Source: Sarea resinae (taxonomy: Eukaryota). From it: a DNA stretch of 49,745 nucleotides. How positions within the stretch are numbered: the first letter of the stretch is position 1; the number at the start of each line of letters is the position of its first letter. Below the pieces are notes generated by a model, which did not search any database, was not told where the DNA came from, and was given only the letters and a program-made list of their open reading frames with translations. This document shows positions 1-49,745 of the stretch, piece by piece. The stretch is taken from assembly GCA_026026165.1 (NCBI GenBank), contig JAPEUD010000076.1, positions 62,001 through 111,745 on the forward strand, read 5' to 3'. Both the position numbers and the translations under genes were made by a program.

Positions 1-907
1 CTCATGCCCGGCCCAGGCGGGTGCGGAAACCCTTGGCCCGGTGGCGGGAATTGGAAGTTGGGTGGGAGGCCTCCTGGCGGGGGGAACGGCATGCCGCCGG
101 GAAGACTACCAGGGGGTGGTGGTCCGACGCTACCTGCGCCGCCGGGAGGTGGGAACGGGAAAGGCGACGGAGGCATGCCGGGGTGGAGTGGGGCGCCGAC
201 GCCTCCAGGAGCTGTGTTGTGACCGAGTCAGCAAATTGGCTTGTACGATTGGGCGGGCGGGCTGGAATGATAGGAACTTACGTGGCGGCAGCCCTGCACC
301 GCCGGGCAAGAATGGTGGTGGGATGGCACCGCCGGGACCTAATGAGAGTTCTGGTCAGTATGTGGCCGAGTAATGCTTTCTATATCGCGATCGTGGATCT
401 GGCCATACCTCCAAAGGCAAACGGCGGCGGTGGGAAAGGCTGTCCTGGACCCGCGGGGTGTGCAAGCATAGGATTTGCGCCGGCTTGGCCTTCGGCGGCG
501 TAAGAGGAAGTTATGGAGTCGATGACAGACTGTGCTTTCTCGTGGCCAATCTCTGTAGAACGACGTCAGCTTGTGTCAGCTTAAAGAATATTCGTATATG
601 AACACTCGTTCGAGGTTTGGTGATGTATCCGAGGACGTCGAGTGTGATGCCACATACGTTGGTAGTAGTCGACGACATTTCTTAGATGGTTTCGACCGCT
701 ATTATGGGCCTTGCGCACACTCATCGAGTCGTGAGTGAGATAGACATCGCAATAGTCGCCTTGAAAGTCAGCATTATTGCCCTGGACGAGTTCTCGCCGC
801 CGATGATAGAAGAGCTCGAAGAGAGCGGAGTGACCTACAGAAGAGTGCACGGAGAGTCAGTATTGCTGGACTGCGATAGCGGGGACAGGGGACTTATATT
901 TTGGCAT
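1..907 (-). CDS. YHC1: U1 small nuclear ribonucleoprotein C (U1-C / Yhc1 / SNRPC orthologue), 3' end beyond window
   Basis: Exons 907-898, 844-839, 759-658, 552-409, 338-282, 211-<1 give [62 protein letters not shown]..., the U1-type zinc finger followed by a Pro/Gly-rich tail. Introns 2-5 are GT-AG with CTGAC branch points; intron 1 is AT-AC. Confidence 0.95.
845..897 (-). other. Non-canonical AT-AC spliceosomal intron (intron 1 of U1-C), 53 nt
   Basis: Minus strand reads ATGCCAAAAT|ATAAGTcccctg...caataCTGACtctccgtgCAC|TCTTCT|GTAGGT. Removing it restores M-P-K-F-F-C exactly. Confidence 0.85.
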
Positions 908-1527
908 CTTCGCAACCGGATTCAAGCTTTGCTTTCAATGCTTCTAATGGGGGAGATCGTTTGAAGCTGTTTGCGCAAGGCGACGGAAAGCATTTGGAAG
1001 CTTCGATATCGTCTCGGCTACGGTTCCCGCTGCACACCTATTACGCAGCCCTCCCGCAATCGTAAGAGGCAAGTACGATGCTGATTTCTCTACACCTGGA
1101 GGGCCGTCAAGACTGATAATGAGCAGTAGGCAGGCTTCAATTAACATATAGCTATAGCGATTCCATCTAGCAAGCCTCGTTCATGCAACCTTTCGACTCG
1201 TAGAGCCTACCATAAACAGGGAGACACCTGGCAAGGAATGGCGAACCATCTACTGACTGTACAAGAGACTACGAGCAAGGATCGAATGCTGCCATGAGAA
1301 ATGAATTTTCATTCCAGCATATGGCTGGCAATCTGCAGAGGATAAAGCTCGAACGCTTCAAGAGTGAAGGAGAGGATTATTTTCGAAAAGGATAGCCAAC
1401 GACTCGCTAGCGTGTAAAACATCTGCTGGTAGTAGAGAGTCAAGCCATCCAATCGCCGCTGACGGGAGAAAAAACAGAGCTGAGGCATAAAGGTAGTACG
1501 CGCGCCCACAATCAAAAGGAAAATCTG

Positions 1528-2202
1528 CTATTGATCCTCCGGCTCGGGATCCCCTGAAAATAGACCGATACGCATGCGATGCGTCTAAAGTCGGAATCAG
1601 TCTAATTGTATCTTGGGTGATGCTCTCGGAGAACTTACTGCAGGTAATTTGGGTATAACGACAGCTAATACGGCCAGAAAGTTGATGGTAAAGTACGTCA
1701 AGTCATAGTGTGTGTAATGTGTGCTCAACAGGAACAGCACAATGGGCACGCTCAACAAAAACTTCTTGGCTGGGGTATACTGATCTCCGTTGTCGATCTG
1801 CTCCCACATGTTGAGGTTGTCGTACGCACCCGCGTTGAATTCGAACGGAACTCCTCGGACCCAGTGAAACATGATGTACGAGCCGAGCATGTAAGAGATA
1901 TTGGTCAGCGTCCACGACGTTTCTTGGGAGACACCAGGAATTATGTCGTAAAACACTTTGAGGCAAATGATCAGAACAAAGTGGATTGTCCAGGCACCTA
2001 CGAAGGAAGATCAGCAAAAGTTCCAGTATGACTGCTCATCACCTTAACCAACACCACACCATCACCCACCTTTAGCATTGACCCAGTTCGCATTGAGGTT
2101 TGGCAGCGCCGATTGATCGCTGATGTGTTCTATTGATTCCGGGGGCTCTGTGTAGAGAAGGCTGCTGGAGCGCCTCCTCCGTCCAGTCTTGTCTTCACTC
2201 AT
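1528..2202 (-). CDS. ORM1: ORM1/ORMDL family ER membrane regulator of serine palmitoyltransferase
   Basis: Three exons (~2202-2070, ~1997-1639, ~1584-1528): MSEDKTGRRRRSSSLLY...PNLNANWVNAK|GAWTIHFVLI...MFHWVRGVPFEFNAGAYDNLNMWEQID...YTPAKKFLLSVPIVLFLLSTHYTHYD...IPKLPA|THRMRIGLF. These are typical ORMDL motifs, with the N-terminal RRRRSSS phospho-motif. Confidence 0.95.
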
Positions 2203-4336
2203 CCCAGCTTTGCTGTTCGGTCGAGGCTGGGGTGGATGATCGGGATTGGGTCCGTAGGAGACGGTACGGGGAAGAAGAAGAGAAGACAGATTGGCGGTAT
2301 TGAGCGAACGATTAAAGACAGACTTTGAGCTGTCCGAAGCTCCGAAGGCGAGAAGATGTAGGATGTCAAGGAGCTCCTGTAATCAGGAGTGCACTTGCTC
2401 GAAGGTTGAATTGTGAACTGCGCAGACCAAACGAACCTGTCAGAATCAACGTCCTATGGCGATACGGACTCCCGGGACAGGTGGCCGCACGGTCGTCGAG
2501 ATTCGTCCAAACAAAAGACCATGGGATGGGACAAGCTTACTCAAGCGATGGCCGATAGGTATAGAACGAAGACCGGCGAGGACGTCGGAGCTGGAATGCG
2601 GGTCTGCGAGGGCGATGGGGAGTCGAGGTAGGCTTCTCGAAGGCCTACAGAGATGACGAATGCCGATGAGCAATCAAGACGCGTCGTGTTGTCGGGGAAG
2701 CCGAGCGGATCGAGGGGGCCAAGATGTGAGATGAGGCTGTTGATGGAAGAGTCTGACGGTAAGTTGATAGCGTGTCAAAAGAGCGTTTGATGACAGGCGT
2801 CGAATGCTGCCTGGCGAATAGGCGAAGATGATCTGAAGAGATACTGCGTTGTCGTCGACGAGGCCACGTCGAAGATGAAGTCAAAGAAGGGATGTTGTGA
2901 TGTATGTGTTAGTAAGAGCCGATCGAGTGAGTACCAAGAGAGCAGAGTCGTGAGTCGTGAGGTAGGACGGGTCTTGGTTGTGATGGATGCCCAGATGAGA
3001 GCAGACGAGGAAGGTACCTGGTCGCTCCGTAGCCAGTACGACGCCGACAGGTATCGGACGGGCCAAGGGGCGGTCAGGAGAGACCAGGTCCGAGGTAGCG
3101 AGCGAAGTACCGCCTGGACCATGCTCGTACTCACAGTAGGTAGGCACGGAAGGTGCTACCTCCGCCACTACGAATCTATTTCTGCTCGCCTTGTTCGTAC
3201 GGAGTACATTTGCTTCCAGTGCCTCGACCATGATGGACCCATGGTCAATGGACCCTGGAAGGATTACTTGCTGTATATCACGGCACGGACTTCCGGACGA
3301 GGTCGGTCTGACTTGGGCATTTACCGCCATGGATGCATGGCATTCTAGAAGTCGGCTGCACTCAATGCAATGCATGATTGCAGCCCGCCCGGCCCTGAAG
3401 CCAAGGGGCAAGGGCAAGGGAAGATTTCACCAACAGGAGTCAAATGTCGCTTCCCTACGAAGTACTCCGTGCCACTAAAGTATGAGGTAGGAAATAGGAA
3501 ATAGTATCCATCCATTCATCTAGGACGCAGTACCTTAGGGTTAGTGATCGGATCATATCACTCATCATTGCTCTCCTGTCCCTTTTTTCTCGGACATGGT
3601 CTCGGGCTCTAGTGAGTCACCAGGGGGATATCTGCTTGCTTCCAGGGCACGCCGGTTCTGGTTCCATGCTCTCTCCGATCCACCTCGACCGCCTGCGGTG
3701 AAGGAGGCGCAGCAGAGCAGATCCATCCCATTGTTGGGAGACATGATCCCAGTGGGAACCCTGTCACGCATCAGATCCATCGTAGCTAGACTGGTCCTCT
3801 ACTGGAGATAGGCCTTGAAGCTGTTCTTGGCGGTATTGGGGTAATGACTATGAGAAGAAGATGTCCTGGCCATTCTTATGGAATCTGGAAAAAGGCCAAA
3901 AGAAACATGAATCAATTCGAAAATCGTCTCAGGGGCGCCATGATTATGATTTCATTGAAAACAGACAACAGCGTGGGCGATTCCAATGCATCCCAGCTGC
4001 GCAGATCTAGTTCGAGAGTACCTCTGTAATCGAAAAGAATCGCCTCTCATTGGCCGCGTAGACGTGAACTCGGTGTCTGCCGAGACGGGCAAGAATTTAT
4101 TTGCCCTGACGCCCTGACGCCCTGACGCCATCTCCTACCGACGCGCGACTGGCACTCATCACTTGCATGCATTGGCCATCGCGACGTTTGACACCTCTAA
4201 CAAATACGTGACTGGGGATGAATTGAGCCCTCCGCTCCCATCAGATGGAAGTGTCAGACTGATCCGTGATTTGCTATTGCGTCAAGTCCCAAGTGACCGT
4301 TTTCTTGCGTCAACGAGAGCCCACTAAACAGCAGAG

Positions 4337-7282
4337 ATGGAAGACTCCCGGACCGCTACCGTTGGCCAGAAGCGCCCTTTCGATGAGTCTTCACTCAATG
4401 GGGAGAGTTCGTCCAAGCCTAGTCCTTCAGCACGCAAGCGCGCAAGCAAACGCCGAAGGAGGGTGGCCGGCAAAGAAGCGGTTCGGGATTTTGTACCGCC
4501 CGGGGGCTCTTTTGTCGCGGCAGGCGATGTTCTGACCGCAAGTGCGGAGAGTGGGAATGACCACGATGACAGCGAGGACGAAGGAGAGATTAGAGAGGAT
4601 GGCCGATCAACAGACCAAGCGTCGGGTACCGCCAAAGGATATGACGGAGGCGTTTTACTGTCTTCCCAGACGCAGAACGCACCTCCTAGCCAATCTCCAA
4701 ATGCTCTTCCGAACCAGTCGCCCAACGTCTCTGGTATCCCCCCGTCCGTGAATTGGAATGCCGGAACAAGGGCGAAGATAAGGACCACACTTGGCGGAGG
4801 CAAGGCAGTTGCGAAATCCGCACAGGCCTTGTCGCAGCAGGCTGAAGTAAAACCTACAGAAGAGACGGAAGCGAAAACGTCTTCTGTGCCAGGCATATCA
4901 GCAGAAGAAATAAGAACATCGTCAGCATCGCCAACATCGCCAACATCGCCAATATCGTCGCAGGTGATTCCCTCACCGGACAACCAAAGCAATGAACTCG
5001 CATCAAAGCCCTTGCACAATATCGAAGCTCTTTTCTCGAAAGGTGTAGAAGTTAGGAAACTGAAAAAGACTATTACACGCGCTTTGAAACAAAGACAATG
5101 TATTCGCCTATCACCTCTTCCGGGTGCTTTGAGGAGAGCCGATAAACGCGCGCACTGGAACTCGGCACCGGAGCTGAGACGATGCTTCTATGAGCTTGTT
5201 GCTCGTTCTGGCAAGGCTGGCCTCGCTGGCGTCTATCACGGGCCGACATATCTGATCGCACGTTACAACACGCCAGAGGAAGCCGAAGCTGCTCTTGTGT
5301 CACTCGCTGAAGCCGAACTCGTCTTTCAAGACGAACGGATTGGTAAAGACGTCCACTGGCTGGATAAGAAGACGTCAAAAGCCGCTGATGGTGAAGCTCG
5401 GGATGAACCAGACGGAGATGGGCTGGATGCGGCATCCTTTGACGAATCGATAAACGGCCTGAAAAGCGATCCGAATGGCAGCAATGACGACGACAAGGAT
5501 CTGCTTTTGAATCTTGATCGTCCTGCTGATGCTTTGGTCGGTGTTGCTCAGAACGGTAACGGATCGGTGAATGGTGCCGCCTCTATCTCTTCTCGATCTA
5601 CCGAGCAGCCCAGGACCACGCGCAGTGACAACAAAGACGCTCGCCAAAGCGAGGATGAGGAAGACGACGCGATGTTGACCATGTACTCACAGTCCAACCC
5701 AGCAGCCAATATGGAGCATGAGCCCCCGCATCCGCCAGAGCCTCTCGAATACGAGCCTAAGGAGGAACACGCTCGTCTGCCAGATGATGCACCGTGTGTC
5801 TCTGATCCCAAAATTTCTTCATCATCATCAGCCACTGCAGCTGGCCCTCAAACATCCTCTTCATCCACAGCCCTCCCACCATTATCGCCAACAACGAAAA
5901 TCGCCACAAGGCTAGTAGATCTTCCTCCGACAGCCCTAGCTCTCCAATCCCGTTACCTCGCCCCCACCGCTCCGTCCGAGTTTCAAACCCTTACAAGCGC
6001 CGACCGCCCACCGGGCATCGCGGACCTCTCGACGTCTTCCCAGGTGCACCACGCAGATGAACTAGCAACCTGCCTTATCTGCCTCACCAAGGGCCACACG
6101 GCTGCCTACTGTCCCTCGCTAGTATGTAGCCGCTGCGGAGCCTACGACACGCACCACCAGTCGGCCTGCCCCTTACAGAAAAGATGCCCCCGCTGCCGCC
6201 AACAAGGCCACGGCCTCCCAAACTGTCCATCCAAACTCGCGCTCAGTGCCAAAGCAGGCGATCTAGTCCGGTGCGACCTCTGCGGTAAAGACGGCCATGT
6301 CGAGGACGTTTGCAGTCTCATCTGGCGCACGTATCCGACGACGCAGGAACAAGCGCCCCGGAAGATGGCCTCCAGGGACATGGTCGTGGCTTGCTATGCG
6401 TGTGGCTCGGCGGGGCATTTCGGTGTCGATTGTAGGATGCGGAGCCGGACCAAGGTCCTCGCGTCCGGCGGTCTCACCTTTAGTCTCAGTAATATGCGGA
6501 GGTATTTACGTGACGACGATGAGTTAGTGGGTAGGGCTGGGAGCGGCGGCGGCGGCGGCGGCGGCGGCATGGCTATCAAGGGCCGTGCCAACATGTCCTC
6601 TACCAGCGGCTTGAACCAACCTCCTCGTCAACCATATCAGCAGCAGCCAGGCCAGCTGTCGCAGCGCATCTCCTCGGGACCTAGATCCTCGCACCGCTCT
6701 ACCCGTCACGACGACTACAATGACGCCGAAGACGACAACGACGATGACGATGATGATTCGCCTGCGCACTTCTTCGGCAACAAGATCAACCCCGGGCGCG
6801 CCTCTCTCATCAATCCCGCTTCTTCCACCACCTCTACTCCGTCCGTCTCTAACTCAGCAGCGCAGGGAAAGGGGAAAGGCCATATCAAATTCAACACCGC
6901 GTCTCTCGGTCGCAGCGGGCCCCTTCGAGCGGCTTCCGAGGACTACTCTCCTCCACCACCACTGCAGCCGCCTTTGCCCAATGAGCCCGTGCCGCCTACC
7001 TCTCTCGCGCGAGGGGGTCGTGGTGGGGGCGGACGAGGCGGGCGTGGTGCCAGGGGTGGACGAGGCGGCGATCGAGGCCGTGGTGGTGGTGGTGGTGGTG
7101 GTGGTGATAGATCTCGTACCAGAGGCGGAGGCGGGCGAATCGAAAAGCCAAGTCGTGGCGGCGGTGCCAGAGGCGCAAGAGGAAGCGGAAGCGGAAGCGG
7201 GAGAGGAGGCGGAGGACAAGGGGGGAAATACACACCCATGCCTTCTTCGGCGCAGAACGCTTGGGCTCGCCATCGTGTTTGA
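4337..7282 (+). CDS. Air1/Air2 (ZCCHC7)-like zinc-knuckle RNA-binding protein, TRAMP complex subunit, with C-terminal RGG region
   Basis: 981-aa single ORF. Five CCHC knuckles at ~6071-6433 (CLICLTKGHTAAYC, CSRCGAYDTHHQSAC, CPRCRQQGHGLPNC, CDLCGKDGHVEDVC, CYACGSAGHFGVDC), the IWRTY linker motif after knuckle 4 characteristic of Air proteins, and RGG repeats near the C-terminus. Confidence 0.8.
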   Translation: MEDSRTATVGQKRPFDESSLNGESSSKPSPSARKRASKRRRRVAGKEAVRDFVPPGGSFVAAGDVLTASAESGNDHDDSEDEGEIREDGRSTDQASGTAKGYDGGVLLSSQTQNAPPSQSPNALPNQSPNVSGIPPSVNWNAGTRAKIRTTLGGGKAVAKSAQALSQQAEVKPTEETEAKTSSVPGISAEEIRTSSASPTSPTSPISSQVIPSPDNQSNELASKPLHNIEALFSKGVEVRKLKKTITRALKQRQCIRLSPLPGALRRADKRAHWNSAPELRRCFYELVARSGKAGLAGVYHGPTYLIARYNTPEEAEAALVSLAEAELVFQDERIGKDVHWLDKKTSKAADGEARDEPDGDGLDAASFDESINGLKSDPNGSNDDDKDLLLNLDRPADALVGVAQNGNGSVNGAASISSRSTEQPRTTRSDNKDARQSEDEEDDAMLTMYSQSNPAANMEHEPPHPPEPLEYEPKEEHARLPDDAPCVSDPKISSSSSATAAGPQTSSSSTALPPLSPTTKIATRLVDLPPTALALQSRYLAPTAPSEFQTLTSADRPPGIADLSTSSQVHHADELATCLICLTKGHTAAYCPSLVCSRCGAYDTHHQSACPLQKRCPRCRQQGHGLPNCPSKLALSAKAGDLVRCDLCGKDGHVEDVCSLIWRTYPTTQEQAPRKMASRDMVVACYACGSAGHFGVDCRMRSRTKVLASGGLTFSLSNMRRYLRDDDELVGRAGSGGGGGGGGMAIKGRANMSSTSGLNQPPRQPYQQQPGQLSQRISSGPRSSHRSTRHDDYNDAEDDNDDDDDDSPAHFFGNKINPGRASLINPASSTTSTPSVSNSAAQGKGKGHIKFNTASLGRSGPLRAASEDYSPPPPLQPPLPNEPVPPTSLARGGRGGGGRGGRGARGGRGGDRGRGGGGGGGGDRSRTRGGGGRIEKPSRGGGARGARGSGSGSGRGGGGQGGKYTPMPSSAQNAWARHRV

Positions 7283-7739
7283 GAGTCGAGTTTTCCTCTT
7301 GGCTTGGGCTTGGGCTTGGGCTTGGTTTGGCCGCGCTTGGGCTCATCTCGTCGTGGGCTGGGGCTTGGGTAGGTTGGCTAGGGCTTTTTCGTTGCCTTTG
7401 AATGCATGTTTGTATGTTATGGACCGTGTGTAAGGTATAGTTAGGATAGATACCACGAAGAGTATTCTTTCGATATCGATGTCAATGTCGATGTCGATGT
7501 TCATAGACGGGTATCCATACATCCATACATACCACTGCTATGAATGCATACATACATACAAGATACTTTACATACATCCCCCTATACACACAGCTATACA
7601 CACAATACAGTGGCCATGCATACACACACACATGCAAACCTAGCCATGCCACCCCACCTCCCCACCGCCCCCCCCCCGGGGCCGGCACAACCACACTACC
7701 ACTGGCAGATAATCCAACCTACCAACCCTACCTACCTAC

Positions 7740-8114
7740 CTAGCTAGCTAGGTATCTAACCTACCTCTTATCTTAAATCCTAAATCTAAAGCCAAAAGTG
7801 CATACCTTACCTAGTAATTCACCGATTGAACCTTGTGAACTTGCATGCTCAAAGGTCAAAATTACAACTTATAAACTTAGGTAGGTAGGTGGGTAAGCTT
7901 TCTAGTCTAGTCTAGTCTAGTATAAGGTAGTGACTGACTAACTACTAAGGCTACTAAGGTAAGGTAAGGTAAGGTACTAAGGCTATTATTTCTAGGGGTA
8001 GAACTATAGAAAAGTAAACAAGCGTAGATAAAGGAAGGTGTAGATAAAAGAGGGGATAGAGGAGAAGGAAGGAGAGAGAAGGAGAGAAATAAGGAGAGTA
8101 GGTAGAGAGATAAA

Positions 8115-8148
<34 letters not shown>

Positions 8149-8460
8149 AGGAAAGAGAAGAGAGAAGGAGAGAGAGGAAGCTTTGTTTTCTACTGATTAT
8201 TAGCTAAATAGATAATCTAATTGATTAAGTAGAAGGGAAAGGATTTTATTAAAAGTATTTGATAAGATTAAGAATAGCATTTTTATAAAGACACCTGTCT
8301 TTCTTCTCTATTCTATTCTACTCTACTCTACTCTACTCTACTCTAATCTACTCTATCCTACTCTATTCTATCTCTCTTCTATCTCTCTTATATCAACTCT
8401 ACTACATAACCCTAGCATATCCCACTCTATCCCCCTATCCCACCTATACCTGCATAATAC
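7740..8460. repeat. AT-rich simple-repeat mosaic: (CTAC)n, (CTAGT)n, (TAAGG)n, (GA)n-rich purine tract, (CTCTA)n
   Basis: Short tandem repeats directly visible; purine tract ~8040-8180 and (CTCTA)n ~8310-8370; no ORFs. Lies between two convergent genes. Confidence 0.85.
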
Positions 8461-9369
8461 CTTAAACTACTCGCTGCACTATTTATCACTGTACTCCTCA
8501 CTACAACCATTGCTGCACTCTTTGCACCTAATACACTACTCACCGTGCTTTCTCTACCGCACTGCACCCACTCCCTTATGCTTTCGATTCCGCACTCACT
8601 TACTCACTGTGCTTTTGTATACCGCATCGCACCACCAAAGACAAAATACCAAACCGATTATAAATCCCCGTTCATTCGACACTCGACACTCGCTATGCGC
8701 TATTCGCTATTCGCTATTCGCTGAATCCTGCTACAGAGTAGACAAAAAGTAAACCACGCTGCTGCCTCGTTGATCCGCTGATTCGCTGATTCGCTGACCC
8801 GCTGACTCGCTCTCGCCCGGAGAGAGAGAGAGGGAGAGAGGGAAAGACAGGCCGAGAAAGGCTGGAGCGGAAAGATCATGGCCAAGAAAGATGAGACGAG
8901 AAAAAGGGGACAGAGAAGAGAGAGAAAGTCATCATCAACATTTTCGTTCGTAGTAAGTTCAGGTAGGCTTACTTGGTGCAGTAGGCGCGGGGGGCGGAGT
9001 ACAGGAGGTGGGACAGGAGGGTAGATGTGGCGAGCGCGAGGGAGAAAGACGAGGTGAGGTGTGGTCAAGTACGGTAGAGAAGACAAGGTAAAGTAGACGG
9101 GAGGAGAGAGACGAGGGATAGAAGAGTGAGAACAGGATGGAGGACAGACAAGACGGATGATGTCTTATCGCAGGAATATCGTACGCCCGGCCCTGGCGCG
9201 AGGAAAAGCGGAGACGGGAGGGATTCTTGACAAGGAAGAGATAGATCGCCAGATAAACACAAGCAGCCAACCCCACCCAACCCAATCCAATCCGCTAATC
9301 AGAAAAAAAAATCGACCAACAAATACAACCGAAGAGACCCTTGTAAAAATCTGCGTCAAGCACGACTCC

Positions 9370-12300
9370 CTAGAAGATCTCATCGTCGAAATCATCAATG
9401 CCAACACCGGCGGCACCGAACGTGTCTATGTTGGGTATCCATCGTCAGTCCAAGTCCTCTTTTGAGATAATTACTAACTGTATGGGGTCCTTACCAGTCG
9501 TGGTCTGCGAAATACGCGGCCGATGACTCCGTGGGGTCCCGTGGCCAGTCGCAGAGAGGGGTCGAGGACCCGTCGGCTTGCGCTGCGGAACTTGGCCCGA
9601 GGCCGACCGTGCGGAGCGTGTAGAGTGAGGAGAGCCGTTGGTCTGGTTGTGCGTGAATAAGATCAGTATGAAAACTTCGAGAGGAGAGTCGGTAAAGCTT
9701 ACCTGGCCGTACGGCGAGCCATTGCTGTACCTCTGCTCTTCAGCACTATATCTCTCCTCAATGGGAGCCAGATATCCCGAGGGTGTCAAATTCCCCGAAC
9801 TTCGCGGAGAATCGTACGCTGACTTATAGTTCTTGGCTGGCATCTTCGGCGCCGGCTGCGACATCGATGGACCTCCATCATCTCGGATCTTTGGTGGGCG
9901 AGGAGGCGCACTTGGTTCACCGGTCGGACTCATGGCAAATCCCATGTCGGCGCCTGGAGAGCCCCGACTGTTGCGACCAGCTGGTCGAGCGAGACTCGGG
10001 TTCGAGCCCCAGTGATCCGAGGCTGGAGAGTCGGGTGGCGACCCATAGTTTTGAGCTTGTGATTCCAGATGATTCTGGTATCTTTGAGTTGGCCCTTGAC
10101 GCGGCTGCGGATGTTGCAGATTGAGAGAATTACGATGAGCTTGGTACTGCGGATCTTCCTGTAGATCTTCCTGAACCACGGGCGAGGGTGTTCTGCCCCC
10201 AGAATCGATAGACCCTAGCGGAGAGTATCCTGGCTGAAGTCTGTCTTCGCTTCGCCGCTCGTAGCCATTGTCACCATAGTAGTCTAATTGAGATCCTGAT
10301 CGGGACCCTTCCGATACAGGTCTCTCCTTACGACCACCGCTCTTAAAGTTCTCGCCCATGGATGAAGCGGTCGTCTTTGACCATCGGGATATCTTGGGGA
10401 ATATCGACGAGCTATTCGACTTGTGCTTTTTGCTTCTCTCCGTCTTTGGCGTGTTTTCATTGCTAAGGGGGGCCGAAGTAATTGGAATCCCCGGTGGAGA
10501 CTCCAGTGGCACGGATCCTGAGCGGGCCCGCTCTTGAGTAGGCGTGAGGAGGCGCTGGTTGTTCTCAAACTGGTTGTTCAAGACGTTCTCTTCATGCGCA
10601 CCGAGCTCCTCATCTCCTTCGAGGACAGTGCTGACACGATTTTCGGACGCTCTTCGAGCATCATAGCCTCTTCTTGCACTCGCTCGGGACGGATTGGAAA
10701 AGTAGCCGGATTGGTTTCCAGTCGATGAAGTCCCTGCTTGACCCTCAGGTTCGTACCCTTCCTGAGCTCGCAGATTTTCGTACGAGTTCAGACTATTTGA
10801 CTGTGTCATAGAAGGGCGTAGTTCCTGGGCGGCCTTCAGACCTTCCACTTCACCAAGCAGCTGAACAAGCATATCTTCAATCTTAGCAAGGTCGTTAGAA
10901 CTCCTCATGCTGAGGCCCTTCAGAGCCCGCCTGAAGACGTTCCGCCTCTTATTAGGAATGTCCTCTGGCGTGTCTTCATCGGCTGACGTCCGGCGAGATG
11001 ACCTTGGAGCACCAAGAGGTTGAGGCCGAGGCCCTTGGATTATCTTCTGGATAGATCTCTCGGTATTTTGATCTGTTGCATGGATTAACATTTTGTCTTG
11101 TTCGGCAATGTACCTCTTCATTTCCTCGAACGAATTTCGCATTTCGGCCGCACTTCGGACAAGGGTGACTAAGATCTCAGTATCTCTCGCATTGCGTTGA
11201 GCGTCACGGACGGTAAGCTATAAGATGTTAGCAGAGCCAGAACATAAAAAGTGAGAGGTCTTACATGATCCATGAGAGCAACAACATCCTTCGACTGAAT
11301 TCTATCTAGTCCTCTTCCGGTTGAACTGTCATACAGCGGCGAAGGCATGCCGTGTGAGTTCCCACTGAGATGTCGGACGTGCTTGCCGACAAACGGGTCC
11401 TCGCCCGAAATCATGCCGTTAAAGTCCATGCCTTCATCATCAAAGTATTCGCCTTTCCGTCGAGGCTCAGGGGTAATGGCTCCTTGGTTCGCTGCTGAGA
11501 TGTACCCTTCATCTTTGATTGGAGCACCAAATGGTCCGGTGTTCTCAGCGGAATAAGGATCCTGATTTGGAGTGAAGCCGCGAATCGCCTCCCCTGCATA
11601 ATCATCTTCATCTTCGACGGTAGGTTGCTTGCTGTAGTGGTCCAGGACCTCACGAGTACGGTTTGCAAGGCCAGCGCCCATGCCAGCCCCTGCTGCGGCT
11701 CCTAGCATTGCCTTTTCCCCTAGATTGAGTCCGTGACCATCGTCCCCATAGCCTTGGTCATTGATGAAATTTCCAGGGGACTTCGTCGGCGAGGAATGGT
11801 GTTGCCAGAGTCCTGGATCATGCTGTGCTCCTCCGATGGGTCCGTGGATGATGGACGGATTAGTATTGATCTCTGATTCGTCATCCAGACCATGGCCAAT
11901 CTCAGGAAGCGGATCGTCCGCGACAGGAAGACCACTAGCTCCCATGGGAATGTGCTCTTCTTCGTGGTATGACCGATCCGCATGCTGATCCGTTGACTGA
12001 GATTGGACATCGTCTGGCTGGGCGTCGTGACGTTGTTTGAGGGGACTGCCATAATTATCGATTTCAAGACCTCTCTCAGAGCCTCCACGATATTCACCAC
12101 CTTCTTGTTGGTCATCATTCAAGGAGTGCTGATACGACCTTTGCCCGGATTGGGAAGAGCGAACATCCACCATGGAAGGGTCGTGAAGAGAAGCAACGGC
12201 AGACTCGACTGCAAGCGGAGTATGTCTATACTCTGGGTTGGCGCCCACACCTTGAACCTGCTGCCCAGCAGTTACTTGGTCCAAGTACGGAGCATCTAAG

Positions 12301-14786
12301 CTGTCGTCGGTATAATTTGTCATTCGGTTGGCGTCGACCATCGAATCTCTGAAGCTACCTTCGTCGTAAGAGGAACGATATCGATCGTTTTCTTCCTGTT
12401 GTTGCTGATACCATTGATCCATTCCCGCCCCACTAGGCATCTCCTCCTTGTACATGAGTTCCGATTCCGGTAGAACATCCTGGCTTGTGATAGGATCTTG
12501 CTTTCCGCTTTCAGCTTCAAGCGCTCTCCTCGCGCTGGCAAGCTTCGTGCTTGGTGAAGACGACATTGACTCAATCGACACGCCAGATTTTCGGCCAATT
12601 GCTTCTTTTCCGGCAGAAGATAATGAGGCAGAACTGCGCATTTCTCTCCTCGCATTACGGTTCTCAGGTTCGCTCACATCATCTCGGTAACTGGCAACAC
12701 TCTGGATGGGGCTTAAACCACGGTCTTGACTGTTCAGAGCATAGTCGTGCTCGGAAATACGTTCTCCCTCATGCTGCTGATCGTGTCCACCGAGAGCTTC
12801 GGCGGTACCAGCTCCTGCCAGGCCAGCTTCCAGCGCTTCAACAGCAGGCTTTTCGCTACGGATACTGCGGTCGCTTTGAGCGCTGTGAATACTCAAATCG
12901 CCTCGAGAACGATTGCTGTGATGAGTGCCCATACCCTGTTGCAATGGCACGGGCGTTCTGTTTCGAGAGGCAGAAGCTGGCGATCCCACCTCGCGAGGCG
13001 AACCCCGCGGCACCTCTCGAATGGGTGTCCCAAGGCCTTGAGATGAAGCTCCGATAGGATGTTCCGTTAGCTCGGTGAGTATGGATGTTCGTGTAAGCTC
13101 CGAATCTTGGATATCGCTGCTCATCGGCAAGGGTGGAATGTTTCGAGTATTATGACCTTCATCGACACTCTCAGCGATGCTGGCGCTTCGGCTGTGACTC
13201 TTACTGCGTTTCTTACGACGCTCTCTTCTCTCTTCACTGGAGCGAGAGTCGTGGTGTCGAAGAGCGGCCGCCGTGAGGACACCACCAGCTAGGCCCGCCG
13301 CTGTCGCGTCTCTCACGTTGTGCCGATCCTTGCTCTTCGTCTTACGTACTTTCTCACCATCCCGTACAATAGTGTCGTCAGAGTTGCCACGGCCATGACT
13401 GCTTTCAGATCTCAAGTCCAAAGAGCTTCGACTGCTCTTGCGCTCCCTTCTCCCCTTCACCGAGTCCCCGGAAAGTGTCAGTCCCGGGTCATCCTTATCT
13501 CGATTTAAGACAACCTTGGGCCTTCCAGTCGAGCTGGATTGGGATGGGCGACGTTGTCTTTCGCTTTGCGAGGCACTACTACCCGATATTACGGAGTCTT
13601 GAGCGTCCGGGGCGGCCTTGCTCTTGCCCTGATGGGTTTTCCGCTCTTCCTTGAGTGCCGTAAGTTCAGGAAGAATGAGACGCCGGATGGCATCTTCTAC
13701 GGTCTCGAGTAATTTAGGGTTGTTGATAGAGGATCTCGATGTGCCCGATCTCAATGAATACGCATCGCCAGAATGTCGTGAAGGTGAGAGTTGCGATGTG
13801 AGAAGGCTCGACTCAGCGCCACTGGTGAAATCTTCCTCCTGCTGACTCCTGCTGGATCTCCGTCGCGGCGAACGGACCCCTTCGCCAAGCTGTTCCCTGC
13901 TGATGCTCCGGCTTTTGCTTGAATGCTTGCGCCTGCTGCTTGATTCTCTGGGCTTACTGCCGAGCTTCTCGATGACCTTCTGTGCTATCCTCTCGCGACT
14001 CAGGCTTCTGCTCCTCCGGCGGGATGGAGTTTTCAAGGTATCCGTGGGCGCCGTCACTTCTTCCCTGCTCACAGTCCGACTTCGAGTTCGGCGGGGTGAT
14101 CGAGTCGCATCGGTGTTATCGAGAAAGCTGTCGGGTGGTATGGAAGAAATGTCCGAGGTTGGCGGTATGTATCGACGATCCTGAGACAAGCTGGTCCCGG
14201 AGACGTCACTGCCGTCTTTGCGCATGACTTCAATTTCTACCGGCGGGCCCCTGGAGGTAAGATTAGACTCCTCGGTAGCCGAAGCGTAGGAACTCAAGCT
14301 CTTCTCGTCGCCGCTCTCTGTAATTAATTTCTCGTTTGTTCCGTGCGGTCCCAAAGAGATTCGCCGTGTGTAGGATGGTTTTCTTGATGAGCCCGTCTCT
14401 GTAATCTGGATATGTTCGTTCGTGTCCCTGATCTTCCGCGCTGCCGAGGGCGTGACCTTGACCCGTACACTTGGCCTCGACTGAACCTTGCTTCCGTTCT
14501 TGCCCCCTTCGAAATATTCTATCAACAGCGAAGTCTGCGACTGATGAGATGTGTGGGTCAGGGTATGGTCGCTTTGCCTGTCTCGATCTTGTCGTCTCTT
14601 CCGAGTCGATATCGTTATTGGGCTGCCGTCCTCGGGAATCGAGTATGAAGAACGGTCTGTCCGCCTCGAGACGTCGGTGGCCAGGTCCGTGGCCGTCGCG
14701 CTGCCGCCAGTAGCTGAGCTGAGAGTAGATTGATCGGTGGCTTCCGGTAGTGGTGGTGCTGCTTTTCGTCGGGTATCAATACCCAT
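9370..14786 (-). CDS. Large (~1750 aa) Ser/Arg-rich, mostly disordered hypothetical protein with short helical/coiled-coil blocks
   Basis: Exons 14786-11265, 11217-9703, 9642-9495, 9425-9370 joined by GT-AG introns with branch points. The junction reads DVVALMDH|LTVRDAQRNARDTEILVTLVRSAAEMRNSFEEMK, uniting the 1246-aa and 565-aa ORFs. The start could alternatively be upstream at 14909. Confidence 0.85.
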
Positions 14787-17700
14787 CGTGCTGCGTCGAG
14801 GTTTGACAGATCGAAATCTGTACTTTGGATGGTATCGTTGCGGTGTGCTGAACGGAGCCGCAATGCCTACGCAGTCTGCTTTTTCGTAAGCCAATGATGT
14901 TGACCTCATAGATTCGTAGAATCAATGAATCGATCGACGAGGAGAGGGAACGCATACAAGGCCAAAGGCCCTTCGCTCAATGGCCCAAGATCGAATCGTG
15001 TCCAGTAGTAGACATGAGGAGTGTGTGAAACGAAGACGCTGCGATCAGAAATGACAGTACAAGGCAGCGACGAGGGTAAGTCTGCTGGCCAGTCCGGACT
15101 GCCCACTAGAATGCGCAAGATGATTTCAAAATGGAAAAGTGAGATCTCCCTCTCGCTCTCTCACTTCTTCTCGCTCTGTCTGTCTCTCTCAGCCACAACC
15201 CCTCAGAGGACGAGTCGAAAGATGCAGAGTGTCGGCACGAAATCGAGGTGTGCAGCTCGGAGGATGCAGTGGAGGTGATCGATTGCTTGCTGGCAGTGTC
15301 TCGGCTGCGTCAAAGTTGGCGGAAAAAGCAGATACCGGGGTCTCAGTCGAGAGTGTACGAAGAGACGGCGAGGTGTGCTCCGGAGCGACCTTCCTCGACG
15401 AGCAGTGTCGTGCGATAAGATATGTACTGTACGAGATACAGAAGAGAGATGGTAAGTATTTAGGATGTCGCGGTATGTACTCTACTCTAGAGTCGGAAGA
15501 GCAATACGCTTCGTGGGGATGATCTGAGCTGGACTGACGGGGGTGGGGGGGAGAGACTTGAGGTGAGGTGGCTGGGGTGATGAGCTTCGGTCAATGGCAA
15601 TGGGGGGAGGGGGGCGATGCGAGATGGGCGATGGGCTCGACGGAGTTACTACTATGTACTCGTCCTGATGATTTGGAGCTAAGGTGATAATCCGCTTCAC
15701 CGACCGGGGGTTTTCGAGGAGGCTGGTCATGATCAGTCGGTCAGTTCAGGGAAGCAGGAATAGCATAGTCAAATGACAGCAGAGTATTCGTCGTCTTCGT
15801 GGGACTGGACTTGGACTCGAAGGTCGCACAGCCGGGTGCAGCTGGGGATGAGCAAACGAATCAATCGAAGCGGAGCGCGAGTGCCAGAGTCAGTCAGGCA
15901 GGTATCATTGATTCCTCCAGTGGCATTGGATTCGTACGGCGCATTGGATGCGTGCTAGCATCGACTGATCCATCAATCTCCTGCGTGATGCAGCCCAGAG
16001 CGTGCAGATGTCCGTACAGAGTCGACTTGTGCCATCAAACGAGCGACAATGTCTGGCCAACGTGGCGAGCTGCAGGGTAAGCGACTCGAGCAGAGTCGAC
16101 TGTGCAGTGGAAGTGAATGTACTCATAGTACAAAGTTACGGGCCTCGTGGGTGGTGGTCCATGGCTGGTCACCGATGGTACGAGTGACGACGCTGAAGGT
16201 ATCCATGGATCACTGCGGTGCACAGGGCACACAGCACGACTTGAATACGATCCATCCCGTAATGGATCAATGGGAATAGTGTCTCCATCAGGGGCAATTC
16301 CTCTTGTTGATTTTCTTCTTCTTCTTTTCCTCTCGCCATCTTCCCAGCCACCTCATATGTATCGATGTCGATCCCCGTACGGAGTACCAATACAGATACC
16401 GTACTTATCGCTTCAGGTTCCATGGTTCGATCTTGGGAGCAAGGGTCCAGGCTACAAGTGGCAGACGGCGACGGAGACGGCGTCTTGGCTAACCTCGAAC
16501 TTGCCATGGGCCGCCTCTGATACGTGCAGTCGATGCGCCAGTAGCAGCACCAAGACTATCTCCCAGACGACAGACAAAGTCATCAACATTGGCCTCGGAT
16601 GGTGATAGTCGCTCTCAAATACCTCTCTCTCTAGGACCACGTGGGAGCTTGAGTACCTACTGTGCTGCTGCTCTGAGATTACAGTCTCATAGATCCAGGA
16701 TGAACCTATGATAGTCGGAGCAGCTCGTGTATGAAGTACAAAGTACAAAGTACAGTGTCGCGGACAACTTGGAAGTCACGAGCGCTGACGCCGAACATTC
16801 ACATGAGAGCTGATCTTCCTCATCGATGCAATGAACGTTGGGTCTCTTTATTATGTTATGAGATGGCCCTGACTGGAATGGATGGGTACCACCTCTCCTC
16901 ACGAGCTCGTTTCTACTTAAACAGCATCCCTCTCAAGTCGCTACTTCTTGTTCCCATAGAAGCTACCTTATGCAAGCTTCGTATTGCTAACAATCAAGCT
17001 TCAATCATTCCAGATGTTTCTCGATGCGGCAGGTTGCCACTGCGCCATTCTCTGGTAGCCGTACTCACAAGTATATATATAATCGCCTTTCGGCCTCTTC
17101 ACTTCTTGTCTGTCTTTTCTCTCACAACACATAATTACATACGCGCACCCAAACACTAACAGAGACTTTATATTCTTCACACGGCATCATCGCGTGTTTG
17201 ATATCTCGTATAGACCCACATCTTTCAACTATACGATGTCGTCTTTCAAGACGTATTTGGAAAGTCATAACCGAGATCAGTCGACAGCGAAATCACATCT
17301 CGGAGTCTTGGCCCAGGTGGATCAGCTTCCATATCGCGAATGCTGGGCTCTTCATTCTTCCATGCCGCTCTCCAAGCTGTCAAGATCATAAATCCTTGAT
17401 GGCTCGCAAAGAAAATTGAAGAACGCGTCGAGGATACGCTTCTCCGTTTCAGAAAGGTGCAAGTGAAGAACACCCAAAAGAAGACTGCAGACAACATGAA
17501 GCAGGAGAAATGAAAGCAGCCGAACCACCCACACAGGCTCCTTGAACTCAAACATCAGCCACTGAAACAGTCCTTCGTCGCTCCTGTTGTATTGATATTT
17601 GCAGTCCTCATTTTTACGTTCATTTCCTCTCTCCTTAAGCATTCTTATCTTCCATGCTCCAACATACAATATTCGCTGTAGGTAAGAATCATTTTCCCGA

Positions 17701-19070
17701 ATATCTAGCTGACCCAAGCCAATCACGGCTTGCCGCCATTCATAATCCGTACCAATGCTGGACAACATGTTTACCACACACGGCAATGCGTTAGTCTGTT
17801 TCTCCATGACACCCGGCAGTATTGAAGGCAAAGAGTCCGTGGGAGTCCAGTCCAGATACCGGCCACATGAAGTCATTCGCTATAGGTTTCAGCCAAGACT
17901 TGTTAAACGGTGTCGAGTTTTCTCATGTTCTGTCGCCCTTGAACGAGGGCACAGCGTCGTATCACTATACCCCTCAGGAGAAGCAGTCTCGAAGAAGGAC
18001 GTGCTCTGGAGGATATCCAAGCACATTATAGTGGCCGAAGCGTTTAATGCAATCCTCTCATCGCAAGCTCCTCAAGTGGAAGAATACTGTCCATTTCGGA
18101 CTCAGCCCGCAAATCACTCTTATCGACACTGTCGCCGGAGCAAGATTATGCCACTGAACTCGCACCAGCCTCTTCTCACTAGAGAGGACAATCGCCTCTG
18201 AAATTTCTCCCGATGATGAGCTTTTGAAAGTTCGGGTCAGCGTTAGCACCACAGGGAGAGCACTTGTTAATTCACCCCAAGCTATAACCAACAGAGCTCA
18301 AGGTGCTATACAGCCTTGAAGCATCAAATGATGAAAAGCTCGACTACATTCATACCGCCCTACACATATATATCTATAGTCTATTTTACAAAGCTGAGCT
18401 TTCGAAGCGGTTGGAGGCACTGCAAAGCATATCTCACCAGGACAGGATTCCTAGGGCCAATGGATTGGTAAAAACACGCGCAATCTCAAACCCAACAACA
18501 CGACCGGAAAGAAAAGGTGGTGACGGGACGCAGGTAGATGTATGGTCAGTCGCGTCGAGGGAGAAACATGAGCCGTTCGCTATCTGGATCATCGATTCAA
18601 GTCAGGCCAAGGCTCGGCTGATGCTCAGAAATCTGAATAAGAAGAGAGCATTGAATCATTAGTACATAACTGTAATTATCTGCAGCTACGAGATCTCTTT
18701 TCAAGCTTTTATTTCGAGGAAACAAGGCAAAGAGACCGCCGGTCTTGCGTCCGAAGAAAGAGCAGTATGCGACGTCTACCAGTCCAAGTATAGTCCTGAC
18801 GACAGCAGACAGGTGCCGTTAAGCGAGAGGAATCGACAGAATATCTCGTCAGAGGCGGAAAGGATCTTAAAGAAGGACACGACATACTGGAGAAAGAACT
18901 ACTTTACCCCTTGGGTCGGATGAGATGATTCACAGTCTTATGGCTGAAGAAGATCCTAATCCTAGCATCAATACAGCTGCTAGCTCTAGAGAAAAACGAG
19001 CCAGGCCCTCGATAGATCTTTACCGAGCGATAATGACGCGGGGAGGGGAGTACGGCGGATATGAGAGACA

Positions 19071-19900
19071 TTGATCTTAGGGAGGCAGTGGATGCGTGCA
19101 GTAAAGGCGCGTGGCTACTACGAACAGGGAACATACACTATACTTGACGCAGTCAAGAAACCATATGCTTTGTTACCAATTAAGACAGATCGCTCCGACG
19201 ACAGGCCGGCAATTGAGATACTACCAGGAGCGGATTTGGAAGAATCATCGTTGGGCAATGAGACACTCGTCGACTTCGCAGCACAGGAAGAACGGCTTGC
19301 CGAGAAGTATATGATGGATCCTGTAAAAGGAGACGAGCCTGACGAGGAGTTTCGAGGAAACTTATGACTTCCCGTCAATCATTTAAAAGGGGGACACTCG
19401 TAGAGGGTAGGGCCTCTATGAGTGATTCGTGCCACCAGGGAGCGCAAGCGGCGTCCGACTCTGATAATGTTAGCGAGGAAAATATCAGATTATGCACTTC
19501 CTGAGGCGTTTTATGGCCGAACTACATTTGAAGAGCCTGCAGATCGTCCACTAAGCCCCGGCAGCGTTTCTAGCGAGAATGCGAGACCGGGCGAGGATCT
19601 CGCTGCGAAGATTAGAGCCAAGGTGTTCACCGAGGAGAATTCAGAAGATGATGAGGCAGGTGGTATTTGAAGCATTATGGCGTCCCCCAAAACCACAGAC
19701 CTTCCACGAGCGCTGCATACTCGGCCAGTGTCTATGGGTCCTAGATACGATGGAGCAGCGAGTGGAGGCCAGCATTTAGCTCCCAAGCCAGCTGCTACGC
19801 AATTTGCACAGAACTATCAAGCGAGAATCTGGTCTCTTGTGCCTCATTTTGGTTGAACCAAACGAGCGGAAGGAACTAACTTATCACCTGGCATTGTCAA
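19071..19900 (+). pseudogene. Decayed ORF fragments, possibly a remnant of an LTR-retrotransposon gag/protease region
   Basis: LILGRQWMRAVKARGYYEQGTYTI resembles the C-terminal ILGxxW strand of retropepsin-like proteases. The frame ends GNL* and continues through several stops. No RT or integrase motif and no LTR was seen. Confidence 0.3.
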
Positions 19901-21229
19901 GCCGAGATTCTTCCCGACAGTCAAGGACGTCTAGAAATCACAAGGAACTCATCAGCCTGCTTTTTGTACAGAGCCAGATGGGTACCTGACCCCAATATCA
20001 AGACTTATTCCCTTTTTCGGCGCAACACTCAGGTTCGGGGGGGCGTGGCATTCAATTTCAAGCCTGCGGCCCACGAATCATCTAGTCAGATAAGCACTTC
20101 AGATAATCTGGAAATCTGGATAAGTCAGCGCATAGAACAGTCAAGGAGTTAACAGACCCACAGCATGATGGATTGATGATTATCGGCCGACTGAAGACGC
20201 TACCCTCCTACCTGCCCTACCGCAAAATGGGGTGGAAAACCGCCGTGGAAGTGTTTGCGGTGCTTGCGGCTATCGCAATAGTGGCCTCATTTGTGACGAC
20301 TTGTTTCGGGCGGCCAACCAAACGGCAATGGCTGAGGCGATACCTTGAAAGAACCCCGGCGGAGACAATCCCTCCTTTCTTCTGGTGCAAGTTTCATCTC
20401 GAAGCACTACATACAATCATCGCACATCGCCAATATGCCATACGGTCTTCTGTTTTCAGAACCGCACCCATGAATGAAGTCATTAAGTATTCGACAGCTA
20501 ATCCGGCCTTGCTGCCGAAGAGAACCACCTAAAAGAAAGAATTTACCACCTGAACAACGACACCTCCATCATGTCTTCCCTTACCATTCAGCTGAATTCA
20601 GCAAAGGAGGGCACTAGAACAACCAGAGTATCTCCAATTATGATTTATCGTCCGATCCCGAGATCTTGTCCCCGCTCGAATGAAAGGCTTGAGGCAAAGA
20701 GCAATGAATAACCCCAGCTCAGGAATGATGCGGGGTTGCCAGCGCGAGATGGGAAGCAAGTCAAAATAGATACACAACAGATACAAAAAATTAAAGGTGC
20801 CCTTCTACTGTATCCATGGGACCTACGGGATCAACGACAGGCAGGTACCGCTGCCTTTCCTTCTTCTTTGGCACCCCCATGTGCATGCCTCACTCAGAGG
20901 AATGACTTCTCTTGGTGGCGTGCCGTATAGGTGTACGGCTCAAAGATGGTAATCTAGTGCACCCCCATATTCGTGCCGCGCATTGGCGTTGGCACTTCTT
21001 GCAGGTCTCAAGCATTACCGTATACCGCCGTCGACACGATTTATGCAACGATGAACTGTTACCAACGTCTACCTCCCTCTAATACATGTCCTGGATATAT
21101 ATTTACAAGAGTAACGAATTAAATTCTTTCGACTGATAGTCATACCCGGAGAAAACCCTCATCGAACTTGAAAACTAAAAAAAAGGTCCATCTGTCGTAT
21201 GATTCTATTCAACAAGGATCAAAGAAGTC

Positions 21230-22520
21230 ATGGACCAATTCCGAGCTCGGCAGCAAGCTAGGAACCCAGTCGAATTAAGGAACAGCACCAGCACCAGCAG
21301 AGAAACTTGCAATCCAGTACCAAAGCTGAGAAATCAATTGAGATTGAAGGCCCCCTATTGTGTGCTGACAGATACGCCATCCTTCGACAATGCTCTAGAT
21401 TAGTGTATCGAGTTCGTCAACTTTTACCGCTTGGTCTTCTTTCAAAGTCAAGAAGATGAGCAGCGACATGTCGTGGTCTCCAAAGGCGTTTGATACGCGT
21501 CAGCCGCCCGATGTCGATTCAAATACTCATACTATCGGCCCCTTGGGAACGGTTGACTTGAATCGCTTTGCGAAACCCAGCGAAGATGGGTGGATGGTCT
21601 CGGACTTCTACTTATGGAAGTATATATTGAAGGGGATGGGAAAGTCAAAACAGTGGCTGACCTGCGAAAATCCCGAAGCTCTTCTTGCAAAATACGTGAG
21701 CGAATCAACCTGGCCTGAAGGATATCTGCATGGGGACCCGTTCGAAGATCGCAAGGTCGTTCTTAGTCGCCCGCTGCTCTCGTCAGTCCAGCATTACGCA
21801 ATGAGCCGGATGCCTTGCCGGTCCATGTTGAGGTCCTCTTGAAGGCTGATAACACATTGGCTACAATAAGCCGGGGAACTACGGCTGCATCAATGCAGGA
21901 TCCTGCTTTTACTATACATGAGACATAGCTTCCCCTCGACGCCCTTTTTCCTCAGGACAGGACGTTTCGTCCTGCTATAGCCTGACGCATCTAGGATAGG
22001 CGTATCAAACAAATCGCGCGAGCATAGGCTTTTGAATTGACGACCTAGGCACGTATTCGTGCGGGACCGTCTTGTCATGCGGGATACGGATAACGCACAC
22101 TTGTTCATCGTGAAAGAGCTACGTATAGCTCTCGGAGCTCTCTGGGCTTCCTGTCCGACGACAACTCTATCTGTCTTCAGCAGCAAGGCATCTTCTGGAT
22201 GAGAAAATTCTGACCTGCACTTCGCAAGATGGCCCGGCCGGCCCTCGGATGTAGGATTGTTTGTGATACGAGAATGGATCTCTCGACCTTGGTACTCTTT
22301 CTGCCCTCAAAATTGTCTCCTGTCTGGGATTGTTGCTTGCCAGTGGCATGTTCTTCTATTTGGTAGTGGAAAAGGATGATATTCAGGGGCGCTTTTTGGG
22401 TGGGGTTCGCTGGCGCTTGCAAGCGGCCTCTTTCTTTTCGTTTTCTTCTTCATGGGTCTTTGCGTATCAGAGTAGATGGATGTCTGAGAATGAAAGTCTA
22501 TGGCCAGATCAAGGCCTAGT
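21230..22520 (+). pseudogene. Degenerate gene of unknown function (nonsense/frameshift-interrupted)
   Basis: Protein-like 128-aa ORF at 21456-21842, flanked by intron-like segments with CTGAC/CTGAT branch points but degraded donors. The downstream frame (RELRLHQCRILLLLY...) is broken by several stops, and there is a hydrophobic C-terminal segment around VVEKDDIQG. Confidence 0.4.
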
Positions 22521-22793
22521 ATGATCTTTTGTACGCGAGAGTATTGTGGGTTATAAGATAGATGCAGGGAGTAAAGGAAGGCAGAAAGGGAGAGGGAGAG
22601 AAGGAAGTCTATTCAAGAACCCGGCAGGATTTACTACGGCTTTTATAGATGATGACATGATAGATAATGGCAGTGCCTCATCTGATTCGTCGCACCTTGA
22701 GGTGATTTATGTGTGTGTGAAGCTGTAGCTATTTTTCTTTTCTTCGTAATGGTAAGATTTCTCGTCATTCCTTCAGCTTTAGCTACTAGGTAC

Positions 22794-24782
22794 TCAGCCA
22801 TCCTTCTCCTCCTTCTCGCTGCCCACCTCCATCTCCTTCAGCAGCCCAACCATCGCCCTCAGCCGCCCCTCGCTCCCCATCAAAGCCCTCCACTCCCAGC
22901 CCTTGCTCGAGACCTTGGTCTTCCTGCGCCCGTCCCCGGCGATCTTCTCGCGGCGCGCCCGGATGCCCGCCTCGAGGGCCCGCTCCAGTGCCGGCGTGGC
23001 GGTGAGTCCCACGTGCATCAGTAGCAGCCTCATTAACGTCTCTAGCACGAGCGAGACCCGGACGTTGTTCGTCAGCGAGGATGAGGTGGCCGCGTGCGGC
23101 AGGTACCATCGCTCCAACTTGGGTTGCGTGAGCTCATCGGTTGGAGTGTCGTGGTCTTGGTCGTGATCGTGGTCGGGGTCGGTGGATGAAGTCGGGGTGC
23201 TATTATTCCTGAGATTCCTCTTCTTCTTCTTATGATTTTCCGTCGTGGTGGTCGTAGGCGTCGTCGTCGTCGTCGTTGGAGGAAGAAGGTCCGGCGAGGT
23301 CGAGGCGCCCGTGAGCACGCGCAGCAGGATCTGCAGGATCGAGGAATACGCCGCGGCGTTGAAGAAGGCGTGTTCGGCGCGCGCGGACGGGGCGGTGATG
23401 AAGAGGTGGAACGTCGTCAGAGGGAGGACGCGCATGTGCTCGACGTAGCGATCGTAGAGAAACTCGAGGTTCGTGAAGGTGTTGGGGAGGCGGGCGGATA
23501 CGGTCGAGAGGAGGAACATGAGGCGATGGCGGAGGAGCAGCGCCGATGCGTCGCCCAGTTCCGAGGAGCCGTTCGGCGTGGGGTCGGAGGCTGGCAGTGG
23601 TGAGGACGTGGAGTCGGCGTCAGACATGTCGTCGTCGGATTCAGGGTTGTTTCTCCTGTTGTTGCTGCCGTCAGAGTCGTCTGAGGCTGCTTTTGAAGAC
23701 GGATGGCGAGAGGGTCTTCGACTGCTGCTTCGCTTTCTTCGTTTCGCTCCTCCTTCGACAGCGGGATCGGAGTCCTCGTCTTCGTCTTGATAGTCGGCGT
23801 AGAAATCTTCCTCGATGTTGACCTTCTCGTGTCGTTTCGTCAAGACGTCTGGCTCCTTTTTGGCGCGCTCCTTGGTCTCATTCCGGAATACTTCCTTGAA
23901 CTCATTGAGCGCTTTGGGACTGCCGTCCGCGAAGATGGCGCGGACGATGCGTCTGTTCCCGCCGTAGCCACTTAGAGACGTAGGCATGTATTTGACGAGC
24001 AGACTCTCCTCGAGCACCTCTTCGGCGCTCTGCTGTGCGTCTTCGTCTTCCAGTAAGATTGATTCGCTCGTTCTCTCTCGTTCCGCCCAATCATCTTCCA
24101 GCACCTCAATCAGGAAGTCGAGCCACAGTTTCCACCGCGCCCAGCGTTTGGGGTACAGTACTGAGCAGTTGAACGCCCACCCGACCGCCTGCCATACGTC
24201 TTCCGCTTGCACCCACAATGAGCCCGTCGTCGCCAGTCCTGTACTCACGGCGTCGAGATCCTCGCCGGCACCGGCTGGGGAAAGGTCCTCATCGCCTCTG
24301 TTGCGCCGCGCGCCTCCTCCGCGACGGTTCCGAGACGGGCTGGAGAAGGCGAAGGCGGTTGCGAAATTGGCATTTAGCGGGCCGAATAGACGGTTGGTCA
24401 AGCGTAGGAGACGAAGGGCTGCGTTTGAGGCTTGGAGGTGGTCGCCTGAGGGAGCGCGTGTGGTGGTGGTGGGATGGACGACGAGGGTGGCAGCGAGGGC
24501 GAGGTGCTGGGGTGGAGGGAGGAAGGCTGGAGCATTCGGGCTGGAAGAGGTGCCTGCGGTGATAAGGCTGATGAGGAGGTTGAGAGCTTGAAGGTCTAGG
24601 GATTGTCAGCATCTTGATGCTCTTTCATTGCTGTCGCACTGTCGCATACATAGTCCCTCTTCGAAGTAGATGACGCAGTGTTCGCGAAGCTCGTAGGGAA
24701 GGTCTTTCACGGAGCGGTACGCTGGGGGACTCTGGCCCTTTTCCGTCCCATCAGAGAGCTGGGAGAGCTGAGAAGAGCTCAT
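22794..24782 (-). CDS. Conserved fungal hypothetical protein (~645 aa; helical blocks with acidic and basic/NLS-like linkers)
   Basis: Exon 1 24782-~24650 (MSSSQLSQLSDG...LPYELREHCVIYFEEGLY), then a GTATGC...CTGAC...TAG intron, then exon 2 ~24595-22794 in frame with the 535-aa ORF (LPPPQHLALAATLVVHPTTTTRA; SLWVQAEDVWQAVGWAFNCSVLYPKRWARWKLWLDFL). Confidence 0.85.
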
Positions 24783-25189
24783 GTTTGCGTGACGATGTCG
24801 TGTTTGGTGTTGTTGATGCTGGCGTTGGGGCCGTTAATCTGCCACTTTACGCGATCTCACGCGCGCGTCACACTCAGTATTGTCGTGGGTGAGATCGGCA
24901 AATAGCCGATAAGGCCAAGCCGAGGTTGATTGATTGATTGACAGATGGCTGACATCAGTCGCGTCAAGCTTGGACCGCCCGTGCTTGCACTGCACTGCGC
25001 TCCACGCCGTCTTCTCCTCATTCCTCCCCTCAACCCCTCACCTCCTCATCCGTCGATGCCAGGAAGAAGTTGAAAGCTCCCGCTCTCAAAAACCATCAAC
25101 ACTACAGGTATCATATCAAAGACATCTCCATCTGCCGACTTCAATGATCAATTGACCACCAACATTGAGCACCACATACAATGGATACA

Positions 25190-27112
25190 ATGGCAGACAC
25201 ACCACCCTACGAGTTCACCCCCGTCGAATCGATCCCTAGCATCGTCAATGAAGTGTGCACCGCCTTCCACGCCCACAAGACCCGTCCCATCGAATACAGA
25301 CTGGTCCAGCTGCGGAGATTCTACTGGGGGTAAACACTCCTTTCCATACACTCTACCACCAATGCGCCCCTGACAGAAACTTTGACAGTATCAAAGACAA
25401 CGAGCAGCAGCTTCTCGATGCGCTCAAGACTGATCTTGGACGACCAGTCTTCGAAGCCGTGACGGCAGAGACGACCTGGTGTCTCAACGACATCATCTTC
25501 ACATGCAACAACCTGGAAAAATGGGCCAAGGATGAGAAAGCGCCTGATATCCCCATTGTCAATTCCGCCGTCCGGCCCATCATCAGAAAAGACCCCCTCG
25601 GTTGCGTGCTAGTTATAGGGCAAGTCCCACTTTCCATATTCACCATCTCTCTCTCTGATACCCGAACAGCGCCTTCAACTTCCCCGTGCAACTGTCCTTC
25701 GGCCCCATGATCGGCGCCATCGCGGCCGGCAACACCGTGGTGCTCAAACCTAGCGAAAATGCCCCAGCAACAGCAGCCGTGCTGCAGTCGATTGTAACAT
25801 CCTCCCTAGACCCGTCGTGCTACAAGGTGATCCAAGGCTCGATCCCGGAAACCGAAGCGCTGCTCGCCGAGAAATGGGACAAAATCTTCTATACGGGCTC
25901 GGCGCCGATCGGCAGACTGATCGCACAAAAGGCCGCATCGACGCTGACGCCATACGTGCTCGAGCTCGGCGGACGCAACCCGACCATCGTGACCAAGAAC
26001 GCCGACGCGCGCGTCGCCGCCCGCCGACTGCTCTGGGGCAAGACCATGAACGCCGGCCAGGTGTGTCTGGCGCCCAACTACGCGCTCGTCGAGCGGGCCA
26101 TCCTGCCCGCCCTCGTCAACGAGCTCAAACGCGCCCTCAACGACTTCTTCCCCGATGGTGCCGCCCAGTCGCGCGACTTCGGCCGCATCGTCAACGACAA
26201 GCATTTCGGCCGCATCAAATCCCTGCTCGACGCCAGCTCGGGCACAATCCTCCTCGGCGGCACCATGGACGCGCGCACGCGCTTCATCGAACCGACCGTG
26301 GTGCAAGTCGATTCGCTCTCGGACGCGCTCCTGGCCTCGGAGACATTCGGCCCGATCCTGCCGCTCTACGCCGTCGACTCGCTGGCCTCGGCCATCGACA
26401 TCGTCAACACGCGCCTGGACAGCACGCCGCTGGCCATCTACGCGTTTGGCAACGCCTCCGAGACGGCCGCCGTCCTCGCGCAGACGCGCTCCGGCGGCGC
26501 CTCGATCAACGACACCATCCACCACGGCGCGCTGCCGACGCTGTCGTTTGGCGGGGTTGGCTCCTCGGGCCAGGGCGCCTATCGTGGCCGCGCCAGCTTC
26601 GACGCATTTGTCCATCGCCGCAGCATCGTGCGCGTGCCAGGCTTCCTCGAGGCCGTGCTCGCCGTGCGATATCCGCCGTTCAGCGATTCGCTACTGGCGC
26701 ACTTCCGCCGGTTTGCGGTCGAGAGACCTTCGTTCGATCGGGCCGGACGAGTAACGGGATGGGCGAGGCTGGTGCAGAATGTAGGGGGCGCAGGCGTGGT
26801 GCGCAAGGGTGTATTGGCTGTTGTCTTGGGTGAGTTGTTTATCCCCCTCTTTTCTTTCCTCTTGCGGGTTCCATACATAGACACCTATTCCGTCCCCACG
26901 CACATCTTCAATTCAACCAAACCCAAACAAAGATTCAAATCGACTCAACTCGACTAACCGACTGCCACCAAACTCCTCTAGCTTTCCTCTTCCACCAATA
27001 CCTCCGATCCCGCGTCCCCAATACCAGTCTTCTCAACACCAACGCCAGCAATTCATCGTCTAGTGGGATCCTAGCCTGGCTCCTGTCTCCCCAACTTCGC
27101 TCTCGCTCTTGA
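25190..27112 (+). CDS. Family-3 (fatty/long-chain) aldehyde dehydrogenase, HFD1/CarD-like, with C-terminal membrane anchor
   Basis: Exons ~25190-25329, ~25389-25619, 25670-26829, ~26981-27112. Motifs: DPLGCVLVIGAFNFP, GNTVVLKPSE, IFYTGS, LELGG (catalytic Glu), NAGQVC (catalytic Cys), ETFGP, FGGVGSSGQGAYRG, RYPP. There is an in-frame upstream ATG at 25181. Confidence 0.93.
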
Positions 27113-27554
27113 TCTTGATCTCTTTCGCGTCTTCGTACTTGGTGATTAAAAACCTCGGAAGGTACGAGGAAGAGGAAAGACGAAAAGGAAGGAAAAAGAG
27201 GAAAGAGGAAAAGCAAATGGTAAAGGGACAGAAGAAATTGGACCCTGACCATGACCCCGGGCCAGCCAGCCAGCCAGCCAGCTGTATACCTACCCTCTAT
27301 ACTGATTTTGAATGATACCCTTAGCTAAAAACCCACCCGTTGTGTTTAATCTATCCCAGCTTTTTCTTTTCATTTATTCTCAAGTTCCCCCTTCCTTTCC
27401 TATCTCCTCCTCGTTCGTCTTCCTTCCCCCCTACCTCTCCTAATGTATATTCATATCTTCCCATCTCTCTTCCACTCTTTATTACCATTAGCCTCCCTTG
27501 CGGGTCCCAGAGGACAGGGTGATATATATGTATATGTACAAGCACAGGCACAGG

Positions 27555-28010
27555 TTTAGTTTCAGGTTCAGGTTCAGGCTCAGGCTCAAGTTCAGGTTCA
27601 GGTTCAAGTACAGTGTCCGATTCAGGTTTCCGGTTCTCAGAGAGAGCAGGCGCTACTATTACTCTTCCTCTTCTTCCTCTTCTTCCTCTTCTTCCTCTCC
27701 CTACTGAGAGCAGCAAGTCAGGTTAGGCTTGGTAGGTCCGGCAGGGGGTGATGACAGTAGAGAGATTGACCAGGGGGCAGGGATGACATTGGGAAGGGTG
27801 ACAGCAGGGAGGGCGCCCGTCAGGCGGTGGACATGACAGGGGAGAGAGATGACAGGCGATAACAGACAAGCGAAAAGGGGCCGAAAAATGGCGAATATTT
27901 TCTTCTCTTCTCTTCTCTTCTCTTCTTTTGTTGATATGTTTGGTGTCTACCCACGACTATATGTATATGACTATATGTATATGACCAGATGTATGTGACC
28001 AGATGTATGT
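27555..28010. repeat. Simple repeats: (TTCAGG)n, (CTCTTCTTC)n, (TCTTC)n and a 14-mer (GACYAKATGTATRT)x4
   Basis: Visible at ~27560-27607, ~27662-27697, ~27900-27926 and ~27954-28010. Confidence 0.85.
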
Positions 28011-29032
28011 GTTTCTATCTCTTTGCATGTTCTGTTCTGGATTCGGTATATATAGCCTGGCTGAGCAGTGTGTGTTTTAAAACTTCCAACTCAAACTCTT
28101 TTCTATCTACCTGAAACAATTCCTCAAAGTGTACGAAGTGTTTTTTCTTGACTACAAATATTGACGTCGACATTGGCGTCGACATACGCAGTCAGTATAA
28201 TCCCGTCCAGTAGTCAGTCAGTCAGTCATAGGCTTTTGAGAAAGATCGACAGAATCGGACGTTTCTTCTTTCTCTTTCTTCCCGTCTCTGCTCTCCTCCT
28301 TTCCTTTCAGTCTACAAGACTCTTCCATGGGTTCACGTATGAGATACAAATGACCTACATATATACATCGACACACACACTATCTACGCTCACTCACGCA
28401 TTCACACATTGAAAAGTCACTCACTTACACATCAAAGTCACTCACAAGAGAATCAAGTAGATAAAAAGAGACTAGATGAGAGAACCCACAAGGCGCCGGC
28501 CACCGTCACCACCATCAAGCAACGCAACGCAACGCAACGCAAGGTGACGCAGTAGGCGCGCGCGGCAAATGCACAAAAGAGAATACGGGACTCGAGTCGG
28601 CCTTTCTTCCCATTAAAGTGATCAGTGACGGTGAGCTGAGCGCCGTAGGCTACCGAGGCATTGAAGCGAACACGTCGGAGACTTCCGGATCCGGATCTCC
28701 AATCGCCTCATATCACCGCTGGAGAGCCAGCCTGCAAACCCAACCGCACACAGGAAAAAAAGAATAGGGACTGACTTCAGCGCCAGACCACAAGAGTCGG
28801 GGGGGGGCCCAATTTTTTGGCCCATCCCTTACCCACGCCACCCACGTACACACCCCTCCATCGGGAAAACACCGTGAATGATATGGACAAGAAGAGAGCA
28901 ACACTTCTTTTGTACTTTGATTTCTTGCCCTTATTTTCCCCTTTGATGACTGATTGATTGAGATCCAGTGGAAGATGGACCACGACGATGATGCCTGCCT
29001 GCCGTTACATAGTAGAGAAAAAAAACTAACAT

Positions 29033-31512
29033 TCATGAATGATCATATCCGGCACCCCTCTGCCAAGGACTCGAATTGTTCTGTGACCTGTAGCCCGTAA
29101 CATTCGACCTGACAGACGGCGGTCCGCTGTACAAATCCTGTCCCCTTGGAGCAGGCGAAGCGGCGCCCGGATTGCGGTTGACGAGCGGCACATCGCTAGT
29201 TCCCGTAACGCCGGAGCCGTTGAAGCCCGAATACAGGTCTCGCGGCGGGGCATCCGAGTAGCTTGGAGGCCCGTGTCGTGCGGGGCCGTTGCTGGGGAAG
29301 AGCGGTAATGAAGCATCGATGGGCGATAGAGGAGCTTCCCGATGCGAGGGTGCGTATTGTGAGGTTGCTTCCGATGATGGCAATGGCACGGCCGTCGCTT
29401 CGGTTTGCTTGTTTATCGAGCTGGACGAGAATGAGTCTTCGTCCTCGTCCAAGTCTCGGCGCTTGTAGCTTCCGTCTCCCCTGGCGGTGGCGCCTAATGC
29501 GTCGAGCTCTGTCGTCATTTGTCCTTGGGACTTGATAAATGATCCTCTATCGTCCCGCATTGGTTGGTAGCGAGTGTCGGGATTCTTCGATAACAGCGCG
29601 TATATGGATGAAATCAACACCATAAGCAAAAGGACGAGAGCGAAGACGGCATTCATAACGAAGAAGATGACACCCATAACACCCGTGACAATGCCCTAAG
29701 ACACGTTAGCCCTTCTCCGGCTTGACCGGGATGTCAAACTCACAGGTTGATTGAAAATGGCCGTGAAAACCAGCAAGAATACAGAATTCAAGAAATTGAT
29801 GGCGGCGATCGATATATTGAAAGCGTTCGTCTTCTTGTCCATATATGGTCGATAGATGCACACTCCGATGAGGAAAACGCCTTCGATCACAAGGAAGCCA
29901 ATGGCCTGGACGGTGCCGCTTCCCTGTCCGAAGGCCAGGAACATTCCTTTGATCAAGACATAGACAAGAAGCGGAATGATGAAGTAATAAGCTGTCGCTC
30001 GGAACTGGACATAGAGAAAACCCCACTTGTTCAGCGCCGCAGGATCGGAATATAGTATGTACGCGGGATTCTTGTGCATGACGGTCGACCGTTTGGCGAT
30101 TCGAATCACTTTGAAGGATGCCCACAGGAGCGCGAGACTCATGACAGCAAAGAAGAAGATTGCCAGTACGACCTCGGCGGCCGAGTCGACTTGAGTGAAT
30201 TCCCAAAGACAAAGCACGACAATCTGAGGATACCCGATGAGGACCTGTCGAAGTCAGCGAAAAGGTCGATCCGACCCAAGGTCATCAATGCTCACCATGC
30301 GGAAAAGGATGCCCTTGAGCACAGTTAACCAGCCGTTTCGGAAATCCTGAAACTTGGTTCCCTTCATCCAGCCAGCCTTGGAAGCCATCTCGCACATGCC
30401 CTTGAACGCGGTGACGGCGATGATCAGGAAAACGACAAAGATGACGAAGAACGCCAGACCGGTAAAGAAGATATTGGTCCTTTCTATCTTAGCGCGGAAG
30501 CCGACTCTTTTAATTCCCCGCACCACCGTCACCGCCACGGACTTTTTCGTACTGCCATTACTCCGTGAATAGAGATCGGATCCCCGACTCCAGAGCTTGT
30601 TCACCGTCTCTAACGAACGCTTCTGAATTTCCACGGATGTTGTCGAAAGAGTGTCGAGCAAGTTCGAGGGAGTGCCACCGGTGGATCGCTGATACCACGT
30701 CGCAATATTCTGCAAAAAGCCAACCCGAACAATTCCCATACTCCATTGGAAGTTTTGCGTCCAGGATTGGACGATGGGTGGCAAGGTAACAGCAGTCATG
30801 CCAATAAAAGCTTGTGCTTGGAAGTATCCGAACAGCGATATAGCATTGGCGGCGACGTGAGCAGCTGTGTTAGAATGCCCTAGCCCCGATGTAACTGCAG
30901 ATACGATGAGCGCAATGCCGGCTATCACCGCCGTGGTCCAACCAACGGCCTTTTGATCGACCGTTTTCCCATTCGACAGCTGGGCTTCGACGCAAGCTAC
31001 GCTTTCTCCGGTATCTGTGTCGTTGATGTATACTCTGACGAGTCCATCAAGGTCCGGTACGCCATATGCGATGCCTACGAGAAGGGTCAGTTTCCATCCA
31101 TCTAACGACAGCGATCCAAGAACCTACCTGGAATCTGGTCGACATCACTCTTTGGGATGTTGTTGATGTTGGATTCAATGTTGATCTGACCTGTGCTCAT
31201 CGGACACATGCCATCCAAGCCGGCTGTGCAGGGATCCAACGTCGTCTTGACCGCAGTATATCCATAGGCGATGACCTCCAGATCCGCAATGACCTTGCCC
31301 TGGATCGAAGAGACACCGACAATGTCAAAGTATATCGAGTAGTTGTTGGGTGTGAAGATGACATTGAATAGCGACGCGGTAAAACTCGAATTCGCCTGAC
31401 ATGGGTTCAACGATTTCGACTGTAGGAGCCGGATGGCGGAGGAGAACGGTAAAAAGGCGAGGAGCGATGCGATGATCAAAGTCAAGGGTGAAAGTCCCGA
31501 GGAGAGACGCAT
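29033..31512 (-). CDS. FLC family (flavin carrier / fungal TRP-like Ca2+ channel, Flc2/Pkd2-like)
   Basis: Four exons: signal peptide and ML-like N-terminal domain (KSLNPCQANSSFTASLFNVIFTPNN...LDPC...GMCPM), then the TRP domain (GHSNTAAHVAANAISLFGYFQAQA, PPIVQSWTQNFQWSMGI, LNKWGFLYVQFRATAYYF, RPYMDKKTN, SKNPDTRYQPMRDDRGSFIKS), ending WQRGAGYDHS. Confidence 0.93.
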
Positions 31513-34305
31513 CTTGCGTGCGCAAAGACCGGCAGCGGTCGCAAGATGGTTTGGAAGCCAGGTACTCTGGCGTACCCAGCCGGATCAGGTCGGATCGGAT
31601 TTCGCACCCAGCGCACGTCTTCACTGAGGCCCTCGTCTGACCATGTGAGGAAGTTGTTCTTCGGGCGAGGGTTGAAAGGATAGGCGCAGATGGCGAAGTT
31701 GTAGACGGGAATACAACAGAGGGAAGGAGTAGAATGAATGAATGAATGAATGAGAAGGGTCGCTTGGACAACCCGGTTGGTGGTAGGTAGTAGTCGTAAT
31801 GGATGGTGGGTGGTCAGGAACAAGATCTGGAAAGTGACCGACGAACCGACCGACTCCTGACGGTTAGCGAGTGAGGTGAGTACGCTGTACTGAAGTCGGT
31901 AGTGAAGACAATACGAGCGCGAGCGAGTGGTACAGCGGCTACACGAAGAGCCGCAAAGCGACAGTTGGCGACGAAGAAGAGGAGGCAGAAGAGGATGACG
32001 AAGCAGAAGGCGAAGGAGATCAAAGATGAAAGAACGAAAGAAGAACGAAAGAATGAATGCAATCAAAGACAACCAGGAATTGATTAGATAGAGCGAGGGG
32101 ATGAGGTCGAGTCGAGTAGAAGATAAGAGTGAAGTCGAGGAGGGAATGAGAGGAATGGGAAGTCTCTAGGTCGGTTGAGAGAGAGACAGAGGGAGGGAGA
32201 TGGTTGGATGGTTGGTCGTGCGTAACTGAAAGAGCCCAAGAGAGAAAGGGAAGAGAAGAGACGAGCTTACGACACAGCAATGCAAAGTACCGCCAAGTAT
32301 GGAAAGTATCCCTCGTCGTAGGCTTAGCGCAGGGACGGGCACGGCCAGGTGCAGAGGCGACCGGAGCCAGCAGTCTCCATGCTCAGAGTACGGAGTGGTA
32401 CTCTAAGGTACAGCAAGCGATGATGATGATGCTGCTGCTGCTGCTGCCGCCGCTGCTGGTGCTGAACGAGAAGCCCCGGCCGTCAAAGAATGGCTCAGAT
32501 GGCACCCGTGGACACTGCTAAAAGACCAACAAGGGATAATGGCTGGATGGGTTCATCCCCAAAACCCTCGAACCGCCCGAGACTTCATCTCCAGAGTACG
32601 AGCCTTCCAAGTACCTGACATGGGGTACACCATTGTAGACCTAGAGGTACCTCATCACCACCTACCTCGTCGACTGCAGTGGCCTCCATGCCCAGCTCGA
32701 CTCGAGAGTACCTATCCGCTGGTACTCTACCCGAACCCCCAGGTACCTCCCAGGTAGGTCCCTAATCCGCGCACGATCACACTCTACGGTCCCTTAGGGT
32801 GACTGGACTGCGATAGTACTCCGTGAGGTACCTTAGTCCCGCAACGAATGACCACCCGCGCCCAGATCTGCACGCTACCTTGGAGTATTATTTGACCTCG
32901 TGGAATTGTGGACTGCGGACTCCCTAATCGCGACGGCTTCGCACCTCGCAATTATGAAATGTGGAGGAGAAAGTGGAGAGCTGGATGAGGTGCTTGAGCC
33001 AACCTCTCCCCCCCCTCCGCCTGCGGACGGTGACAGTATTACTATGAGTAGACAGTGACCGTGGACGAGCCGGCCTTTGCACTGCCCCCCTTGCTGACGC
33101 GTATACGTACTCTGAAAGAGAGACAGAGCGAAAGAACTGCAGGTGCCGCCGGTGCAGTCCAGTCTAGTGTTGCTTCGTCTCGTGTCAAAGGGGAGTGATC
33201 AAATGAAGAAAAATTGGATCAAGGTCACTCTTGATGACGATGGAACTTCATCTGAGAACGACGGCCAATTCATCAGCCTTTTCAGAGGCTCCCTCGCAAC
33301 TGGCATTGATCACAGCAAGCCTGTAGTGTGTCTATGCCCTACATGGCAGGCCTCACGAATTCTTCCTTCTCAATACGCGGAGAGGGATACTTTTTTCTGG
33401 AGTACAGCAACGTACTCCGTAGTACCATACCTCGTACTTGCCCAAGCGCGTTTTGAAACCTTAGTGCCGTCAATCCATCTCGATGCATGGCCTGGTCGCC
33501 CACAACGGAATCACAATGGAATGGGCCTGAGAGCGAATGACGGACACGAGCTGAAAACGCTCGCCTCTCTCACTCTTTTCGTACCCGGCTCTGAGAATAG
33601 AAACCCCCCCTGCGCAATGGTGACATTGCCCTAACCAAGATTGCTCTAGAGCACTCGCTCTGCCTTAAGCTAAGACACGGACTACGGAGTACTCTACACT
33701 TCCAAGAGCCGTGGCTATCCAAATTCTCAACTCTACGGAGTACTTCTCTGTCCCCATCGACTACAGTAGAGTACTGGCTTTGGATTATGGCTTCCTTCTC
33801 TTGTCCTGATAGGAATGTTTTTCCCTTCTCGAAGAAAGCGTATCCCTGCGATGATCGTTTCTGAGCTTTGATCATTGCCGTCATCGTGAGTTGAGATAAG
33901 AATCTTCATTATATCTTGCTATAATATTACTAGCGCGTCACTCCTGAGGCTGAAAGAAAAGACATTCGTATCTCATGCGAATAGCCTGCCAGAACAAATT
34001 AGCAGTTGAGAGCTCCATGACTGAAGAACTCAGAGATTCGAACAATATTTCCGGCCAGTTTTTTGAAGCTACTTTAGCGATGTTTTTGAGGCCACCCTTT
34101 GTTTATCTTCGAGACTGATCAGCTTCTCATGACATGAGGGTGCAAGACGGCTTTGAAGCTAAATATGCAATTGGAAAGCGCAAGGAGGGCATTGTCATGC
34201 TGCTCGTGGCGTCGTGGCCGTGGCAAGGTGGTCAAATTAGTGGACAGATTCAATTCAGAAGTCAAGAGTAGACCAACCGGCAAGACGTAGAAACTCCTTT
34301 CCATC

Positions 34306-35022
34306 CTAGAGGCTTGGAAGCAGCTCGCAACGGATCCTTTCCTCTTCATCCGCTTCAGACCAATTGTGATGCAGAGCATCATTCGCCAGTCGGTCGGCTT
34401 GTTCGTTGCGTGCCCTGGGGACATGCCAGAAATTCACTTCGACATCGAGCTGGTTCAAATCCATGATCTGTCGATCAAGTTGACGGAACAATGAGGCATT
34501 GACCACGGGTCTCCCATTAGAAGACCAGTAGCCATTCGTCTCCCAATGGAAAATCCATTCGGTCATGGCCCTCACCAAGTATTGCGAGTCTGATCTAATC
34601 ACGACCTTGCGCAAGCGGCCACCATCAACACCATAGCTGTGACCGACTCTTGTCTTGATGACCAGCGCTTGACGAAGCGCGTGGATCCCGGTAGTCAACT
34701 CGGCCTTTTGGTTGGTAGGTTGTGTTGTGTTCATGACAAAACTGGTATTGAATTCAGATCGCATGCCGAAAAAGACCGCCGCAGCTGCTCTAGCATTTGG
34801 ATAGCCGATGTTTCGACAGGCGTCGTCAATAGCAATGACGATACAGTCCACATGAGCCGCCAACCGACCATAATACCTGCACGGGTATCCGCAGGCCAGA
34901 TAGGTCCAGCATCCATCACTGAGAGTTTCCTCACCGATCGCTGGGTTATACGACTCTTGCGGCTTGAACTTGCGATCCAGAGCCCATTCTAGCGCGGGAG
35001 CTAAGTGACACCCAAATTCCAT
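34306..35022 (-). CDS. Stand-alone ribonuclease HI-like protein
   Basis: IVIAIDDACRNIG, TNQKAEL, VIRSDSQYLV..MTEW..HW..NGY, VVNASLF, FWHVPRARNEQADRLA supply the D-E-D-D catalytic set. First ATG at 35022; the open frame extends to 35091. Confidence 0.88.
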   Translation of the reverse strand: MEFGCHLAPALEWALDRKFKPQESYNPAIGEETLSDGCWTYLACGYPCRYYGRLAAHVDCIVIAIDDACRNIGYPNARAAAAVFFGMRSEFNTSFVMNTTQPTNQKAELTTGIHALRQALVIKTRVGHSYGVDGGRLRKVVIRSDSQYLVRAMTEWIFHWETNGYWSSNGRPVVNASLFRQLDRQIMDLNQLDVEVNFWHVPRARNEQADRLANDALHHNWSEADEEERIRCELLPSL

Positions 35023-35782
35023 TTTGCCGCAGAACAGCGAAGTGGCTAAAGTGCGACTTTCCTGTGGTTCAATGATTGCTTTGAGCGTCAAATGTCGAGA
35101 CTGGGCTGTAGATCCGGAATGCTGGCTGCTCTAAAGCCAAATCGAAAGCAAGAATGCTTGTCTGCAGCATCGACAGAATTATTGGCTGCTACCGATCATC
35201 AGCTTGCCAATAGCTTGTTAGGTGTGTAAAGTGTACCTAGTCTGCAGTGGACGAGAGAATGAGATTTGGCCAACCTGATATCGGACTCGAGCTGGGTGTG
35301 GCTCTTGATCTTTGCGACGTCTAGTGGAAGGAACAAGGTAAGCCCTACCTAGGTAGGTAGTAACTGCTTTGAACAACAGTGTGTTCATCAACTACAAGTT
35401 ATCTTGCGTCATCTCTCCGTCAAACCACACTTTTGGACGTTCCAATTAAATTAGACATGAAGTTTCTGTACCTTTGAAGGGCAGTGAAGAAAGGGCATAT
35501 ATTACAATGTCTGAGTCGGCCTTAGGCTTAGTATCACCAGTACAGAAAAAACAAGCCTTTGAAAATGTGCAGCCACGGAGCATCACTATCTATCCGTACC
35601 CAACCTCAACAGACCAGCAAAGATGGTGTTCTAAGAAACGAAACCAAACGTGTATCGCTTCAACATGGGTACAGAGCACTAAGGAAAGCGATGGAAAACA
35701 TGGGTATTGAAAGCAATGCTGTACAACTAATTCGGGAGTTGAGGAGGGTCTGGACACTGCAGATAGGCCTCTGACACGATAG

Positions 35783-37164
35783 CTAGAATTCATGACCAGC
35801 CATATCTTCATCGTTATACGGCACACCACAAGAGTTGGATGACATGAAACCTTCTTCGTATTCGTTGGGTATGCCTTCGAATGAGTCATTGTCGAAGGGC
35901 CGTCTGCTCAGTCTGCGCACAAGGTGATCTATTGCTCCTACAGAGCCGTACTGAGCAACAAGATCTTCATCCTCATCACCATCATCGTCATCGTCAAAGG
36001 GAAAGCCGCAGTCACGACCTAAGGGATCTTGAAATCCTGATGGATGGTCCATCCTGGCCATGTCTGCCTCTATATCGCAGGGCAATTCATCGTCTCTGTT
36101 CTGATCCACAGGGTATCCCTGTAATAGATTAAAAAATTTACCCTGAAGACAAAGGAGATCGACGAGACTCATACGTAGTTATCGCCCCCTCGAGCTTCCT
36201 TCTTGATTGCTGTTTCTTTCTTCACCGCTGGCCTTGGTTTCGCTGCTGGCTTCTTCTTCTTGTCCTCCTTAACAGCCGCCTCTTTCTTCACTCCGGCCTC
36301 TTTCTTCACCCCGGACTCCTTCTTTACTGCTGTCTTCTTCTCTTGCTTCACTGGCCCTTTCTTTACTGCCGGCTTCTTCTCTTGCTTGACCGGAGCTTTA
36401 TGTATAGCCTCCTTCTTCGCCCTGGCATTCTGGGGCGTTGTAGGTCATGCTCTCGCCGTTGCTCTCTGAGAGAGACCTCCTCGACTGCACCGTGCCGTCT
36501 GAATCGGCCTAGATCGTGTTGGTTCCAGAGAAGCGCGATATTCGGCCCAATGCTCGCTTGAAGGGTAATTTGAATCTATACCTCCTAGTATGTTGTCCTC
36601 GAATGTCATCGGTGAGGGCATTCTCGTTGCTCTTGGCTTCGGCGTATTTTTCTTTGGAGCAGCTACATTCGGTCCGGACTTTTGCTTCTTGGCTGGTGAT
36701 TTCGAAGCATCGGGTCGCTTTCGCTTCTGGGATGATTGTGTGGCCTCCGCCGGGCTTCCAGCAATATTGGTGATTGCCTGCCCGGCCTTTAGTTGAGCTT
36801 TTGCTCTACGATTGGCAGCCTCATATTCCTTCTTCAGATCCGCTTCCACCCTTCGGATGCGTGTAGGGATCTCCAATTTTCCGGCATTCAAATTCTCTAG
36901 TAACCTGACTTTGGCGACTGCCTTATCCTTGGATTACGGAAGCCCATAGTGAATCAACTGTGCTTCGTACCAGTGACCGACTTGGTCCTTGACCTCGGAT
37001 GCTGGGGCCTTCTTCGACTTTGTCGCAGTCAAGTCTGGTCGCAGGAGAGCTGTCAGCTCGAGTATAGAAGATCGCTTGTGCCGATTCATTTGACCAACGT
37101 CGACGTAGAAATCGTCGTGATAGACGAAGCCATCTTTGACGATTGGAGGAGCGAAATTAGCCAT
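35783..37164 (-). pseudogene. Conserved fungal hypothetical gene (Lys-rich, putatively nuclear) interrupted by two in-frame stops
   Basis: One continuous frame: MANFAPP...DQVGHWYEAQLIHYGLP*(TAA 36936-36934)SKDKAVAKVRLLENLNAGKLEIP...RATARA*(TGA 36447-36445)PTTPQNARAKKEA...VKKE repeats...GGDNY. A GTATGA donor follows, then an acidic last exon ending at 35783. Confidence 0.75.
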
Positions 37165-37599
37165 GAGATGTATTGGCTCTGCGATTGCGATTGGCGGGAA
37201 AGCGTTAGTCGGGGTTGACTGATATCATGATTCTGAGACGAGTCGTGCTCGATTCGAACTGGAAAAGGAGGCCAACTGACTGCCTCGACTGGTGTCTTTC
37301 TCTGGCTTTCCTACGCCCTTGGATTGTTGAATGATGACTGGATGCTTTTGATATTTTGGGGGGATGTTGTTGATTTGGATACTGCCGGACAACCAGCCCC
37401 TCGGGAGTATCGTACTGCGCAGTACTCGTAGGCGCGTACCAAGGTTATCTACTAGGTAGACAGAAGTGGACTAGCGCGTCGGCGAACCGACGATTTTATT
37501 TTCTAAGATCGCCAACACCAAATTGTCGAAGTGCGCAGACAGAAGAATTGCAAACGTTTGAAAGAGGAAGAGCACGTCCACGCTGACAACCATTACAAG

Positions 37600-39682
37600 A
37601 TGGCACCAAACGTGGCGACCGATGAAACACACACGAAGAAGCGCAAGAGAAAGCACGGTAGCTCTGCAAAAGAACCCGTGGCGGTGACTGGCGCCGCCAA
37701 GTCTCCCACGCCCAAGGGCCACAAGAAGTCAAAGCGGGGGCACACACCCAGCTCCGAGGAAGAGGACGAAGACAAACAGTCGAGCCCGTCTCGGATTGAA
37801 GGAGATGAGAAATTAGATGAGGACGAGAGTGAAGACGTAGTCAGGATACCAGATGCGGTAGAGACTTCAGATGTCTCGGACGCGGAGGACGTCGAGAATG
37901 GCAATGCAGCGCAAAAAGGCGAAGCTGTGGATGGCCAGACAGATCTCCCATCAGACAATGCATTATCATTGCCTACAACCGGAGCGGAGCCTAAGAAGTT
38001 CTCGGAACTCAATCTTTCGGACAAAACCATGAAAGCTTTGGAGGACATGAAGTTCGAGACGATGACCGAAATTCAGCAGCGAGGTATCCCACCTCTGCTG
38101 GCCGGACGCGATGTTTTGGGTGCTGCGAAGACGGGTTCGGGGAAAACTCTAGCATTCTTGATCCCAGCCATCGAAATGCTCAGCTCTCTTCGATTCAAGC
38201 CAAGGAACGGTAAGCGTTGAATTCTTGTTCTTGTGAGTTCCTTACTAACCAGCACAGGCACTGGTGTGATCGTCGTGTCTCCAACCAGAGAACTGGCTCT
38301 ACAAATCTTTGGCGTTGCCCGCGAACTCATGGCCCATCACTCACAAACATACGGCATCGTCATCGGTGGAGCGAATCGAAGAGCAGAAGCCGAGAAGCTC
38401 ACCAAGGGAGTTAACCTTCTGATCGCTACGCCAGGCCGACTTCTCGATCATCTTCAAAACACCCAGGGATTTGTCTACAAGAACATCAAAGCTCTCATTA
38501 TCGATGAAGCAGACCGAATCCTCGAAGTTGGCTTCGAAGACGAAATGCGCCAGATCATTAAAATTCTACCAAAAGACGAGCGCCAGACAATGCTCTTCTC
38601 CGCGACGCAAACCACCAAAGTCGAAGACCTGGCCAGGATATCTCTACGAGCAGGTCCCATGTATATCAACGTTGACCATCGCAAGGAACACAGCACAGTC
38701 GAGGGGCTGGAGCAAGGCTATGTCATCTGCGATTCGGACAAGCGTTTCCTCCTGCTCTTCTCGTTTCTGAAACGCAACCTGAAGAAGAAGATTATTGTCT
38801 TCTTTTCCAGCTGCAATTGTGTCAAATATCATGCCGAACTTCTCAATTACATCGACTTGCCAGTCCTGGATCTGCATGGCAAGCAAAAGCAACAAAAACG
38901 CACGAACACGTTTTTCGAATTCTGCAATGCCAAGCAGGGCACCCTCATCTGCACCGACGTTGCCGCACGAGGTCTTGATGTAAGTTGTAGTCCCCTTTCA
39001 CGCTTATCCTTTTGATCTCATTATCTAGACTCAATGACATTTATTGACAACTTCTCTAGATCCCCGCCGTAGACTGGATCGTTCAATTCGATCCCCCAGA
39101 TGACCCGCGCGACTACATCCACCGCGTCGGCCGGACCGCCCGCGGATCCAACGGCAAGGGTCGCTCACTTATGTTCCTGCAACCATCCGAAGTCGGCTTC
39201 CTCGCGCACCTGAAAGAAGCCCGCGTCCCTGTCGTCGAGTTCGAGTTCCCAGCTAAACGGATCGTCAATGTGCAGAGTCAGCTCGAGAAGTTGATCGGCC
39301 AAAACTATTATTTGAACAAGGTATGTGCAACTCACAGCAAACGATTGATTCGTGTGATGGTTTATATATGTGTCAATGTGCTGACATAAACGAATAGTCA
39401 GCGAAAGATGGCTACCGCTCCTACCTCCAAGCTTACGCCTCGCACTCTCTACGGTCCATCTTCGACGTCAACAAACTCGACCTCGTCAAGGTTGCCAAGA
39501 GCTTCGGTTTCTCGACCCCGCCGCGCGTCGACATTACGCTCGGTGCCAGTATGGCCCGGGATCGCAAGGAACAAGGCGGTGGGCGGAGGGCGTATGGCAG
39601 TCAGCCAAGACAAAATCAGAATGGGGGTGGTAGGGATGGCCATGGTCAAGGGCAGAGGTTCAAGCGGAGGAGGGAGGACTGA
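37600..39682 (+). CDS. HAS1: ATP-dependent DEAD-box RNA helicase HAS1 (DDX18)
   Basis: Four exons. Q motif [114 protein letters not shown]. Confidence 0.96.
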
Positions 39683-40761
39683 GGGTAGAAGGCTGCGAAG
39701 AGGCGGTTGATTGAGTTTGTTTAGATGGGTACGACGCGTCTTTTGTTGTGTGCCATAGGTTGGTGTCGTGCCCATATTCCTTTCTCTCTTTCTTTGTCAC
39801 TATCTCCTTACCTACAACACCGGCCTATCTATCTACCCACAGAGATGGCGTCCATGAAAGCAGAAAGTAGAAAACCATCAGACTGAATTCACATAAAATA
39901 CTGCAAAATTTCTAGACTCCAGTAGCTGGGTAAGTATAAAATTCCGAATCACTTACTTCCATCGTCCATGATTCATGGGATTGGGGCTTACGCACTTCCA
40001 CTTGAAAATGCTTGGAGGTATTGGTTTTTTTGTAGAAGCTGGTAATTGACTAAGACATTAATAATTGTTGATTTTCCTCTGAATGAGTGATTGCTCTACT
40101 ATGTGACACGATTACATTGGCATGCTAGAACGAGTCTCGCCTTGCCAGTCAACTTGTGAGGAGCGCTGCTATCCTCGTAGTAAGGCAGGTATAAGAGCTG
40201 ATGGTCCGAGTCATTCCTTTCGTCCACGATGCCAAAATGATACCTCTGACCAAAATATTATCTATGCGATACCTGAAAGATAGACCGGGATGCCGATAAT
40301 CGGACCCTCGTTCTCTCGAATTGCAAAGCGGAGCGTCACGGTGGGGCAGACTGACCGGGAAAGCGAGTGATGTTCGTGTTGGCAAGGGCCCGGTACAGTG
40401 CGGGCGACGGGCACTTTACCTAACTCGGCCAAATGATCACAATCCCCACACAGCGCTCAACAGAAATTCTAGAAGGTCTCGGTTGAGTCAAAACTCTCAT
40501 TCGCGCTTGGGGTCCATCAAAAAGAGTCAATGCGCCGGATCGCGATCCATCAGTGATCCTATATAAGTCGTGATGCCGTCAATGGATGGTGTCGACATTG
40601 AAGTTCGCGATCTTTCGGTTCGGCCAAGGCATAGCACCCCGCAGTTCGTGGCGCAATCACTTCCTCGGCGGCGGAGTTCCTAGCTTTATTTCAGTTCCTT
40701 GAAACCTCTATCAACCTGATCTTGATCCAATTCCGAATGACCAGGATTGCTCTTGTTTCTG

Positions 40762-42600
40762 ATGACGGCGGATCTGCCAGTCCCCCACGGCCCGGCTGTG
40801 GCGGAGGTGGGGGGCTCTCTTGATGGCGTTACCAAGGATGTCAACACCTGCGAATCGCGGCAGGTAGATTCGGACTTGGCTGACGAGAAAGAGATTGAGA
40901 GAATATATAGGTAAGATATCATACAAATACTAAATCAGACAGAATGCTAATATCAATATGCAGGAAATTAGATCTCCGAATCATACCCGGTAAGAAATCA
41001 TCTGTCCTTTCAGCGTGCAATGCTTGCTCATTTCGTCATGTTAGCATTCTGGATTCTTTATTTCCTGTGTTCTGCAATCAGATCAAACATCTCGCTCGCG
41101 CAGACCATGAATACGGCCCAAGGCCATAATCTCATGCAGAAATTGCACCTCTCCGACCATCAAACCTCGACGGCACTTGCATTATTCTATGTCTGTTACG
41201 TTGTCTTTGACCTTCCCGCAAATTTGGCGATGACAAAGCTCAGCCCACATGTATGGATGAGTAGAATTGTCATCGGCGTTGGCATCATTGGAAGCTGCTT
41301 CACGGCTGTCAGTGGCGCTTGGAATCTGTAGTATGTCTCATGACTTGGATAACTGAGATCTTCATAAGATGCTGATATATATCGAAGCCTCCTCCGCCTC
41401 CTGCTCGGGCTCGTGATTGCAGGAATGTGGCCGGGGATGTCTTATTATCTTACTCTGTTCTATCCGCCCTCTCGCACGGGTAAGCGAATTGGCCAGTATT
41501 TCACGGCCGCTCAGCTCTCAGCTGCAGTTGTCGGCTTAGTCTCTGCAGGCTTTCAGAAGATGGACGGGCGGGGTGGGTTGGTAGGATTTCAATGGATGTT
41601 CCTCATCTACGGTTTGATTACCGTCCTAGTGGGGATTTCACTGCTCTGGTGGCTTCCGGACCGCCCATTGCCGCCCGGCCAAATTCGGGAAAAGGGGGGT
41701 TGGCGCAAGTTCATCCCCAAAAACAAGCCAGCTCTTGAAGGAGAAGATGCTAGGATTCATTATGAAGACCTCACGCGCGTCTATCACCAGCCAGCGTGGA
41801 AGTTCAGAGACTTCCTGAGGGTATTCATGGATTGGAGGCTATGGCCGTTACTGATGATGTATTTTGGTGTGGTGGGTGTGGGCATTGGAGTGCAGAACTA
41901 CGGCAATGTTATCATCGCAAGTATCAATCCGAATCTCTCTGGCATCGATATCAGTCTTCTCTTTGCCCCAATCTGGATCGTAAGTTTTCGTTCCCGTTTG
42001 TCCTGTGCCAGTGAACTAATCCGTGGACAGATGGATCTGATCGCGATTCTCCTCGTAACGCCCTTCTCTGATCGTTTCAACCACCATCGCGCCCTGTTCT
42101 TCAGTATTCCAGTCTGCATACAGATTATTGGGCTTGTCGTGACCACGTATGCGGGGGGTCCAGACAACCCTTGGCCGCGCTACGGAGGCCTGCTCATCAT
42201 TGGATTTGGCCTCGGACCTACTGTGCCTATCACCATGACATGGACGAGCGAGATCTTCCAACCTCGACACGGCGAATTAGGCGTAGCCGCGGCAAGTGCT
42301 ATCGTATCCGGCTGGGGCAACTGTGGGTCGATATTAACGACGTATGCTCTCTACGAGGGATGGAGCGCGGATGCTAGGCCTGGGCCCAAGCAATTCCGGA
42401 AGAGCAATCTCGTCATGATTGGGATCCTGTGCGCGTCTATCGTCAGCTCGCTAGTCCTGACCGTTCTCTTGAGGTTCTGTGGTGGAGAGCCTGGCCGGAT
42501 GAACGTCGATGACAGCGGCCACGGAGCCGTACTTATCACAGATGGCGCCGCGAGAAGAGAGGCTAGACAGAGGGGACTGAGAAGCTTATGGCGAAGATGA
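40762..42600 (+). CDS. MFS transporter, anion:cation symporter (allantoate permease-like) family
   Basis: Five exons with GT-AG introns. EKEIERIYRKLDLRIIPAFWILYFLCSAIRSNI, FYVCYVVFDLPAN, LLRLLLGLVIAGMWPG..YYLTLFYP, GLVGFQWMFLIYG, WWLPDRP; multiple hydrophobic segments. Confidence 0.92.
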
Positions 42601-44354
42601 CGAGAGAACGTATACGGAGTAGTCTGTCTTCTCGAGAACGATGCTCGCAAGGATCAGAATAGATGAAAGCAATCTTGCAATTTCCACAACGGTAGATCTA
42701 GCACAGCTCGGTTTTCGACTAGGGGACGTTATGTGCGTGTGGAGTGCATGGCCTATCCATCATCACACGTCACGTTTCATCTCATGATGGCTCCTACTGG
42801 CTAGGTACATTTCGAGAACGAAGCCGTCGCAATCCATCTGGATCGATTTTCGGTGCGCTACCTTACTTCTGACCGGTCTTGGTGCGAGTCTGTAATGGTC
42901 GAAAATTGGAGGCGGTCAGAGTGCAGTGTGCGAGGAGCATGGTCATGCTGATGGGTTCTAGGCCCTGTGGCTGACTCAGGTAGCGTGACCTATTGCTGTC
43001 GAGAGCAAGTCGATCTTTTTCAATACCGAACTACTCTATTCGTACACGGACTACCTTCGAAGAGCACATCATACAGGTAGTACACGGCGACGGCATCGAT
43101 TCAGCTTCACCATCAGGGCCGTCGTTCGGGCCAAGGAGCGAGAGGAGACTTCTCGGGGCGGAAGCGGGGAGAGTCGAATCCGAGAGGCGAAAGCTGAAGA
43201 CGGATCCGGATGGGGCTACTTGAAATACTTACGGAGTACTCTCTGGCTTCCCCGTCTGGCGACTCAGGCACCGAAACGCCACAGGGTTTACGGTACGTCG
43301 AGAGTACTTGTCGTCCGCCCATCACGTACCCGTCCTACCAGGTCCTTCGAGGGTCCTTCCGCCCCAGTCAGGTTGCAGGTAGCGTCGTCCCAGTTCGTGT
43401 CCGGGCATCGAGATGAAGTCATTCGGATCTCCCAGCACCTGCCCCTATTCCGCTTCGAGTCATTTCAGGGAAACTCTCGGTCGCGAGACGAAAAAAGTCG
43501 AAGATGGGAATGTCGGATTGGCGATGCGTGATGATCTGATTGATGGCCATGCCAGCTCCTCCGGAGGATGCAATATCGACACATTTGGCATTATTAATCA
43601 TCAGGTCTACTCGTAGTCCCGCGGATGATCATAATCCATACCTGAACCCTGCCGACGATGCTGACGATGCGGATCATGATGATGTCTGAATGTGTCGCAC
43701 TCTGACCGACCATTGATTGATCCATCCCACCACCACCACCACCACCACCACTACCACCTGGTTGTCCCTACTCCCGCCACCAACGAATGCCTACATCACA
43801 GTGAATCGACGAGCCTTTCAGCTCGCACTCGTAATATGCTTTCTCCTCTTCTTCCTCCATTCCCTTCTCACCCCGTCGTCGACCTATGATTCACCAACTG
43901 CCTTGCTACCTGCCATCATCACTACCTCATTCTACCTCTCTAATCCCCTACAAATACAACACAGATCAGGATACTCGCCACCTGTTCTGGTGCTTCCATC
44001 CGCACATTTCGCATCTCGCCTCTCGCCTCTCGCCTCTCGCATCTCCGAATTCGACTGTCGTGTTCGGACCCTGGCTACCTTAGACACACCCCTGCTACTG
44101 CCCGTTACGGGTCCGCGCCCCTGTGGCTTGGTGCCTTCCTAATATCGATCCATGACGACCGAAATCAGGTAAAACCAAAATCGATGCCGTCTTGGCCCTA
44201 GGAAAACTTGGCTGCTGTTGATCTACCTCGATGTGCCCTCTGGACGTGGGGTCCTACTCCAGCTCGAAGCGTTCATGTCAAGTTTGAGATTGTAAACCCA
44301 TAGCATCAGAGTGTCCCGCGCCAAACAGCGTGTGTTTTCTGTCGGTGTGCGGCC

Positions 44355-47300
44355 ATGGCGACGTTCCAAAATCCCGATGGCACGGTGGTTCCAACCGTCG
44401 TGCCTCCAGCCGTCGAATTTCCATTTCCACGATCAAGCTCCGTCTCGGCGGCCTCTGTTACCGATGCACAACTGCAAGAAAAACGTCCGGCGGCGGATTA
44501 TGAGACTCCTGGGGCAGTGGCGCCGACGAGAGTGGCGTCTTCGAGCACGCTTGATGCACCTAAGGTCCCGATGAGGGCAGTGTCTACGAGCTCACTCGAG
44601 GCCCCAGATGCACCCGCGAGAACACTTTCCGCAAATACCGTTGGGTCAATGAAAGCGAGCAGCCCATGGAAGGCGCCGCGCACGAGGCCTGCCGCCAGGA
44701 AGTCCATCACGGAGCGGCCAATGGTGGCACCGCGCGGCTCATTATTCGCAATCAAGAGAAGGGCAACCGGAGGTGGTCCAACGGAATTGAACAAGGCTGC
44801 TTGGCGCTCGTCAACATCATCGGACTCGGACGACCTGAGTTCCTCGTCGGACGAGGAGGGCGATCAAAAGTCGGAGCAGGCGAAAAGCAAATCTTCTTCA
44901 GGGACGGCTGCCGCTGCCCATCTGAAAGAGAGGGCCAAGCACCTGGGGGGACGTAAGGGATCGAAGGACGACCCGTATTCCAGATTCTCCGTCGGCAATG
45001 ATCTTTACAAGACCAGAGGCAGGGTTTCTCAGCGAGATGGCCGTTTGAATATTTCCCTCAGCGAGACCGCAAACAGTGGTTATCTCGCCAAAGCCCTTGG
45101 GGCTACCTTGAAACATCAGTGAGTTGCTTGCCTGGTCGAATATGACTTTGCTGATCGATTGCAGTTTTGCGAAACGGGATTGGGATGACGATCGAACCGT
45201 TTCGCCCGTCCGAGAAGAGGAGGAACGGCCCGGTTTATCGCGAGAACCTACAGCTTCAGCTGCACCTTCGGCGTACGAGACGGCTCCGAGGCCGATACTC
45301 AATATAGTCATCATGGTGATAGGGTCTCGTGGAGACATTCAGCCATTCTTGAAGATTGGAAAGATACTCAAGGAAGACTATGGGCATCGTGTCAGGATAG
45401 CCACACATCCAGCGTTCAAGAAATTTGTCGAGCAGGACTCGGGCCTTGAATTCTTCTCGGTCGGCGGCGACCCAGCCGAGCTTATGGCTTTCATGGTCAA
45501 AAATCCTGGCCTGATACCGTCTGTCGAGACAGTCAAAGCTGGAGAGATTGGCAGACGCCGCGAGGCCATGTTTGAAATGTTTCAAGGGTTTTGGCGAGCC
45601 TGCATCAACGCCACCGATGACGAGAAAGATATTGCGAATTTGAAGATGAGTGAGTTGGTGCTTCTGTTGAACCGGCACTTTAGATTGACTTTTTCTAGTG
45701 GGGAACAAACACCCATTTGTCGCGGACGCCATCATTGCCAATCCTCCGTCTTTTGCACATGTTCACTGCGCGGAGCGATTAGGAATTCCCCTGCACCTGA
45801 TGTTCACTTTTCCATATACCCCTACGCAGCAATTTCCGCATCCTTTGGCGAACATTAAAAGAACTAATGTCGATACCAACTACTCTAATTTCATCAGTTA
45901 TCCGTTGGTCGAAATGATGACATGGCAGGGGTAAGGACGATCCTCCATATGGTTGAAGACATTGCTGACATTTGTAGTCTTGGCGACCTCGTCAACATTT
46001 TCCGTGTCAAGACGTTAGGCCTCGAGCCAGTGTCTACCCTTTGGGCGCCAGGCCAGCTGTATCGACTCAAAGTGCCGTATACCTACATGTGGTCTCCAGG
46101 CTTGGTTCCAAAGCCCGCAGATTGGGGTCCAGAAATCACCATTGCAGGATTCGTCTTTCTCGATCTCGCCTCGTCTTTTGAGCCACCCGAGAGCCTGACC
46201 AAGTTTTTGGAGGCTGGTCCACCGCCGGTTTATATCGGATTCGGCAGCATTGTCGTTTCTGACCCGGAAAAGTTCACAGCTATGATTTTCGAGGCTGTGG
46301 AAAAGGCCGGTGTCCGAGCGCTTGTCAGCAAGGGCTGGGGAGGATTGGGTGACGAGGGCAACACTCCCGATAATATCTATATGCTGGATAATATCCCGCA
46401 TGATTGGCTCTTTCCACGGGTGAGCGCAGTCATCCATCACGGGGGTGCGGGGACAACAGCGATCGGATTGAAATGCGGAAAGCCGACCATGATCGTGCCC
46501 TTCTTCGGTGACCAGCCATTCTGGGGAGCCATGGTTGCCAAGGCCGGCGCAGGAGCATCTGAATCGATCCCGTACAAATACCTCACCGCCGACAGGCTTG
46601 CTGAAGGGATCAGAGAGTGTCTCACCCCTGAGGCGCAAGAGAATGCACAAAAACTTGCGGACGGTATAGCTGCAGAAGGTGACGGTGCCCGAAATGCGGT
46701 GCGAGCCTTCCACCAAGCTCTACCATTGCGAGGGGAGCACTCGATGCGCTGCTCAATCTTCCATGACCGAGTTGCAGTGTGGGCCCTTGAAAATACACAT
46801 ATTCGACTGTCTGCTCTGGCAGCCGAAATATTGGTCGAAATGAAAAAGGTACAATGGAGGGATTTGCATCTCTTGCGTCACCGCGAATGGAACGACTTTG
46901 ACGGACCTGGGGAGCCCTTGACTGGCGGAGGAGCGGCTCTTTGGAACGCGGCTTCTGGGGTTGCCAGAGGTATCGGTGGGGTGCCTGTAAGGTGGGCTAA
47001 AATGATCAAGAAGAGAAAGCGGCTGGTGGGGAAGGAAGCACAGGAAGATGGAAAGGCTTCTGAGCACGACAAAAGAGAGAAGAAGTCGGCTGCTAATGAT
47101 AACCCCCAACATGGAGGTCACCGCATTCCTCACGATACGCAGCCAAGTGGAGGTTTAATGAAGGAGATGGGGAATGACGAGGATGCTCAGGAATCTGGAA
47201 CTGCAGTTGATGGCCCCGAAGAGGCTGCTGAAATCGCACGGGATATGGCCGAGGAAGCCGGGAGGGGGTTGACGGTTTCAGGAGAAGCGCTAGCCAAAGG

Positions 47301-48460
47301 TTTGGGATTTCATTCTGGCACTTATGGTAGCTATGCTGACTTTCAATACAGCACCGATGAATCTCTCCCTGGCCATCGCCCAAGGCTTCCACAACGCTCC
47401 ACGTCTTTATGGTGACAAGACCGTCCGGCGCCCAATTCGCATCACGGGCATGAAATCTGGCCTGCGGGCCGCGGGCGACGAGTTCATCTATGGTATCTGG
47501 GACGGCTGGACGGGTGTGGTCATGCAACCCTACACGGGAGCTCGCGATGAAGGTTCCGTCGGCTTCATCAAAGGAGTCGCTCGGGGTTTTGGGGGGTTCA
47601 TCCTGAAGGACATTGCCGCGATCATCGGACCATTCGGCTATACTCTCAAGGGCATCCACAAGGAAATCCAGAAAGGGCACCAACCGACCGCTTTTATCCG
47701 CCGCGCACGAATCATCCAAGGCCAGAAGGACCTAAGAGAACTATCACTTCCCGAGCGCAAGGAGGCTTTCGATATCGTTGGCCGGAGCTGGAAAATCATC
47801 AAGGAGATCAAAACGACAATGGAAGAGACGAAGCAGCATTCGCGCGGCGGGGGGATTCGGGGACGCAAGGATGCCAGCCGTGAGAAGCGTACCTGGGAGG
47901 CCAGCGGTGTTTTTGAGAATGTGCAACAAGCCCATGAGGCGCTGAGAGCTAAGAGGCAGGGGAAGAACATTCCCAAGTATTTTCGAAGGCATCGCGAGAG
48001 CGTGGCCCAGAATGGGGGTCCGGTATCCCCACTGCCTATGGGAGGTGATGAGGCGAAGAAGACCAAGACGCCGACTGTGAAGAGGGCGACCAAGGAGGGG
48101 GGTGTCGGGAGAAAGGCAGCGAAAGCACCGATGATGGATGGCGTGGTTGAGGAGCCAGAGGTGACTCCGGAGGGTCTCCGGTCGAAGAGCGAGCCTGAGC
48201 CTCACACCGCTGGGGTCGAGGGTGTCGATCATGGCCACGGGGATGCTGATGTCAATGCCAATGGCGACGCCAAGATGAATGGCAATGGCAGTGGCATGGC
48301 CAACGGACTGCTCTCACCGGCCCCGGAATCCCAGCCGCAGCAGCAGAAGCTGGGCCATTCGCTCTCTCTTCCCGATCAGTCTACCGGTGGACGGCTGCAC
48401 TTGGATGGTGCTCTGGCTATGGATAAGCTGCCGATGGCCAACGGCGCCGTTGTCGCCTAG
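44355..48460 (+). CDS. Sterol 3-beta-glucosyltransferase-like UDP-glycosyltransferase (GT1; Glyco_transf_28 N-domain plus UDPGT C-domain)
   Basis: Five exons. [103 protein letters not shown], and C-terminal [11 protein letters not shown]. The start codon is uncertain. Confidence 0.93.
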
Positions 48461-48859
48461 ACGTCTTTTGTTCTGTCGTGCTGCGTTGTCGTGTGTCGGT
48501 TTCCATGGTCTTGCTGGCTGGCTGGTGGTGTTGAGTGATGGAAGTGGTGGACGGGTGGTTTTGATTCCTCTGCTGGCAGCTTCGTCGTTGGTCGTGCTAT
48601 GCGAGTGAGAGAGAGAGGGAGCTTTAGACCTCGTTACGTTAATCATTGCTCATGCGCACTTCCTTCCTGCTTGCTCACTTCCTCTCTTCCTCTCCTCCTT
48701 CCATCTCCATTTCCATCTCGCTTCCGCCCTTCCTTTCTCTCTTCCTTTTCTCTTCCGTTTCCCTTTTCTTTTTTCTCTCTTTTCTCATTCTTATACCCCA
48801 GCTCCACGTTTCTGTTTCCTTTTTTTTCACCCCCTTTTTCTAGATCCTTTTGACTCTAC

Positions 48860-49600
48860 CTACAACTACAACTACGACTACGGTATCAGAGTCCTGGACT
48901 CGCTAGATAGACTCGACTAGTATGATACTTGAATCGAATCAATTCAATAAATCAATCAATCAATCAAATAAATAACTAGACAAATGAATGAATCAATCAA
49001 TCAATCAATCAATCAATCAACAAAACTGACATCTTCTCGTCCCTTGAATGAGCTGATGAAGGAGGACAAGGAGACACGGAGACACGGAGACACGGAGAGG
49101 GTCTGAAAATGAACTTGAGTGGATTTACTTTGATGTAATGGGATGTGTCGTGTCGTGTCGTGTCGTGTCGTGTCGTGTCGGACTTGCCTTGGCCTGACTT
49201 GCCTTGGCCTGACTTGCCTTGGCCTGACTTGCCTTGGCCTGACTTGCCTTGGTCTGACTGGACTGGACTGGACTGGACTGGACTGGACTGGACTGGACTA
49301 GACCTGACCTGACCTGACCTTCAAGGAATCCGAGCTCAACAATTTGTTTGGGTAACACAACTTGAACACATTCATTTCATTGCACTTGAGACGCTTAACT
49401 GGACGGCACTTAAACTGGACGGCACTTAATTGCACTTGATTGGACTCAGACTCAGACTCAGACTCAGACTCCAATTCAACTTGACTTGACTTGACTTGAC
49501 TTGACTTCACTTGAACAAAGGTATGGTATGGTATGGTATTGGTTCTATTCTCTATCTATGTACGATGTACGATGTACGATGTAAGTACGAAGTAAGGATG
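48860..49600. repeat. Compound microsatellite/minisatellite tract
   Basis: (TCAA)n ~48950-49022; (GGAGACAC)x3 ~49070-49097; (GTGTC)x7 49145-49179; (GACTTGCCTTGGCCT)x5 49181-49255; (GACTG)x8 49256-49295; (GACCT)x4 49301-49320; (GACTCA)n ~49443-49471; (GACTT)n ~49480-49507; (GGTAT)x4; (TGTACGA)x3. Confidence 0.95.
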
Positions 49601-49618
49601 CCGGGGATCTCCTCGTCG

Positions 49619-49745
49619 CTTCTTCTTCTTCTTCTTCTTCTTCTTCTTCTTCTTCTTCTTCTTCTTCTTCTTCTTCTTCTTCTTCTTCTTCTTCTTCTTC
49701 TTCTTCTTCTTCTTCTTCTTCTTCTTCTTCTTCTTCTTCTTCTTC
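49619..49745. repeat. Perfect (CTT/AAG)n trinucleotide microsatellite, >=42 units, runs off window end
   Basis: Uninterrupted CTT repeats to position 49745. Confidence 0.98.

Follow-up and report, generated by a model that had tools for sequence, protein, structure and literature searches.

A first intron with AT-AC ends and U2-type signals in U1-C of Sarea resinae and related Pezizomycotina

The Sarea resinae gene for U1-C, a U1 snRNP protein, lies on the minus strand at one edge of the window, the 49,745-nucleotide stretch of contig JAPEUD010000076.1 that was analysed here, and its first intron begins with AT and ends with AC. With high confidence we regard this 53-nucleotide element as a genuine U2-type (type II) AT-AC intron, probably removed by the major spliceosome, ancient and likely locked at its ends. 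The existence of the AT-AC intron is supported by its splice signals, by the lack of a canonical route to the conserved protein start, by its conservation in diverged fungi and by an exact splice junction in a transcript-like contig of a relative. An earlier note on this DNA had proposed such an intron, with an ATAAGT donor, a TACTGAC branch point and a terminal CAC, and all three signals are present in the positions given in Table 1.

Gene model and intron class

When 907-898, 844-839, 759-658 and 552-409 are joined, the reading frame stays open and starts with MPKFFCDYC, which includes the first zinc-ligand cysteine at residue 6. According to the earlier note, excision of exactly 897-845 restores this start; the start is indeed obtained, but only if intron 2 (838-760) is removed as well, which leaves a 6-nucleotide microexon between the two introns. 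The title of that note named the first intron alone, and its predicted junction string (AAAAT/TCTTCT/GCGAC) already implied the microexon. The first 16 coding bases of the spliced window are the same as those of an intron-free relative (L001) except for a synonymous proline codon (CCG for CCA), and the zf-U1 match of that relative covers profile positions 1-38 (E 1.1e-22), the finger of the Pfam model starting at residue 1. By itself, exon 3 matches Pfam PF06220 zf-U1 at profile positions 7-38 of 38 (E 2.1e-17). Further downstream, the join of 658 to 552 is in frame and reads ...DYYQQIGHEK..., a sequence that homologs share, and the region of exon 4 is 92% identical to the best database proteins, of which the closest named ones are from Lecanoromycetes. 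Beyond exon 4 more short introns follow before the gene leaves the window at position 1. In air metagenomes, contigs from other fungi part from the window at 759-767, where their loose ends fall at 759, 761 and 767.

Table 1 Features of the U1-C gene in the window.
Feature	Position	Strand	Description
Exon 1, coding part	898-907	-	ATG 907-905, CCA 904-902, AAA 901-899, T 898; Met-Pro-Lys and base 1 of codon 4
Intron 1, AT-AC	845-897	-	53 nt, U2-type signals; donor ATAAGT 897-892, branch TACTGAC 862-856, 3' end CAC 847-845
Microexon TCTTCT	839-844	-	6 nt; remainder of Phe4, Phe5, base 1 of Cys6
Intron 2, GT-AG	760-838	-	79 nt; donor GTAGGT 838-833, branch TGCTGAC 773-767, 3' end AAG 762-760
Exon 3	658-759	-	Remaining U1-C zinc finger (second Cys ligand and both His ligands)
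Intron 3, GT-AG	553-657	-	GTATGT...CAG
Exon 4	409-552	-	

Intron 1 has the characteristics of the U2-type AT-AC class, namely A897-T896 and A846-C845 at its ends, a donor that follows the U2 consensus except at +1, and a CTRAY-type branch near the 3' end, with the branch A at 857, 12 nucleotides from the intron end. A strong ATAAGT consensus is typical of U2-type AT-AC introns (PMC5029451, excerpt). The earlier note had observed that intron 1 lacks a U12 donor and has ATAAGT instead, and this extends to the relatives: the ATATCC donor and TCCTTRAY branch of U12-type introns are absent from 10 of 10 distinct AT-AC introns (the window and nine relatives), and neither a ATATCCTT-type donor nor a TCCTTAAC-type branch site 10-15 nucleotides from the 3' end occurs in the window or in the introns of the nine relatives. 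An intron removed by the minor spliceosome, for which the AT-AC ends speak and nothing else does, is therefore exceedingly improbable, the more so as convincing minor introns are absent from Ascomycota, which have also lost most of their minor snRNAs (PMC10639083, excerpt), in agreement with what the earlier note had stated. Because Ascomycota lack these introns and snRNAs, dependence of intron 1 on the major spliceosome is the likely arrangement.

In the proposed mechanism, U1 and U6 of the major spliceosome would recognise ATAAGT, a consensus donor but for the A at +1, and U2 would pair with TACTGAC. The A that opens the intron and the C that closes it would form a non-Watson-Crick contact in the second catalytic step, as G and G do in ordinary introns, and removal of intron 1 together with the GT-AG intron at 838-760 would leave the microexon in place and produce the conserved start. 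Intron 1 is homologous to the GT-AG intron of the same position and size in other Pezizomycotina. The earlier note had also stated that G1A and AG-to-AC changes suppress each other in the major spliceosome; Parker and Siliciano are said to have found in 1993 that G1A and last-G-to-C changes are mutually suppressing in a yeast intron. Because of this yeast result, both ends would have to change together, and because a change at a single end would block splicing of an essential gene, mutual dependence of the two ends is the most likely reason for the persistence of the AT-AC state. An engineered yeast intron with both changes, and thus AT-AC ends, does splice (Parker and Siliciano 1993, cited in PMC5029451, excerpt).

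Conservation and splicing in relatives

The survey set comprised 80 metagenome loci and the window (81 in total), of which 77 were classifiable. No intron was present at the site in 39/77 loci, some being spliced transcripts, such as L017 and L018 of L013, and a single GT/GC-AG intron was present in 14/77. The two-intron architecture was found as GT-AG intron, microexon and GT-AG intron in 13/77 loci and as AT-AC intron, microexon and GT-AG intron in 9/77 (the window, L043, L044, L050, L056, L045, L068, L052 and L080, the last assigned to this class by eye); the remaining two are the partly spliced L012 and L014. The first ten coding bases, with the third base of the proline codon free, open the gene in the classified loci having an intron at the site, and the microexon takes the forms TCTTCT, TCTTTT, TTTTCT and TTTTTT between the two introns of both the 13 GT-AG loci and the AT-AC loci. 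The GT-AG first introns of these 13 loci share position, phase, microexon, second intron and similar size with the AT-AC intron, but have GT...AG ends and variable donors. Homologous GT-AG introns at the site are 50-56 nucleotides long with the branch A mostly 12-13 nucleotides from the end, and their donors include GTAAGT, GTAATG, GTAATT and GTGAGT. The AT-AC introns, in contrast, all begin with ATAAGT and end with YAC (10 of 10 distinct introns, from the window and nine relatives), with CTRAY-type branch sites whose A lies 11-12 nucleotides from the end. Comparison of the carriers within Pezizomycotina, of the kind that the earlier note had named as a check, finds both ends kept while the interiors diverge: AT-AC introns are 49-57 nucleotides long and their interiors are 47-60% alike between lineages.

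Carriers of the AT-AC intron are Aureobasidium-like and Cenococcum-like Dothideomycetes and Lecanoromycetes; L012 has 93% full-length identity to an Aureobasidium protein and L050 has 100% identity to a Cenococcum geophilum protein. Other loci, with Sordariomycete and Leotiomycete proteins as their nearest matches, have a GT-AG intron at the site. The same AT-AC ends are implied, indirectly and through mis-predicted proteins, by read-through N-termini (MPKYK..., ..HSSVG..) in Lambiella, Xylographa, Saccharata and Aureobasidium sp., and a mis-predicted Polytolypa protein implies an A-[C/T] 3' end and the microexon, a His or Tyr codon in a read-through protein fixing only A-[C/T] at the intron end. 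These sequences point to an old AT-AC state common to Dothideomycetes, Lecanoromycetes and at least one Eurotiomycete. Summing tblastn scores over the first 120 proteins in order to name the loci was mostly uninformative owing to proline-rich low-complexity matches; weak hints link L080 to Lecanora and Lepraria and L079 to Patellaria. A gene tree from 147 nucleotides of exons 3-4 (74 rows, with L052 and six other sequences left outside because the exon patterns missed them) is too poorly resolved to decide whether the AT-AC state had a single origin: support is lacking for 31 of its 59 inner branches, and the AT-AC label has to change 5 times on it, with well-supported branches forcing at least 3 of these changes.

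Two transcript-like, Aureobasidium-like contigs (97.2% identity over 941 nucleotides) capture splicing at the site in complementary forms. The exact junction AAAAT/TCTTCT, which the earlier note had singled out as the product to look for, was found in one of these, L014, a relative's contig and not one from the window's own organism; L014 retains intron 2. The other, L012, keeps the AT-AC intron, and intron 2 is removed. Intron 3 is missing from both and present in the genomic relatives L062, L045 and L068; because introns are missing, both contigs are probably RNA-derived. Applied to L068, the AT-AC model gives a product with 186 of 187 residues identical to P0122, an annotated A. pullulans protein that only this model can produce. 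Annotated U1-C N-termini are otherwise often wrong, as the earlier note had anticipated, with the true start present in only 90 of 255 homologous predicted proteins (81 that begin with MPK[FY][FY]CDYC and 9 that hold it behind an extension). A further 79 start at MSVRK, a point past the two N-terminal zinc-ligand cysteines; 8 continue through an A-type donor (MPKYK/R), and another 8 omit the microexon (MPKCDYC), these last being from GT-AG lineages wherever they are named (Pyricularia, Trichoderma, Rutstroemia, Pseudogymnoascus, Tolypocladium and Amphichorda).

Alternative explanations for the ends

An error at 897 and 845, or a dead gene, has as its sole argument the rarity of AT-AC introns, of which five animal and plant genomes contain 24 among 608,562 U2-type introns (PMC1557818, excerpt). 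Such an origin would need two specific and mutually compensating 'errors'. A 4458-nucleotide contig re-assembled from run X1 at word depth 346 spans 519-1300 with 0 letters different from the window; this run is possibly the source sample of the window, and its agreement is not independent support. It is the only one of three DNA runs examined that covers 793-1300, the air-metagenome runs X2 and X3 giving identical short contigs at 354-651 only, plus exons of other fungi. The independent evidence comes from diverged relatives, in which the A at +1 and the C at -1 recur in every AT-AC intron, and it upholds the earlier argument against a sequencing error; with the frames of exons 3 and 4 also intact and at 92% identity to the best homologs, we give an artefact or pseudogene practically no weight. 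Another way to dispense with the AT-AC intron is to let an upstream start or exon be spliced canonically into 870 or 865-839, leaving the ATG at 907 unused. All models that begin at any ATG in 1300-760 and contain 0, 1 or 2 GT/GC...AG introns of 30-600 nucleotides each were compared with the pattern M-x-x-[FY][FY]-CDYC, and 0 of 579,058 produced the conserved start, in line with the earlier report of no GT-AG route. Two hydrophobic residues are placed ahead of CDYC by 58 of these models, through AG acceptors at 893, 871 or 866, but the 40 listed among them need arbitrary upstream ATGs and weak donors and add 10-50 unconserved residues before a zinc finger that begins at residue 1. The intron interior that they would translate varies in sequence and length among relatives, and the start ATG CCN AAR T is kept in all classified loci; a different 5' end is thus very unlikely. 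A looser enumeration of canonical models had given 685 with an open frame, every start being arbitrary, and was replaced by the strict test. Nested ('stwintron'-like) or recursive splicing was rejected by reading, as removal of an internal GT...AG makes no new canonical donor that gives the conserved start, and a single AT...AG intron at 897-760 was rejected for pairing A with G and for its product, MPKCDYC.

The remaining explanations accept the AT-AC intron and differ over what keeps its ends. The earlier note saw in the mismatched donor a sensor that ties productive U1-C splicing to the level of U1-C, with feedback through retention of intron 1, a reading that the evidence does not support and that we consider improbable. 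It gains from the location of a conserved intron in the U1-C gene itself, from the improved in vitro binding of several mismatched 5' splice sites (including +1C) in the presence of U1-C (PMC4383343, excerpt) and from the cross-regulation of human U1 snRNP proteins by splicing (PMC3798272, excerpt). If intron 1 were retained, the frame of the window would stop after 16 codons, and 8 of the 9 other AT-AC introns would likewise bring an early stop, that of L012 reading through; L012 has kept intron 1 with introns 2 and 3 already gone. However, because U1-C that aids a mismatched donor would raise productive U1-C mRNA, the feedback expected from the binding results (PMC4383343, excerpt) would be positive rather than stabilising, and its sign appears to be wrong. 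The sister contig L014 is the opposite intermediate, and because either flanking intron is retained in this pair, the AT-AC intron does not look uniquely slow. Many relatives have a GT-AG intron or none at the site, conservation inside the AT-AC intron is limited to splice signals, and no conserved regulatory element beyond these was found in its interior; the only extra conserved feature nearby is the GTAG of the next donor. Mutual dependence of the ends would by itself account for the conservation, because reversion at one end should block the second splicing step, so that long conservation of both is expected without regulation.

That GTAG bears on an addition to mutual dependence which we hold tentatively and judge unlikely, namely that the AT-AC ends are not a frozen accident and form an orthogonal pairing code that forces inclusion of the 6-nucleotide microexon in an essential spliceosome gene, with the conserved TAG doubling as an AG signal. 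An intron that starts with A would close only on a C end and would be incompatible with the ...AG of intron 2; it could then join neither to the next AG nor to the TAG within the adjacent donor, and the microexon could not be skipped. The TAG behind the all-pyrimidine microexon might in addition recruit early 3'-site factors to an intron without an AG of its own. Skipping would yield an in-frame protein, MPKCDYC, that lacks two conserved residues, the very mistake made by gene predictors in GT-AG lineages. The two-intron architecture occurs in 9/9 AT-AC genomic loci and AT-AC ends in 0/14 single-intron loci, including L079, which has GC-AG ends and for which the Dothideomycete Patellaria gives the best protein match. 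At the second donor, 9/9 AT-AC loci have GTAG (GTAGGT, GTAGGC or GTAGAT), as against 0/13 GT-AG two-intron loci, where GTAA, GTGA or GTAC stands instead. Nevertheless, a pairing code is not required, because lineages in which both introns are GT-AG retain the same microexon. Shared ancestry reduces the comparison to about 5 AT-AC and about 8 GT-AG lineages, in which the associations could be inherited rather than selected, and most single-intron loci look Sordariomycete-like and never had the AT-AC state.

Comparison with known systems and significance

The closest counterparts of the U1-C intron are the animal U2-type AT-AC introns, such as those of human SCN4A and SCN5A, which have the same AT...AC ends, ATAAGT donor and ordinary branch (Sheth et al. 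2006, PMC1557818, and PMC5029451, excerpts) and are likewise rare, with termini conserved over long evolutionary distances (PMC1557818, excerpt). Unlike these, the U1-C intron occurs in a filamentous ascomycete lineage without a minor spliceosome, has the small size of a fungal intron (53 nucleotides), adjoins a 6-nucleotide microexon and lies in the gene for a factor of 5' splice-site recognition; use of the major spliceosome, which is experimental for SCN4A and SCN5A (PMC1557818, excerpt), is probable here on comparative grounds. The engineered yeast double mutant has the same change of first and last base in a fungus with only the major spliceosome, but it is an artificial reporter, whereas the U1-C state is natural, in an essential gene and conserved across classes. 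AT-AC splicing also occurs naturally in Saccharomyces cerevisiae, likewise an ascomycete that lacks the minor spliceosome, at an intron nested in that of RPL30 (Qin et al. 2016, PMC5029451, excerpt). This event is a side product of 1-2% with a donor unlike ATAAGT and plays no part in coding, whereas the U1-C intron carries a canonical type II donor and its removal is needed for the protein. A precedent for the proposed sensor is the cross-regulation of human U1C and U1-70K, which ties the level of a U1 snRNP protein to a splicing decision in the gene of such a protein (Rösel-Hillgärtner et al. 2013, PMC3798272, excerpt), but that decision concerns an alternative exon of another gene and is backed by dosage data, whereas the intron in the window is known from sequence and has no alternative productive isoform.

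No paper describing an AT-AC intron in U1-C was found in open-access PMC and bioRxiv. Among the candidates, 'AT-AC' in PMC3091305 refers only to strings of polyketide-synthase domains, and PMC6176087 merely lists AT-AC as an allowed junction type. The annotation of A. pullulans already implies the AT-AC intron.

Few intron classes are as rare as U2-type AT-AC introns, and the U1-C case is a constitutive one, in an essential gene, conserved across fungal classes without a minor spliceosome. Tractable carriers such as Aureobasidium pullulans would allow the pairing of first and last bases and the definition of microexons to be studied in a natural system, and annotation pipelines that permit AT-AC introns and microexons would correct the errors at the start of U1-C. 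Should the tentative pairing code prove true, the U1-C gene would be a natural use of splice-site compatibility to solve microexon definition, kept across at least three classes of Pezizomycotina.

An AT-AC intron and a microexon at the U1-C start

Joined by coordinates, the three exons listed in the table and exon 4 (552-409) form an open frame starting MPKFFCDYC, in a U1-C gene truncated by the window edge at position 1. The coordinates and signals assigned to intron 1 in the earlier note hold on a minus-strand reading of the window, and its model gains one element: two introns are required, with a 6-nt microexon in between. An intron-free relative covers the zf-U1 profile from position 1, and its first 16 coding bases are those of the window except for a synonymous Pro codon.

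Features at the 5' end of the U1-C gene, in window coordinates
Feature	Position	Strand	Signals or sequence	Basis
Exon 1, coding part	907-898	-	ATG CCA AAA T	read off the window
Intron 1, 53 nt	897-845	-	ATAAGT 897-892; TACTGAC 862-856; terminal CAC 847-845	read off the window
Microexon, 6 nt	844-839	-	TCTTCT	read off the window
Intron 2, 79 nt	838-760	-	GTAGGT 838-833; TGCTGAC 773-767; terminal AAG 762-760	read off the window
Exon 3, zf-U1	759-658	-		Pfam zf-U1 match, profile positions 7-38 of 38, E 2.1e-17

The claim that no GT-AG route reaches the conserved start was borne out: of 579,058 canonical models (all ATGs in 1300-760, each with at most two GT/GC...AG introns 30-600 nt long), none gave an M-x-x-[FY][FY]-CDYC start. 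Two hydrophobic residues preceded CDYC in 58 models, which, among the matches listed, had arbitrary upstream starts and long unconserved extensions. In the window, the other outcomes are unproductive as well: microexon skipping gives MPKCDYC, retention of intron 1 a stop after 16 codons and retention of intron 2 a premature stop.

Just upstream on the same strand, an ORF at 1597-1956 (-) matches Pfam ORMDL (PF04061, E 2e-49) at profile positions 25-132 of 135; the first exon of this gene must be sought farther upstream.

Conservation and transcript evidence

Among predicted proteins, those of lichen-forming Lecanoromycetes come closest (Lambiella, Xylographa, Icmadophila, Acarospora and Schaereria; exon 4 identity up to 92%). 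An alignment built from them served to scan metagenome contigs; of 268 stretches that matched, 234 were confirmed, and the best 80 loci were kept, giving 81 sequences with the window, of which L002, L030, L051 and L062 are without the 5' end and 77 were classified. No intron separates ATG and zinc-finger exon in 39, some of which are spliced transcripts (L017 and L018 are L013 minus introns). A single GT-AG or GC-AG intron occupies the first site in 14, and a GT-AG intron, microexon and second GT-AG intron occur in 13. The AT-AC intron, microexon and GT-AG intron are found in 9 (the window, L043, L044, L050, L056, L045, L068, L052 and, assigned by eye, L080), and 2 are partly spliced contigs (L012 and L014).

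A contig re-assembled from sequencing run X1 (word depth 346) equals the window over 519-1300 with zero differing letters, but X1 may be the source sample. Comparison with relatives is the real test of error. All 10 distinct AT-AC introns start with ATAAGT, end in TAC or CAC and place the branch A 11-12 nt before the end, and U12-type motifs are absent from all 10. Interiors are 47-60% identical between lineages in optimal alignment (lengths 49-57 nt). The alignment across Pezizomycotina relatives named as a check by the earlier note thus finds AT...AC ends kept in 10/10 distinct introns of the AT-AC form, and such ends around diverged interiors strengthen its argument against sequencing error. 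GT-AG introns at the same site measure 50-56 nt, with the branch A mostly 12-13 nt from the end; with site, size and branch distance matching, the two forms are a single homologous intron and differ in their terminal letters.

The Aureobasidium-like contigs L012 and L014 agree at 97.2% of positions across 941 nt, and the 22 bases that end in AAAAT are common to both. Intron 3 is missing from both and present in the genomic relatives L062, L045 and L068, and the L012 frame is open from MSVRK through to the stop, so both are taken as RNA-derived. L014 has the AAAAT/TCTTCT junction followed by retained intron 2; L012 retains the AT-AC intron and has the TCTTCT/GCGA junction. Between them, these putative RNA contigs document the removal of each intron exactly where predicted, and either one can go first. 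As independent evidence, L068 spliced according to the AT-AC model agrees at 186/187 residues with P0122, an annotated A. pullulans protein that stands for a cluster of 61 sequences, and public annotation therefore already implies the intron. Signals, absence of a canonical route, conserved ends (10/10) and the relative's junction all support the earlier claim of an AT-AC intron with U2-type signals in the U1-C gene.

Contigs from the air-metagenome runs X2 and X3 are identical to the window at 354-504, 501-651 and 354-604 (depth 2-3); these runs also contain diverged U1-C exons of other fungi, on contigs that cease to match the window where exon 3 meets intron 2 (759-767).

Distribution among fungi

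The L012 frame is 93% identical, full length, to an Aureobasidium protein, exon 4 of L050 matches a Cenococcum geophilum protein at 100% identity, and L080 scores highest against Lecanora and Lepraria proteins, a weak hint. Read-through starts MPKYK/MPKYR in mis-predicted Lambiella, Xylographa, Villophora, Aureobasidium sp. and Saccharata proteins require A at +1 of intron 1. H/Y-S-S-V-G in those of Lambiella, Aureobasidium sp. and Polytolypa hystricis (an onygenalean Eurotiomycete) requires an A-[C/T] intron end, microexon and GTAG donor. As read from these contigs and predictions, the AT-AC state occurs in both Dothideomycetes and Lecanoromycetes and in at least one Eurotiomycete. MPKCDYC, the start without the microexon, is the prediction for Pyricularia, Trichoderma, Rutstroemia, Pseudogymnoascus, Tolypocladium and Amphichorda, as would be expected if Sordariomycetes and Leotiomycetes have GT-AG ends. 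A 147-nt gene tree gave no resolution for or against a single origin.

Three variants were also seen. L079 (best protein match Patellaria atrata, Dothideomycetes) has one intron only, at the first site and of the GC-AG kind (GCAAGC...CAG), so a G-type first intron is possible in an AT-AC-carrying class where the microexon is gone. MPKYFC (AAA TAT/TAC TTC) replaces MPKFFC in intron-free L060, L063-L066, L069, L076, L035 and L036 and in predicted proteins P0127 and P0151 (Elsinoe, Elasticomyces); AAAT+AT+TTCT is what would remain had the AT-AC intron been lost imprecisely from the genome, and a Phe-to-Tyr change explains it equally well. L053, L055, L058, L059, L067 and L071 form one group with an extremely C-rich first intron, weak donors (GTAACC/GTACCT) and DSISVRK, with Ile for the conserved Met.

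Splicing mechanism, function and annotation

In the second splicing step of U2-type AT-AC introns, an A-first/C-last contact stands in for G-G. The same contact would operate in intron 1, and either single end reversion would block this step in an essential gene, so that the intron could persist for long without need of further function. PMC10639083 reports no convincing minor introns in Ascomycota and loss of most minor snRNAs, in agreement with the earlier statement that ascomycetes lack the minor spliceosome. For this reason, and from established knowledge of such introns, we infer that 897-845 is an AT-AC intron of type II and that the major spliceosome removes it.

That U1-C levels control the gene's own splicing through intron 1, as proposed earlier, seems highly improbable. 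In vitro, several mismatched donors are bound better with U1-C (PMC4383343), and in human cells splicing mediates cross-regulation among U1 snRNP proteins (PMC3798272), but a U1-C-dependent donor would give positive, not stabilising, feedback. Moreover, many relatives are without the feature, either intron beside the microexon can be the retained one (L012 versus L014), and nothing inside intron 1 is conserved except splice signals. An added proposal, unlikely though less so, is that an A-start intron, unable to close on the intron 2 AG or the TAG in the intron 2 donor, excludes microexon skipping; the pyrimidine microexon plus TAG could then provide, in early recognition, the AG signal that intron 1 lacks. 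The microexon accompanies 9/9 genomic AT-AC loci, and AT-AC occurs in 0/14 single-intron loci; the next donor is GTAG.. (GTAGGT, GTAGGC or GTAGAT) in 9/9 AT-AC loci and 0/13 two-intron GT-AG loci, which have GTAAG., GTGAGT or GTACGT. However, with about 5 AT-AC versus about 8 GT-AG lineages, shared ancestry could give the same pattern. Inheritance may account for the GTAG.. donor; alternatively, it may be tolerated, its TAG being of no use to an A-start intron, or it may be required to provide an AG.

Searches of open-access PMC and bioRxiv literature turned up no paper that describes an AT-AC intron or microexon in fungal U1-C. PMC1557818 counts 24 U2-type AT-AC introns among 608,562 U2-type introns of five animal and plant genomes; in filamentous fungi, such introns had previously just been hypothesised for some xylanase genes. 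This kind of intron is known; what is new is a deeply conserved case in a notable gene and setting. Gene predictors do mis-model this end, as anticipated: most of the closest Lecanoromycete proteins begin MSVRK, with the 5' end lost. Among 255 predicted U1-C homologues, 79 begin in this way and so lack the two zinc-ligand cysteines of the N terminus; the microexon is missing from 8 (MPKCDYC), 8 continue across the A-type donor and 4 across intron 2. Mis-annotation of U1-C is widespread in Pezizomycotina.
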